From Clostridia bacterium (GTDB lineage Bacteria > Bacillota > Clostridia > Oscillospirales > CAG-272), in assembly GCA_017461945.1 (NCBI GenBank), contig JAFTSB010000061.1:1966-65965 (forward strand): a DNA stretch of 64,000 bases. The letters are read 5' to 3'. The notes under the pieces are model-generated. The model was given only the letters and a program-made list of their open reading frames with translations, ran no database searches and was not told the DNA's origin. The translations under genes and the position numbers were made by a program. Shown piece by piece: positions 1-64,000 of the stretch (the stretch's first letter is position 1; every line of letters begins with the position of its first letter).

Positions 1-39
1 CGTCGCCTTGGGGAAAACCGGCACATGGAGTGTATTCAT
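1..39 (-). CDS. 5' end (13 codons) of an unidentified CDS that continues past the left edge
   Basis: ATG at 39-37 on the minus strand, with GAGGAGG (46-52) 6 nt upstream. It reads MNTLHVPVFPKAT and stays open to position 1. Too short to name. Confidence 0.35.
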   Translation of the reverse strand, partial: MNTLHVPVFPKAT

Positions 40-525
40 AGCAATCCTCCTCAATAAGATGTAACAAAATTATTATAGCATCGGCGCGTGATAAAAGCAA
101 TACGTTGCGCAATTTTTAATACAATAGCAAAAAACTTGTCCGCGTGGTGACATTACTGTTGGAATCAGGTTCCGGTGTGTTATGATAAAAACAAACAATC
201 TTTGATTTTCTCTGTGTTGTGGCGGCCTGTACAAGGGGCATCGATATTTCCAAGGCATCCGCCACGGGTCGGTGGCGGATGCGCCTCGCGCGGCTTGAAT
301 ATGGATAAAGATTTGAATATCGTTCATTTATATCGAGTCCATTCTGATTTCTGTAGAGGAAAATCACCAAGGGCCAAAAGAGACAAAAACACACATACGG
401 TGCGGTGTTTTCCCATCTTTTTCTAAAATGTTTAATCTTTTGTGACAATATCTCGGATGCTATTGCATTTCGATTGGACTTATGATATAATAGCAATCGA
501 ATTTTGTAGAAAGGAAATTATCGCA

Positions 526-756
526 ATGAAAAAGATCATTTGCAAGGTGGAGTACGACACCGCGTGTGCGGAGCTGATCGCCAAGAAGACGGTTGGCGAA
601 TTTGGTGATCCTGCAGGCTTTGAGGAAAGCTTGTATAAGACCGAGGGAGGAAAACTTTTTCTGTACACCAATGGTGGCGCAGAGTCTCCTTACACCAAGG
701 AAAGCATCAAGCGTATGTCTGCTGCCAAAGCTGATGAGTGGCTGGCAAGCAAATAA
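526..756 (+). CDS. small hypothetical protein (76 aa)
   Basis: ATG at 526 (MKKIICKVEYDT...) follows AAGGAAA. The track ORF start at 442 has no RBS. A hairpin terminator follows. I recognise no family. Confidence 0.5.
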   Translation: MKKIICKVEYDTACAELIAKKTVGEFGDPAGFEESLYKTEGGKLFLYTNGGAESPYTKESIKRMSAAKADEWLASK

Positions 757-766
757 TTGCATAAAA

Positions 767-797
767 GAAGCCCCTGCAAAAAGCAGGGGCTTCTTTG
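767..797. terminator. bidirectional intrinsic terminator between convergent genes
   Basis: 11-bp stem GAAGCCCCTGC / GCAGGGGCTTC (767-777 / 783-793) with loop AAAAA. It is flanked by an A-run and a T-run. Confidence 0.8.
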
Positions 798-806
798 CGT
801 TTATTA

Positions 807-1691
807 TCATACTGTTGCAGTCTCGGGGATGCGAGCGTCCACACCGGCGGTCACACGATAGGAGGTTACATTCAAAACCGTTTCGCCGTCGATTTGCAGA
901 GCAGTGGGGCGGTCAAAGGTAACGGTGATATCCTTGCCGGTATGTACAGCCACCATTTCGGTGTGCTTGATGTGCTCACCCTTGAAAATAGAGGGGAATA
1001 CCATCAAGGTTTTGATCTTGCCCTTGCCGTACATCATAACCAGCGTATTCTCTCGTGCTTCGTTCAGGCGGTCCTGGTTAGGGGCAGTCATCATGCCGCC
1101 ACCGTAATAGCGGCCATTCATCGTGGCAGCGATCCACGCTTTTTTGTAAGTGTGAGAGACACCGTCCACCGTTACGGTGGCCAGGGTAGGCTTGTAATGG
1201 AACAACAGACCCTTGATGGCGATGGCGGTGTAATTAACGGGTTTATCAGAAGCGGCCTTTAGCTTGTCGCCCACCTCACAGCAGTAGCCGTCAATGCCAA
1301 AGCCAATGCCGTTGAGAAAACGGTAGCGCTTACCCCTAACTTCTACAATAGGGAGGTTGGTCAGATATTCGTTGATACGGAAGGGCTTGCAGCCAGCCTC
1401 CTTGCCCAGATCCTTCAAAAAGTCGTTGCCGGTTCCCACGGCAGAATATTGAATCTCAAAGGGAATCTCAAGGCCATCTGTAGCATTGGCAAAGCGGTTG
1501 ATGGTACCATCGCCGCCGCAAAGAATCAGCACGTCGTCAACCGAAAGCGGAGCCAAAAAGGCCTTGTAATCTTCAATCTTGGTGATGTTGAAAAGGGAAA
1601 CCTCACCTTGGCAGTCGGCTGCAAGACGCTTGGCCTCGTTTTCGCCGTTTTTGGTTCCGGCAAGGGGGTTGTAAAGAATATATGTTTTCAT
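807..1691 (-). CDS. diacylglycerol/lipid kinase family protein (YegS/BmrU-like)
   Basis: MKTYILYNPLAGT N-terminus and the GGDGT motif (LILCGGDGTINRF) of the DAGK catalytic domain. ATG at 1691 has a GGAGA RBS. The track extension to 1805 lacks one. Confidence 0.85.
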   Translation of the reverse strand: MKTYILYNPLAGTKNGENEAKRLAADCQGEVSLFNITKIEDYKAFLAPLSVDDVLILCGGDGTINRFANATDGLEIPFEIQYSAVGTGNDFLKDLGKEAGCKPFRINEYLTNLPIVEVRGKRYRFLNGIGFGIDGYCCEVGDKLKAASDKPVNYTAIAIKGLLFHYKPTLATVTVDGVSHTYKKAWIAATMNGRYYGGGMMTAPNQDRLNEARENTLVMMYGKGKIKTLMVFPSIFKGEHIKHTEMVAVHTGKDITVTFDRPTALQIDGETVLNVTSYRVTAGVDARIPETATV

Positions 1692-1898
1692 ACGCTTTTC
1701 TCCCATTCTTTCACAGTTTACAAATTTATTATAACACGATGAAAAAAGTGAGAAAATAGGCAAAAATAAAAAAGTGTCTGATGAAAAAAGGTGTAAAAAC
1801 GCCAAGATGTTTTGTTTTTTCTCTATACAAAATTAAAAAAATATGATAAAATAGATACAGAAATTACTTATTTGTCACTTACTGACAGGAGGAGAACT

Positions 1899-2756
1899 AT
1901 GCAACATCGTGTTGTGATTGCCAGCGACAGCACTTGTGATCTGAATCCGGAGCTGATGCAGCGCTACGATGTCAAAATCGTGCCGCTGACCGTCCACTTG
2001 GGGAATGACCAATATCGCGACGGCGTGGATATTGATCCCGATGCCATTTATCGTCATTATGAGCAATATCATGAGCTGCCCAAGACCGCAGCCCCCAATA
2101 TTGCTGATTTTCAGGCATTTTTTAGCGAGCAGGTCAAGGCAGGGAGTGGCGTGGTTATGTTCACCATCAGCGCCGAGATGTCCTCCACCTATAACAGCGC
2201 TCGCCTTGCTGCCGAGAACTTCGAGAATGTCTTTGTGATAGATACACGAAATCTCTCTACCGGTGGCGGGCTTTTGGTGTCTGCTGCGGGTGATATGGCT
2301 TTGAAGGGGCACTCTGCGGCCGAGATCGCCCAGGCTTGTCAAGGGCTGATCCCGTGCGTGGATGCTTCTTTTGTAGTAGACGATCTGGAGTTCCTTCACA
2401 AGGGAGGTCGCTGTTCGGCCGTGGCGGCTTTTGGCGCAAATTTGCTACAGCTAAAGCCCTGCATTTCGGTACATCAGGGCAAGATGGCTGTGGGCAAAAA
2501 GTATCGGGGCAAATTCGCCGCGGTGCTGAAAAAATACGTTGCCGATCGCATCGGGAATGGTGCTGATATTTCTTTGGACCGTATATTTGTAACACACGCC
2601 GGTTGTGACGAGGCGATCGTGGCCCAATGCGTAGAGCAGGTCAAGGCACTTGCCCCCTTCCGTGAGGTACAGGTGACGCGTGCCGGCTGCACGATTTCCT
2701 CCCATTGTGGGCGGAATACGTTGGGTGTTTTGTTTATGCGAAAATCTGCCAATTAA
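1899..2756 (+). CDS. DegV family fatty-acid-binding protein
   Basis: N-terminus VVIASDSTCDL and the overall length are typical of DegV. AGGAGG lies upstream of ATG 1899. Confidence 0.85.
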   Translation: MQHRVVIASDSTCDLNPELMQRYDVKIVPLTVHLGNDQYRDGVDIDPDAIYRHYEQYHELPKTAAPNIADFQAFFSEQVKAGSGVVMFTISAEMSSTYNSARLAAENFENVFVIDTRNLSTGGGLLVSAAGDMALKGHSAAEIAQACQGLIPCVDASFVVDDLEFLHKGGRCSAVAAFGANLLQLKPCISVHQGKMAVGKKYRGKFAAVLKKYVADRIGNGADISLDRIFVTHAGCDEAIVAQCVEQVKALAPFREVQVTRAGCTISSHCGRNTLGVLFMRKSAN

Positions 2757-2767
2757 GGAGATCTGAT

Positions 2768-3385
2768 ATGTGGCTTTCACAGGTAGCAGAGCTCTCGCAG
2801 TTAAGCGTGGAGCAAAAAAACAACATACTGTATGGTGAAATTGATGACACGGGCGTGAACGGCGATGTGATTTTGCTGCTGGGTTCCAAGCCTCCTTTTT
2901 GCCCGGAGCGTGCCCAAAAGGCTGCAGAACTTTATCACCAGGGCAGAGCGCCGTATATTATGCCATCGGGTGGCGTCACGTGGCAGTTGGGCAGCGGCGA
3001 GGTCATGAGCGAGGCACATTATATGAAGCGATTGCTGCTGGAGCTTGGTGTGCCGGAGAAAGCGATCCTTTTGGAAAATGAAGCCCGCACCACCAAAGAA
3101 AATCTGATTTACGGTGTGCTGCAGATCAATCGGGAGCTACAGCTCAAAAACGTCAAAACGATTCTGATTGCCACCTCTGCACAGCATATGCGGCGCAGTA
3201 TGGCCCTTACCAAATGGCTTTTGCCTCGCACCGTTACTGCGTGCCCTTGTCCAGCCTATACCGATCTGGACCGTCCCGATGCGTGGTATACGGATGCCGA
3301 AATCCGTCAGCGCGGCGAAACCAATCTTCGTCTTTTAAAAGGCTTGGTGGACGACGGCCTGGTCGATGACATTTCTTTTACATAA
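2768..3385 (+). CDS. YdcF/ElyC/SanA-like DUF218 protein
   Basis: GDVILLLGSKPP ... APYIMPSGG ... TTKENL pattern of DUF218. AAGGAG RBS before ATG 2768. Confidence 0.75.
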   Translation: MWLSQVAELSQLSVEQKNNILYGEIDDTGVNGDVILLLGSKPPFCPERAQKAAELYHQGRAPYIMPSGGVTWQLGSGEVMSEAHYMKRLLLELGVPEKAILLENEARTTKENLIYGVLQINRELQLKNVKTILIATSAQHMRRSMALTKWLLPRTVTACPCPAYTDLDRPDAWYTDAEIRQRGETNLRLLKGLVDDGLVDDISFT

Positions 3386-3390
3386 AAGCA

Positions 3391-3435
3391 AAAGCACCGC
3401 GGCCTTGTATCAAGGCCGCGGTGCTTTGAATTTTT
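3391..3435 (+). terminator. intrinsic terminator after the DUF218 gene
   Basis: 17-bp stem AAAGCACCGCGGCCTTG / CAAGGCCGCGGTGCTTT (3391-3407 / 3411-3427), followed by GAATTTTT. Confidence 0.8.
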
Positions 3436-3460
3436 GGATACGTGTTGCATTTTTGGAATA

Positions 3461-3634
3461 TTACCCCAATCTGCGCTCCTTTAAGGTGGTGAATTCCTTT
3501 ACACCTCCGTCAGTTTCATGATCGGTCAGCGCCAAGGCGTGATAGCCAAGAGATTTGCCAATCAGCACCAACTGCATGGGGGTCAGCTGTGAATCGGAGT
3601 AAGTAGAGTGCAAATGAAGATTTGCAAATTTCAT
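3461..3634 (-). pseudogene. 57-codon ORF encoding only the N-terminal ~55 aa of a PHP-domain phosphoesterase (truncated remnant or mini-ORF)
   Basis: My own translation: MKFANLHLHSTYSDSQLTPMQLVLIGKSLGYHALALTDHETDGGVKEFTTLKERRLG*. The HxH...SD and TDH motifs are the first PHP metal-binding motifs. GGGAGGAA RBS is present. The ORF is absent from the track because it is under 60 aa. Confidence 0.45.
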
Positions 3635-3658
3635 GGGGTTTCCTCCCGGAGCTTGTTT

Positions 3659-3925
3659 TTAAGCGATCAACGCCAAAAATACGATCAACGCGACCTGCCA
3701 CAACACACCAATGATGTTGACGGCAACAAAGTACCAGTGCTTGGTTTTGTGGCGGAACAAAAGCATGGCTGCCGAGCCGCCGATGGCACCACCAAGAAAG
3801 GACCACAGCAAAAGCACCTTTTCGGGAATGCGCCATTGGCCGCGCTTGGCCTTGCGCTTATCTGCCCCATACAGAGCAAAGGCCACCAAGGACATAACGG
3901 CAAAAACAATGATTGCAATTTTCAT
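3659..3925 (-). CDS. DUF1294 small membrane protein
   Basis: MKIAIIVFAV... ADKRKAKRGQWRIPE ... GGAIGG ... FRHKTKHWYF matches the DUF1294 pattern. AAGGAGG RBS before ATG 3925. Confidence 0.7.
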   Translation of the reverse strand: MKIAIIVFAVMSLVAFALYGADKRKAKRGQWRIPEKVLLLWSFLGGAIGGSAAMLLFRHKTKHWYFVAVNIIGVLWQVALIVFLALIA

Positions 3926-4035
3926 AGTTGAACCTCCTTGTCTTGATAAATTCAGTATAGCATAGGAATCCCCAAAAGGCAAGCCCTTTGCAAAAAATCA
4001 CGCCGGTCTGCAAGCTGGCAGATCGGCGTGATGCT

Positions 4036-4512
4036 TTAAAAAGAGATGCCGGCATGCTCGCGCCAAAAACGCAGCACCCATTGACGTGCGTATGCCAAAC
4101 CGCGATCACGGTAAATCGCGGCAATAATGGCCTCCAGATAGATGTCGTGATTGCCATATGGCAGTTTTGCATCACCGGGAGCTTCATCAGCAAAGTAGCG
4201 GTCGTTATAGGCATATTGCCAAAGGCCGGTTTTATCGCTGATGCGCTTCAGCGTGGTGTTTTGCTCCAAACGCAGCTTGCGAGCCGAGATCTCATCCTTG
4301 TCATAACCTTGGTCATACAGATACTCGGCCAGTATCAGTTTTAAAACGGTATCTCCCAGGGTGGCCATCGCATCGTTTGTATAGTCGTTGCGGCCTTCTT
4401 CTTTTTTGCAATACATCGCGTTTGACAAATGTTGAATATCGGAGTAGTCATATCCCAGCAGTCTTGCCAATTCTTGCATTTTTGTTTGGATTCTTTCTTG
4501 ACTGGGCATCAT
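4036..4512 (-). CDS. ribonuclease III catalytic-domain protein without a dsRNA-binding domain
   Basis: NDAMATLGDTVLKLILAEYLY aligns with the RNase III signature NERLEFLGD. The later DIYLEAIIAAIY aligns with D..E of the second acidic pair. At 158 aa it has no room for a dsRBD. Start is ATGATG at 4512. Confidence 0.7.
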   Translation of the reverse strand: MMPSQERIQTKMQELARLLGYDYSDIQHLSNAMYCKKEEGRNDYTNDAMATLGDTVLKLILAEYLYDQGYDKDEISARKLRLEQNTTLKRISDKTGLWQYAYNDRYFADEAPGDAKLPYGNHDIYLEAIIAAIYRDRGLAYARQWVLRFWREHAGISF

Positions 4513-4798
4513 GGTTTCCTTTCTGTTGCGCGGAAAGCGTGTCACGCCATTGCGCAGATTGCTACTATTTGATATTACCACATTTTTGCCGAAAATGCAA
4601 GTAAAAATAAAAAAAGAAATGCGCTCCAACTGCACGCTCGCAATAAAAAACACGCGCCTCACCCAAGAACTGGGTCGGGGCACGTGCTTTTCTTTTTATA
4701 ATCGTTTTTGCCGTGAAAAGCAAAAAAACGAGAAAGCGAATCGAATAAAATAGAATAATAATTGTAAAAATTGGAAAATAAGAAATGATATTTGGAAA

Positions 4799-5590
4799 TC
4801 AGTCAAAAGAGCGCTCCGGCGCATAGTCGAAGTTGCTCAATATCTGGCGAACGGCGCGCAGTACGGGTTGACTCTTGGTAGAAATTCTGTCGTGCTGTTG
4901 GACGCAAAGATACATGCAGCAGCCAAGCATCGGGCCGATCATACGGTGGAGCTTGTTATGCGAACCGCCGGATAGGAACAGAAAGGGAACCTTCAGCTCG
5001 TTTTTCAGCAGAGCTGTAATGCGCAGGTTTTCCAGCTCCTCTGCCTCAGAATTGGCGGCGGTGACGATCTTTACAATGTCGGCACCGCGGCGCACCTGCT
5101 CGTGGGCAATGCGCAGTACCTCCTCGGCGGGGGTGTATTTCAACACGTGGGAGGACATCAGCACCTCGCCCCCTGCCTCATGGATGCGGTCGATCAATCG
5201 GCGTTGCTTCTCAATGGCGGTAGTGTCCTCGGTCAGCTCCATGGGGTGCTGAGCGTATAGGTCGCCCATGACATCGCAAAGGGTGGCGCCCCACTTGACC
5301 AGCGTAACCAGCCCCTCACCAAGGTCATCATCGTTCAAAACATCCTTGTTGCGGCTACCGCGATAATTGGTGACATAAATGGGCTTGTTTTCCATATGGC
5401 GGAACACGCGCTTGATCTTGTCTTCTGTACGATGCTCGTGCTCGATCTTGCAATATTGAAAGCCATAGGCGTCAGCACCGTCAAAGGCGGCATTGCGCGC
5501 CGTAACAATGGCTTCTTCTGGGTCATGCGTCTGTATCATACAGCAAAGCAGGGGATTGCTCTGCCCCAAAAAGGTTGGCTTTTGATTCAT
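4799..5590 (-). CDS. type I 3-dehydroquinate dehydratase-like protein
   Basis: VLMSSHVLKYTP and GADIVKIVTAA align with E. coli AroD VVMSNHDFHKTP (catalytic His) and ADIPKIALMP (Schiff-base Lys). Confidence 0.65.
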   Translation of the reverse strand: MNQKPTFLGQSNPLLCCMIQTHDPEEAIVTARNAAFDGADAYGFQYCKIEHEHRTEDKIKRVFRHMENKPIYVTNYRGSRNKDVLNDDDLGEGLVTLVKWGATLCDVMGDLYAQHPMELTEDTTAIEKQRRLIDRIHEAGGEVLMSSHVLKYTPAEEVLRIAHEQVRRGADIVKIVTAANSEAEELENLRITALLKNELKVPFLFLSGGSHNKLHRMIGPMLGCCMYLCVQQHDRISTKSQPVLRAVRQILSNFDYAPERSFD

Positions 5591-5598
5591 AATTCACC

Positions 5599-6363
5599 TC
5601 ATGAATTGATGCGCTTCATAGCATCGCGGCCGCCGTCGATCATGATGTTCGCGCCATTGATGAACTGCCCCTTATCCGATGCGATAAAAAGGATCAGATC
5701 AATAATCTCCTGGGGGTCTGCAGCGCGGCCCAGCATAGTCTTCATATTGGCCATAGCGGCGCGGGTCAGAACGGGACCGGGAGAAACGCAAACACAGCGA
5801 ATACCGTGGGGAGCGCCGGCCTGTGCAATGGATTTGGTAAAGCCGTACATCAAAGCCGATTTGGCGGCAGGATAGTCGGGGCCCTTGCGGTCGCCCTCCG
5901 CACCGCTGATCGAGCCAATGTTTACGATGAGTCCGCTCTTTTGCTCTCGCATTTGCTTCATGACGGCGTGAGCGAAATAGAAGGGCCCCTTTAAATTGAC
6001 ATCCAGACCCCAGTCAAATACCTCGATAGGAAAGTCACAAAATTCCTTGTCTTTGGTGTCTACCTTCAGCATACGCAAGGAGTTGCCGCCTGCAAAATTG
6101 GCCATTACATCGATGCGCCCAAGTTCCAGAACAGCACGATCACGCGCGGCACAAACCTGCGCATAGTCGCGCACATCACAGAGAACGCCAACGGCCTTTC
6201 CGGCGCCTTTGGCGTTGATTTCAGTTACTTTTTCGGCAAGAACTGCCTCATTTACATCGCACATCAACACGTTGCCGCCCTCTGCGGCGAAGCACTGGGA
6301 AAAGAGAAGCCCCATACCCGAAGCAGCGCCGGTGGAGATGGCTACTTGATTTTGAAATCTCAT
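5599..6363 (-). CDS. SDR family oxidoreductase
   Basis: TGAASGMG glycine-rich motif and the YPAAK (YxxxK) active site. ATG 6363 has a GGAGG RBS. It lies 8 nt upstream of the AroD-like gene, so they are probably co-transcribed. Confidence 0.85.
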   Translation of the reverse strand: MRFQNQVAISTGAASGMGLLFSQCFAAEGGNVLMCDVNEAVLAEKVTEINAKGAGKAVGVLCDVRDYAQVCAARDRAVLELGRIDVMANFAGGNSLRMLKVDTKDKEFCDFPIEVFDWGLDVNLKGPFYFAHAVMKQMREQKSGLIVNIGSISGAEGDRKGPDYPAAKSALMYGFTKSIAQAGAPHGIRCVCVSPGPVLTRAAMANMKTMLGRAADPQEIIDLILFIASDKGQFINGANIMIDGGRDAMKRINS

Positions 6364-6528
6364 CTCAAGAACCTCCAATTCATAAAATGATCATCTTAAC
6401 TTTACAGCAGCAAAGGGCAAATGTCAACCACCAAAACCGATGTTATTTATCATTTCCGATGATTTTGCGGCGAAAAGCCTTGTGTTTATTGCCTTATTGG
6501 TGTATAATGAGGCAAGGGAGGTGATCGC

Positions 6529-7290
6529 TTGACACTCTTGGAGTATCTGATCATTACATCCGTGGATGAGGCTGTTACGGTCTACTCGGAAAAGGGGAAG
6601 GACCTTGATATCGTGAATCGCCAATATTTCGGCCTTTGCTTTTGCAAAAACGGTGAGATTGTATATACAAAAAATGGGCAAAAAACGGTATCGCATCCCG
6701 GCTGCGCGGTGATTTTGCCACTTGGGGGTAGCTATCACTTGGAACGCACCAAAACGGGGGAATTTCCGCTGATCAATTTCAGCTGCCAGGGCTTGGAGCC
6801 CAATCGCTTCTACAGCTTTCCGGTACGCAATGTCGAAAACTATTTGCACGATTACGAGATCCTGCGCGAACAACTTTTGCTGGGGCACAGCCGATTGCGC
6901 GCCTTGGAATTGCTCTATGGTATTTTTGACCGTTTGGAGCGCGAAACGGTCGAACGCAACGATGTTTTCGCGCCTATTCTTTCTTATGTAGAGGCGCATT
7001 ATGCCGATTCCCAGCTTTCCAACTCACTCCTTGCTGCCAAAGGAGGCATCAGCGAGGTCTATATGCGTCAGCTGTTTCGCGAACGCCTTGGTACCTCGCC
7101 AAGGCAGTATATTTTAGAGCTGCGTATGCAAAAGGCGAAGCAGATGCTATGCGAAGGACATTCAACGATTGGCACGGTTGCCGCCGCCTGCGGATTTGCT
7201 GCCATCTATCACTTTAGCCGTGCCTTCAAAAGCTTTACGGGGGAGTCCCCCTCCGACTATCGTAGGGCGCATAGAAGGGTACTTTTATAA
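6529..7290 (+). CDS. AraC family transcriptional regulator
   Basis: C-terminal AraC HTH (LGTSPRQYILELRMQKAKQML ... CGFAAIYHFSRAFKSFTGESPSDYRR). TTG start has an AGGGAGG RBS. It is divergent from the SDR/AroD-like pair. Confidence 0.8.
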   Translation: MTLLEYLIITSVDEAVTVYSEKGKDLDIVNRQYFGLCFCKNGEIVYTKNGQKTVSHPGCAVILPLGGSYHLERTKTGEFPLINFSCQGLEPNRFYSFPVRNVENYLHDYEILREQLLLGHSRLRALELLYGIFDRLERETVERNDVFAPILSYVEAHYADSQLSNSLLAAKGGISEVYMRQLFRERLGTSPRQYILELRMQKAKQMLCEGHSTIGTVAAACGFAAIYHFSRAFKSFTGESPSDYRRAHRRVLL

Positions 7291-7291
7291 C

Positions 7292-7322
7292 AAAAAATCC
7301 CGCACCGTGTGCGGGATTTTTT
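7292..7322. terminator. bidirectional intrinsic terminator
   Basis: ATCCCGCAC / GTGCGGGAT stem (7297-7305 / 7309-7317) flanked by A6 and T6, between convergent genes. Confidence 0.8.
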
Positions 7323-7331
7323 GTTATTTGC

Positions 7332-8693
7332 TTATTTTTGGTTGCTTGTCGCACCGATGACCTCGGGCTGTGTCTCGGACTCGGTAGCACAAGGGGAGGA
7401 TTGTGCAGCATGCTCTGCGGCAGGCACGGGGGATTCCAGCTTGCGGGCGCTGGTCTTACCCTCGGGCTTGATCTCGCCGGCCTTCATCAGAGAAATCTTG
7501 GTCAGCGTGGGGCCGATCAGCTCATAGATCAATACAGCAAATAGAGTGATCTGAGCAACGATAGCGCCGCCGTCGGCTAGATTTTGTGCTTTCATAGCCA
7601 TACCCAATGCCACACCGGCCTGGGGGAACAGCGTGATGCCCAGATATTTGACAATATTAGGCTCGCACTTGGTCAGCTTAGCGCTACTAAAGGCGCCCAC
7701 GTATTTGCCCAAACAGCGCGCCAGAACATAAACAACACCAATCACAACAATGGCCCAGTCAGTAAAGACCGAAAGCTCCAGCTCGGCGCCGCTTAATACA
7801 AAGAATAGAATGAAGATCGGTCCGGTCCAACGGTCCAGACGGTCCATCAGCTCTGCCGAGAAGTCGCAGATATTGCAGAAGATGGTGCCAAGCATCATGC
7901 AGGAAAGCAGGGGAGAGAATGCAACGTGAACGGGGCCGACATGAAAGCTGAGATTGGAAAGAGCCACCGTTACCAGCACAAAGGCCACAGACATCGAAAG
8001 ACGCTTGGAACGGGAATGGAAGAATCGCTCGCAGAAGGTAAAGAACAATCCCATCACAAAGCCGAGGGCAAGAGAGAGTACCACCTCCAGGATCGGTTCC
8101 AGCACGATAGAAAGCACGCTGACCGCACCGGTGGAGAAGGCGTTTGCAATGCCAAAGGAAATGGCGAAAAGCACAAGGCCGACAGCATCGTCCAGTGCCA
8201 CAACGGGGAGCAGAGTAGAGGTCAAGGGCCCCTTTGCTTTGTACTGACGGACAACCATCAGTGTGGCAGCAGGAGCCGTTGCGGCTGCCACCGAGCCCAG
8301 CACGATGGCGGCAGAAAGGCTCAGCTTATCGGGCATGATGAAATGCAACCCAATCAGCACGCCGTCAACCAGCAACGTGGTGACTACGGCCTGCAAAATA
8401 CCGATTACGGTGGCCTGCTTACCGATGTGCTTCAGCTCAGAGAGACGAAACTCGTTGCCGATGGAAAAGGCAATAAAGCCCAGTGCCACGTCGCAGATGA
8501 TCGAGTAATGCTCAACATCTGCCATGCTGATAAAGCCAAGGCCGGGAACGCCGAAAAGGCCAAGGCAATAAGGGCCGATCAGAATGCCCGCGATCAGATA
8601 GGCGGTTACAGCAGGGAGCTGCAGCTTTTTGGCCAGGCGCGAAAGCATCAGACCGGCAAACAATGCAATAGATAAAGCTAATAAAGTTTGCAT
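7332..8693 (-). CDS. cation:proton antiporter (CPA2/Kef-type Na+/H+ exchanger family)
   Basis: Polytopic hydrophobic protein of the Na_H_Exchanger type (LAKKLQLPAVTAYLIAGILIGP...). ATG 8693 follows GGAG. Confidence 0.85.
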   Translation of the reverse strand: MQTLLALSIALFAGLMLSRLAKKLQLPAVTAYLIAGILIGPYCLGLFGVPGLGFISMADVEHYSIICDVALGFIAFSIGNEFRLSELKHIGKQATVIGILQAVVTTLLVDGVLIGLHFIMPDKLSLSAAIVLGSVAAATAPAATLMVVRQYKAKGPLTSTLLPVVALDDAVGLVLFAISFGIANAFSTGAVSVLSIVLEPILEVVLSLALGFVMGLFFTFCERFFHSRSKRLSMSVAFVLVTVALSNLSFHVGPVHVAFSPLLSCMMLGTIFCNICDFSAELMDRLDRWTGPIFILFFVLSGAELELSVFTDWAIVVIGVVYVLARCLGKYVGAFSSAKLTKCEPNIVKYLGITLFPQAGVALGMAMKAQNLADGGAIVAQITLFAVLIYELIGPTLTKISLMKAGEIKPEGKTSARKLESPVPAAEHAAQSSPCATESETQPEVIGATSNQK

Positions 8694-8790
8694 GATGTAC
8701 TCCAAATGTATATTAAGATTATGAACTGTATAGCATCATAGCACTTTCCTGTGGGAAAGTCAAGGGAAAGGAGAAATTTCGTCGAAAAGA

Positions 8791-9450
8791 TTATTCCTTT
8801 GGGCAATGCGCAAGGCATGTGTTCAGGTATTGATCAATCGCCTTCTCGCCAAAGGCGGTGCTGCCCAAGGGCACGTAATCGTGGGAGGCTATGATCCCGT
8901 GCAGATCCAACTGACGGATGTGCGCGATGGATTGGCGATACAACGACGGAAAACGGATACCGTTGGTGTACTTTCCAACCCCTGCTTGCTGCAGGCAGTC
9001 CCCGGTGAGTAGCGTGTGTGTCTCCAGATCCAGATAGCCGACTGATCGCTCTGTGTGGCCGGGGAGCGGTATGACCTGCAACCGGTCTCCGATGATCTCA
9101 TTTTCGCAAAGAAGGCGAAACGGGGTATCTTTCAAGGGTTCAAAGGAACAAATCTCCATGTGGGGGAAATGCTCTGCCAGGCGTGCAGCGCCCCCGGCGT
9201 GATCGCCGTGCCGATGCGTCAATAGCAGAGCAATGGGCGCTTCTTCAAAACCTAACCGCCGCAGGGCGGGGAGAATATGATCGTCCACGTCCCGGGCGGT
9301 GGTGGCGCAGTCGATCAGCACATAGCCACCCGATACACGAACGGCGAATACAGCGGTATAAATCTCTTCAAACGGCACCTCCAAAATGTGAATGCCGCAA
9401 ACGGGCTCTGTTACTTTCATAGTTTTCAAAATCCTTTCACGTATTAGCAT
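8791..9450 (-). CDS. MBL-fold metallo-hydrolase
   Basis: The HxHxDH motif appears as THRHGDHAGG. The start may be 9450 (7-nt overlap with the upstream AraC gene) or the ATG at 9420. Confidence 0.8.
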   Translation of the reverse strand: MLIRERILKTMKVTEPVCGIHILEVPFEEIYTAVFAVRVSGGYVLIDCATTARDVDDHILPALRRLGFEEAPIALLLTHRHGDHAGGAARLAEHFPHMEICSFEPLKDTPFRLLCENEIIGDRLQVIPLPGHTERSVGYLDLETHTLLTGDCLQQAGVGKYTNGIRFPSLYRQSIAHIRQLDLHGIIASHDYVPLGSTAFGEKAIDQYLNTCLAHCPKE

Positions 9451-10235
9451 TTTGCGCGCAATTTTCCGGGCGGAAAGCCATAGATCTGCTTGAATTTGTG
9501 TGAAAAATAGTTGCTGTCGTTAAAGCCACAGGCAAAGGCCACCTCGGCCACGCGCCGACTTGGATCGGCTTTCAAAAGCTGTTCGGCTTTCTGCAGTCGC
9601 ACCGTGGTCAGATATTCCGAAAAACCAAAGCCAGTTTCGCGTTTGAACACGCGGGAAAGATGCTCCGGACTAATACCCATTTGTTTCGCCAACTCAGTCA
9701 GAGTCAGGTCGCTGGCATATTGCTCCTTAATGCAGGCGATGGTCTGCTCGGTATACAGAGTGCTGGGCTGCACCGAGGCGCAGCTTTGGGCGTTTCGAAT
9801 CAGCAGATAAAAAAGCAGATGCATCTGTCGCCGCAGCACCTCTTTCGAAAAAGCATCGGGATGGTCAAACTCGTGCTTGACCTCCTCCAACAGCTGGCGG
9901 ATCCGAGGTGTCAGAGCAGAATTGCGATAGAGGTAGGGCAACGGGGAGAGATCCATATCCGGTGGCGCAAAATGACGCGAGCAATACACCAATCGCCGGC
10001 GGCGTTCGCCCCCCTCATAACGGGTCTTGTGCAGAATCCCCTCCGGGATCAGCACCAGATCCCCCTCGGCCACACGATACAGCTTGTCATCGATAAAGTA
10101 GTGGCAACTGCCTCGCTCCATAAAATATAACTCCAGCATATTGTGAAAATGTCTGGGGCCGCCGGGCACATCCTTGGGGTTGATCTTGTCCTCAAAAAAC
10201 AGAAATTCACCATTTTCCAAGCCTTGAAATTCCAT
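9444..10235 (-). CDS. AraC family transcriptional regulator (cupin sensor plus HTH)
   Basis: N-terminal cupin-like region (HFHNMLELYFMERG). C-terminal AraC HTH (ACGFNDSNYFSHKFKQIYGFPPGKLR). Confidence 0.85.
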   Translation of the reverse strand: MEFQGLENGEFLFFEDKINPKDVPGGPRHFHNMLELYFMERGSCHYFIDDKLYRVAEGDLVLIPEGILHKTRYEGGERRRRLVYCSRHFAPPDMDLSPLPYLYRNSALTPRIRQLLEEVKHEFDHPDAFSKEVLRRQMHLLFYLLIRNAQSCASVQPSTLYTEQTIACIKEQYASDLTLTELAKQMGISPEHLSRVFKRETGFGFSEYLTTVRLQKAEQLLKADPSRRVAEVAFACGFNDSNYFSHKFKQIYGFPPGKLRAKC

Positions 10236-10373
10236 ATCCTCACCTCTCCCTCGTTATTGTAGCATATCAGATCAAAAAAATCAAGAATTTGTGGTTTAAA
10301 TCAAAATATTTAAGGAAAATACCATACTTTTTGATTTACAATACAATCAACAAGCCAAAAAGGAGGCAAAACA

Positions 10374-11771
10374 ATGAAATACAACGGAAATAAGGTTGAG
10401 GATATTAAGATCGCCTATGTGGGCGGTGGCTCTCGTGGTTGGGCCTGGGGACTGATGAGTGACTTGGTCAGCGCCGACGATATCAGCGGCGAGGTGCGAC
10501 TGTACGATATCGACCGCGAAGCCGCCGACCACAATGTGATCATCGGCAACAAGTTCAATAAGGCCGAGGGTGCCAAATCCACTTGGACCTATCGTGCTAC
10601 CGATACGTTGGGCGAGGCGCTGGAGGGCGCTAATTTCGTGGTGATCTCCATTTTGCCCGGCACCTTTGACGAAATGGAAAGCGACGTACATACCCCCGAA
10701 AAGTACGGCATTTACCAGTCGGTGGGCGATACCTCCGGCCCCGGCGGTGTTGTGCGTGCCCTGCGAGCCATCCCCATGTTTGAGGTGATCGCCAAGGGCA
10801 TTCAGAAGCATTGCCCCAACGCTTGGGTCATCAATTATACCAACCCCATGACCATGCTTGTCCGCACCCTGTACCGGGTGTTCCCGGGCATCAAGGCCTT
10901 TGGCTGCTGCCACGAGGTGTTCGGCACGCAAAAGCTGCTGGCGGCTATCGTAAAAGACCGATACGGTATCGAAAATATCCAACGCGACGAGATCAAGGTG
11001 GAGGTCACGGGTGTCAATCATTTCACGTGGCTGACTGCCGCAAAATACCGCGATATGGATCTGTTTCCGCTGTATGCCGAGTATGCGAAAAAGCACGTGA
11101 ATATCGGCTTTGCCATCCCGGGCAGCAAGGATGAAAACTGGATGAACAACGCCTTTGCCTGCCAGCATTGCGTGAAATTCGATCTGTTCAACCGATTTGG
11201 TGCCATCGCTGCCGCAGGTGATCGCCACTTGGCGGAGTTCTGCGAGGGCAAATGGTATCTGGCAAGCCCCGAGCAGGTGAGAGAGCGCCACTTTGGTCTG
11301 ACGCCTGTCTCTTGGCGCAAAAAGGATTTGCAAAATCGCTTGGAGAAAAGCCGCAAACGCCTTTCGGGCGAGGAAACCGTTGCTTTGCGTCCCACGGGCG
11401 AGGACGGTGTCAATCAGATCCGTGCCCTCCTGGGACTCCATACCATGGTGACCAACGTGAACCTCCCCAACGTAGGGCAGATCCCCAATCTTCCCTTGGG
11501 GGCTGTGGTGGAGACCAATGCCGTATTCACCTCCGATACCGTAACCCCTGTGATGGCGGGCGAGCTGCCCACGGCCATCTATCCGCTGATCGCCCGTGTC
11601 GTAGCTGAGCAGGAGCAGGTAGTAGAGGCTGCGATGACGCGTGACCTTGACCTTGCCTTCCGTGCCTTTGCCAACGATCCGCTGGTGACAGTAGATCTGC
11701 CCACCGCCCGTCAGCTGTTTGACGAAATGATCGAAAACACTAAGACGTATTTGCAAGATTACGACATTTGA
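10374..11771 (+). CDS. glycoside hydrolase family 4 (NAD/Mn-dependent alpha-glycosidase)
   Basis: N-terminal Rossmann IAYVGGGS. The GH4 signature region is PNAWVINYTNPMTMLVRTLYRVFPGIKAFGCCHEV. Confidence 0.85.
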   Translation: MKYNGNKVEDIKIAYVGGGSRGWAWGLMSDLVSADDISGEVRLYDIDREAADHNVIIGNKFNKAEGAKSTWTYRATDTLGEALEGANFVVISILPGTFDEMESDVHTPEKYGIYQSVGDTSGPGGVVRALRAIPMFEVIAKGIQKHCPNAWVINYTNPMTMLVRTLYRVFPGIKAFGCCHEVFGTQKLLAAIVKDRYGIENIQRDEIKVEVTGVNHFTWLTAAKYRDMDLFPLYAEYAKKHVNIGFAIPGSKDENWMNNAFACQHCVKFDLFNRFGAIAAAGDRHLAEFCEGKWYLASPEQVRERHFGLTPVSWRKKDLQNRLEKSRKRLSGEETVALRPTGEDGVNQIRALLGLHTMVTNVNLPNVGQIPNLPLGAVVETNAVFTSDTVTPVMAGELPTAIYPLIARVVAEQEQVVEAAMTRDLDLAFRAFANDPLVTVDLPTARQLFDEMIENTKTYLQDYDI

Positions 11772-11781
11772 GGAGGGAATT

Positions 11782-13251
11782 ATGCGTTATTGCACACCAG
11801 AGCAGGCGGGAATCCCTTCTGCAAAAGTGCTGGAGCTTCTCCAAAGCTTAGAAAGCAAAAATCTTTCCACTCACGCCGTGCTGATGGCACGGGGCGATCA
11901 AATTTTCTGCGAGTGCTACTATAAGCCCTTTCACAAGGAGTTCAAGCACCGGATGTATTCGGTCTCCAAAAGCTTTGTGTCGGTAGCCGTGGGCTTTTGC
12001 GAGCAGGATGGGTTGCTTTCTTTGGACGATCCGCTGATCAAATTCTTTCCCGAGTACGTAAAAGATCTTCCACCCGAAAAAATACCGCCCTCGACCCTGC
12101 GTGAAATGCTGTTGATGGAAACCTCTCAAGAGGCGGCGCTCAGTTGGTTCCGTGTGGGTGGTGATGACCGTGTCAAGACTTATTTTTGTGAGCACACCAA
12201 AAAATATCCTCATACGCTGTTCCGTTATGATAGCAACGGCTCCTTTATGCTGGGTGCCGTGGTAGAGCGGGTCACCGGCAAGCCCTTTATGACTTATTTG
12301 CATGAAAAAGTGCTGGACGATATTGGATTTTCGTGCGACGCCTATTGTCTACAGACTCCCGGCGGTCATTCGTGGGGCGATTCCGGCGTAATGTGTACCG
12401 CCATGGATCTGATGCGTTTTGCGCGCTTTGTGCTGAACTATGGCACGTGGCACGGCAAACGCTATCTCAATGAGCAATACCTGCGCGATGCCACCACTCC
12501 CCAAGTGTCGGTGGGGGATTATGGCTTCGTCTATCACGGTGCCCACGGCTATGGCTATCAATTCTGGGGAGCGCCCGAGGGCTGCTTTGCCATGCTGGGC
12601 ATGGGCAATCAGATCGCCCTGTGCGATCCCACACACGACTTTATTTTCGTGATCAACTCTGATAATCAAGGCAATTCTTACGCTTACGAACTGATCTATG
12701 AGGCGCTGTTCCAGACCGTGATCCCATTCTTGGGCGATCCTTTGCCCGAGGATAAAGAAGGCTTGCAGATGCTGGCGCGCTTTGGCGAAGACAGAAAGCT
12801 GTTCGCCTTGAAGGGCCCTAAAAACAGCACGTTTTCGCATACCGTCAGCGGTAAAACCTTTGTTTGTGAGCCCAATCCTATGGGTTGGAAGTGGTTCCGC
12901 TTACAGCTGACCGAGGGGCAGGGGACATTGCACTACGAGAACGACCAAGGTGTCAAGGAGCTTTCCTTTGGCTTGGGTCAAAATGTGTTCGGCAGCTTTT
13001 CGCAAGAGGGATATTCCGATCTCGTGGGCACCGTTTCCGCCCCCGGGCATAAGTACGCCTGCGCCTGCAGCGCGGACTGGCCGGAGGTGCAAAAGCTGCG
13101 CATACGTGTGCAGATTATCGACAAATATTTTGGCAATCTGGCCATTGTGCTGGGCTTCCGCGATGCGGATCACGTCTCGGTGCGTATGAGCAAAACGGCC
13201 GAGCATTTTCTGCAGGAGTACAACGGCGTGCTAAACGCTATCGCCCAATGA
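11782..13251 (+). CDS. beta-lactamase-fold serine hydrolase
   Basis: S-x-x-K motif in MYSVSKSFVSVAVG and Y-x-N in FRYDSNGSF. It begins 10 nt after the GH4 gene. Confidence 0.8.
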   Translation: MRYCTPEQAGIPSAKVLELLQSLESKNLSTHAVLMARGDQIFCECYYKPFHKEFKHRMYSVSKSFVSVAVGFCEQDGLLSLDDPLIKFFPEYVKDLPPEKIPPSTLREMLLMETSQEAALSWFRVGGDDRVKTYFCEHTKKYPHTLFRYDSNGSFMLGAVVERVTGKPFMTYLHEKVLDDIGFSCDAYCLQTPGGHSWGDSGVMCTAMDLMRFARFVLNYGTWHGKRYLNEQYLRDATTPQVSVGDYGFVYHGAHGYGYQFWGAPEGCFAMLGMGNQIALCDPTHDFIFVINSDNQGNSYAYELIYEALFQTVIPFLGDPLPEDKEGLQMLARFGEDRKLFALKGPKNSTFSHTVSGKTFVCEPNPMGWKWFRLQLTEGQGTLHYENDQGVKELSFGLGQNVFGSFSQEGYSDLVGTVSAPGHKYACACSADWPEVQKLRIRVQIIDKYFGNLAIVLGFRDADHVSVRMSKTAEHFLQEYNGVLNAIAQ

Positions 13252-13346
13252 CCCCGCCCCTCCGCCCCGCCTTCGCGGCTGCGGAGGCCCCACCCATAAC
13301 CCCTGCGCTTGCGGGCCGCCCTCCCATGCGGCGGCCTGCAACCGCC

Positions 13347-13378
13347 GCCCCCTTGGCCTCCCCCAAGGGGGCTTTTGT
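13347..13378 (+). terminator. intrinsic terminator
   Basis: GCCCCCTTGG / CCAAGGGGGC 10-bp stem (13347-13356 / 13363-13372) followed by TTTTGTT. Confidence 0.7.
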
Positions 13379-13636
13379 TATGCCCATAATTGTTCGATAC
13401 GCCGATTGCCCATAAAAGGGAGCGTCTCTCCCTACCCCCATTGCATATTTATTCACCCCTTGTTTCGCCTTGCGTGTATACATATGTGCGCACCTGCGCG
13501 CCCCCGGGCGTTTTAATATGTTGCAAAAATGTAAACAACTTTAGTTGATTTCAACAAATCGTCACTTTTCAATACCGTCAAAAGAAAACAAACGCAACAA
13601 AAATTGTGGACAAATGCGAATATTTGTCAAAATCTA

Positions 13637-13665
13637 TTGAAAATTTATTGGCCTTGCGGTATAAT
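13637..13665 (+). promoter_or_regulatory. sigma-A-like promoter of the sipW locus
   Basis: TTGAAA (13637-42), a 17-nt spacer, then TATAAT (13660-65). A 7-bp inverted repeat GACAAAT/ATTTGTC lies just upstream. Confidence 0.5.
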
Positions 13666-13763
13666 GATACTACATATATATTATGGGAAAGGGGATACTA
13701 TACCCAAAAATCGACCCTTTTCGTGATATTCCTTCATTTTAGCAAGAAAAGGAGCAAAACGGC

Positions 13764-14303
13764 GTGTCGCAACAAATCAAACGGGTTTGGAATATGGTCA
13801 CCACCATCTTTGTGGTGCTGATCGTTCTGCTGGCCATCCTGCTTGTGGGTGTTCGCTTGGTTGGCATCAAGCCCTATACCGTTCTTTCCGGCTCTATGGA
13901 GCCCACCTACCACGTCGGCTCTCTGATTTACGTAAAAGAGGTTGACCCCCTCACCCTGCAGGAGGGCGACCCCGTCACCTTTATGTTAAACGAGAACACC
14001 GTGGCCACCCACCGCATTATCGAGCGTATTCCCGATGAGACCGATCCTACCGTGGTTCGCTTCCGTACACAAGGCGATAACAACGATACCCCCGATGGCG
14101 AGCTGCTGCATTGTAAAAATGTCATTGGCAAGCCGCTCTTTACCATTCCGTATCTTGGCTATCTGGCCAATTACATCCAAAACCCTCCCGGCCGTTTCGT
14201 GGCCTTGGGCGCGTGCGTGTTATTGCTGCTGGCTGTGATCTTTTCCGGCTCTGACAAAAAGACCGCACCCAAAGAGGAGACCACCCAAAACGGAGAAGGC
14301 TAA
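13764..14303 (+). CDS. sipW: signal peptidase I, ER/archaeal (SipW) type
   Basis: SGSMEP (Ser nucleophile) and ATHRI (His) boxes with N- and C-terminal TM segments, as in B. subtilis SipW. GTG start follows AGGAGC. Confidence 0.85.
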   Translation: MSQQIKRVWNMVTTIFVVLIVLLAILLVGVRLVGIKPYTVLSGSMEPTYHVGSLIYVKEVDPLTLQEGDPVTFMLNENTVATHRIIERIPDETDPTVVRFRTQGDNNDTPDGELLHCKNVIGKPLFTIPYLGYLANYIQNPPGRFVALGACVLLLLAVIFSGSDKKTAPKEETTQNGEG

Positions 14304-14423
14304 CGCAAGTCTTTCCGGGCGCTCCCCTTAACATGGGGAACGATCACACTTGGTGACAAGCCGCAAGGCTTTCACATAAATTTTGATCCCAACTAAAAAT
14401 TTTAAAGAAAGGAGAAAAAAGCA

Positions 14424-15014
14424 ATGAAAAAGAAGATTCTGGTAACCCTGTCTGTTATCGCTTGCGCACTTCTGCTGGTTGTCGGCTCCGTCGTCGGTAC
14501 CTTTGCGTATCTGACTTCTAATGCCACTGTTACCAACACCTTTACTGTTGGTAATGTTGCAATTACTATGGATGAGACCGATGTGGATAATTCTACCCCC
14601 GATAAAGATCGTGATACCGTTAACAGCTATAAGCTTATGCCTGGTCATACGTACACCAAGGATCCGGAAATTCATGTGGATCCTGCAAGTGAAGATTGCT
14701 GGTTGTTTGTCAAGCTTTCTGACGGGCTGGAGTCTATTCAGGCTGAGGATACCGTTGAGCAGCAGCTGATCAAAAATGGCTGGTCTTGCATTGATGAGGC
14801 TAACAATATTTGGGCTCATGAGAATGTCGCAAGCGCTAACGATGATGTGAAAGTTTTTGATTACATTAAAGTCAAGGGCGATGTTAACAGCGAAGATTTG
14901 GCTGCATACAACAATGCAAAAGTCAGTGTGGTTGCGTATGCAATTCAGGCTGATGGCTTTACCTCTGCTGAAGCTGCATGGAACGCAGCTAAGACTGCCG
15001 GCGATATCGCCTAA
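14424..15014 (+). CDS. TasA/BsaA-like secreted subunit 1 with SipW-cognate signal (196 aa)
   Basis: MKKK, then a hydrophobic span, then GTFAYLT, then TNTFTVGNV. C-terminal AYAIQ. AAAGGAG RBS. Confidence 0.75.
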   Translation: MKKKILVTLSVIACALLLVVGSVVGTFAYLTSNATVTNTFTVGNVAITMDETDVDNSTPDKDRDTVNSYKLMPGHTYTKDPEIHVDPASEDCWLFVKLSDGLESIQAEDTVEQQLIKNGWSCIDEANNIWAHENVASANDDVKVFDYIKVKGDVNSEDLAAYNNAKVSVVAYAIQADGFTSAEAAWNAAKTAGDIA

Positions 15015-15033
15015 TTGCTAAGGAGAACAAACG

Positions 15034-15609
15034 ATGAAAAAGACATTGATTACAATTCTTGCAACCGTTTTGGTATGCTGCTGCATAGTTGGCGGAACTC
15101 TTGCTTGGTTGACCGACAAGACCGAAACTGTCACTAACACCTTTACTGTTGGTGATGTTAATATTAAGTTGACGGAAACCATTAATGAAACGGAAACGGA
15201 TGTGTCTGATGCTGCTGCAACGGCTAATTTCAAGATGATTCCCGGTAACGAGATTCCTAAGGATCCTAAAGTGACTGTCTTGAAGGGCAGCGAAGCTTGC
15301 TGGGTTTTTGTGAAGATCGTGGAAACTGACACCAAGAACTTGATTGATTGGGAAATTGCTGAAGGTTGGACTCTTGTAGAGAGTTCTAATGGTACTAGCG
15401 TGTATTATCGCGCCGAGAATGATCTTTCCGATAGCGCTAACGATGGCACTTCTTACTCTGTGTTGAAGGGTGATAAGGTTACTGTAAGTAGCACCAATTT
15501 GGTAAAGGGTGAAACCGAAAAGCCTACCTTGGTGATTACGGCTTACGCTGTTCAGCAGGCAAATCTCACTTTCAATCAGGCTTGGGAGCAAGCCAAAACT
15601 CTTGGTTAA
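15034..15609 (+). CDS. TasA/BsaA-like secreted subunit 2 (191 aa)
   Basis: GTLAWLTD, then TNTFTVGDV. C-terminal AYAVQ. It shares PG..(Y/I).KDP and ..CW.FVK with subunit 1. It starts 19 nt after the previous stop. Confidence 0.75.
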   Translation: MKKTLITILATVLVCCCIVGGTLAWLTDKTETVTNTFTVGDVNIKLTETINETETDVSDAAATANFKMIPGNEIPKDPKVTVLKGSEACWVFVKIVETDTKNLIDWEIAEGWTLVESSNGTSVYYRAENDLSDSANDGTSYSVLKGDKVTVSSTNLVKGETEKPTLVITAYAVQQANLTFNQAWEQAKTLG

Positions 15610-15630
15610 CTTAACGGAGAATAACGACTT

Positions 15631-16368
15631 ATGAAAAAGAAAATTCTTGTTGTAGCTCTGGTCGTTTGCGTACTGGTTCTTTCCATCGCAAGCGCAACCA
15701 TGGCTTACTTCACCGACACTCATTCTGTAACCAATACCTTTACAGTTGGTGATGTTGACATCACCTTGACCGAGGCAGCAGTTATGCAGGATGAAACCAA
15801 CGGTAATATCGTTGCTGATCCTAACGCTGATCCTGTCCGTGTAGAGAATGGTATTGATTTCGGAACCGCGTACGGTTCTTTGTTCCCGATGCAGAGCATT
15901 TGCAAGGATCCCACCATCAACAATGTTGGTTCCGAGCAGGCTTACATCGGTGCAATCATTACGATTGCCAATGGCGAAGATAAAGTTGCTGGTGCTGATG
16001 TTACCAAACTGCTTACCTTTACCGGAGATGCTGCTGCTGATCTTGATGAGCTGGCAGTAAACGTCACCGACTTCCTGGTAGGCTTGATTGATAGCGGAGT
16101 AGCTACTGTTTCTTATGCCAAGGTTGACGGCACTGTTAAGGTTTACATTGTTGTGAAAGCTGCAGTTGCCGGTAACAATGCGGCTGGAGATATTGATTTG
16201 TTCCAATCTGTCAAAATTGCAGATAAGTGGGACAATGCGCAGATGAAAAATCTCAGCGATTTGGAGATCACCGTTGATGCTTACGCAACTCAGGTTGCAG
16301 GCATGGGCAACGATCCCGTTGCTGCATTGAACACTGCGTTTGAAGATATCTTTCCTACCAACCCCTAA
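15631..16368 (+). CDS. TasA/BsaA-like secreted subunit 3 (245 aa)
   Basis: ATMAYFTD, then TNTFTVGDV. C-terminal AYATQ. It starts 21 nt after the previous stop. Confidence 0.75.
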   Translation: MKKKILVVALVVCVLVLSIASATMAYFTDTHSVTNTFTVGDVDITLTEAAVMQDETNGNIVADPNADPVRVENGIDFGTAYGSLFPMQSICKDPTINNVGSEQAYIGAIITIANGEDKVAGADVTKLLTFTGDAAADLDELAVNVTDFLVGLIDSGVATVSYAKVDGTVKVYIVVKAAVAGNNAAGDIDLFQSVKIADKWDNAQMKNLSDLEITVDAYATQVAGMGNDPVAALNTAFEDIFPTNP

Positions 16369-16377
16369 TTTCGAATC

Positions 16378-16399
16378 CCCCCGCCCAGCGGGGCGGGGG
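16378..16399 (+). promoter_or_regulatory. very GC-rich hairpin after the third subunit gene (possible attenuator or processing/stability element)
   Basis: CCCCCGCCC / GGGCGGGGG 9-bp all-GC stem with loop AGCG. No clean T-run follows. A second imperfect ~12-bp hairpin lies at about 16431-16478. Confidence 0.4.
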
Positions 16400-16571
16400 A
16401 ACCCCCTCGCATCCCTTTATTTATAAGGTAGGGAAAGCGATAGGCGCTTTTGTTGGGATCTCGCATATCGCCTTTCCCTCCCTTAAATAACTCTCTCGTA
16501 CCTCACCGCGATTACCCCACCGCGCGCCTGGCGCGCAAACCACACACTCTGAAAGAAAGGAGGCTGAAAAA

Positions 16572-17240
16572 ATGGATCAGAATCCGTCCGTCACGACTAA
16601 CGAGCAAACGGTAGCCACCCCCGAATCCGTGGCCGCTAAAAAGAAGTCCTTTAAGCGTTCTCTTATCTCTATGCTCGCCATTACTGTAGTTGCCATTATC
16701 ATTTTTTCGGCCCAGACAGTTGCGTACTTTACCGATGACAATTCCACCGGTAAAAATGTCATTCAGTCCGGCAATTTGGATATCGAATTGATTGAAATGA
16801 CCGAGGTGGGAGGCAGCCAAGTGCTGTACACCAACCCTGTCAGTGTTATGCCTGCAACGTCTGTTAGCAAGATCGTATCGGTACACAACGCAGGCACTCT
16901 GCCCGTGTACGTCCGTGTCTCCTTGGAGACCGCGATCCATCAACATAACCAAGAAAAAAATCTACCCGATCATTGGCAGTCGCTGATTACCTGCAATATC
17001 AATGCAGAATATTGGACCTACCAAAACGGATATTTCTATTATAATTTGCCCCTTGAACCCGGCAAAAGCACCGCACCGCTGTTTGACACGGTCAGCTTTT
17101 CTCCCGCCATGGGCAACGAGTTCACCAATAGCGAGATCACCTTGACCGTTACCTCGGAGGCAACCCAATCTAACGGCACCGGTGAGACCGCAACCACCGC
17201 AACCGGCTGGCCCACAAGTGCCGCCACCACGCAGGAATGA
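16572..17240 (+). CDS. TasA/camelysin-like secreted protein 4 (222 aa)
   Basis: Long basic N-terminus, a TM segment, then QTVAYFTDD ... NVIQSGNLDIELIE. Later YVRVSLE ... GYFYYN.PLEPG ... LFDTVSF and the terminal EATQ follow the classic TasA/CalY layout. Confidence 0.7.
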   Translation: MDQNPSVTTNEQTVATPESVAAKKKSFKRSLISMLAITVVAIIIFSAQTVAYFTDDNSTGKNVIQSGNLDIELIEMTEVGGSQVLYTNPVSVMPATSVSKIVSVHNAGTLPVYVRVSLETAIHQHNQEKNLPDHWQSLITCNINAEYWTYQNGYFYYNLPLEPGKSTAPLFDTVSFSPAMGNEFTNSEITLTVTSEATQSNGTGETATTATGWPTSAATTQE

Positions 17241-17259
17241 TTGATTAAGGAAGGGAAAT

Positions 17260-25427: not shown

Positions 25428-25456
25428 TTGACCTTTTGACTATTGTGTGCTAATAT
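25428..25456 (+). promoter_or_regulatory. sigma-A-like promoter of the six-gene vWA/PP2C/kinase operon
   Basis: TTGACC (25428-33), a 17-nt spacer, then TAATAT (25451-56). Confidence 0.5.
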
Positions 25457-25525
25457 AGACATATAAACAGCCATTTTTTGTACAAAATGGTGCATATGGC
25501 TGAATTTTAACCTTGGGAGCAGGAC

Positions 25526-26659
25526 ATGAAACGCATTTTAACTATGATGTTGATCCCTTTGGTGCTGCTGATGGGGCTGATAGCCGTTTTGCCGGTTTTC
25601 GCCGCCCCCGACAACACCTGGGCAAAGCTCACCTACACCTTGACTCCAAAGACCGAAGGGGAAGTGAACCAGCCGGTGGAGTTCAACGGCGATTGTGAGA
25701 TCCCACGCGGCTGTACCATCTCCTTTAACGAGGCAACTGCCTCTTTGAAGGTGGATGGTCAAGAGGTTGCAAATGGCGTGGAACTCACCACAGCGGGCCA
25801 GTATTTGCTGACGGTAACCTCTAAGACTGACGGCAAATCGTTGGATTATACGGTGACGCTTCTGCCCGACATCAATGTCGCAGATGGTCAGGTATTCACC
25901 TCTTACCCTACTGTAGTGTGTGAGAACGCGATCTCCATGGAGTATCGCCGCAATTTGACCGAGACCGATTTCACATCGGGTACCGAGATCCGCACCCTGG
26001 GTGAGCATGTTGTGACCGTCTACGGTAAAACCGCCGAGGCCGGTTCCAGCAACACCACGTCCTTTGCTTATCATTTTTACGTGCGTCCCGTGCATTCCGA
26101 GCGCGTGTTGGATACGGCATCGGGAAAAGAGGCGCTGAACGTGACCGTGGGCAGCTTTGACGACCGCGAGATCGAGGCGATTTTGGATGGCAAGACCCTT
26201 GCCCCCGGCTCTAATATCGTCACCAAGGTTGGCACCCACACTCTTATGGTGTATGACAACGGTACCGAGATCACCTTGCCGCAGGCTCTGCCCGGCAGCG
26301 ACGCGCTGTCCTTGCGCATTGATGTCTGGATGGAAAGCGTCAAGCAAAAGGAACCCTTCTACTTTGATTTCAACGGCTGGGATGCCAAGATCCTGCTGGA
26401 CGGTAAAGAGGTTACGGGCGAGATCCGTATGGGCAGCCACGGCAGCCACACGCTGACCGTTGTGGACGGGGAAGGCAAAACCGTTGAAAATGCCTTTAAC
26501 CTTTGGGTTGGTGAGGCCAATAAGCCTACTCCCACCACCAAGGTGGAATTTACCTTTAACAATCCGCATCTCATCTATTTCATCATTGCAGCGGTGCCTG
26601 CGGTGGCGATCCTTGCGGTGGCGATCTACTTCCTTGCAGCAAGGAGGCGCGTTGTATGA
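25526..26659 (+). CDS. exported, C-terminally membrane-anchored protein with four Ig-like internal repeats
   Basis: Signal peptide MKRILTMMLIPLVLLMGLIAVLPVFA/AP. Four units of the type (V/L)DGK.(V/L)..G......G.H.L.V. C-terminal TM IYFIIAAVPAVAILAVAIYFLAARRR. Confidence 0.7.
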   Translation: MKRILTMMLIPLVLLMGLIAVLPVFAAPDNTWAKLTYTLTPKTEGEVNQPVEFNGDCEIPRGCTISFNEATASLKVDGQEVANGVELTTAGQYLLTVTSKTDGKSLDYTVTLLPDINVADGQVFTSYPTVVCENAISMEYRRNLTETDFTSGTEIRTLGEHVVTVYGKTAEAGSSNTTSFAYHFYVRPVHSERVLDTASGKEALNVTVGSFDDREIEAILDGKTLAPGSNIVTKVGTHTLMVYDNGTEITLPQALPGSDALSLRIDVWMESVKQKEPFYFDFNGWDAKILLDGKEVTGEIRMGSHGSHTLTVVDGEGKTVENAFNLWVGEANKPTPTTKVEFTFNNPHLIYFIIAAVPAVAILAVAIYFLAARRRVV

Positions 26660-28425
26660 CAAACTTTGAAAAAATCGTGCCGATCCTGGTGGCCGCGCTG
26701 GTGATCCTGACCGGCGTTATGCTGATTCTGTGCGCCCGTGTTGAGCGCCGCCTGGCTGACCGCAAACGGATCAAGCTGGCAACCTATAAAGAAAAAAGCA
26801 ACCTGTTCTATATTCTCAATGATGTGCCCACGGCTGTGATCGCCGGCGGCCTTGCTGTGCTTTCGCTGGTGCTGCTGGTCATGGCAGCCATCAATCCCGT
26901 GATCCGTTTTTACGCCTTTGTGCTGGCGGCACTTCTGCCGGCGCACGCGGTTACTTTCTATCTTTCTATGACGCGCAAGCGTTGTGGCCGTGATATCCGT
27001 GCCTTCGATACCTACTTTGTGCAGGTGGAAAATGTGCTGGCTAGAAAGGATCGCACCCTTTCGGATATCAAGGTGTGTCAGCGTCGCGTCAACGAGCTGC
27101 GCTCCAAGCTTTCAAAGACCATTCAGGAATTTAATCAGAATTTGGCCAAGGGCGTTTCGGGCGACTTTTTGCCCACCTTGTTCCGCCCCATTGACCACAT
27201 GATCGACGATTATATCCAGGAAATCTACCGCTTTTCTGCCGAGGTCGAGGTCAACTTTGACAAGGCGCTGCAGGAGTTCTTGCACAACGAGGTGGTGCCC
27301 GAGTTCCGTTCCGTGCCTCTGCGCACCTTCGATGAGACCGCCGTTGACGATCTGCTGGCGGGCATCAAATCCTCTTATGGCGAACGCATCGCCGGTATGG
27401 TGGTAGAGCAGGTCAACCGCGGCGCTGTGAAAAGCGCCAAGGCGCTGGGGAACATTATGACCCTTTTGTACCGCCTTGAGGTGGAAATGGACAATGAGAC
27501 TCTTGCTCGTTTCCTGGAGGCCGCTTCTCGCTTTGACGATAGAGAAGAGCTGGCTACGCTTCTGTATCAAAACCGCCAGATCTCTGCCGCTATGGTGCGC
27601 GAGATCTTTATCCCACGAAATTGGGAGTGGGCCTTTGTGCCCGGTATGGCAGAGGCCTTTAACCGCCGCGAGCTTCCCCTCATTCTTTCCGACCTGTTAA
27701 AGGCTGACCGCGCCGCTATGTGCGCTCGCTTTCTCTCCCGTTTTGATACGGCAATGATGGATATTCTGGATGCTTCTTTGGATGACGCATCCTTGCCCGA
27801 GAATGCCGCTGTGAAAACCGCTAACGCCTATCGCTTGATTTTGAAAAAGACCTATGCTGTTGGCAATAGCGCCACCTTGTTTGAAAATATGGGCTACATG
27901 CTCTATGATCACCGCACCGAAATGGATTTCACACCCGAGGAGCAGGATCGTATTGCCGAGATCGTTCGCACCGAGTCTTTCTATACCGCTCGCCGCGAGG
28001 TGGTGGAATTCTATGGCCGCGCCGTCCGTTATGGTGCGCCCTTGGTGGCCTCTACCATCCGTATTTTGGTGCAATACATCATTGCTGCTCCGGCTGATTT
28101 CCTGGACCCTGCACGACTTGCCGCTCTGTTGGGCGAGTACCGTGAGACCGTTAGCTTTGGCGATCTTGGCACAATGCGCGCCCTGCTTGCTGCTTGGCTG
28201 CTGAAGACCTCCAAGGATGAGGCTGTGATCAACTTGGTGCTGGATGAGCTGACCGCCGTGCCTGCTGTGGCACCGCTGGCCGCCAGACCCACCGTGCCGG
28301 AAGCCCCCCAGCTGGGTGCCGCCATTTTGGCGCACCTGACCCAAAATGACCGCGTGCGGTTGCGTTCTGTGGTATACCGCACCGAAAGCACCAGACGGAT
28401 GCTGGATAGCATCCTGCGCCTTTGA
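26656..28425 (+). CDS. 589-aa membrane protein with N-terminal TM segments and a large helical cytoplasmic region, unknown function
   Basis: ATGA overlap with the upstream gene. There are about 3 N-terminal hydrophobic spans. The remainder is rich in Leu, Ala, Glu and Arg. I recognise no motif. Confidence 0.7.
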   Translation: MTNFEKIVPILVAALVILTGVMLILCARVERRLADRKRIKLATYKEKSNLFYILNDVPTAVIAGGLAVLSLVLLVMAAINPVIRFYAFVLAALLPAHAVTFYLSMTRKRCGRDIRAFDTYFVQVENVLARKDRTLSDIKVCQRRVNELRSKLSKTIQEFNQNLAKGVSGDFLPTLFRPIDHMIDDYIQEIYRFSAEVEVNFDKALQEFLHNEVVPEFRSVPLRTFDETAVDDLLAGIKSSYGERIAGMVVEQVNRGAVKSAKALGNIMTLLYRLEVEMDNETLARFLEAASRFDDREELATLLYQNRQISAAMVREIFIPRNWEWAFVPGMAEAFNRRELPLILSDLLKADRAAMCARFLSRFDTAMMDILDASLDDASLPENAAVKTANAYRLILKKTYAVGNSATLFENMGYMLYDHRTEMDFTPEEQDRIAEIVRTESFYTARREVVEFYGRAVRYGAPLVASTIRILVQYIIAAPADFLDPARLAALLGEYRETVSFGDLGTMRALLAAWLLKTSKDEAVINLVLDELTAVPAVAPLAARPTVPEAPQLGAAILAHLTQNDRVRLRSVVYRTESTRRMLDSILRL

Positions 28426-28444
28426 AAGGAGGTAAGGGAATCAC

Positions 28445-29071
28445 ATGGAAAATATGGAAAAGACCCCGCGCCTTCTGATCTCCTTTGTGACCGATAACAG
28501 CGCCTCAATGGAGGGGGAGCGCCTTGGCGCTCTGGTTGCCGCCTTCCGTGCCTTTGCGGAGCGCATGAAGGGAAATCCCATTGTGGAATGGGAGCTGCTG
28601 ACCTTTGACACCTTTGCCCCTGCCGTTGTTAAGAGCTTTGAATCCGATACGGTGGCACCTGTGGCCGGCGAACGCTTTCCCTTGCTGGGCAGAGCGGTGC
28701 TTACCGCCGCCCAACGGTTGCATGATCGCGTTGGGGCATTGAAGCAGCAGGGCCATCACGTCTTTCGCCCTTGGATGTTCATTTTGTCCGATGGCTTCAC
28801 CATGGATGCGATGGAGGAGGCTGCCGTCAAGCTGGATGGCTTGGAAAAGAATGGCGAGCTGCTGTATCTGCCGTTCCGCCTTTCCAAAGAGCTTACGACA
28901 GAGCGGTTGCAGTGTCTGGATCGCAACAAGCATATGATCGAGATCCTCCCAGAGGGAATAGACGGCTTTTTTGCCTTTGTAGAGCGTATGATCGAGCAGC
29001 GCGCGGCGCTGGCTCCCGACGTTGGCGTGAAATTCGCCAAAACCGACTTTGAAGGGTGGGCTGTGCTATGA
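28445..29071 (+). CDS. von Willebrand factor A (vWA) domain protein
   Basis: MIDAS DxSxS appears as VTDNSASMEG. A later ILSDGFTMD follows. GGAGG RBS. Confidence 0.75.
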   Translation: MENMEKTPRLLISFVTDNSASMEGERLGALVAAFRAFAERMKGNPIVEWELLTFDTFAPAVVKSFESDTVAPVAGERFPLLGRAVLTAAQRLHDRVGALKQQGHHVFRPWMFILSDGFTMDAMEEAAVKLDGLEKNGELLYLPFRLSKELTTERLQCLDRNKHMIEILPEGIDGFFAFVERMIEQRAALAPDVGVKFAKTDFEGWAVL

Positions 29072-30009
29072 TTCTGCAAAAATGGAAGCAGTGCGGCGCC
29101 GCCGTACAGGGCGTGGACCACATTCACGCCAATGTGCCCTGTCAGGATAATGTGGCGCACGCCGCTATGAACGGGGTTTATGCCATCGCCCTATCCGACG
29201 GTGGCGGCAGCCGCAAGTTTTCACACATCGGCTCGGAGCACGCTACCAAGGCGGCCTGCGAGCTGTTGGTGCAAAAGTTTGATACGTATTACAGTATTTT
29301 GGACCAAATCAAGGGTGGAGACCCCAAAGCCGACAAGCTGCTGCTGCGCTTGCGGTTGGAGATTTTGGATGCTGTGTTGAGTGCGATGCGCGCCCAAACC
29401 ACCGCAGAGCGTACGTTGTACGACTTTGGATGTACGTTGCAGTTCACTGCCGTGAAGGATGGCCGCTACATCGTGGGTCACGTGGGCGACGGTGTCATCG
29501 CTGCCTTGTATCAAAAGGGCCTTTCTCGCAAGGTGGAGGTGCTTTCTCATCCCGAAAACGCCGGTGCGCCGAACGTCACCTTCTTTGTGACCGACCACGA
29601 TGCCGAAGCGCATTTGCGCCTCTCCCACGGGGAATGCCGCCAGCTGGAGGGCATTCTGATGATGTCTGACGGCCCGGAAGAGGTGTTGTACACCACCGCC
29701 GGCGGTATGCACAAAAACACGCAAAAGCTGTTTGATAACTATATGGGACATGGCCGTGCCGAGTATACGGCTGCATTGGAAAAGTTCTTGAAGGGGAATA
29801 TCGCCAAGCACAGCTACGACGACCTCAGCCTGAACGTGCTATATCTGGAGACTGCGGACTATGCCGCGTTGTCGCCCGAATACAAGCAGGAGGTTTTGGA
29901 GGGTGTCACCGCCAAAAATCAAGTTCGTCACATCAGCAGCTATGCTTGCCTGCTGGATCCCTCTACCCCTGCAAAGGGTGCCGATGATCTTTCTTTCTTG
30001 AGGTGCTGA
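29068..30009 (+). CDS. PP2C-family protein phosphatase
   Basis: AVQGVDHIHANVPCQD ... IALSDGGGS ... GHVGDGVIAAL ... ILMMSDGPEE are PP2C acidic and Gly motifs. ATG 29068 overlaps the vWA stop (ATGA). Confidence 0.75.
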   Translation: MILQKWKQCGAAVQGVDHIHANVPCQDNVAHAAMNGVYAIALSDGGGSRKFSHIGSEHATKAACELLVQKFDTYYSILDQIKGGDPKADKLLLRLRLEILDAVLSAMRAQTTAERTLYDFGCTLQFTAVKDGRYIVGHVGDGVIAALYQKGLSRKVEVLSHPENAGAPNVTFFVTDHDAEAHLRLSHGECRQLEGILMMSDGPEEVLYTTAGGMHKNTQKLFDNYMGHGRAEYTAALEKFLKGNIAKHSYDDLSLNVLYLETADYAALSPEYKQEVLEGVTAKNQVRHISSYACLLDPSTPAKGADDLSFLRC

Positions 30010-30010
30010 T

Positions 30011-31348
30011 ATGAGTAAAAAGAATTATTATTATCTTGACGCCTCGGTGCTTCTGGAGGAGGATTTTTACCAGACCGTGCAGGAGTATTGCCGCACCGTG
30101 CCCGATCTTGCCTTTGTGCTGGATGGTGGCATCTACCACGAGATCGAAAGCTATCGCAGCCTCGGTCGGGTAGAGGAGGCACTGACACTTGAAAACTTTA
30201 TCAATCTGTTTGCCGCACTTGGCATTGCGTTGCAGGTGGATACCGCAGGGGGCTTTGACCCCTCGGCGCTCGCCCCTCTGGCGCAGGAGAATCTCTTTGT
30301 TGTGACCCAGCAGCAAAAGCTGGTGGATAACTTTGGCGAGCTGGGTGAAAGCGTCACCTTCCTGCATGTGGTGCAGGGGCGCCCCGTGCCGTTCCCACGC
30401 GGAATTTCTGAAAACGGTGCAGCGTTTTGCCCCGATCGTGACATTTATGTCAACCCCTTTGACGGCGAAAAGGTGGATTATGTTTACTCCCCCCGTTATG
30501 GCTATTTGAAGCTGGATAAAAGCAAGGCCTTTTCGGGCGGCGAGGGCGTTTGCTACCGCACCTACAATGGCCTTTTCTGCAAGCTGTATTTCAAAAAGCA
30601 CATCACCTATGTCAATTACAAAAAACTGCAGGCAATGGTGGATATGGGCTGTTCTATGCCGTATATCTCCTGGCCCTTGGATATCCTGTACTATCGCAAC
30701 CAATTCGTGGGCTATGTTATGGAGGAGCTTTCTGACACTCGCTCGGTGGATGACCTGCGCGACGATAACTTCTCGGGCTTCCGCATTCTGGATCGCTTTG
30801 TGATCGTACGCAATTTCCTCAAGATCATTGAGTATCTCCACGGCCGTGATATTCTGGTGGGCGATATGAAGCTGGATAACATTCTGGTCAAGCCAAACGG
30901 TGATGTTTACCTCATTGATGCAGGCAGTTTTCAAGTGGGCGATTACGCCTGCAACGTATGCCACGCCGAATATACCGAGCGTATCTATACCGGCGATGAT
31001 CTCAAGCACATTCTGCGCAGCGTGAGAGAGGAATATTTCCCCATCAATAAGATCATTTTTGAGATTTTAATGATGAAGGGCCCCTTCTACAGTAAGGATA
31101 ACACCGAGATCGACGGCACCGGCAGTCGCGACTTCACGTATCCAATGGAGTTTCCTGCTGAGGGGGCTGCCGCCCTGCCTTACCACTACAAGATGTGGTT
31201 TGCACTCAGTCCCGCCATGCGGCAGTATTTTTACCGCTACTTCACCGAGGGTAAGGTGACTTACGTTTCCGAATGGCTGCGCGAGCTTGACCTGTACATT
31301 ATGGCCAAGCAAAAGGCCGCGGCAAAGCGTGCACAAGCTGAACAGTAA
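30011..31348 (+). CDS. Ser/Thr protein kinase-like protein with an N-terminal extension
   Basis: Gly-rich loop GGEGVCY, Lys in FCKLYFK, catalytic loop ILVGDMKLDNILV, and DFG-equivalent LIDAGSF. It starts 1 nt after the PP2C stop. Confidence 0.75.
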   Translation: MSKKNYYYLDASVLLEEDFYQTVQEYCRTVPDLAFVLDGGIYHEIESYRSLGRVEEALTLENFINLFAALGIALQVDTAGGFDPSALAPLAQENLFVVTQQQKLVDNFGELGESVTFLHVVQGRPVPFPRGISENGAAFCPDRDIYVNPFDGEKVDYVYSPRYGYLKLDKSKAFSGGEGVCYRTYNGLFCKLYFKKHITYVNYKKLQAMVDMGCSMPYISWPLDILYYRNQFVGYVMEELSDTRSVDDLRDDNFSGFRILDRFVIVRNFLKIIEYLHGRDILVGDMKLDNILVKPNGDVYLIDAGSFQVGDYACNVCHAEYTERIYTGDDLKHILRSVREEYFPINKIIFEILMMKGPFYSKDNTEIDGTGSRDFTYPMEFPAEGAAALPYHYKMWFALSPAMRQYFYRYFTEGKVTYVSEWLRELDLYIMAKQKAAAKRAQAEQ

Positions 31349-31372
31349 GAAAGCAAAAAGGAGAAATATATC

Positions 31373-32059
31373 ATGGATATGAACGGATTTTTTGAAGATC
31401 TTGACTTTGGCGATTTTTCGGCACCGTCCTCGGGTAGCTCCCGCAAGGTTCCGATCTGCCTTGTACTGGACTGCAGCGGCTCGATGCGTTATGCCGATGG
31501 CACCAAGCGCCCCAAGATCGATGAGTTGAATGTGAACATTGACGCCTTTTTGGAGTACGTGCGCAACGACCCCAAGGCCTCTAAGATCTGCGACTTGTGT
31601 ATCATCACCATGGGCGACTCGGTGCGCGTGGTTTCCCGTTATACGACCGTGGATCGCATCCACTTCGGTCATTTCGCTGCCAGCGGCGGCACCCCTCTGG
31701 GCACGGCAATGAAAACCGCTGTTGATCTGCTGACCGAGCGCCGTCAGTACTACCGCGATAACGATATTGAGCATTACAAGCCCATTCTGATGGTCATGAC
31801 TGACGGTGACCCCACCGACGACATTTCCTATATCTCCCGCCAGGTCTCCGATATGGTGGCCAATAAGGAGATCAAGATCTTCCCCGTGGGCATCGGTGTC
31901 AACTTCAATCACGGCACCCTGGCACAGTTCTCGCCTTTGCTCAAGCCCAAGCTGATCCGCAATTCCGAGGCCTTTGATAAGCTGTTTAAGCTGCTCAGTG
32001 CCTCCTCCAGTAACCCCAACGACGACTCGTTGGAAAAGTGGTTCAACAACGATTTTTGA
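31373..32059 (+). CDS. TerY-like vWA domain protein
   Basis: Complete MIDAS: VLDCSGSM, GGTPLGTAM and MVMTDGDPTD. AAAGGAG RBS. Confidence 0.8.
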   Translation: MDMNGFFEDLDFGDFSAPSSGSSRKVPICLVLDCSGSMRYADGTKRPKIDELNVNIDAFLEYVRNDPKASKICDLCIITMGDSVRVVSRYTTVDRIHFGHFAASGGTPLGTAMKTAVDLLTERRQYYRDNDIEHYKPILMVMTDGDPTDDISYISRQVSDMVANKEIKIFPVGIGVNFNHGTLAQFSPLLKPKLIRNSEAFDKLFKLLSASSSNPNDDSLEKWFNNDF

Positions 32060-32067
32060 TTCTTTCA

Positions 32068-32097
32068 ACGGCGCAAGCATCCGCTTGCGCCGTTTTT
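32068..32097 (+). terminator. intrinsic terminator closing the six-gene operon
   Basis: ACGGCGCAAGC / GCTTGCGCCGT 11-bp stem with loop ATCC, followed by TTTTT. Confidence 0.8.
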
Positions 32098-32129
32098 GCG
32101 TGTCGACGTAAAAAGTCTTTTTTCTCACC

Positions 32130-32158
32130 TTGTCAAAAGGGGAAAAATGTGGTATACT
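32130..32158 (+). promoter_or_regulatory. sigma-A-like promoter
   Basis: TTGTCA (32130-35), a 17-nt spacer, then TATACT (32153-58). Confidence 0.45.
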
Positions 32159-32189
32159 AATGCCAGTAAACGCGGAAAGGATGGTGGAA

Positions 32190-33995
32190 ATGAAAAAAAT
32201 AGGTATCGTGCTGCTTGTCACGCTGTCCTTGCTTGCAAGTGCCGTGCTTCCCATAGCGGCCACGCCCAACGATCCTCTCATTGCCGCCACTCGCACAAAG
32301 CTGGAGCAGACCCTGGGCATTGACACCCCCGGTGCCGCCGTGGTGTTGGATCGGGGCGGTGAAACCCTCCTGCTGGAGGGCTATGGTTATGCGGATATCA
32401 ACAGCCGCGTGCTGGTCCATCCCGAAACGGTCTTTGAGCTGGGCGAGCTTTCGTCGCTGTTTGTGGTTCTTGCGGCATATCGGCTGGCCGAGAACGGCGC
32501 CGTATCGCTGGATGCCAATATTGCAGATTATCTGCCCGACCCGATGGAAAAAAAGCTGGGACTTGCCCACGTCACCACTCTGCGTCAGCTGCTGCTTGGC
32601 TGTGGCGGCTTTGAGGGCAGGACCTTTGACTTAATTTTTGATACCCCCACGGGGCGCTTTGACACCTTGGAGCAAGCGTTGCTTGCCGAGGTGCCGCGCC
32701 AAATCGCCGCCCCGGGTACGTTTTATGCTTATTCCGAATTCGGCATCGCGCTGGCCGCCTATGTGGTGGAATGCATTGCCGGTGTACCCTATGACGAGTA
32801 TGTGACCGCGGAGATCCTTACCCCCCTTGGCATGGAGCACACCGTGCTGGATCCGGATGAAAATGCAGCCGGTACCTACGATGCCTCGGGTCACGTTTTC
32901 TTGGGAGAGGGAAGGTTTGCCGTGGAAAAGGAGCAGGGGCGCAGCTATGCCGGCCTCTATCCTGCTACAGGCGCAAGATCTGCTGCAGCAGATCTTGCCC
33001 GTCTGCTTGCCGCTTTGAATGGTGGAAGTGGACTGCTTTCTTCCGCTTCCTGCAACGAAATTCTGACCTTTGCCTTTGAAAACGGCATATTCGCGGTTTC
33101 TGCCCCCGGCATGACGGTACAGGGCGGCGCCCGCGGTATTTCGGCAAATACCCTTTCTTTTGGGGCAAGTCTGTGGTTTTCTCCTGCTACCAAAACCGCT
33201 GTTTTGGTGATGACAAACGTACAAAAAAGCGATCTTTTAACTCTGCCCGCGGAGTTGTGCGGCGCTCACATTGGCAAGGAGACCGCCCTTGGAGGGAACC
33301 TCACCGACCTGCAAGTTTTTCGCGGTGTATATACCTTGGCAGACCGTGAGGATCACAGCTTTGTAGGCCTCCTTGACCGAAAGGATCACAGCTTTAAGTG
33401 TGAGGTTTTGGAGGATGGTACGCTTTCTTTTTTGGATATGACCTTGCGTCAGGTTTCTCCTGGTGTGTTTGCCAAGGCGGATGACACCGCCGATGTGGCG
33501 CAGCTTCAATTTTTGATGGATCAGACCGGCAAGGTCTATGCGGTTGTAACCGCCGCCGGCGAGACCTATCTGCCGGTGCCCTTCCTGCAGCAAAAGATCC
33601 CTGCAACCCTGTTGTTTTTTCTCTTGTTGGCGTTGGCGGCGTGGTTTTTGTTTGCCGGTATTGTTTCAACGGTTCGCTATCTTGCCTTTCGCTATGAAGA
33701 GGGCAGAGAGCCCTTTGTATATACCTTGCCGCTGCTTTTTGCCGCCTTAGTCAGCCTGCTGGCTTTGTTGCAGGTTTGGGTGGGTGTGCAATGGGGCGCT
33801 ATGGCATATTCCTCTTTCTTTGGTGCAATGTCAGTGATCACGGTGTTGTTCACCTTTGGTGCTTTGGCGTGCTTGATCGTGGCCTTTATGGCTTCTCTGA
33901 CGCGAAAGGGGATGACCACCCGTGTGGTACGCACCGCACTGCTGTTTATTGCCTTTGTATTGGTGCTCCATTTCTGGGGCTTGTCGGCGCTTTAA
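32190..33995 (+). CDS. beta-lactamase-fold domain protein (catalytic motif degenerate) fused to a polytopic C-terminal membrane domain
   Basis: Signal/TM MKKIGIVLLVTLSLLASAVLPIAA. FELGELSSLFVV occupies the position of the F.(I/L)GS.SK.F motif. YSE replaces YSN. The last ~170 aa contain several TM spans. Confidence 0.75.
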   Translation: MKKIGIVLLVTLSLLASAVLPIAATPNDPLIAATRTKLEQTLGIDTPGAAVVLDRGGETLLLEGYGYADINSRVLVHPETVFELGELSSLFVVLAAYRLAENGAVSLDANIADYLPDPMEKKLGLAHVTTLRQLLLGCGGFEGRTFDLIFDTPTGRFDTLEQALLAEVPRQIAAPGTFYAYSEFGIALAAYVVECIAGVPYDEYVTAEILTPLGMEHTVLDPDENAAGTYDASGHVFLGEGRFAVEKEQGRSYAGLYPATGARSAAADLARLLAALNGGSGLLSSASCNEILTFAFENGIFAVSAPGMTVQGGARGISANTLSFGASLWFSPATKTAVLVMTNVQKSDLLTLPAELCGAHIGKETALGGNLTDLQVFRGVYTLADREDHSFVGLLDRKDHSFKCEVLEDGTLSFLDMTLRQVSPGVFAKADDTADVAQLQFLMDQTGKVYAVVTAAGETYLPVPFLQQKIPATLLFFLLLALAAWFLFAGIVSTVRYLAFRYEEGREPFVYTLPLLFAALVSLLALLQVWVGVQWGAMAYSSFFGAMSVITVLFTFGALACLIVAFMASLTRKGMTTRVVRTALLFIAFVLVLHFWGLSAL

Positions 33996-34004
33996 ATGAA
34001 AAAA

Positions 34005-34037
34005 GGGGAATCCCGTTGTCGGGGTTCTCCTTTTTTT
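34005..34037 (+). terminator. intrinsic terminator
   Basis: GGGGAATCCC / GGGGTTCTCC stem (with G-U pairs) followed by T7. Confidence 0.6.
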
Positions 34038-34152
34038 CTTGCTCGATGCGAAGGGAATTTGTTGGCAAATTTCTATTTTGGAATTAAAAACACCAACACG
34101 TATGCAATTTTATGGAAAAACAGAGAAAAATGTGTAAATAATTGCAGTAAGG

Positions 34153-34183
34153 TGTTGACAGGTCAACAGAATTTGTGTATACT
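34153..34183 (+). promoter_or_regulatory. marR promoter with an overlapping perfect palindrome (probable auto-operator)
   Basis: TTGACA (34155-60), a 17-nt spacer, then TATACT (34178-83). The palindrome TGTTGAC-AG-GTCAACA sits at 34153-34168. Confidence 0.5.
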
Positions 34184-34227
34184 AAGGATGCCAAAATAAA
34201 CCTTCGTATTTAGATAAGGAGTATGTC

Positions 34228-34680
34228 ATGCAAGGCAACCGTTTCGAAATTTTTTCTCCTGCCATTTTACAACTGGCCAAAAGCGTACAATACATAAAAA
34301 GCCGTAAGCTGGCTGAGTATGATCTGAAGGGCACTAACGCATTGTGTCTTTGCAAGATTCTTGATAGCAAGGACGAAGGATTGACCGCCACCGAGCTTGC
34401 CTTTACTTGCGATATTGACAAGGCTCAAGTTTCCCGTTGCATGGCAGAGTTGACCGAAAAGGGCTATGTGTATCGCAATGATATGGGTGGCCGTCGTTAC
34501 AAACAGAAATACCATCTGACCGAGGAGGGCAAAACGATTGCCGAGGATATCGACAGCGTTGCAGCCAAGGTGCAAAAGACTCTGCGTCGGGGTATTACCG
34601 CCGAGGAATTGGATAGCTTTTATCGCACGCTGAATCAGATCTGCGAAAACTTTGGCGATCTGTTGGGCAAGGAGTCCTAA
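34228..34680 (+). CDS. MarR family transcriptional regulator
   Basis: Winged-helix region LTATELAFTCDIDKAQVSRCMAELTEKGYVYR. Size is 150 aa. Confidence 0.85.
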   Translation: MQGNRFEIFSPAILQLAKSVQYIKSRKLAEYDLKGTNALCLCKILDSKDEGLTATELAFTCDIDKAQVSRCMAELTEKGYVYRNDMGGRRYKQKYHLTEEGKTIAEDIDSVAAKVQKTLRRGITAEELDSFYRTLNQICENFGDLLGKES

Positions 34681-34720
34681 AAAAATCCCGTTAGCCTTTT
34701 GGCTAACGGGATTTTTTTAT
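34681..34720. terminator. bidirectional intrinsic terminator
   Basis: AAAAATCCCGTTAGCC / GGCTAACGGGATTTTT stem with loop TTTT, between convergent genes. Confidence 0.8.
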
Positions 34721-36015
34721 CCGTTCTTCTCGATGCAATTCCGCTCCAATGCGTTGAGAAAGCCGGTGCCGGCAAAAATTTTATAGGCACCTACCGTGGC
34801 GCCGTTGTCAATGGGTTGCGCTTGCTCTTCGCTGCCGGCAAACAAGGCAAAGGGAACGGGATTGACGATCAGTACGCGCTGCCCATCGCCCTCAAAGGAA
34901 AAATCGGTTTTGGTTGTAAAACGCAGAATTTCCAGCTTCTGATACCAACGGGTTCCCCCAAGTGCGCGTCCCGCACCACCAAGAAACTCTGAGGAAATGT
35001 GCATGTGGCGAGAGGGCAAAATGCGCAGGCCCCAAATGTGTATGACGTGCGCCACACCGTCGGGGGAAATGGACATGGCATTCCCACGGGAAATCCCTGC
35101 AATCAGCTTACAGGAATAGGTTTTGCCGTGTGCCGCTACGGTAAAATCCAAACCGCTCCCAATGCGAAAAACAGAGCGGTAAGGTCGCCGGACTGGGGAG
35201 AGCGAAAAACCACATTTCTCGCACCGTTCCCGCAGATTTTTTAAAAATTTACCGCGAATACGCAGAGCACGAAGATAGCGATATAAGATGCAAATCAATA
35301 TCACCGCTGCGATAACGGCTCCCACAAGGCTAAAGCTGACCGCCGCCAGCATCGAAAGCGCACCAAGCAAGATCAAAATGATGGGCGGCAATGCCAACAG
35401 GGCTACAAAAAAGAGCAAAGAAGCGCCGGCCAGCGCCCCACCCAGATTGCCTTCCCCTTCGGGGCGTTGCGCCAGGTCGTTTTCCTGCCAGGTGTAAAAG
35501 GCGGAAATGTGTTGCCAAAGGTTGAAACCAAAGGTTAAAGGCAACAGAATACAAAGCAGCAGTAGCTTTTGAACCGCTCTGGCGAGCGACGAGCTGTGAA
35601 AAAGCAGATACGTCAAGGGGTATATGCCGCTCTCAAGGGGCAGCAACAGGAACATGGCACCCAAAGTGACGGTTTCGATCCAGAAGGAGTGAGAATGTAG
35701 CACCCACCCGGCACATTCACGAAAACGGAGCTCCTTCTCCGCGCCGGGGTAAAGCGCCTCGCGTGTGGAACGGTCTCGCACGGCGAAAATACGCAGAACG
35801 GTATTCAGCCAAAAGATCAGAATCAGGCATTGTACCGCAAATGGGAATTGAAACATATCCGCATCCGGCGTGCCTTGAAAGCGGCGGTCGGTCATGGCGT
35901 AGCTGAACAATATGTAAAAGGAGCAGCCGAGAGACATCACAATCGCAAAGGTCGCGTACATGGCGATTGATCGCCATATGAGCAAATAAACGGATAAGCC
36001 CTTTTGTGTATCCAT
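34717..36015 (-). CDS. 432-aa polytopic membrane protein with a ~170-aa soluble C-terminal domain, unknown function
   Basis: Multiple hydrophobic spans in the first ~250 aa. The C-terminal part (CEKCGFSLSP ... VLIVNPVPFALFAG ...) matches no family I recognise. Confidence 0.65.
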   Translation of the reverse strand: MDTQKGLSVYLLIWRSIAMYATFAIVMSLGCSFYILFSYAMTDRRFQGTPDADMFQFPFAVQCLILIFWLNTVLRIFAVRDRSTREALYPGAEKELRFRECAGWVLHSHSFWIETVTLGAMFLLLPLESGIYPLTYLLFHSSSLARAVQKLLLLCILLPLTFGFNLWQHISAFYTWQENDLAQRPEGEGNLGGALAGASLLFFVALLALPPIILILLGALSMLAAVSFSLVGAVIAAVILICILYRYLRALRIRGKFLKNLRERCEKCGFSLSPVRRPYRSVFRIGSGLDFTVAAHGKTYSCKLIAGISRGNAMSISPDGVAHVIHIWGLRILPSRHMHISSEFLGGAGRALGGTRWYQKLEILRFTTKTDFSFEGDGQRVLIVNPVPFALFAGSEEQAQPIDNGATVGAYKIFAGTGFLNALERNCIEKNG

Positions 36016-36100
36016 AACCGACCTCCTTTTTCAAAAATCGCATAACGTGTCTGGGTTTTTATGACATTTTCTTCACATAAGTGGGAAATCTCACTCCAAA

Positions 36101-37228
36101 TCAATCAAATGTCATCTGCGCCGCCACCTGTTCCAACAGCTCTCCTGCGTGCGTCATAGAATAGGCCGAGGAGGGGGCAATATCACCAATGGCGTGAATG
36201 TCAGTAAGGCCCATATCCATCAGTGCCTGTTTGTCGTCTCCAATGCATCCCACCAGAACATATACCGGTATCCCTTGCGCGGCGGCCGCCTGGGCCACGC
36301 CGCTGATGGCTTTTCCATAAAGACTTTGACGATCGATCTTACCTTCGCCGGTGATCACGGCATCCGCTCCGTGTAGCAGGGATGTAAAGGAAACGGCGTC
36401 CAGCACGGCATCAATGCCGGAACGGATGGTAGCACCGCAAAATGCCAATAGTGGCGTGGCGATGCCGCCACCGGCACCGCAGCCCGGGATGATCGCCACA
36501 TCCCGGCCACACCGCTGTTGGATCAGCGCGGCATAGTGCTTCATGCCGGCTTCCATCTTAGACAAGGCTGTCTCGTCCGCGCCCTTTTGACGGGCGTAAA
36601 CATAGGTGGCACCTTCGGGGCCCAGCAGGGGATTTTTTACATCGGTGGCAACCGTTACCGTGCAAGCGGCAAGGCGGGGATCCAGCCCCGATAAGTCGAT
36701 GGCGCAGATCCGATCCAGCGTGCCTCCCGTAGGTACGAAATTGCGACCGCTTTTATCGGTGAAGGATGCACCCAGCGCCGCCAGCATACCGCATCCACCG
36801 TCGTTGGTTCCGCTTCCGCCGGCGGTCAGCAAGATGTCGCGGAAGCCCCGATTCAAAGCCGCCGCGATCAGCTCGCCCACGCCATAGGTGGTGGCGGTGG
36901 CAGCATTGCGCTTTTCTTCGGGTACCAATGTCAGTCCTGCGGCGCGCGCCATTTCAATGATGGCGGTTTTTCCGATATACCCATAAGCGGCATTGGTTTT
37001 ATCACCGCCCGTTCCGGTTACCGTTGCGGTATAGGTGCTTTTGGGCGAGACCAATGCCTCCAGCGTGCCCTCACCACCGTCAGCGATGGGGGTGGTCAGC
37101 AGAGTGGCATCCGGGGCAACGGCGGGGTTTTTTTGCAGGCCACGACGAATGGCATCTGCCGCTTCGCCTGCCGAAATGCTGCCCTTGAAGGAATCGGGCG
37201 CGATAAGGATTTTTTTTATGGTGTGCAT
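36101..37228 (-). CDS. glycerate kinase
   Basis: Hallmark N-terminus KILIAPDSFKGS and a glycerate-kinase-family length and pattern (GGSGTNDGG, GEGKID). Confidence 0.9.
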   Translation of the reverse strand: MHTIKKILIAPDSFKGSISAGEAADAIRRGLQKNPAVAPDATLLTTPIADGGEGTLEALVSPKSTYTATVTGTGGDKTNAAYGYIGKTAIIEMARAAGLTLVPEEKRNAATATTYGVGELIAAALNRGFRDILLTAGGSGTNDGGCGMLAALGASFTDKSGRNFVPTGGTLDRICAIDLSGLDPRLAACTVTVATDVKNPLLGPEGATYVYARQKGADETALSKMEAGMKHYAALIQQRCGRDVAIIPGCGAGGGIATPLLAFCGATIRSGIDAVLDAVSFTSLLHGADAVITGEGKIDRQSLYGKAISGVAQAAAAQGIPVYVLVGCIGDDKQALMDMGLTDIHAIGDIAPSSAYSMTHAGELLEQVAAQMTFD

Positions 37229-37402
37229 ATATGCAGCTCCTTTCGGGGAGTACTTGCCTATATTTTACCATAAATGGCGCAAAAACACAACAGAAAAATG
37301 GTTTTTTCTTGTATTTTTGTTGTAAAAAACAAACAAAAAAATGCCTTTCCGTCTTTGTTTTTTGTGCGAAAAAGGAAAAATGAATTTTTAATCAAAAAAA
37401 TA

Positions 37403-37431
37403 TTGACGAGAAAGGCGCGGTTTATTATAAT
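37403..37431 (+). promoter_or_regulatory. sigma-A-like promoter of the BCAA operon leader
   Basis: TTGACG (37403-08), a 17-nt spacer, then TATAAT (37426-31). Confidence 0.55.
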
Positions 37432-37440
37432 AATAACAAT

Positions 37441-37730
37441 AAGAAAGGCGATGACAGGAAGCAATGTTTGTCGGGCTGCATAGAGAGCTGCCGGTTGGTG
37501 TAAGGCAGCGTGCAAGGCAAGCGATAACTCATCCTCGAGCTGCCGATCGAAAGGCCCCCGTGGCCTGGTAGAATCGGACGGGTCCTCCCGTTATAGGGTA
37601 GCCGTGTATCGGCACGGCGTGAGTGGGTGCGTGCACCAAGCAAGAGTGGTACCGCGGAGAGCATAAGGCCTTCGTCTCTTTTATGCAAAAGCAAATGTTC
37701 TGTGCTGTTTGCGTAAAGGAGGCCTTTTTT
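37441..37730 (+). promoter_or_regulatory. T-box riboswitch leader, probable Leu (CUC) specifier
   Basis: Stem I start GCGATGA..GGAAG, AGAGAG box (37482-87), and GGTTGGTG distal motif. Candidate specifier CTC-A at 37528-31. T-box core GTGGTACCGCG at 37646-56 (UGGU would pair with an ACCA end). T-run at 37725-30. I did not fully resolve the exact terminator pairing. Confidence 0.8.
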
Positions 37731-37770
37731 GTTTCAAATGGCACTTTACCGTAGCGGAAAGGAAAGTCTC

Positions 37771-39435
37771 ATGCAAAACGTTGCAAAGTACAAAAAACAA
37801 TATTTCATACCCGAGGGCGTGACAATGGATTGGATCCATAAGGATGCCGTCGAGCAGCCTCCCATTTGGTGCTCGGTGGATCTGCGTGACGGAAACCAGG
37901 CTCTTGTGACCCCGATGGACCTTTCAGAAAAGCTTCATTTTTTCAAGTTGCTTTGCAAGCTTGGCTTTAAGGAAATCGAGATCGGTTTTCCCGCTGCTTC
38001 TGAAACCGAGTATACCTTCTGCCGTACCTTGATCGAGCAGGGACTGATTCCCGACGATGTGACCATCCAGGTGTTGACCCAATCCCGTGAGCATATCATT
38101 GCCAAGACCTTTGAGGCGTTGCGGGGCGCCAAGCATGCCATCGTGCATCTGTATAACTCCACCTCTGTGGCCCAGCGCGAGCAGGTGTTCCGCCGTTCCA
38201 AGGAGGAGATCATTGCCATTGCCGAGGCCGGCGCCAAGCTTTGCCGTGAGTATCGCCAAAAAACCGAAGGGCATTTTACCTTTGAATACTCTCCCGAAAG
38301 CTTTACCGGTACCGAGCCCGAATTTGCCGTGGAGATCTGTAATCGGGTGCTGGATATCTGGCAGCCCACCCCCACGGATAAGGTGATCATCAATCTGCCT
38401 GTTACCGTGTCGCACTCTATGCCTCACATCTATGGCGCGCAGGTGGAATATATGTGCAAAAATCTGCAGGGGAGAGAAAACCTGATCATTTCCTTGCACC
38501 CCCACAACGACCGTGGCTGTGCTGTGGCCGATAGTGAGATGGGCCTGCTTGCCGGCGGCGACCGTATCGAGGGTACGCTGTTTGGTAACGGCGAGCGCAC
38601 GGGCAACGTGGATATCATCACGCTGGCGTTGAATCTGTATTCCCAAGGCATTGATCCGGGCCTGAATTTCTCGAATCTGCCCGCCATTACCGAGGTGTAT
38701 GAAAAGGTCACCGGTATGCACGTGTACGAGCGACAGCCCTATAGTGGCAAGCTGGTTTTTGCCGCCTTCAGCGGCTCGCACCAGGATGCCATTGCCAAGG
38801 GTATGAAATGGCGTGAGGAAAAGGGTGGCGTTTGGAATGTCCCCTATCTTCCCATCGACCCCGTGGATGTGGGCCGTGTATACGAAGCCGACGTGATCCG
38901 CATCAACTCCCAATCGGGCAAGGGCGGCATCGGCTACATTCTGGAGACCCATTATCACCATACCCTCCCTGCCAAAATGCGTGAGGCCTTTGGCTATCAC
39001 GTCAAAAGCATTTCCGATCACGAGCATCGCGAGCTGATGCCCCGTGAGGTCTATGACATTTTTGTGCGGGATTTCGTCAATCGCAACGACGTGCTGAAGG
39101 TGGAAAAGGTCACCTATGTCGAAACCGATACCGGTGTGCTTGCCATTGCGCGGTTGCGTTTGGATAAGCGCTCGATCGAGATCACGGCATCGGGCAATGG
39201 TCGTTTGGATGCGATCAATAACGCCATTCGCAAGGTGCTGGGTAAGGAATATGTCCTTGAAAAATACGAGCAGCATGCCCTGGAGGCGCGATCCACCTCG
39301 CAGGCTGCCGCTTACGTGGGCATCCGCCTAGGCGAGCAAGTCCATTGGGGTGCCGGCATCGACAGCGATATCATCGAATCGTCGGTGCGTGCTTTGGTCA
39401 GCGCGGTCAATCGCATGCTGGCGGCAGAACAGTAA
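37771..39435 (+). CDS. leuA: 2-isopropylmalate synthase (long LeuA type)
   Basis: PIWCSVDLRDGNQAL and HPHNDRG motifs plus a C-terminal LeuA dimerisation/regulatory region. ATG 37771 follows GGAAAGGAAAG. Confidence 0.9.
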   Translation: MQNVAKYKKQYFIPEGVTMDWIHKDAVEQPPIWCSVDLRDGNQALVTPMDLSEKLHFFKLLCKLGFKEIEIGFPAASETEYTFCRTLIEQGLIPDDVTIQVLTQSREHIIAKTFEALRGAKHAIVHLYNSTSVAQREQVFRRSKEEIIAIAEAGAKLCREYRQKTEGHFTFEYSPESFTGTEPEFAVEICNRVLDIWQPTPTDKVIINLPVTVSHSMPHIYGAQVEYMCKNLQGRENLIISLHPHNDRGCAVADSEMGLLAGGDRIEGTLFGNGERTGNVDIITLALNLYSQGIDPGLNFSNLPAITEVYEKVTGMHVYERQPYSGKLVFAAFSGSHQDAIAKGMKWREEKGGVWNVPYLPIDPVDVGRVYEADVIRINSQSGKGGIGYILETHYHHTLPAKMREAFGYHVKSISDHEHRELMPREVYDIFVRDFVNRNDVLKVEKVTYVETDTGVLAIARLRLDKRSIEITASGNGRLDAINNAIRKVLGKEYVLEKYEQHALEARSTSQAAAYVGIRLGEQVHWGAGIDSDIIESSVRALVSAVNRMLAAEQ

Positions 39436-39450
39436 ACAGGAGAAATATGT

Positions 39451-41151
39451 ATGAAATTAACCGGAGCAGAAATTATCATTAAAACCCTGATCGAGCAGGG
39501 TGTTACCGACGTGTTCGGCTACCCCGGCGGACAGGTGATCAACATTTATGATGCATTATACAAGTATCGCGATCAGATCAACCACGTGCTGACTGCACAC
39601 GAGCAAGGGGCCTCCCACGCTGCCGATGGCTATTCCCGTGCCACGGGCAAGGTGGGTGTTTGCATTGCTACCTCAGGACCCGGCGCCACCAACCTGGTGA
39701 CCGGTATTGCAACCGCTATGCTGGATTCCATCCCTATGGTCGCTATTACCGGCAACGTGCCCTGCTCGCTGATCGGCAAGGATAGCTTTCAGGAAATCGA
39801 TATTACCGGCATCACGCTGCCCATTACCAAGCACAATTATTTTGTCAACGATATTGCCAAGTTGGCCGATAGCATCCGCGAGGCCTTCCGTATCGCCCGT
39901 TCCGGTCGCCCCGGCCCCGTGCTGGTGGATGTGCCCAAGGACGTACAGGTCGCAACCTATGAGTTTGAGGAACAGCCCATCCCCGAAAAATTCCCCCTGA
40001 AAAAGGCCGAGCAATGCGAAATTAACGAGGCCATTGCGCTGCTGAACGCTTCCAAACGCCCCTATATCTACATCGGCGGCGGTGCCGCCGGTCTTGGCCT
40101 TGGTCATGAGATCGAGGCGCTGGCAAATAAGCTGGATGCCTATATCGGCTGTACCTTTATGGGCCTTTCCGCTGTCAATAACGACTGTGACCGATTCCTC
40201 GGTATGCAGGGTATGCACGGCCATTACGCCTCCTCTATGGCACAAAAGGATGCCGATCTGATCCTTGGCATCGGTGTGCGTTTTAGTGATCGTGCCACGG
40301 GTAACGTTGCCAAATACGCCAAAGGCACCAAGGTGATCCAGCTGGATCCCGACTTCTCTGAGATCAATAAAAACGTGCTGGTGGATCTGGGCATCGTGGG
40401 CGATGTAAAGGATGCCTTCTTGCGCATTGCCGCAGGTGTGGACAAGGCCGATCACCCCGACTGGAAAGCAGTGGTGGAAGCCCATCGCACCCGTGAAGCC
40501 CAGTTCGATGCCGAGCAACGCGCCCAGGCAGGGGAGCGTCTGACCCCCAGACGGTTGTTTGACATTGTCAATGCCAACAAGCTGCCCCATACGGTGTTCG
40601 TCACCGATGTAGGTCAGCACCAGATGTGGACGGCACAATATGCCGAATTTGATGCCCCTCGCCGCTTTGTTTCCAGCGGTGGTCTTGGCACGATGGGCTT
40701 TGGCCTGGGTGCGGCCATCGGTGCCCGGGTTGCTACGGGCGATCCCACAGTGCTGATCACCGGTGACGGCAGCTTTGGTATGAACCTCAACGAGCTGGCC
40801 ACCGCCGTCAGCTACCAATTGCCCCTTGTGATCGTGATCGTCAACAACGGTGTGCTGGGTATGGTACGCCAATGGCAGACCTTGTTCTTTGGCGGACGCT
40901 ATTCCAATACCGTGCTGGAGCGAAAAACCAACTTTGTCAAGCTGGCCGAGGCCTTTGGTGCCGTTGGCATGGCTGCGGCTACGCCCGAGGAATTGGAAGT
41001 TGCCTTTCGACAGGCGGTGAAGGTGAATGGCCCCGTGGTGATCGATGCCTATATCGACAAGGATGAATTCGTTCTGCCTATGCTGCCCCCCGGTGGCTCG
41101 ATCGAGGATATCATCACCGCAGCCAAAAAGAAAGGGGAGAGTGAAGCATGA
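39451..41151 (+). CDS. ilvB: acetolactate synthase large subunit
   Basis: TPP-enzyme pattern: GYPGGQVINIYDAL, GPGATNLVTG and GLGTMGFGLGAAIGA ... GDGSFGMN. Confidence 0.9.
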   Translation: MKLTGAEIIIKTLIEQGVTDVFGYPGGQVINIYDALYKYRDQINHVLTAHEQGASHAADGYSRATGKVGVCIATSGPGATNLVTGIATAMLDSIPMVAITGNVPCSLIGKDSFQEIDITGITLPITKHNYFVNDIAKLADSIREAFRIARSGRPGPVLVDVPKDVQVATYEFEEQPIPEKFPLKKAEQCEINEAIALLNASKRPYIYIGGGAAGLGLGHEIEALANKLDAYIGCTFMGLSAVNNDCDRFLGMQGMHGHYASSMAQKDADLILGIGVRFSDRATGNVAKYAKGTKVIQLDPDFSEINKNVLVDLGIVGDVKDAFLRIAAGVDKADHPDWKAVVEAHRTREAQFDAEQRAQAGERLTPRRLFDIVNANKLPHTVFVTDVGQHQMWTAQYAEFDAPRRFVSSGGLGTMGFGLGAAIGARVATGDPTVLITGDGSFGMNLNELATAVSYQLPLVIVIVNNGVLGMVRQWQTLFFGGRYSNTVLERKTNFVKLAEAFGAVGMAAATPEELEVAFRQAVKVNGPVVIDAYIDKDEFVLPMLPPGGSIEDIITAAKKKGESEA

Positions 41152-41648
41152 GCAACAAATTTGTGATCGCCGTATACGTGGATAACCAGTTCGGCGTGTT
41201 GACCCGCGTGACCAGTATGTTCACCCGGCGTGGCTTTAACATCGACGCATTGACAGTCGGTGAAACCGAATCCCCCGCATACTCTCGCATTACCATTTCC
41301 TTGTCCGGTGACGGATACGCAAGAGAGCAGCTGATCAATCAGATGCGCAAGCTGTTCAATGTGAAAAAGGTAGAGGTGCTGGAGGATGACAAATGCATCA
41401 AGCGCGAGCTGATGCTGATCAAGATCAACAACAAGCCCGAAAACCGCGCCGATATCCACTTTGCCGTGGATGCCTACCGCGCCAAGGTGGTGGATTATAC
41501 CACCGACGGTATGTGCATTGAGGTCACGGGCGACCCTACCAAGATCGATGCCTTTGTAGAGCTGATGAAGCCCTTTGGCATCATTGAGATCTGCCGCACC
41601 GGTATTGTGGCATTGGAGCGCGGTACCACCTCGCTTCTGGAAAAGTAA
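41148..41648 (+). CDS. ilvN: acetolactate synthase small (regulatory) subunit
   Basis: ACT-domain N-terminus VDNQFGVLTRVTSMFTRRGFNIDALTVG. 4-nt overlap with ilvB. Confidence 0.9.
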   Translation: MSNKFVIAVYVDNQFGVLTRVTSMFTRRGFNIDALTVGETESPAYSRITISLSGDGYAREQLINQMRKLFNVKKVEVLEDDKCIKRELMLIKINNKPENRADIHFAVDAYRAKVVDYTTDGMCIEVTGDPTKIDAFVELMKPFGIIEICRTGIVALERGTTSLLEK

Positions 41649-41665
41649 GCAAAAAAATCATATAA

Positions 41666-42709
<1,044 letters not shown>

Positions 42710-42721
42710 TCTGGTTGCCCA

Positions 42722-42789
42722 ATAAACGTCGCAATACGTCGTTGCTCCGCGCAGATGGCCTCGCCGTACAAAAGTACGCCGTCGCCCCT
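42722..42789. repeat. 68-bp direct repeat, copy 1 (5' module of a palindromic intergenic element family)
   Basis: 65 of 68 positions match 42881-42948. It shares GCAATNCGTCGTTGCTCC with the 52.3-kb elements. It is followed by the family 3' module TTGCGGTGCGCCTCGTCTTGC. Confidence 0.7.
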
Positions 42790-42880
42790 CTGCTTGCGGT
42801 GCGCCTCGTCTTGCTCGTTTCTTGAACAAACACGGCTACCGATGTCTCGCTACCTGCGGCGCCCCGTGACTGTTTACTCT

Positions 42881-42948
42881 ATAAACGTCGCAATACGTCG
42901 TTGCTCCGCGCAGACGACCTCGCTGTACAAAAGTACGCCGTCGCCCCT
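42881..42948. repeat. 68-bp direct repeat, copy 2
   Basis: It differs from copy 1 at 3 positions (CAGATGGCCTCGCCGT versus CAGACGACCTCGCTGT). Confidence 0.7.
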
Positions 42949-43043
42949 TGCGGCCGCATGTCGAAGGCTATCGTAAAGGCACACAAGCGCTATGCGTTTG
43001 TGTGCCCCATACAGTAACTTTCCAAATACAGGAGGGAATTACC

Positions 43044-44705
43044 ATGATTAAGGATACCATTGTGAACGGCTGCGACAACGCGCCACACCGTTCGCTCTAT
43101 AACGCGCTGGGCCTCACTGCCGAGGAACTGCAAAAACCCCTCATCGGCATCGTTTGCTCCTATAATGAGATCGTGCCCGGTCACATGAATCTAGATAAGA
43201 TCGCCGAGGCGGTCAAGCTTGGCGTTGCTATGGCGGGCGGCACTCCCATTATGTTTCCGGCCATTGCCGTTTGTGACGGCATTGCCATGGGTCACGAGGG
43301 TATGAAATACTCTCTTGTCACCCGTGATCTGATCGCTGACTCCACCGAGGCCATGGTCAAGGCCCATGGCTTTGACGGTCTTGTGATGATCCCTAACTGC
43401 GACAAGAACGTGCCCGGATTGCTGATGGCTTCTGCACGTCTCAACATTCCCACCGTATTTGTCAGCGGTGGTCCGATGCTTGCCGGCCGTGTGGGTGGCA
43501 AAAAGACCAGCCTTTCCTCTATGTTCGAGGCGGTTGGCGCCTATCACGCAGGCAAGATCGACGATGCCAAGCTGAACGAATTTGAGTGCAAGACCTGCCC
43601 CACCTGTGGTTCTTGCTCCGGTATGTATACTGCCAACTCTATGAACTGTCTCACCGAGGTGCTGGGTATGGGTCTGCGGGGGAACGGTACCATCCCTGCC
43701 GCTTATTCCGCTCGCATCCAACTGGCCAAGCATGCCGGTATGCAGGTGATGGAGCTGGTTAAGCAGAACATCCGTCCCCGTGACGTGATGACAGCAGCGG
43801 CCATCCGCAATGCCATTACTGCGGATATGGCGTTGGGCTGCTCCACCAACTCGATGCTGCACTTGCCGGCTATTGCCAACGAGTGCGGCGTGACATTTGA
43901 TCTGGAGGAGGTCAACCGCATCAGCGAAAGGACCCCCAACCTGTGCCATCTGGCCCCTGCAGGCCCCACCTACATGGAGGATTTGAACGAGGCTGGCGGC
44001 GTGTATGCCGTACTGAAGGAGATTTCCAAGCTGGGTCTGTTGGATACCTCTGTGATGACTTGTACCGGCAAGACCATGGCAGAGAATATTGCCGATGCCG
44101 AAATTTTGGATGACACGGTTATCCGCCACGTCTCCAATCCTTACAGCGCTACCGGCGGTATTGCTGTGCTCAAGGGTAATCTTGCCCCCGATGGCTGTGT
44201 GGTCAAGAGAAGCGCGGTTGCCCCCGAAATGCTGGTGCATGAGGGTCCTGCCAAGGTCTTTGAAAGCGAGGAGGAGGCCATCGAGGCCATCCATGGCGGC
44301 AAAATCGTGGCCGGTGATGTGGTGGTGATCCGTTACGAGGGTCCTGCCGGTGGTCCCGGTATGCGCGAAATGCTCAATCCCACCTCGGCCATTCAGGGCA
44401 TGGGCCTCGGTGCCTCGGTGGCATTGATCACCGACGGCCGTTTCTCGGGGGCCACTCGCGGTGCCTCCATTGGTCATTGCTCGCCCGAGGCGGTCAGCGG
44501 CGGCCCGATTGCCTATGTAAAGGATGGAGACATCATTTCCATTGATATTCCTGCCTATAAGATCGAGCTGAAGGTCTCCGATGAGGAGATGGCCAAGCGC
44601 CGTGCCGAGATGCCCATCAAGAAGAAAGAGAACATCTCCGGCTACCTCAAGCGCTACGCCGCTATGGTCAGCTCCGCCGATAAAGGCGCTATTTTGAATT
44701 ACTGA
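43044..44705 (+). CDS. ilvD: dihydroxy-acid dehydratase
   Basis: IlvD/Edd family motifs ([17 protein letters not shown] [12 protein letters not shown]). ATG 43044 follows AGGAGGG. Confidence 0.95.
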
Positions 44706-44736
44706 TTTTAACTTTTTGATAAGAGAGGAAATTATT

Positions 44737-45504
44737 ATGATCGAATATGGATTGCAGATGTACAGCGTACGTGATATCACCAAAGAAAACCTGAAGGATG
44801 CGTTGCGTCAGGTGGCCGAAATGGGCTATACCTATGTGGAATTCGCCGGCTTTTTTGGCAACACCGCTGAGGATGTAAAAGCTTGGATGGATGAATACGG
44901 CCTCAAGTGCAGCGGTACCCATACCAGCGGCGATCTGATCTCGCCCTGGAAGATCAAGGATACCATTGCCTACCACAAGGCTATCGGCTGCACGAATCTG
45001 ATCGTTCCCAGCGCCAAGTGGAAGACCGTTGAGGAAATGGAATACAATATGGCGCTGTTCAACTATGCTCAGAAGAAGCTGGCAGAGGAGGGCATCTCCC
45101 TTGGTTATCACAACCACTCCGGCGAGTTCTATCCCACTCCCTACGGCAAGATCGTAGAGGATGAGATCATGGCGCGCACCTCCATTGATATTGAGATCGA
45201 CACCTTCTGGCTCTTTAACGCCGGCATTGATCCTGTGCCCTATCTGGAGGCACACAAGGATCGCATTAAGGTGATTCATTTGAAGGATGGTACCGTTCTG
45301 CGCGACGGCAACGGCTCCTTTGCCAATGCCAGAAACGGTGCAGAAGGCAAGTCTGTTGGTAGTGGCATGGCTCCCGTTAAGGCCGTGCGCGATTGGGCCA
45401 TTCAAAATGGCGTTCTGATGGTCATCGAGTCCGAGGGACTGGATCCCACCGGCCCTGCTGAGGTCAAGCGCTGTATCGACTTTCTGCGCTCGCTGGAAGC
45501 TTAA
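44737..45504 (+). CDS. sugar phosphate isomerase/epimerase (xylose isomerase-like TIM barrel) embedded in the BCAA operon
   Basis: IEYGLQMYSVRD ... YTYVEFAG ... LGYHNH ... VIHLKDG pattern. ATG 44737 follows AGAGAGGAAA. Confidence 0.8.
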   Translation: MIEYGLQMYSVRDITKENLKDALRQVAEMGYTYVEFAGFFGNTAEDVKAWMDEYGLKCSGTHTSGDLISPWKIKDTIAYHKAIGCTNLIVPSAKWKTVEEMEYNMALFNYAQKKLAEEGISLGYHNHSGEFYPTPYGKIVEDEIMARTSIDIEIDTFWLFNAGIDPVPYLEAHKDRIKVIHLKDGTVLRDGNGSFANARNGAEGKSVGSGMAPVKAVRDWAIQNGVLMVIESEGLDPTGPAEVKRCIDFLRSLEA

Positions 45505-45528
45505 TTTCCCGAGAAGAGGAACAACAGA

Positions 45529-46788
45529 ATGGCAATGACAATGACACAAAAGATTCTGGCGGCACACGCGGGTCTGGATCGTGTCGAGGCCGGTCAACTG
45601 ATCCTGGTGGATCTGGATCGCGTTTTGGGCAACGATATCACCTCTCCCGTGGCCATTCGCGAATTTGAGCGGATCGGGGCTACCAAGGTCTACGATAAGG
45701 ACAAGGTGACTATGGTGATGGATCACTTTGCCCCCAATAAGGATATCAAAGCGGCTGAGCAATGTAAGATGTGCCGCAGCTTTTGCGAGAATTACGAGGT
45801 TACGCATTTTTATGATGTGGGACGCATGGGCATTGAGCACGCCCTGCTCCCCGAAAAAGGCCTGGTCGTATCGGGCGACGTTGTTATCGGTGCGGACTCT
45901 CATACCTGCACCTACGGTGCGCTGGGCGCTTTTTCAACCGGTGTGGGTTCTACCGATATGGCTTGCGGTATGGCAACCGGCAAGGCGTGGTTCAAAGTGC
46001 CTTCGGCCATTCGCCTTCGTCTCAAGGGCAAGCTGAACCCCTTTGTGTCGGGCAAGGATGTGATCCTGCATATCATTGGCAAGATTGGCGTTGACGGCGC
46101 GCTTTATCGTTCGATGGAGTTTACCGGAGAGGGAGTCGCCTCTCTGTCGATCTATGATCGTTTGACCATTTCCAATATGGCCATCGAGGCCGGTGCCAAA
46201 AACGGCATTTTCCCGGTAGACGAGCAGACGCTGGCCTATGTTGCCGAGCATAGCGATCGCAAGCCCGTTATTTATGAGGCTGATTCCGATGCCGTGTATG
46301 ATGAGACCTATGATATCGATCTTTCTGAGATCAAATCTACGGTGGCGTTCCCCCACCTGCCCGAAAACACTCGCACCATTGATGAGGTGGGCGATGTGCG
46401 CATCGATCAGGTGGTGATCGGCTCCTGCACCAACGGCCAGTATAAGGATATTGCCGAGGCTGCCGCGATTTTGAAGGGCAAAAAGATTGCCGATCACGTG
46501 CGCGCCATTATTATCCCCGCTACGCAGGATGTGTATCTCAAGGCCGTGAAAAACGGTCTTGTGAAGATCTTTATTGAGGCCGGTTGTGTGGTTTCCACCC
46601 CCACCTGCGGTCCGTGTCTCGGTGGCCATATGGGCATTCTTGCCGCCGGCGAGCGTGCCGTTGCAACCACCAACCGTAACTTTGTCGGACGTATGGGCCA
46701 CGTGACCTCCGAGGTCTATCTGGCCAGCCCTGCTGTTGCCGCTGCCAGTGCCATCGCAGGCAAGATCGCCGACCCTGCCAAGATTTGA
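45529..46788 (+). CDS. leuC: 3-isopropylmalate dehydratase large subunit
   Basis: Aconitase-family motifs ([38 protein letters not shown]). Confidence 0.9.
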
Positions 46789-46806
46789 GGAAGGGGGAGA
46801 AGAACC

Positions 46807-47301
46807 GTGAAATTTACCGGAACTGTGATTAAGTACGGCGACAACGTGGATACCGACGTGATCATCCCCGCCCGTCACCTGAACACCATTGATGTGAACG
46901 AGCTTGCCTCCCATTGTATGGAGGATATTGACAAGGATTTCCACAAAAAGATCAAGCCGGGCGATCTGATGGTCGCAGGATGGAACTTTGGCTGCGGCTC
47001 CTCTCGTGAGCACGCCCCCATTGCGATCAAGGCCAGCGGCATTTCCTTGGTTATTGCCAAGAGCTTCGCCCGCATCTTTTACCGCAACGCCATCAACATT
47101 GGTCTTGCTATTTTGGAATGTCCTGCCGCAGCAGAGGCCATCGAAAACGGCCATAAGGTAGAGGCCGATCTGGATGCAGGCGTGATTACCGACCTGACCA
47201 CGGGTGCGCGTTATGACACCACGCCTTTTCCGCCTTTCATTCAAAAAATGATTCAGAACGGCGGCTTGGTTGCCTCGATCCAAAAGGGCGACTTTTGCTG
47301 A
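46807..47301 (+). CDS. leuD: 3-isopropylmalate dehydratase small subunit
   Basis: [15 protein letters not shown] and [10 protein letters not shown] swivel-domain motifs. GTG start. Confidence 0.9.
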
Positions 47302-47313
47302 AAGGATGCCGAT

Positions 47314-48381
47314 ATGAAAAAGAATATTGCACTACTGAAGGGTGACGGCATCGGTCCCGAGATCGTGGATAGCGCGGTTCGGGTGCTGGAGGCCATCGCC
47401 AAGAAATACAATCATCAATTTACCTTTACACCTTATCTCATCGGTGGCTGTGCCATCGATGCTACCGGCGCACCTTTGCCCGAGGAGACTGTCGCCGGCT
47501 GTCTTGCTGCGGATAGTGTGCTGCTTGGTGCTGTGGGCGGCCCCAAATGGGATACGCTCCCCGGCAATATCCGCCCGGAAAAGGCCCTGCTGGGCATCCG
47601 TGCTGCTATGGAGCTTTTCACCAACCTGCGCCCCGCACAGCTCTATCCCGCCTTGGCAGGGGATTGCCCCCTGCGTGCCGATATCGTGGCCAACGGCTTT
47701 GATATGGTCATCGTCCGCGAATTGACCGGCGGCATTTATTTTGGCGAGCGCGGCATGAGAGAGGGAAAATACGGCGAGGAGGCCTATGACACCGAGTGCT
47801 ATAGTCGTATGGAGATCGAACGCATCGGTCGCGTGGCCTTTGAGACCGCGCGCAAGCGCAGCAAGCGCCTTTGCAGCATTGACAAGGCCAACGTGCTGGA
47901 ATCCTCCCGTCTGTGGCGCAAGATCATGCACGAGCTGGCCGAGGAATATCCCGATGTCACCCTTTCCGATATGCTGGTGGATAATGCCGCAATGCAGCTG
48001 GTGCGCAACCCTGCCCAGTTTGACGTGATCGTAACCTCCAATATGTTCGGCGATATCCTGTCAGACGAGGCATCTCAGATTACCGGCTCCATCGGTATGC
48101 TGCCCTCTGCTTCTTTGGGCAGTAGCACCAAGGGATTGTATGAGCCTATTCACGGCTCTGCCCCCGATATTGCCGGCAAGCACATTGCCAATCCCATTGC
48201 TACCATTCTGTCCGCTGCTATGATGCTGCGATATTCCTTTGGTATGAGTGCCGAGGCCGATGCCATCACCCGTGCAGTGGATGAGGTGCTGGAGGCAGGC
48301 TGCCGTACGGCAGATCTGGCTCACGGTGCCCCCGCCCTGACCACCGAAGAAATGACCGATGCCATTCTGGCTCGTCTTTGA
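47314..48381 (+). CDS. leuB: 3-isopropylmalate dehydrogenase
   Basis: [13 protein letters not shown] and [12 protein letters not shown] motifs. Confidence 0.95.
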
Positions 48382-48389
48382 GGTGCGGT

Positions 48390-49571
48390 ATGACACGTGA
48401 AGACATCAAAACACTGTCACGCTCGCTATCGGGGCTGGGTGTGTTTGCAGGACTTTTGAAAAAGCCGCTGTTCTCCCATTTTCTCACGATGACCGAGGCA
48501 AGGGAGGAGGGCGAGGCCCTTCGTGCCTTAGGCGCCTTGATCAGCGAGGTGTACGAAAAGGGTGGGAATTTCGCCGCCGCCGTGCGCCGCGCCGTGCTGG
48601 AAAACGAAAACGCTTACGTTCGTATGCGTGCGGGAAAAGGGAAGTGCGACCCTGCGATTGAGGTGGCGCTGATTCGCGAGCTGAAGATCCTTTCGGCCTT
48701 TGCCTCCCTTGCACCTGCCGATTTCGAGGCCTTTTTTGAAAACGCCCCCTATATTCCTCCCTTTGGCCATCAGAAGATCTCGCTGGCAGGAGAGTACGAG
48801 GAGCGTATGCAGGATATTAACAAGCATGGCTACGGCATTTTTGCCGCCAACGCCATGTTCCGCCTTTCCAACGATTCTCAAATCGAGCCAATTGCCTCTG
48901 CGGATAATGTCTCGCTGGAGTCCTTTATCGGTTATGAGGAGGAGCGTGGACAGGTGCTGGAAAACACCAAGGCCTTTTTGGAGGGGCGCCCTGCCGCCAA
49001 CGTGTTGCTTTATGGTGATGCGGGCACAGGTAAATCCTCTACCGTTAAGGCGGTGACCAATCACTATTTTGAGCAGGGCCTGCGCCTGATCGAGGTCCGC
49101 AAGGATCAACTCTCTCTCTTACCCCTTGTCATGGGCAAGATCCGCAACAACCCCCTGCGCTTTATCATTTTTATTGATGACCTTTCCTTTAACAAAAGCG
49201 ACGATTGCTTTAGTATGCTCAAGGCCGCGCTGGAAGGCTCTGCGGCTGCTAAGGCCGATAACGCGGTCATCTATGCCACCAGCAATCGCCGTCACATCGT
49301 GCGCGAGACCTTTTCTGACCGTGAGGGAGACGAGGTGCATCGCAACGACACCATGCAAGAGACGCTGTCTCTTTCCGAGCGCTTTGGCATGACGGTGCTG
49401 TTTGCCAGACCCAATAAGCAGCTGTATCTGGAGATCATTCGTGAGCTGGCCACCAAGCACAACATCCAAATGGAGACCTCGGAGCTGGAGCTGAAGGCCG
49501 AGGCCTTTGCGCTCAAGCGCGGCACGCGCTCCGCCCGTTGTGCCGAGCAATTTATTGAAAGTCTTATGTAA
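48390..49571 (+). CDS. DUF815-type P-loop ATPase embedded in the BCAA operon
   Basis: Walker A LLYGDAGTGKSS and Walker B-like FIIFIDDLSF. ATG 48390 lies 9 nt after the leuB stop, following GAGGTG. Confidence 0.75.
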   Translation: MTREDIKTLSRSLSGLGVFAGLLKKPLFSHFLTMTEAREEGEALRALGALISEVYEKGGNFAAAVRRAVLENENAYVRMRAGKGKCDPAIEVALIRELKILSAFASLAPADFEAFFENAPYIPPFGHQKISLAGEYEERMQDINKHGYGIFAANAMFRLSNDSQIEPIASADNVSLESFIGYEEERGQVLENTKAFLEGRPAANVLLYGDAGTGKSSTVKAVTNHYFEQGLRLIEVRKDQLSLLPLVMGKIRNNPLRFIIFIDDLSFNKSDDCFSMLKAALEGSAAAKADNAVIYATSNRRHIVRETFSDREGDEVHRNDTMQETLSLSERFGMTVLFARPNKQLYLEIIRELATKHNIQMETSELELKAEAFALKRGTRSARCAEQFIESLM

Positions 49572-49587
49572 TGCGGGAGAAAAAGAA

Positions 49588-50784
49588 ATGCTGACGCTGG
49601 ATAATGTATACCGTGCAAGCTATGTGTTAAAGGACGTGGTGCGCAAAACCGACGTGATCTACGCCCCCAAGCTCTGCCCGGGAGTTGAGCTGTATCTCAA
49701 AACCGAAAATCTGCAGGTGACCGGCTCCTTTAAGGTGCGCGGCGCCTACTACAAAATGTCTAAGCTGACAGATGCCGAAAAGGAGCGTGGCGTGATTGCC
49801 TGCTCGGCCGGCAATCACGCACAGGGCGTGGCGCTTGGCGCACAGAAAAACGGTATCAAGGCCGTGATCTGCTTGCCGGCCGGTGCCCCCATCTCCAAGG
49901 TGGAGGCCACCAAGAGCTACGGCGCTGAGGTTTGTTTGGTGGAGGGCGTTTATGACGATGCCTATCGCCGCGCGCTGGAGCTGCGCGACGAAAAGGGCTA
50001 CACCTTCATTCACCCCTTTAACGATGAGGATGTGATCGCAGGCCAGGGAACCATTGCGCTGGAGCTGACCGAGCAGCTTTCCAATATTGACGTGGTGTTG
50101 GTGCCCGTTGGTGGTGGTGGATTGATCTCCGGCGTGGCCTATACCTTAAAGACCCTGAATCCCAATGTCAAGGTTTACGGTGTGCAGGCCACCGGCGCTC
50201 CCTCTATGGCCAATTCCATCCACAACGGAACGATCGAAACGCTGCCCTCGGTTTCGACCATTGCCGACGGCATCGCTGTCAAGCAGCCCGGCGATCTGAC
50301 CTACGAGCTTTGCAGCAAATACGTGGATGATGTCGTGACCGTCAGCGACGACGAGATCTCCGCTGCCATTCTTGCCTTGATGGAGCAGCATAAGCTGGTC
50401 ACTGAGGGTGCCGGCGCTGTAGCCGTGGCTGCCGCTATGTTCGGAAAGGTGGATTTGAAGGGCAAAAAGACCGTTTGTCTTTGCTCGGGCGGTAATATCG
50501 ACGTGACCATTCTGTCCCGCGTGATCCAGCGCGGTCTGCTGATGTCCGGCCGTACCTGCCAGCTTACCATCGAGCTGATGGATAAGCCCGGCCAGCTCAT
50601 GGCCGTGGCCAGTGTCATTGCAGAGCGCGGCGGCAACGTGATCGAGGTCCATCACGAACATTCTCGCGGTGGCTCTGATGTCAATGGCTGCTATCTGCGC
50701 GTTACGATGGAGACTCGAAACTTTGAACATATCAACGAGATCCGCAAGGCCTTGGCCGAAAACGGACTCCACGTGATCGAATAA
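49588..50784 (+). CDS. ilvA: threonine ammonia-lyase (biosynthetic, short form with one ACT-like domain)
   Basis: PLP Lys motif GSFKVRGA and SAGNHAQGVA. It has a C-terminal regulatory domain. GGGAGAAAAAG RBS. Confidence 0.9.
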   Translation: MLTLDNVYRASYVLKDVVRKTDVIYAPKLCPGVELYLKTENLQVTGSFKVRGAYYKMSKLTDAEKERGVIACSAGNHAQGVALGAQKNGIKAVICLPAGAPISKVEATKSYGAEVCLVEGVYDDAYRRALELRDEKGYTFIHPFNDEDVIAGQGTIALELTEQLSNIDVVLVPVGGGGLISGVAYTLKTLNPNVKVYGVQATGAPSMANSIHNGTIETLPSVSTIADGIAVKQPGDLTYELCSKYVDDVVTVSDDEISAAILALMEQHKLVTEGAGAVAVAAAMFGKVDLKGKKTVCLCSGGNIDVTILSRVIQRGLLMSGRTCQLTIELMDKPGQLMAVASVIAERGGNVIEVHHEHSRGGSDVNGCYLRVTMETRNFEHINEIRKALAENGLHVIE

Positions 50785-50794
50785 GGAGAATATC

Positions 50795-51175
50795 ATGTCT
50801 GAACTGAAAAAAGTTGCAACCGAAAAGGCGCCAGCCGCCATCGGTCCTTACTCACAAGCCATCATCTGCGGCGACCTGGTGTTCACCTCGGGGCAGATCG
50901 GCATCGACCCCACCTGCGGTGAGATCACCGGCAAGACCATTGAACAGCAGACTGAGCAGGTCATGCAGAATTTGCAGGCCGTTTTGGCCGAGGCTGGCAC
51001 CTCTATGGAACAGGCTGTTAAGACCACCTGTTTCCTTGCTGATATTGCCGATTTTGCCGCCTTTAACGGCATCTATGGCAAATACTTCACCTCTAAGCCC
51101 GCACGCAGCTGTGTGGCCGCAAAAGCACTCCCCAAGGGCGCACTGGTAGAGGTTGAGGTCATCGCCAAGCTGTAA
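50795..51175 (+). CDS. ridA: RidA family reactive-intermediate (enamine/imine) deaminase
   Basis: APAAIGPYSQAI ... FTSGQIG ... ARSCV ... VEVEVIA, the YjgF/RidA pattern. Confidence 0.85.
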   Translation: MSELKKVATEKAPAAIGPYSQAIICGDLVFTSGQIGIDPTCGEITGKTIEQQTEQVMQNLQAVLAEAGTSMEQAVKTTCFLADIADFAAFNGIYGKYFTSKPARSCVAAKALPKGALVEVEVIAKL

Positions 51176-51239
51176 CGCGTTTTCAATACCGTTACCTCAT
51201 TTTTTCGCCCACAGGGCGGATTTCGAAAGGATAAAATCC

Positions 51240-52256
51240 ATGTCTGCAAAAAATATTGATTGGTCAAGCCTTGGCTTTGGCTATGTGAAAACCGATTGGC
51301 GTTATGTCGCCAATTATAAGGATGGAAAGTGGGATGAGGGCACTCTCACCCAAGACAACACCATCACAATGAGCGAGTGCGCCGGCGTATTGCAGTATGC
51401 TCAGACCTGCTTTGAGGGTCTTAAGGCCTATACCACCAAGGATGGCAAGATCGTGTGCTTCCGTCCCGATCTCAATGCCGAGCGCATGATTGAATCCTGC
51501 GAGCGGCTCATTATGCCCGCCCTTCCCAAGGAACGCTTTTTGGAGGCGGTTCGCCAGGTGGTCTCCGCCAATAAGGAGTGGATCCCTCCCTACGGCTCCG
51601 GCGCATCCCTGTACCTGCGTCCCTTTATGTTCGGCTATGACTCCGTCATTGGCGTCAAGCCCGCAAACGAGTATCAGTTCCGCATTTTCGCCACACCCGT
51701 CGGCCCCTATTTCAAGGGTGGTGTCAGACCTTTGACGGTACGTATCAGCGATTTTGACCGCGCCGCTCCCCGTGGCACCGGTCACGTTAAGGCGGGTCTC
51801 AACTATGCCATGAGCTTGTATGCCATCACCGATGCCCACGAAAAGGGCTTTGACGAGAATATTTACCCCGACTCGGCTACCCGTACCTATATCGAGGAGA
51901 CCGGCGGCGCTAACATCATTTTTGTCACCAAGGACGGAACGGTGGTTACTCCCAAGTCCGATACCATTCTGCCTTCCATCACTCGCCGCTCGCTCATGTA
52001 TGTGGCTGAGCACATCCTGGGTCTTAAGGTTGAGCAGCGCAAGGTTCGTGTGGACGAGCTGGCCGATTTTGTTGAGTGTGGTCTGTGTGGCACTGCCGCT
52101 GTGATCTCTCCTGTCGGCAAGATCGTGGATCACGGCAAAGAGATCGTATACGGCATGGAGGGCATGGGCCCCGTGATTCAAAAGCTTTATAACACGCTTC
52201 GTGGCATCCAAATGGGTGAGGTGGAAGCCCCCGAGGGCTGGATCTACGAAATCTGA
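51240..52256 (+). CDS. ilvE: branched-chain amino-acid aminotransferase
   Basis: Class IV aminotransferase pattern (CFEGLKAY, YLRPF, EETGGANIFFV-like EETGGANIIFV). ATG 51240 follows AAAGGA. Confidence 0.9.
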   Translation: MSAKNIDWSSLGFGYVKTDWRYVANYKDGKWDEGTLTQDNTITMSECAGVLQYAQTCFEGLKAYTTKDGKIVCFRPDLNAERMIESCERLIMPALPKERFLEAVRQVVSANKEWIPPYGSGASLYLRPFMFGYDSVIGVKPANEYQFRIFATPVGPYFKGGVRPLTVRISDFDRAAPRGTGHVKAGLNYAMSLYAITDAHEKGFDENIYPDSATRTYIEETGGANIIFVTKDGTVVTPKSDTILPSITRRSLMYVAEHILGLKVEQRKVRVDELADFVECGLCGTAAVISPVGKIVDHGKEIVYGMEGMGPVIQKLYNTLRGIQMGEVEAPEGWIYEI

Positions 52257-52268
52257 CTTTGAAAATTT

Positions 52269-52369
52269 GCGCAATGCGTCGTTGCTCCACACAACCAACC
52301 TCGGCGTATACAAATACGCCTTCGGCTGGTTGCTTACGGTGCGCCTCGCCTTGCGCAAATTTTCTTTGT
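52269..52369. repeat. 101-nt palindromic intergenic element, copy 1
   Basis: 99 of 101 positions match 52387-52487. Nested inverted repeats include GGCGTAT/ATACGCC, AACCAACC/GGCTGGTT and, with flanks, GAAAATTTGCGCAA (52261-74) / TTGCGCAAATTTTC (52351-64). Confidence 0.85.
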
Positions 52370-52386
52370 CAGATGGCAAGGGGAAG

Positions 52387-52487
52387 GCGCAATGCGTCGT
52401 TGCTCCGCACAACCAACCTCGGCGTATACAAATACGCCTTCGGCTGGTTGCTTACGGTGCGCCTCGCTTTGCGCAAATTTTCTTTGT
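52387..52487. repeat. 101-nt palindromic intergenic element, copy 2 (tandem, 118-bp period)
   Basis: It differs from copy 1 at 2 positions (CTCCACAC versus CTCCGCAC; CTCGCCTT versus CTCGCTTT). Confidence 0.85.
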
Positions 52488-52632
52488 TATGTATGTGTAT
52501 ATATGAAGGACTTTTCGCTCGCAACATGGCACCATTTTGTAGGGGGCGACGTCCTCGACGCCCCGCATCCACGACAAGCCGGATATATTTTAATATTTAA
52601 AAAAGAAAATGCAAATATTATTGCAAAACCTC

Positions 52633-52661
52633 TTGACTTTAACGCTTTAACGTGTTAAAAT
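52633..52661 (+). promoter_or_regulatory. sigma-A-like his operon promoter with extended -10
   Basis: TTGACT (52633-38), a 17-nt spacer, then TGT-TAAAAT (52653-61). The palindrome TTAAC-GT-GTTAA (52647-58) overlaps the -10. TGCAA-N6-TTGCA lies at 52610-25. Confidence 0.55.
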
Positions 52662-52691
52662 GTCAGTAATTTCTAAAAAGGTGGTTCATTT

Positions 52692-52988
52692 ATGGACGCA
52701 TTGCATACGCCCGAGATCCTGCGGTTGTATCAAACCGTAGCGGATCTCAAAACAGAAGAGGATTGTGCAGCTTTTTTTGAAGACATCTGCACCATCAAAG
52801 AGCTGCAGGATATTGCGCAGCGCCTGGAGGTGGCCTTTATGCTGCACGCAGGCAAAAATTATCAAGAGATCTCTGCATTGACCGGCGCTTCTACGGCAAC
52901 CATTAGCCGTGTAAAGAAATGCTTGGTCTACGGCAGCGGCGGCTATCGTGACGCGTTGCGCCGCGCGGAGGAAAGGGGAAAATCATGA
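52692..52988 (+). CDS. YerC/YecD (TrpR-like) DNA-binding protein, candidate HisR-type his regulator
   Basis: FFEDICTIKELQDIAQRLEVAFML ... NYQEISALTGASTATISRVKKCL is the YerC/YecD pattern. 4-nt overlap with hisZ. Confidence 0.75.
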   Translation: MDALHTPEILRLYQTVADLKTEEDCAAFFEDICTIKELQDIAQRLEVAFMLHAGKNYQEISALTGASTATISRVKKCLVYGSGGYRDALRRAEERGKS

Positions 52989-54109
52989 ACATTCAAGAGC
53001 CGGTTTTGAAAAATGATGAGAAGATCGTTTTTCGTCTGCGCGCGTTGTACCGATCTCTCGGCTATACGCAGTATAAAATGAGCAAATTTGAAGAATACGA
53101 TCTGTATGCCGGCAACAAGGATTTTCTGGTTTCCGATAACGTTATTACCTTTACCGATACCAATGGGCGACTCATGGCCTTAAAGCCCGACGTCACACTT
53201 TCCATCATCAAAAACAGTCAGGATGGTCCCGGCGTGCAAAAGGTCTTTTACAGCGAGAACGTCTACCGTGTTTCCGGCAGCAGCCGCTCTTATCGCGAGA
53301 TTATGCAGACCGGTCTGGAGTGCATGGGCAACATCGACGATTATGCTATTACCGAGGTGCTGATGCTGGCAGTCAAAAGCTTGGAGCGCATTTCTCCCGA
53401 CTTTGTGCTGGATATTTCGCATTTGGATATCGTTGCCGCTGCCATTGACGCGCTTGGCGTAAATGAAACTCTGCGTGCCGCTTTGCTGGTGGCCGTGGGG
53501 GAAAAGAATCTGCACGGCATTGACGAACTGATGACCAAGGCAGGTCTTTCTGCCCAGCTGGCAGAGCCCCTACGCCGTCTTGTGACCTTGCAGGGGGCGC
53601 CCGACCGTGTGCTGCCCGCTTTGCACGGACTGGTGTCCGATGAAAAGGCGTTGCAGGCGGTGGAGCGATTGGAACGCATCATTCAAGCGCTGACTGCTTG
53701 GGGCTGCGGCGACAAGGTACGTATTGATTTTTCGGTGATCAATGATATGAATTACTACAATGGTATCGTGTTTAAGGGCTTTGTTAACGGCGTGCCTGCC
53801 GGTGTTCTGTCTGGTGGACAATACGATCGTCTGATGCGCAAAATGGGCAAGCGTGCCGATGCCATCGGTTTTGCCGTGTATCTGGATCTGTTAGAGCGCC
53901 TTTGCGAAGAAACGCCCTTGTTTGATGTGGATACCGTTTTGCTATACGACGAAACAACCGAGCTGCAAGCACTGACCAAAGCAGTAGAAACGCTTTCTGC
54001 TACAGGGGAAAGTGTCACAGCGCAGCGCGTTGTGCCCCCCAAAATGCGATATCGGCGTTTGGTGCGGCTGACGAAGGGGGAGGTGGAGATCCTTGAAGAG
54101 CATGCTTAA
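52985..54109 (+). CDS. hisZ: ATP phosphoribosyltransferase regulatory subunit
   Basis: HisRS-like class II core without an anticodon-binding domain (LRALYRSLGYTQYKMSKFEEYDLY ... ALKPDVTLSI). It precedes a short-form hisG. Confidence 0.85.
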   Translation: MNIQEPVLKNDEKIVFRLRALYRSLGYTQYKMSKFEEYDLYAGNKDFLVSDNVITFTDTNGRLMALKPDVTLSIIKNSQDGPGVQKVFYSENVYRVSGSSRSYREIMQTGLECMGNIDDYAITEVLMLAVKSLERISPDFVLDISHLDIVAAAIDALGVNETLRAALLVAVGEKNLHGIDELMTKAGLSAQLAEPLRRLVTLQGAPDRVLPALHGLVSDEKALQAVERLERIIQALTAWGCGDKVRIDFSVINDMNYYNGIVFKGFVNGVPAGVLSGGQYDRLMRKMGKRADAIGFAVYLDLLERLCEETPLFDVDTVLLYDETTELQALTKAVETLSATGESVTAQRVVPPKMRYRRLVRLTKGEVEILEEHA

Positions 54110-54731
54110 TGTAGCGCTGCCCAAGGGCAGACTTGGCGAAAAGGTCTATGCGATGTTTGAGGCCGCCGGCTTTGCATGCCCCTCCATCAAAGAGAACAGT
54201 CGCAAGCTCATTTTTGAAAACGAGGAGGTCGGCGTTCGCTACTTCTGGGTCAAGCCCTCGGATGTTGCCATCTATGTAGAGCGCGGCGCTGCCGACATTG
54301 GCGTGGCCGGCAAGGATATCTTGCTGGAATACGAGCCCGATGTGTACGAGCTGTTTGATCTTGGTATTGGCATTTGCCGCATGGCCGTTGCTGCCAAGAA
54401 CGACTTTCGCGACGATCCCCAACGTACCCTGCGTGTCGCCACCAAATTTTCCAATATTGCGCGCAGTTTTTATGCCTCCAAAGGGCGAGATATCGACATC
54501 ATTCATTTAAACGGCTCCATTGAGATCGCTCCTATTCTGGGGCTTTCTGATGTGATCGTAGATATTGTGGAGACCGGCACCACCCTAAAGGAAAACGATC
54601 TTTCCGTGCAAGAAACCATCGTGCCTATCAGCGCACGACTCATTGCCAACAAGGCAAGCTATAAATTCAAAAGTGAACCCATTGAAGCCATTTTGCAAAG
54701 CCTTGCAGCAATGGCAAAGGAGCAAAAATGA
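54102..54731 (+). CDS. hisG: ATP phosphoribosyltransferase (short form)
   Basis: MLNVALPKGRL N-terminus and the DIVETGTTLKEN motif. ATG 54102 overlaps the end of hisZ. Confidence 0.9.
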   Translation: MLNVALPKGRLGEKVYAMFEAAGFACPSIKENSRKLIFENEEVGVRYFWVKPSDVAIYVERGAADIGVAGKDILLEYEPDVYELFDLGIGICRMAVAAKNDFRDDPQRTLRVATKFSNIARSFYASKGRDIDIIHLNGSIEIAPILGLSDVIVDIVETGTTLKENDLSVQETIVPISARLIANKASYKFKSEPIEAILQSLAAMAKEQK

Positions 54732-56011
54732 TTAGAATTCTCAAATACGGCGAGGTGGAAAATACCGATATCTTCGCCCGTGTTGTTCCAACCGTAAATA
54801 CCGAGGCGATCGTTGCCGATATCATTGCCAATGTCAGGGCAAGGGGCGATGCAGCGCTGTACGAGTACTGCGAAAAATTTGACAAGGTACAGTTGGATAG
54901 CCTTGCCGTTAGTGAGGCCGAAATTGACGAGGCCTTTGCTGCCGTCCCGTCCGAGTTTCTGCGCATCCTGCGTCTTGCCGCCGACAATATTCGTCTCTTT
55001 CACGAAAAACAAAAACGCAATAGCTTTATTGTGAACGAGCAAGAGGGCGTTGTTATGGGGCAAAAGATCACTCCTGTCGACCGCGCCGGCCTTTACGTAC
55101 CCGGCGGCACGGCGGCCTATCCCTCTACGGTTTTAATGGATGCCATTCCTGCCAAAATCGCAGGCGTGCCTCAGGTGGTCATGGTCAGCCCTCCCGGCAA
55201 GGACGGCAAGATCCCTGCCGTGATCCTGGCTGCGGCCAAGATCGCAGGGGTGGATCGCATTTTTAAGCTGGGCGGAGCCCAAGCGATCGCCGCCTTGGCT
55301 TACGGCACCGAAAGTGTGCCCAAGGTGGATAAGATCGTTGGCCCCGGCAACGCCTTTGTGGCAGAGGCCAAAAAGCAGGTGTTTGGCGCCGTTTCCATTG
55401 ATATGATCGCCGGCCCCAGCGAGATTTTGGTTTTAGCCGACGGCACGGCAAATCCCCGACACGTGGCTGCAGATCTTCTTTCGCAGGCCGAGCACGACAA
55501 ACTGGCCAGCGCGGTGCTGGTGACCGACTCTGAAGTGTTGGCTGTGGCCGTTCAACAGGAGATCGAGACACAGCTGTCGCTTTTGGAACGCGAGGAAATC
55601 GCCCGTGCATCCATTGACCAAAATGGCAAAATCATCGTGGCCCCGGATCTGCAAAAGGGAATTGAGATCGCCAACGAGATCGCTCCCGAGCATTTGGAGC
55701 TTTGTGTTGACAATCCCTTTGACTATCTGGATCAGATCCGCCACGCCGGTTCGATCTTTATGGGTAAAAATTGCCCCGAGGCTCTGGGCGACTATCTGGC
55801 AGGCCCCAATCATACCCTACCTACCAGCGGAACGGCAAAGTTCTCCAGCCCCTTGTCGGTGGATGACTTTGTCAAGAAAACCCAATATACCTATTTCACA
55901 AAAGAGGCTCTTTCCAAGGTGGCAGAGGATGTGGCCTATTTTGCTCGCAAGGAGGGGCTGACGGCGCACGCGCGTAGCGCTACCGTCCGTTTTGAGGAGG
56001 AAGAGAAATGA
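54728..56011 (+). CDS. hisD: histidinol dehydrogenase
   Basis: GGAQAIAALAYGTESVPKVDKIVGPGN and SQAEHD motifs. Confidence 0.95.
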   Translation: MIRILKYGEVENTDIFARVVPTVNTEAIVADIIANVRARGDAALYEYCEKFDKVQLDSLAVSEAEIDEAFAAVPSEFLRILRLAADNIRLFHEKQKRNSFIVNEQEGVVMGQKITPVDRAGLYVPGGTAAYPSTVLMDAIPAKIAGVPQVVMVSPPGKDGKIPAVILAAAKIAGVDRIFKLGGAQAIAALAYGTESVPKVDKIVGPGNAFVAEAKKQVFGAVSIDMIAGPSEILVLADGTANPRHVAADLLSQAEHDKLASAVLVTDSEVLAVAVQQEIETQLSLLEREEIARASIDQNGKIIVAPDLQKGIEIANEIAPEHLELCVDNPFDYLDQIRHAGSIFMGKNCPEALGDYLAGPNHTLPTSGTAKFSSPLSVDDFVKKTQYTYFTKEALSKVAEDVAYFARKEGLTAHARSATVRFEEEEK

Positions 56012-57072
56012 GCCGTTTTTTTAGCGAAAAGTTCGCATCCTTGATTCCGTACACGCCCGGCGAGCAGCCCCGTGAACGCAAGTTTATCAAGCTCAATACC
56101 AATGAATCTCCCTTCTCGCCTTCCCCAAAGGCCATTCGTTCTGCCGCTGAGGCAGCGGGCCGTCTGCAGTTGTATTCCGACCCCACTTGCAAGGTCTTGG
56201 CCGAAAAAGTGGCAGAACGGTACGATATTTCGCCGGATGAGGTGATTTTGACCAACGGATCGGATGAGGTGCTGAATTTTGCCTTTATGGCCTATTGCGA
56301 CAAGGACCATCCTGCCGCATTTGCGGATATCACGTATGGCTTTTATAAGGTGTTTGCACAGTTACACAACATTCCCTATACCGAGGTCCCTTTGCGCGCG
56401 GATTTTTCTGTGGGCGTAGAGGATTATATTGGCATTCACAAGACCATCTTCATTGCCAATCCCAACGCCCCCACGGGCAAGACCATTTCCCCCGGCGATG
56501 TGGAACGTATTCTGCAAAGCAATCCCGACAATGTGGTGATTATCGACGAGGCGTATGTGGATTTCGGCGCTGAAAGCTGCGTGCCCTTGATTAAAAAATA
56601 TGACAACTTGCTGGTGACACAAACCTTTTCCAAATCACGTTCCATGGCTGGTGCCCGTTTGGGCTTTGGCATTGGTTGTGCCAAGCTGATTGCCGACCTG
56701 CATACGATCCGCTATTCCACCAATCCTTATAACGTGAACAGTATGACGATGGCGGCCGGCATCGGTGTGATGGAGGATGAAGCATACACGCGTAAAAACT
56801 GCCAAACGGTATGCGAAAATCGCGCATTTACTGCGGCAGAGCTAAAGAAAATGGGATTTGAAATGACCGATTCTATGGCCAATTTCATTTTTGCCAGGCA
56901 TCCTGCCGTTGGGGGCGGAGTGCTTTATACCAAATTGAAGGAACGCGGCATTTTGGTGCGCCATTTTGAAAAGCCGCGCATTGAGGACTATAACCGCATC
57001 ACCGTTGGCACACGTGACGAAATGAACGCTTTGCTTGGTGCTGTGCGGCAGATCCTGGAGGAAAACCTATGA
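56008..57072 (+). CDS. hisC: histidinol-phosphate aminotransferase
   Basis: KLNTNESP N-terminal motif and the PLP Lys region TFSKSRSMAGARLG. Confidence 0.9.
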   Translation: MSRFFSEKFASLIPYTPGEQPRERKFIKLNTNESPFSPSPKAIRSAAEAAGRLQLYSDPTCKVLAEKVAERYDISPDEVILTNGSDEVLNFAFMAYCDKDHPAAFADITYGFYKVFAQLHNIPYTEVPLRADFSVGVEDYIGIHKTIFIANPNAPTGKTISPGDVERILQSNPDNVVIIDEAYVDFGAESCVPLIKKYDNLLVTQTFSKSRSMAGARLGFGIGCAKLIADLHTIRYSTNPYNVNSMTMAAGIGVMEDEAYTRKNCQTVCENRAFTAAELKKMGFEMTDSMANFIFARHPAVGGGVLYTKLKERGILVRHFEKPRIEDYNRITVGTRDEMNALLGAVRQILEENL

Positions 57073-57656
57073 GAAAAGCAGAAATCAATCGCTGCACCGC
57101 TGAGACACAGATCAGCCTTGCGCTGGAGCTGGATGGACAGGGAGAAGCAAAAATCAATACCGGTTGTGGATTTCTTGACCATATGCTGACATTGCTGGCC
57201 GGTCACGGCAAGCTGAATTTGAGCGTGGAATGCAAGGGTGACACACATGTGGACGATCACCACACCGTTGAGGATGTGGGCATTGCCCTTGGCCAAGCCC
57301 TTGCCAAGGCGCTGGGCGATAAAAAGGGTATCGTGCGTTACGGCACCATCACCCTTCCGATGGATGAAGCACTGATCACCTGTGCCTTGGATATTTCAGG
57401 ACGTTGCGGCCTGTACGGCACGCTGAACATCCCTTCGCACAAGGTGGGGGGCTTTGACACCGAACTGGTGGAGGAGTTTTTCCTGGGCCTTACCCGTAAT
57501 GCACAGATCACGCTTCATTTTGTGCAGCTGGCCGGCAGCAACTCTCACCACATCATCGAGGGCGCCTTTAAGGCCTTTGGCCGTGCCCTGCGCACCGCTG
57601 TGCGCATCGACCCCGAGCTTGCAGACCGCGTTCCCTCCACGAAAGGAGTCCTTTAA
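57069..57656 (+). CDS. hisB: imidazoleglycerol-phosphate dehydratase
   Basis: GCGFLDHML ... DDHHTVEDVGIALG ... NSHHIIEGAFKAFGRAL. Confidence 0.95.
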   Translation: MRKAEINRCTAETQISLALELDGQGEAKINTGCGFLDHMLTLLAGHGKLNLSVECKGDTHVDDHHTVEDVGIALGQALAKALGDKKGIVRYGTITLPMDEALITCALDISGRCGLYGTLNIPSHKVGGFDTELVEEFFLGLTRNAQITLHFVQLAGSNSHHIIEGAFKAFGRALRTAVRIDPELADRVPSTKGVL

Positions 57657-58273
57657 TGGTCGCGATTATTGATTACGGTGTGGGAAATTTATTCTCACTC
57701 CGCTCCTCCTTTCTTTCCGTTGGAGTGGAAACCGTTGTGACCTCCGATCCTGCGGTCATCCGTGCGGCAGATCGCATCGTGCTACCGGGCGTCGGCGCCT
57801 TTGGTGATGCCGCCCAAAAGCTGCGACAATCGGGATTGGCGCAGGTCGTTGTGGAGCAAGCGCGGGCAGGCAAGCCCCTTCTTGGTATTTGCCTTGGTAT
57901 GCAACTGCTTTTCGACAAGAGTTTGGAGTATGGCGAGCATCAAGGCCTTGGCTTGATAGCGGGCGAGGTGCGCCCCATTGCCGAGACGATCCCCAAAGGA
58001 CTGAAGATTCCCCACATCGGTTGGAATGCTCTGCATTTTGGCGCGAACAAGCACCCGCTGTTCCGTTATCTGGAGGAGGGGGATTGTGTGTATTTTGTTC
58101 ACTCCTTCTACGGTGCCAAATGCGCGGATTCTGTTATCGCTACTGCGGAATATGGCGCAGAGCTGACCGCTGCCGTGGCACATAAAAACGTATACGGTTG
58201 TCAATTTCACCCTGAAAAAAGCGGCGAGGTGGGTCTGAATATCCTGCGTGCTTTTTGCGAAAAGGAGGCTTGA
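57656..58273 (+). CDS. hisH: imidazole glycerol phosphate synthase, glutaminase subunit
   Basis: IIDYGVGNLFS, GICLGMQLL (catalytic Cys) and FHPEKS. Confidence 0.95.
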   Translation: MVAIIDYGVGNLFSLRSSFLSVGVETVVTSDPAVIRAADRIVLPGVGAFGDAAQKLRQSGLAQVVVEQARAGKPLLGICLGMQLLFDKSLEYGEHQGLGLIAGEVRPIAETIPKGLKIPHIGWNALHFGANKHPLFRYLEEGDCVYFVHSFYGAKCADSVIATAEYGAELTAAVAHKNVYGCQFHPEKSGEVGLNILRAFCEKEA

Positions 58274-58275
58274 AT

Positions 58276-58989
58276 ATGCATATTTTTCCTGCAATCGACC
58301 TCTTTGAGGGCAAGGCTGTGCGTTTGTATAAGGGCGACTATGGGCAGATGACCGTGTATAACGAGGATCCGCTGGCGGTGACGCGAGACTTCGCCACCGC
58401 AGGGGCGGAATTCCTCCACGTGGTAGATCTGGAAGGCGCGCGCAGCGGAGAAACTCCCAATCTGGAAACGGTTGAGAGGTTGGCTAAGGAATCCGGCTTG
58501 TTTGTAGAGGTTGGCGGCGGCATCCGCTCTATGGAGGTCGTGGACCGCTATCTTAGTGCCGGCGTGGGTCGTGTGATCCTTGGTACCGCCGCCGTCAATG
58601 ATGAAGCGTTTTTGCGCGCCGCATTAGAGCGCTACGGCGCCCGTATTGCCGTGGGCGTTGACATCAAGGATGGCTATGTAGCCATCAAGGGGTGGACCGA
58701 AAAATCGGCCATACGTGCCCTTGATTTTTGTGACAAAATGGAGAAAATGGGGGTGCAGACCATCATTTGCACCGACATTTCCAAGGATGGCGCTATGCAG
58801 GGTGCAAACCACGCGTTGTACCAAACGCTGTCCCGTCAGTTCCGCATGCAGTTCATCGCCTCCGGTGGCGTTTCCTCCATGGAGGATGTGAAGCGCCTTG
58901 CACAAATGGACCTTTACGGCGCCATTATTGGAAAGGCCTATTACACCGGTGCCATTGATCTGCCAAAAGCGATCGAGGTGGCCAAATGA
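58276..58989 (+). CDS. hisA: ProFAR isomerase
   Basis: IFPAIDLFEGKAVRL and VGGGIRS motifs. ATG 58276 follows AAGGAGG. Confidence 0.9.
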   Translation: MHIFPAIDLFEGKAVRLYKGDYGQMTVYNEDPLAVTRDFATAGAEFLHVVDLEGARSGETPNLETVERLAKESGLFVEVGGGIRSMEVVDRYLSAGVGRVILGTAAVNDEAFLRAALERYGARIAVGVDIKDGYVAIKGWTEKSAIRALDFCDKMEKMGVQTIICTDISKDGAMQGANHALYQTLSRQFRMQFIASGGVSSMEDVKRLAQMDLYGAIIGKAYYTGAIDLPKAIEVAK

Positions 58990-59747
58990 TTACAAAACGT
59001 ATTATTCCGTGCCTGGACGTCAAAAATGGCCGTGTGGTCAAGGGCGTGAATTTTGAGGGCCTCAATGATGTGTCTTCCCCCGTGGAGCTGGCACGCTATT
59101 ATAGCCGGCACGGTGCTGATGAGCTTGTGTTTTACGATATCACTGCCTCGGTGGAGGGGAGGGCCCTTTTTACCGATATCCTGCGCGAGGTCGCTTCCAC
59201 CATTTTTATTCCACTGACGGTTGGCGGTGGCATCAATACCTTGGAGGATTTTGACCGCGTACTGAAATGCGGCGCCGATAAGGTCAGCGTCAATTCCGGT
59301 GCTATACGAAATCCTTCATTAGTGGGAGAGGCCGCCAAACGCTATGGCGACCAATGCGTGGTGCTTTCGGTAGATGTCAAACGCGTTGATGGCGTGTTTC
59401 GCGTATTTGCCAAGGGTGGACGTGAGAACACCGGTATGGAAGCCATCGAATGGATCAAACGCTGCGTTGCCAATGGAGCTGGCGAGATTGTAGTCAACTC
59501 CATCGACACCGACGGCGTTAAGCAGGGCTTTGACCTTGAAATGCTGGAGGCGGTCTGTAACGCCGTCTCGGTTCCCGTGATTGCCTCGGGCGGTGCCGGA
59601 TGCATGGATCATTTTACCCAGTTGTTTCAAGCACTCCCTGGCGTGGATGCGGGCCTTGCAGCCTCGATCTTCCACTTCGGCGAGGTGGAAATTTCCGATC
59701 TAAAAAATACACTTGCCGCGAATGGTATTCCAATGCGGCTGCGGTGA
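58986..59747 (+). CDS. hisF: imidazole glycerol phosphate synthase, cyclase subunit
   Basis: [17 protein letters not shown] and TVGGGI motifs. Confidence 0.95.
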
Positions 59748-59761
59748 GAAGGAGTAAGAGT

Positions 59762-60421
59762 ATGAAGCTGAATATCAATATAGAAGACTTGAAATTTGAC
59801 GAAAAGGGCTTGGTTCCTGCCATTGTGGTGGATGCCATTACCAAGCGCGTGTTGACCTTGGCCTATATGAATCGTGAGAGCTTGCAGATCTCTTTGGAAA
59901 AGGAACTGACCTGCTTTTGGAGCCGCTCCCGTCAGCAACTGTGGCTCAAGGGTGAAACCAGCGGCAACGTACAACACATTGTTTCCATCACGGCCGATTG
60001 CGACAAGGATGCGCTTGTAGTGATGGTTGAGCCCGAGGGACCAGCTTGTCATTTGGGCACCACCTCCTGCTTTGAAAATGTCATCGCTGAAAGCGACGAG
60101 AGACACGAGTTCTCCTATGCCGGCCTGATGAAGCTGATCGAGGGACGTAAGACCGAAAAGAAAGAAGGCTCTTACACCACCTATCTGTTTGAAAAGGGTT
60201 TGGATAAGATTTTGAAAAAGGTTGGCGAGGAATGCACCGAGGTCATTATCGCCGGCAAAGCCGACGACAAGAAAGAAACCGTTTATGAGATCGCGGATCT
60301 TGCTTATCACGTGATGGTGCTGATGATCCAGATGGGCATCTCTCTGGAGGATATTCACAAGGAGCTGGCCTCCCGTCATGTGATCGACCATAAGGTTAAA
60401 CAGGAAAAAATGACAAAATAA
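59762..60421 (+). CDS. hisI: bifunctional phosphoribosyl-AMP cyclohydrolase / phosphoribosyl-ATP pyrophosphatase
   Basis: LVPAIVVDA ... [17 protein letters not shown] (HisI) followed by [21 protein letters not shown] (HisE). Confidence 0.9.
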
Positions 60422-60460
60422 GCCTTGTGGCAATCAACGAAATACATTGCCATGATAAAA

Positions 60461-60498
60461 GGGTGGGTTCAACCAAAAACGGTTGAACTCACCCTTTT
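60461..60498 (+). terminator. intrinsic terminator of the his operon
   Basis: GGGTGGGTTCAACC / GGTTGAACTCACCC 14-bp stem with loop AAAAAC, followed by TTTT. Confidence 0.85.
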
Positions 60499-60688
60499 GA
60501 TGTAATTTGATGGCCACACAGGCGAAAAAGGATCCTGTAACCTTAAAATGCGAAAAATGTAAAATAAAATATGGAAATATATAATAATGAAGTTGGAAAA
60601 TATCAAAATAAAAATGGAAAATGTTCAAATGGAGGGTAGAAGATCGAAATTCACCGCGCTAAGGCGGGGTTATTTCCCCATAAAATCC

Positions 60689-60724
60689 AAAAGAGAGCAG
60701 CCGTGTCGGTTGCTCTCTTTTTTG
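60689..60724 (-). terminator. intrinsic terminator of the HAD gene
   Basis: AGAGAGCA / TGCTCTCT stem (60692-99 / 60711-18). On the minus strand it is followed by TTTTGG. Confidence 0.7.
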
Positions 60725-61513
60725 TCAGATACCGATGATCTCGCCCACATCGCGCAGGATGTATTTGGGGCGGTAGGGGAAGCGTTCGATGTTTTCCATT
60801 GTGCTCACACCCGACAGAACCAGCACCGTATCCAGTTCACTTTCGATGCCGGCAATAATATCGGTGTCCATACGGTCACCGATGATGGCGGCATCCTCGC
60901 GGCGGCAGCCCAGCTTTTTCAGGGCGTGACGCATCATCAAGGGGTTTGGCTTGCCAATGTAATAGGCATTTTTGCCCGTGGTCATTTCAATGGGAGAGAT
61001 CAGCGCGCGGCAGGCAGGGATGATCCCGTTTTCAGCCGGTGCGGTCAGGTCGGAGTTGGTACCGATCAGCTTGGCACCGTTCTGCACCATTTTCACGGCT
61101 TTCTCAATCTTTTCGTAGTTCAGCGAACGTGTCTCACCAAATACCACGTAGTCGGGATTAACATCATTCATCGAGAGGCCTGCCTCGTAAAGCGCATAGG
61201 TCAGCCCGGGTTCGCCGATCACATAAACCGAGCCGCCGGGGCACTGGCTTTCCAGAAACGAGGCGGTGGCCAGGGCGCTGGTGTAAAAATGATCCTCGCT
61301 GACCTTCAAACCCATGCGAGAAAGCTTCATCTCCAGCTCTCTGGGCGAGCGTTCGGAGCTGTTGGTCAAAAACAGAAATTTCTTGTTGTTGGAAAGCAGC
61401 CATTCCACAAATTCTGCCACGTGGGGAATGATGCGGTTGCCGTGATAGATCACACCGTCCATATCGCAGATAAAGGCTTGTTTGTCTTGCAGAGCTTTGA
61501 CATCCGGGTTCAT
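60725..61513 (-). CDS. HAD-IIA family hydrolase (NagD/phosphatase-like)
   Basis: FICDMDGVIYHG (DxDG nucleophile motif), LTNSS and IIGDRMDTDI. Confidence 0.85.
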   Translation of the reverse strand: MNPDVKALQDKQAFICDMDGVIYHGNRIIPHVAEFVEWLLSNNKKFLFLTNSSERSPRELEMKLSRMGLKVSEDHFYTSALATASFLESQCPGGSVYVIGEPGLTYALYEAGLSMNDVNPDYVVFGETRSLNYEKIEKAVKMVQNGAKLIGTNSDLTAPAENGIIPACRALISPIEMTTGKNAYYIGKPNPLMMRHALKKLGCRREDAAIIGDRMDTDIIAGIESELDTVLVLSGVSTMENIERFPYRPKYILRDVGEIIGI

Positions 61514-61811
61514 ATTGCAATCTCCTTCCTTTTACTGCGTTTAGTATACGTTATGGATGTGAACAAAGTGTGAACGGCAAGAGAGCCTTTGCCATCAACT
61601 TCGCATTTTGCACCGTATATTACAAAGCCCGGCGAATTTATGTCGCTCCAACAAAAAAGACGACTAACTGTAGGGGCAGGCGTCCGCGACTGTCCGCGAT
61701 ATGTTATCAAGGCTGCAAGCAACCGGCTACATATTGGTCATCCGCGATGAGGGGGGGATTAGGCTAAAAATCAAAAATGAGCCCATCGCTGTGATTTTTT
61801 TGTCCAAACCC

Positions 61812-61840
61812 TTTACAAAATCTCCCCGATGTGTTAAAAT
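61812..61840 (+). promoter_or_regulatory. sigma-A-like promoter with extended -10
   Basis: TTTACA (61812-17), a 17-nt spacer, then TGT-TAAAAT (61832-40). Confidence 0.55.
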
Positions 61841-61845
61841 GAGAG

Positions 61846-61997
61846 TGCGACACAACTGCATAATTGTCCAATTGGGTAGGTATTTTTACTTATGGTAAAA
61901 ATGCATACTCTTTTTCGCCTACTCATTGGACGGAAGTTGTGTCGCAGCAATCGAGCTATGCGTTTTTCGGTGCGTAGCTTCGGCTGCGCACTTTTTT
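61846..61997 (+). promoter_or_regulatory. structured 5' leader with intrinsic terminator (candidate riboswitch or attenuator, class not recognised)
   Basis: Perfect 12-bp closing helix TGCGACACAACT (61846-57) / AGTTGTGTCGCA (61935-46). It encloses nested helices TCCAA..GTAGG / CCTAC..TTGGA and TTTTTAC / GTAAAAA. The terminator GTGCGTAGC-TTCG-GCTGCGCAC plus T6 lies at 61970-97. Confidence 0.45.
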
Positions 61998-62017
61998 ATA
62001 TTTTAGGGAGAAAGAAA

Positions 62018-62602
62018 ATGAACTTGTTATTGGGACTTTTGGTTACGGCTATTGTATATATGGCTATTCCTATGATTATGCTTTTAAGAAATCACGGCAA
62101 ATTTGATAAGAAAAAAGCCAAGAAAATTGCACTTTGGAATTCTATTATTTTAGGAGCAATTTTTTTGATTATTACTGCTTCTATGGGCGTAGGCGCTTGG
62201 AGTGCTGCCCCTGCGGTCTTGTACTATTGGATAAATAGCGCTATTTTGACCGGTAAAGAGGTGTCTTATTCCAGTTGGAAGATTTTGATTAAGGCGATAA
62301 ATTCTAATAAGAGAGATGAGGTTACTTGTCAAAAAGAAATCAGCAAAAATGAAAAGATTTATTTTCATTTGGAAGTGGTGGGCAAAAAATCCAAAACACT
62401 AACACGCATTCTTGTAGATTGCACGCTACCTAACGGTGAAATTGAGTTGGATGCATTTGACGGCGAGTGGAAAAACGGAGATTGCCTTGTATATCGTTGT
62501 GATCCCGAAATGTTTGGTGAAGAATTAGGAATGTTTAAATGCGAATTTCGTGACACCGATGGAAATTTTTTGGGTGAAGCATCGGTAAATATAATAGAAT
62601 AA
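62018..62602 (+). CDS. small membrane protein with a C-terminal soluble domain, unknown function
   Basis: ATG 62018 (MNLLLGLLVTAIVYMAIP...) follows GGGAGAAAG. There are 3 hydrophobic spans and then ~90 aa of soluble sequence. The track start at 61892 lies inside the leader. Confidence 0.6.
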   Translation: MNLLLGLLVTAIVYMAIPMIMLLRNHGKFDKKKAKKIALWNSIILGAIFLIITASMGVGAWSAAPAVLYYWINSAILTGKEVSYSSWKILIKAINSNKRDEVTCQKEISKNEKIYFHLEVVGKKSKTLTRILVDCTLPNGEIELDAFDGEWKNGDCLVYRCDPEMFGEELGMFKCEFRDTDGNFLGEASVNIIE

Positions 62603-62626
62603 TTGTGTCAAGGTTTTCGGGAAAGA

Positions 62627-62666
62627 AAAAGGAAAACCCCTTTTACAAAAGGGGTTTTCCTTTTTT
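62627..62666. terminator. bidirectional intrinsic terminator
   Basis: GGAAAACCCC / GGGGTTTTCC stem flanked by an A-run and T6, between convergent genes. Confidence 0.8.
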
Positions 62667-62687
62667 GCGCTTTCTTATCGCATCAAA

Positions 62688-64000
62688 TTAATACATTCCA
62701 CCGCCTGCACCGGCCATTGCAGCGTTTGCTGCAGCCTCGGCTGCGGGATCCTTTTTGTCGGCAACAACGCTCTCGGTGGTGAGCACCACAGAAGCGATAG
62801 AAGCCGCGTTCTGCAGGGCACTGCGGGTCACCTTGGTGGGGTCCACGATGCCTGCGGCCATCATGTCGCAGTAGGTCTCGTTATAAGCGTCAAAGCCGTA
62901 GCCCACCTTGCCGCTGGTCATAATGGTATTGACAACCACGCCACCGTCAAAGCCTGCGTTCTCAGAGATCTGACGGACGGGCTCCTCCAGAGCCTTAACC
63001 ACGATCTGTACACCGGTCTTTTCGTCACCCTCAACGGTGTCAATCAGTGCCTTGACCTCGGCAATCACGTTCAGATAAGCGGTGCCGCCGCCGGCAACAA
63101 TGCCTTCTTCAACGGCCGCCTTGGTGGCGTTGAGTGCATCCTCAATGCGGAGCTTCTTCTCCTTCATTTCAGCCTCGGTTGCAGCGCCGACCTTGATCAC
63201 GGCTACGCCGCCGGCCAGCTTGGCCAAACGCTCCTGCAGTTTCTCACGGTCGAAATCGGAGGTCGTGGTTTCAATAGCGTTGCGGATCTGACCAACGCGA
63301 GCCTTGATGTTCTCGCTCTGACCGGCACCGCCAACGATAATGGTGTTTTCCTTGTTGATCTTGACCTGACGAGCACGGCCCAACTGATGGATCTGGGTGT
63401 CCTTCAGCTCCAGACCAAGGTCGGCAGAGATCACCTCGCCACCGGTCAGGATGGCGATATCCTGCAGCATCTCCTTGCGGCGGTCGCCAAAGCCGGGAGC
63501 CTTAACGGCAACGCAGGTAAAGGTGCCGCGCAGCTTGTTGAGCACCAGAGTGGTGAGAGCCTCGCCCTCAACGTCCTCTGCAATGATGACCAGTTTGCGG
63601 CCGGCCTGCACGATCTGCTCCAACAGGGGAAGGATCTCCTGAATGTTAGAGATCTTCTTATCGGTGATCAGAAGCAGGGCGTCGTCGATAACGGCCTCCA
63701 TCTTATCCATATCGGTTGCCATATAGGGGGAGAGATAGCCGCGGTCAAATTGCATACCCTCAACCACCTCAGAGTAGGTATCGGCGGACTTGGATTCCTC
63801 AACGGTGATAACGCCGTCGGCAGAAACCTTTTCCATTGCATCGGCAATCAGCTTGCCAATGGATTCGTCACCGGCAGAAATGGTGCCAACGCGGGCAATA
63901 TCCTCGGTGCCGTTGACCTTTTTGGAATTGGCAACCAGGCACTCAACCGCCTTATCAACGGCCTTTTTCATGCCCTTGCGCAGTACCATGGGGTTGGCAC
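62688..64000 (-). CDS. groL: chaperonin GroEL, C-terminal ~437 codons (5' end beyond the right edge)
   Basis: The frame stays open to the edge (..ANPMVLRKG). [13 protein letters not shown] and the Gly/Met-rich C-terminus AGAGGGMY are present. Confidence 0.95.

Follow-up and report, generated by a model that had tools for sequence, protein, structure and literature searches.

A conserved six-gene operon of gut Clostridia that may wire a variable surface protein and a new membrane scaffold to a TerY-P-type phospho-switch

What does a bacterial switch built from vWA, PP2C and kinase proteins respond to when it is encoded together with an exported repeat protein and a large membrane protein? This question is raised by a locus in the window, the 64,000-nucleotide stretch of a Clostridia bacterium contig (JAFTSB010000061.1) analysed here. 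According to the ORF list, six tightly packed genes (g1 to g6) occupy positions 25526-32059 of the + strand, on which all features described below lie, between a promoter and a terminator. The g1/g2 and g3/g4 junctions are ATGA overlaps, g4 and g5 are separated by a gap of 1 nt, and every start is preceded by a Shine-Dalgarno sequence (GGAG/AAGGAGG/GAGG). The reading frames were found in the order, on the strand, at the positions and with the junctions that an initial annotation of this DNA had proposed, and g1-g6 constitute one transcription unit that is inherited en bloc.

The signals flanking this unit are well defined. The promoter TTGACC-17-TAATAT (25428..25456), recovered by pattern scan, is of the sigma-70 type with a TG-extended -10. 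Its -35, spacing and TGnTAAnAT -10 are kept in the window and in loci L008, L009, L010, L011 and L013, and conservation across these six orthologous loci, of which the promoter region is the only well-conserved intergenic stretch, upholds the earlier prediction. Just 5' of the -35 lies an AT-rich conserved element, AACTATAAACTTTTTGTGAAT (25403..25423), kept as TATAAAnTTTTTGTGAA in 5-6 orthologous loci, the remaining intergenic DNA not being conserved; it is a candidate UP-like element or regulator site. Cross-locus comparison revealed in the 5'UTR an inverted repeat, CAGCCAT...ATGGCTG, around the palindrome TTTTGTACAAAA (25468..25502). Its arms vary compensatorily (CGGCCTT/AAGGCCG in L011, CCTTCC/GGAAGG in L010) and the TGTGCAA-like core between them is conserved among loci; the repeat matches no Rfam family and may represent an RNA hairpin or an operator. 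The strong intrinsic terminator claimed at the 3' end (32067..32097) was not listed by a simple pattern scan; it is nevertheless well founded, with a 12-bp G+C-rich stem (32067-32094), a dG of -22.5 kcal/mol (z = -5.5 versus shuffles) and a subsequent T run.

The first gene, g1 (25526..26659), encodes a 377-aa extracytoplasmic protein with one C-terminal TM helix. Topology prediction and repeat analysis agree with the layout first suggested for it: a signal peptide, four Ig-like repeats of ~70 aa each (common pattern DG..V..G..(I/L)...G.H.(L/V).V; profile match BiPBP_C, 4e-4) and, after a conserved juxtamembrane motif F-x-F-x-N-P-H, the TM helix and an RRRVV tail. Homologues range from 362 to 2057 aa. 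Their last repeats, juxtamembrane motif (F.[FY].NP[HNY]), TM helix and RR[RK].V end are conserved; the distal part is variable, with 4 to >20 repeats of differing Pfam types (BiPBP_C, Bact_surface_Ig-like and the Listeria-Bacteroides type Flg_new). Such a fast-evolving protein would fit an adhesin or a phage-facing protein equally well as a sensor.

The product of g2 (26656..28425; 589 aa) has 3 TM helices (about 11-29, 61-79 and 85-105) and, in the cytoplasm, an all-alpha body of 480 aa, in accordance with the architecture anticipated for it and as borne out by topology prediction and an AF2 model (pLDDT 86.7). External loops are almost absent, and the large helical body lies in the cytoplasm, as do positively charged loops. 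The protein finds no match in Pfam, NCBIfam or PADLOC and no sequence match in the PDB, and its fold has no counterpart in the PDB or in BFVD (viral structures). The tiny family accounts for 80 clusters in 1.84e9 representatives; its architecture is uniform, the length is 570-615 aa in nearly every case, and in g2-anchored contexts its members were seen solely inside the cassette. It is a new family, a previously unknown membrane scaffold. As its alignment contains no catalytic-looking conserved motif, a transducer role is suggested by topology only.

The four remaining genes encode the presumptive switch. The PP2C-type Ser/Thr phosphatase g4 (29068..30009; 313 aa from ATG) is confirmed as such by its PP2C_2 match (1.4e-36); it shares 28% identity with PphC of E. 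coli (E 5e-12), and its metal-binding Asp residues D27, D44, D141, D201 and D251/D252 are conserved. The protein encoded by g5 (30011..31348; 445 aa), described at first as merely kinase-like, is a soluble Ser/Thr kinase (about 150-445) preceded by an N-terminal alpha/beta domain (1-130), for which a comparison with a PIN_4 region gave an hhalign probability of 58%. The Pkinase match is 5.5e-6, the kinase core shares 21% identity with YegI (E 1e-6), and topology prediction found no TM segment; the AF2 model (pLDDT 90.8) matches PknB best, and many other kinases, with probability 1.0. The sequence contains GDMKLDN and IDAG, and K191, D285, K287, N290 and D303 are invariant. A missing kinase fold, one of the refutations named in advance, was thus not borne out. 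Judged from their sequences, both g4 and g5 retain all catalytic residues.

The two vWA proteins are unequal. The MIDAS of g6 (31373..32059; 228 aa; VWA 1.3e-10) is complete, as had been noticed (DCSGS, T, D), and its residues D33, S35, S37, T107 and D144 are conserved in the family. This TerY-like protein, 33% identical to YegL (E 4e-27), is the most conserved of the cassette and ends in a conserved Ser-rich tail, LSASSSNPNDD...W, of which the form LSxSxS...W is common to YegL and classical triads. A divergent TerY-like paralogue, g3 (28445..29071; 208 aa; VWA_2 1.8e-3), is 27% identical to YegL (E 4e-10), and only D17, N18, P108-W109 and a C-terminal G-W are >=90% conserved in it. The DNSAS MIDAS attributed to g3 is present in the window copy, but its S-x-S part is not conserved family-wide; a second vWA paralogue exists as claimed, but with a degenerate MIDAS, not as a second full vWA.

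Is this gene set a chance assembly? The same gene order was recovered in about 30 distinct loci of Oscillospiraceae, Christensenella, Haloplasmataceae and Izemoplasma, with differing flanks, and the six-gene block, which spans at least four orders, is conserved in gut Clostridia and wall-less relatives. Failure of g1 and g2 to be conserved with the triad had been named beforehand as a refutation. Instead, in a kinase-anchored survey of 185,579 species genomes, 25 of the 26 contigs long enough for positions 1-2 carry a signal-peptide/C-terminal-TM protein followed by a ~590-aa 3-TM protein, the sole exception (L029) having a 177-aa ORF without TM at the g1 position; reciprocally, g2-anchored contexts carry the triad as far as contigs extend. 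There is a steep loss of conservation towards the outside of the cell (g6 > g5 ≈ g4 > g3 > g2 > g1): for g6/g5/g4/g3/g2/g1, median identities are 89/73/72/61/53/37% among close loci and drop to 52/44/39/29/20/24% among distant ones.

The cassette is rare and phyletically scattered. Among 135 flanking proteins of 29 loci, housekeeping families prevail (RuvX, S2, EF-Ts, beta-lactamase-like, MarR) and defence matches are only sporadic. Christensenella-type loci hold the cassette stably between ruvX and rpsB-tsf; one Christensenella locus adjoins a serine recombinase. In eight loci of Haloplasmataceae, Inordinaticella and Izemoplasma the cassette is extended by Band_7/Zn-ribbon, AAA+ and TIR_2 genes or by a second triad; in Mollicute-like lineages an SPFH-AAA-TIR block follows it. 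No relative was found in 50,697 phage records, and plasmid matches are distant and confined to the kinase core. Neither the cassette flanks in the window (no Ter genes, TerD, TerB, TerC and TerZ included, and no MoxR genes) nor the protein families listed for the surveyed flanks of other loci (no Ter genes) point to a known parent system, and PADLOC gave only a weak TerY match (g6) and generic kinase matches. This sustains the view that other Ter genes are lacking; nor is the operon a broken-off piece of any Ter, MoxR or PADLOC-listed system, which would have been another of the refutations named in advance.

Homology links g3-g6 to YegL, PphC and YegI of E. coli and makes them a TerY-P-type module, so that pairwise comparison backs the proposed triad assignment. 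That such triads are experimentally uncharacterised holds only in part: in vitro work demonstrated that YegI is an active kinase and that PphC dephosphorylates it (10.1101/819920, 10.1101/303594), and TerY-P-like triads that stand alone are reported to act against phages (Gao et al. 2020, cited in PMC11090510). E. coli YegL, PphC (YegK) and YegI correspond pairwise to g6, g4 and the g5 kinase core, and E. coli B strains show the order vWA-PP2C-kinase with ATGA overlaps (10.1101/819920). Unlike the cassette, this module has one vWA only and no g1/g2 equivalents; YegI, at 646-648 aa, crosses the membrane twice and is without the motif VI Asn, whereas the 445-aa g5 protein is soluble and retains N290.

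The TerY-P triad at large (Anantharaman, Iyer & Aravind 2012, as presented in PMC11090510 and PMC4978471) likewise combines vWA, PP2C and kinase families in one operon and, as far as these accounts describe it, attaches as a module to other gene sets, as it does here. The complete MIDAS, RPW-type motif region and LSxSxS...W tail of g6 are TerY hallmarks. The cassette differs in its order (vWA'-PP2C-kinase-vWA, with an extra MIDAS-degenerate vWA), in a kinase with an N-terminal alpha/beta domain but without C-terminal Zn-ribbon, OB fold or TM, and in its partners, two dedicated membrane/extracytoplasmic proteins rather than Ter, McrBC/CoCoNuT, FtsK-WXG100 or DNA-processing enzymes. The anti-phage TerY-P system (PADLOC/DefenseFinder Gao_TerY) shares vWA, PP2C and kinase with it; however, only g6 matches the PADLOC TerY model, weakly (E 5.8e-4), g4 has no match and g5 matched only other families (PD-T4-6, MkoA, mad6). 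Compared with that system, as it is cited, the cassette kinase lacks the C-terminal OB fold, and the cassette has extra membrane genes and is not known to confer a defence phenotype. In type III-A CoCoNuT insertions two TerY-like vWA genes also bracket other components (PMC11090510), but what the vWA genes of the cassette enclose is the PP2C and kinase pair itself, and McrBC, helicase and HEPN are missing. TerY-like vWA proteins are also associated with SpoVK/CDC48-type AAA+ ATPases (PMC11090510), a link resembled by the AAA+ block of the Mollicute-like loci.

PknB/PrkC-PrpC systems, too, couple an extracellular repeat domain to a Hanks kinase and use a PP2C to reset it, but there sensor, TM and kinase form a single polypeptide that the cassette splits over g1, g2 and g5, and vWA proteins are integral to the cassette. 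A precedent for a cytoplasmic vWA phosphorylated at its C-terminal region is the archaeal ArnA/ArnB-ArnC/ArnD module, in which that region is reportedly a Hanks-type kinase substrate and the vWA phospho-state is said to control protein-protein binding. The likeness is at the level of the vWA fold; the Arn module has an FHA partner, regulates archaellum genes and lacks a membrane receptor pair.

We give roughly even chances to the operon being a self-contained transmembrane signalling device, in which g1 and g2 form a membrane receptor wired to the TerY-P-type Ser/Thr phospho-switch g3-g6. The lineage-variable Ig-repeat ectodomain of g1 would bind or feel a cell-surface cue. From the conserved NP motif next to the membrane, the signal would travel along the TM helix and basic tail of g1 into the 3-TM bundle of g2, whose conserved cytoplasmic loops and helical scaffold could dock the vWA proteins and, probably via the N-terminal alpha/beta domain of g5, the soluble kinase. 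There, g5 would phosphorylate itself and the Ser-rich tail of g6, a candidate substrate, PP2C g4 would reset the switch, the phosphorylation state would govern MIDAS-dependent binding or assembly of g6, and g3 would act as an adaptor. The cassette genes encode no ligand, output domain or transcription factor, and the output does not lie in the window; most likely, cellular targets would be phosphorylated or a complex would assemble close to the membrane, and in Mollicute-like relatives the SPFH-AAA+-TIR block could serve as downstream effector. Envelope sensing is what we infer from topology and conservation, and the Clostridia contexts fit a chromosomal role in surface/envelope sensing best, better than phage defence by a mobile system.

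An anti-phage or conflict system is a possible, if rather doubtful, alternative. Surface-exposed g1 would then be a sensor or decoy for phage adsorption or envelope breach, relayed by g2, and the switch would cause growth arrest or abortive infection via kinase phosphorylation of host or phage proteins, some lineages acting through the appended module. The anti-phage triads cited above agree with this, as do triads embedded in CoCoNuT/McrBC systems (PMC11090510), classical relatives on plasmids beside transposases and with PIN_4-kinase fusions, the eight loci with appended genes, the neighbouring serine recombinase, the rapid evolution of g1, fastest of all components, and the rare, scattered occurrence. 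However, the window version has no effector domain, PADLOC recognises the cassette only weakly or generically, and the mostly housekeeping flanks, the stable ruvX-rpsB position and the absence from phage records all argue against it.

Signalling could also run inside-out, with g1 as output and the phospho-switch and g2 regulating its anchoring, clustering or conformation, loosely as in talin-integrin activation. The direction is not readable from sequence, and we regard this as unlikely: homologues of g1 are adhesin-like and long, its membrane-proximal end is conserved, its translation is coupled to that of g2, and g2 is large, helical, cytoplasmic and non-catalytic in appearance, yet in the window g1 is a short, four-repeat protein in which no adhesive tip domain can be recognised, and no cassette component senses an intracellular cue. 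We consider it very improbable that the cassette serves metal or xenobiotic stress in the manner of Ter systems, with the vWA MIDAS sensing metal, the triad signalling tellurite-like or oxidative stress and g1/g2 merely co-located. According to PMC11090510, Anantharaman et al. 2012 put TerY-P forward as a phospho-switch that senses metal, and g6 has an invariant MIDAS and TerY-like homology; against this stand the missing Ter genes, the degenerate MIDAS of g3 and the strict co-inheritance and translational coupling of g1/g2, which are not incidental.

On the transmembrane signalling reading, a variable surface protein and a membrane scaffold are joined to a kinase/phosphatase/vWA switch that is known yet little understood, and through this union the operon may show what such switches listen to.

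The six genes of the cassette lie co-directionally on the + strand: g1 (25526-26659) encodes an exported Ig-repeat protein, g2 (26656-28425) a membrane protein, g3 (28445-29071) a vWA protein here called vWA', g4 (29068-30009) a PP2C phosphatase, g5 (30011-31348) a Ser/Thr kinase and g6 (31373-32059) a TerY-like vWA protein, and the ORF listing leaves no space for further genes between them. ATGA overlaps join g1 to g2 and g3 to g4, a single nucleotide separates g4 from g5, the remaining junctions are gaps of 19 and 24 nt, and a Shine-Dalgarno sequence precedes all six starts. The operon described in the initial annotation, with its overlaps and 1-nt gap, is therefore borne out by the ORF listing and junction sequences. 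The promoter proposed for it (TTGACC-17-TAATAT with a TG-extended -10, 25428-25456, + strand) is one of 13 matches to the pattern in the region, so that the pattern by itself is little proof; it becomes convincing because, in an alignment of six orthologous upstream regions, conservation is confined to the -35 and -10 with their spacing, an AT-rich element just 5' of the -35 (TATAAAnTTTTTGTGAA) and a palindrome in the 5'UTR. The palindrome, TTTTGTACAAAA, is surrounded in the window by an inverted repeat, CAGCCAT...ATGGCTG (25468-25502). Orthologous loci keep a TGTGCAA-type palindromic core while the arms change in a compensatory manner, and one Oscillospiraceae locus (L011) carries a perfect 16-bp palindrome, TGTGCAATATTGCACA. 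The repeat could be an operator for some repressor or an RNA hairpin; it matches no Rfam family, two tRNAs being the sole Rfam matches. The strong terminator predicted 3' of g6 was also recovered, as a 12-bp stem (dG -22.5 kcal/mol, z -5.5) followed by a T run.

The same order (signal-peptide/Ig-repeat/C-terminal-TM protein, 3-TM helical protein of ~590 aa, vWA', PP2C, N-domain kinase, TerY vWA) is found in the window and in about 30 distinct loci, and on account of this block conservation chance juxtaposition of g1-g6 was rejected. Relatives of g2 are few: a word-indexed search returned 66, all from Clostridia or Oscillospiraceae metagenomes, an exhaustive profile search found only 80 clusters among 1.84 billion representatives, nearly all of 570-615 aa and matching end to end, and a profile scan of metagenome contigs gave a single short locus. 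In the contexts examined, the cassette is present around g2 relatives at 59%, 47% and about 20% identity. A kinase-anchored scan of one genome per species, covering 185,579 species, yielded 36 loci, 32 of them cassette-type. Positions 1-2 were readable on 26 contigs of this set, and on 25 a signal-peptide protein with a C-terminal TM (362-2057 aa) is followed by the ~590-aa 3-TM protein, vWA', PP2C, kinase and vWA, as expected if g1 and g2 are co-conserved with the three soluble activities; in L029, the exception, the g1 position is occupied by an ORF of 177 aa with no TM. Shorter contigs agree with the cassette up to their ends. Carriers include Oscillospiraceae, Christensenella, unclassified Eubacteriales, Haloplasmataceae, Inordinaticella and Izemoplasma, and at least one of them, Inordinaticella fortuita strain 4B, seems to be a strain and not a MAG. 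No relative was found in phage records. More distant kinase relatives, from Thermoguttaceae, Demequina, Fusobacterium and plasmids of Lysinibacillus and Paenarthrobacter, belong to classical kinase-vWA-PP2C triads without g1 or g2. The plasmid kinases of Paenarthrobacter and Lysinibacillus (L047 5062-7503 and L048 5065-7647) carry an N-terminal PIN_4 domain, and one of the two also a treble-clef Zn domain. A Bacillota MAG (L006 8001-8897, equivalent to L027) encodes a solitary 298-aa kinase, 57% identical to the g5 kinase domain and lacking the N-domain; its neighbours are an HGSNAT_cat membrane protein and a MatE transporter, and neither PP2C nor vWA genes lie nearby.

The topology first proposed for the membrane pair stands. 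The g1 product has a signal peptide of cleavable appearance, four repeats of ~70 aa sharing the pattern DG..V..G......G.H.L.V, with a sub-threshold Pfam match to BiPBP_C (Ig-like), and a C-terminal TM; a sortase signal was considered and rejected, as no LPXTG precedes the hydrophobic segment. Homologues of g1 exchange repeat types (BiPBP_C, Bact_surface_Ig-like, Flg_new, Glug). They retain their final repeats, the motif F.[FY].NP[HNY] next to the membrane, the TM and a terminal RR[RK].V. The g2 product begins with three TM helices, whose cytoplasmic loops are rich in Arg and Lys, and its AF2 model is confident (pLDDT 86.7), the 480-aa body being wholly helical. No meaningful Pfam match was obtained for g2, nor any for its cytoplasmic body at E up to 10; its profile matched no solved structure among PDB sequences, and Foldseek comparison of the model with PDB and BFVD returned helical-repeat noise only (E > 0.1) and no fold match. 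Conservation across the family consists of scattered residues, mostly in the cytoplasmic loop joining TM1 and TM2, in the segment that follows TM3 and in the C-terminal motif R.E..R..D, with no catalytic-looking signature visible. The g2 proteins make up a new family that is confidently predicted to fold and has no structural relative. Median identity to the window proteins is 89% for g6, 73% for g5, 72% for g4, 61% for g3, 53% for g2 and 37% for g1 in 10 close loci, and 52, 44, 39, 29, 20 and 24%, respectively, in 10 distant loci; in L008, the closest relative among the loci collected, the kinase is 83-84% identical and g1 50%, a divergence at which synonymous rates would be unreliable.

The soluble proteins are recognizable members of known families, as anticipated, except for one detail of g3. 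This protein matches VWA_2 (1.8e-3) and does carry the reported DNSAS motif in the window copy, but family conservation is limited to D17-N18, P108-W109 and a C-terminal G-W, so that DNSAS is not a family feature; the N-terminal extensions of longer g3 homologues have no Pfam match at E up to 10. In g4 (PP2C_2, 1.4e-36) the catalytic, metal-binding PP2C aspartates are conserved. The g5 sequence matches Pkinase (5.5e-6), and its AF2 model adopts a canonical kinase fold (pLDDT 90.8, pTM 0.89) with PknB as best structural match, other kinases likewise matching at probability 1.0, and ~2000 kinase chains at E < 1e-3; in a 42-sequence alignment the G-loop, K191, D285, K287, N290 and D303 are invariant, the last within an IDAG motif that replaces DFG. 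No hydrophobic segment was detected in g5 by TM scan. Its kinase core is preceded by a (beta-alpha)5-like domain (residues 1-127) and followed by a loop and three helices (391-444), a region in which the model contains no beta-barrel. The N-domain has no Pfam match at E up to 10 and no BLASTP match to a plasmid PIN-kinase, lacks conserved acidic residues, and aligns by hhalign with 58% probability to one PIN_4 region and 0.3% to another; it may be a degenerate PIN, which is a lead rather than a finding. In g6 (VWA, 1.3e-10) the complete MIDAS (D33/S35/S37/T107/D144) is invariant, and phmmer found no relative of the protein in PDB. NCBIfam gave nothing specific for g1-g6.

Pairwise BLASTP against E. 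coli K-12 supports the assignment of these proteins to a TerY-P triad, i.e. a TerY-like vWA, a PP2C and a Ser/Thr kinase: g6 and g3 are 33% and 27% identical to YegL (E 4e-27 and 4e-10), g4 is 28% identical to PphC/YegK (E 5e-12) and g5 21% identical to the YegI kinase core (E 1e-6). A Ser-rich tail, F..LSxSxS...W, is shared by g6, YegL and the classical triads of Thermoguttaceae and Demequina. In the broad sense the cassette is thus a TerY-P triad, with a TerY-like MIDAS vWA (g6), a PP2C (g4) and a Hanks-type kinase (g5) in one operon. Two published accounts describe such triads as hypothesised metal-sensing phospho-switches that accompany Ter, McrBC/CoCoNuT and FtsK-WXG100 modules, and note that modules resembling TerY-P were reported as anti-phage systems (PMC11090510, PMC4978471). 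The founding examples are typically linked to TerD/TerB/TerC/TerZ, although this is not a requirement, whereas the window cassette has no Ter linkage: the claim that other Ter genes are missing holds for the window flanks, and among 135 flanking proteins from 29 loci the 25 commonest Pfam families likewise include no Ter domain. The anti-phage TerY-P system of Gao 2020 needs all three PADLOC TerY-P models, while the cassette matches TerY only (g6, weakly, E 5.8e-4); g5 gave weak matches only to the generic kinase models PD-T4-6, MkoA and mad6, and g4 none. The kinase of that system has a C-terminal OB fold, according to PMC11090510, which g5 lacks. YegI, shown in vitro to be an active kinase that PphC dephosphorylates, is a two-pass integral membrane protein (10.1101/819920, 10.1101/303594), whereas g5 is soluble and the membrane part comes from the separate g1 and g2. 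The vWA-MoxR or Bat-type systems place a MoxR-class AAA+ gene beside a vWA gene; the window cassette has no AAA+ gene within or adjacent to it and is not a fragment of such a system.

Clustering of flanking ORFs from 30 loci showed that the six cassette genes alone are common to all. In the window the operon is preceded by two sugar-phosphate isomerase-like genes, a Gfo/Idh/MocA oxidoreductase, tRNA-Pro and tRNA-Leu, and followed by genes for a membrane beta-lactamase-family protein, a MarR-like protein (named from the Pfam annotation of its syntenic counterpart in L002) and a membrane protein. Oscillospiraceae loci have beta-lactamase-like and MarR genes downstream, and the occurrence of both, in this order, in the window, L008, L009, L011 and L013 indicates an Oscillospiraceae-specific synteny. 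Christensenella-type loci have ruvX upstream and DUF1292, rpsB, tsf and pyrH downstream. The 135 flanking proteins are mostly of housekeeping families, and PADLOC matches among them are sporadic: single matches to PDC-S04, E1-E2 and SoFic, and four cross-matches (mad3, mad8, AriA, HEC-01A) that we tentatively attribute to ABC-type ATPases, since ABC_tran and AAA_21 match four members in the Pfam census.

Several features of these surroundings were recorded in passing. The beta-lactamase-family protein directly 3' of the cassette (32130-33995, 621 aa) has long hydrophobic stretches at the end of its translation, and a promoter-like TTGTCA-17-TATACT with TG (32130-32158) is assigned to it. The genes for tRNA-Pro(GGG) and tRNA-Leu(CAG) (22049-22286) lie 3.2 kb 5' of the operon, and neither an integrase nor a repeat hinting at an island boundary was seen near them. 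A + strand cluster (15631-21956) encodes two camelysin/TasA-like (Peptidase_M73) proteins of 245 and 222 aa, proteins of 1046 and 189 aa without Pfam matches and an Lgt prolipoprotein diacylglyceryl transferase, and may be a TasA-type fibre or surface-assembly locus. In a Christensenella MAG (L004 11338-13014), a large serine recombinase (Resolvase/Recombinase/Zn_ribbon_recom) and a sigma-70 family gene lie within 1.4 kb 3' of the cassette, the sole mobile-element hint seen beside a full cassette.

Eight Mollicute-like loci of Haloplasmataceae, Inordinaticella and Izemoplasma (L005 10083-15964, L044 12210-20878, L045 12211-18034, and L025, L029, L033, L039 and L040) carry, directly 3' of the cassette, an appended block that is missing from the window. 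It comprises a Band_7_1 (SPFH) and Zn-ribbon protein, three small proteins (~105, ~190-213 and ~194 aa) and an AAA+ ATPase of the classical type (PF00004, weakly matching Vps4_C) and not of the MoxR class, and ends either with a ~760-aa TIR_2 protein or with a Zn-ribbon protein, a further kinase-PP2C-vWA triad of canonical form and a protein with RCC1 repeats. Further conserved genes lie 5' of the g1 position in Izemoplasma-type loci (L005 507-2616, L039 2576-4736, L040 1438-4392, L045 3873-4598): all four encode a soluble protein of ~241-244 aa, and the first three also a protein of ~390-430 aa with N-terminal TM segments, whose L005 copy shows faint TPR matches.

The anatomy of the cassette argues for a split receptor, in which g1 is an exchangeable ectodomain, g2 a TM and scaffold protein of negligible external exposure, and the kinase, the phosphatase and the two vWA proteins form the soluble part. 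A physical g1-g2 complex is our inference from their strict co-inheritance, their translational coupling and the conservation of the membrane-proximal elements of g1. By analogy with YegI/PphC and with archaeal ArnB, a vWA protein phosphorylated by Hanks-type kinases, autophosphorylation of g5 is probable, as is its phosphorylation of the Ser-rich g6 tail, with the g4 PP2C resetting the switch; MIDAS-dependent binding would serve as the read-out. No output domain is encoded in the window cassette. The stable housekeeping contexts in Clostridia speak for a role in physiological surface or envelope signalling. A role in defence is kept alive by the history of the TerY-P family, the fast evolution of g1 and the TIR/AAA extension in Mollicute-like lineages, and inside-out control of g1 as an adhesin is possible. 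Carried to its full extent, the split-receptor reading is a tentative one that we hold to be rather unlikely as a whole: a new class of split TM receptors of Bacillota and Mollicute-like bacteria, in which the exchangeable Ig-repeat surface protein and the novel-fold 3-TM scaffold would translate an event outside the cell (a ligand, contact with a cell or host, or adsorption of a phage) into phosphorylation of cytoplasmic vWA proteins on Ser/Thr, and would feed an SPFH-AAA-TIR effector arm in Mollicute-like lineages.

The triad itself is already known. The six-gene arrangement has no description that we could find in the searchable literature, in which the duplicated MIDAS-degenerate vWA, the N-domain kinase and the vWA'-P-K-vWA order also appear undescribed; the chief novelty, which by the same measure appears undescribed, is the obligatory coupling of the triad to a surface protein that varies and to membrane proteins of a new family. 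TerY-P triads are widespread, occurring in E. coli K-12, tellurite-resistance islands, McrBC/CoCoNuT systems and a reported anti-phage system, and to our knowledge no input signal and no substrate have been established for them. Here the triad comes with a membrane module of its own, which is inherited together with it and plainly faces the cell exterior; this makes the input side of TerY-P experimentally approachable, and the Mollicute-like loci suggest that TerY-type switches may be linked to SPFH/AAA+/TIR modules. If true, the split receptor would provide the first physiological input known for a TerY-P switch, and a counterpart in bacteria to outside-in signalling of the integrin type.
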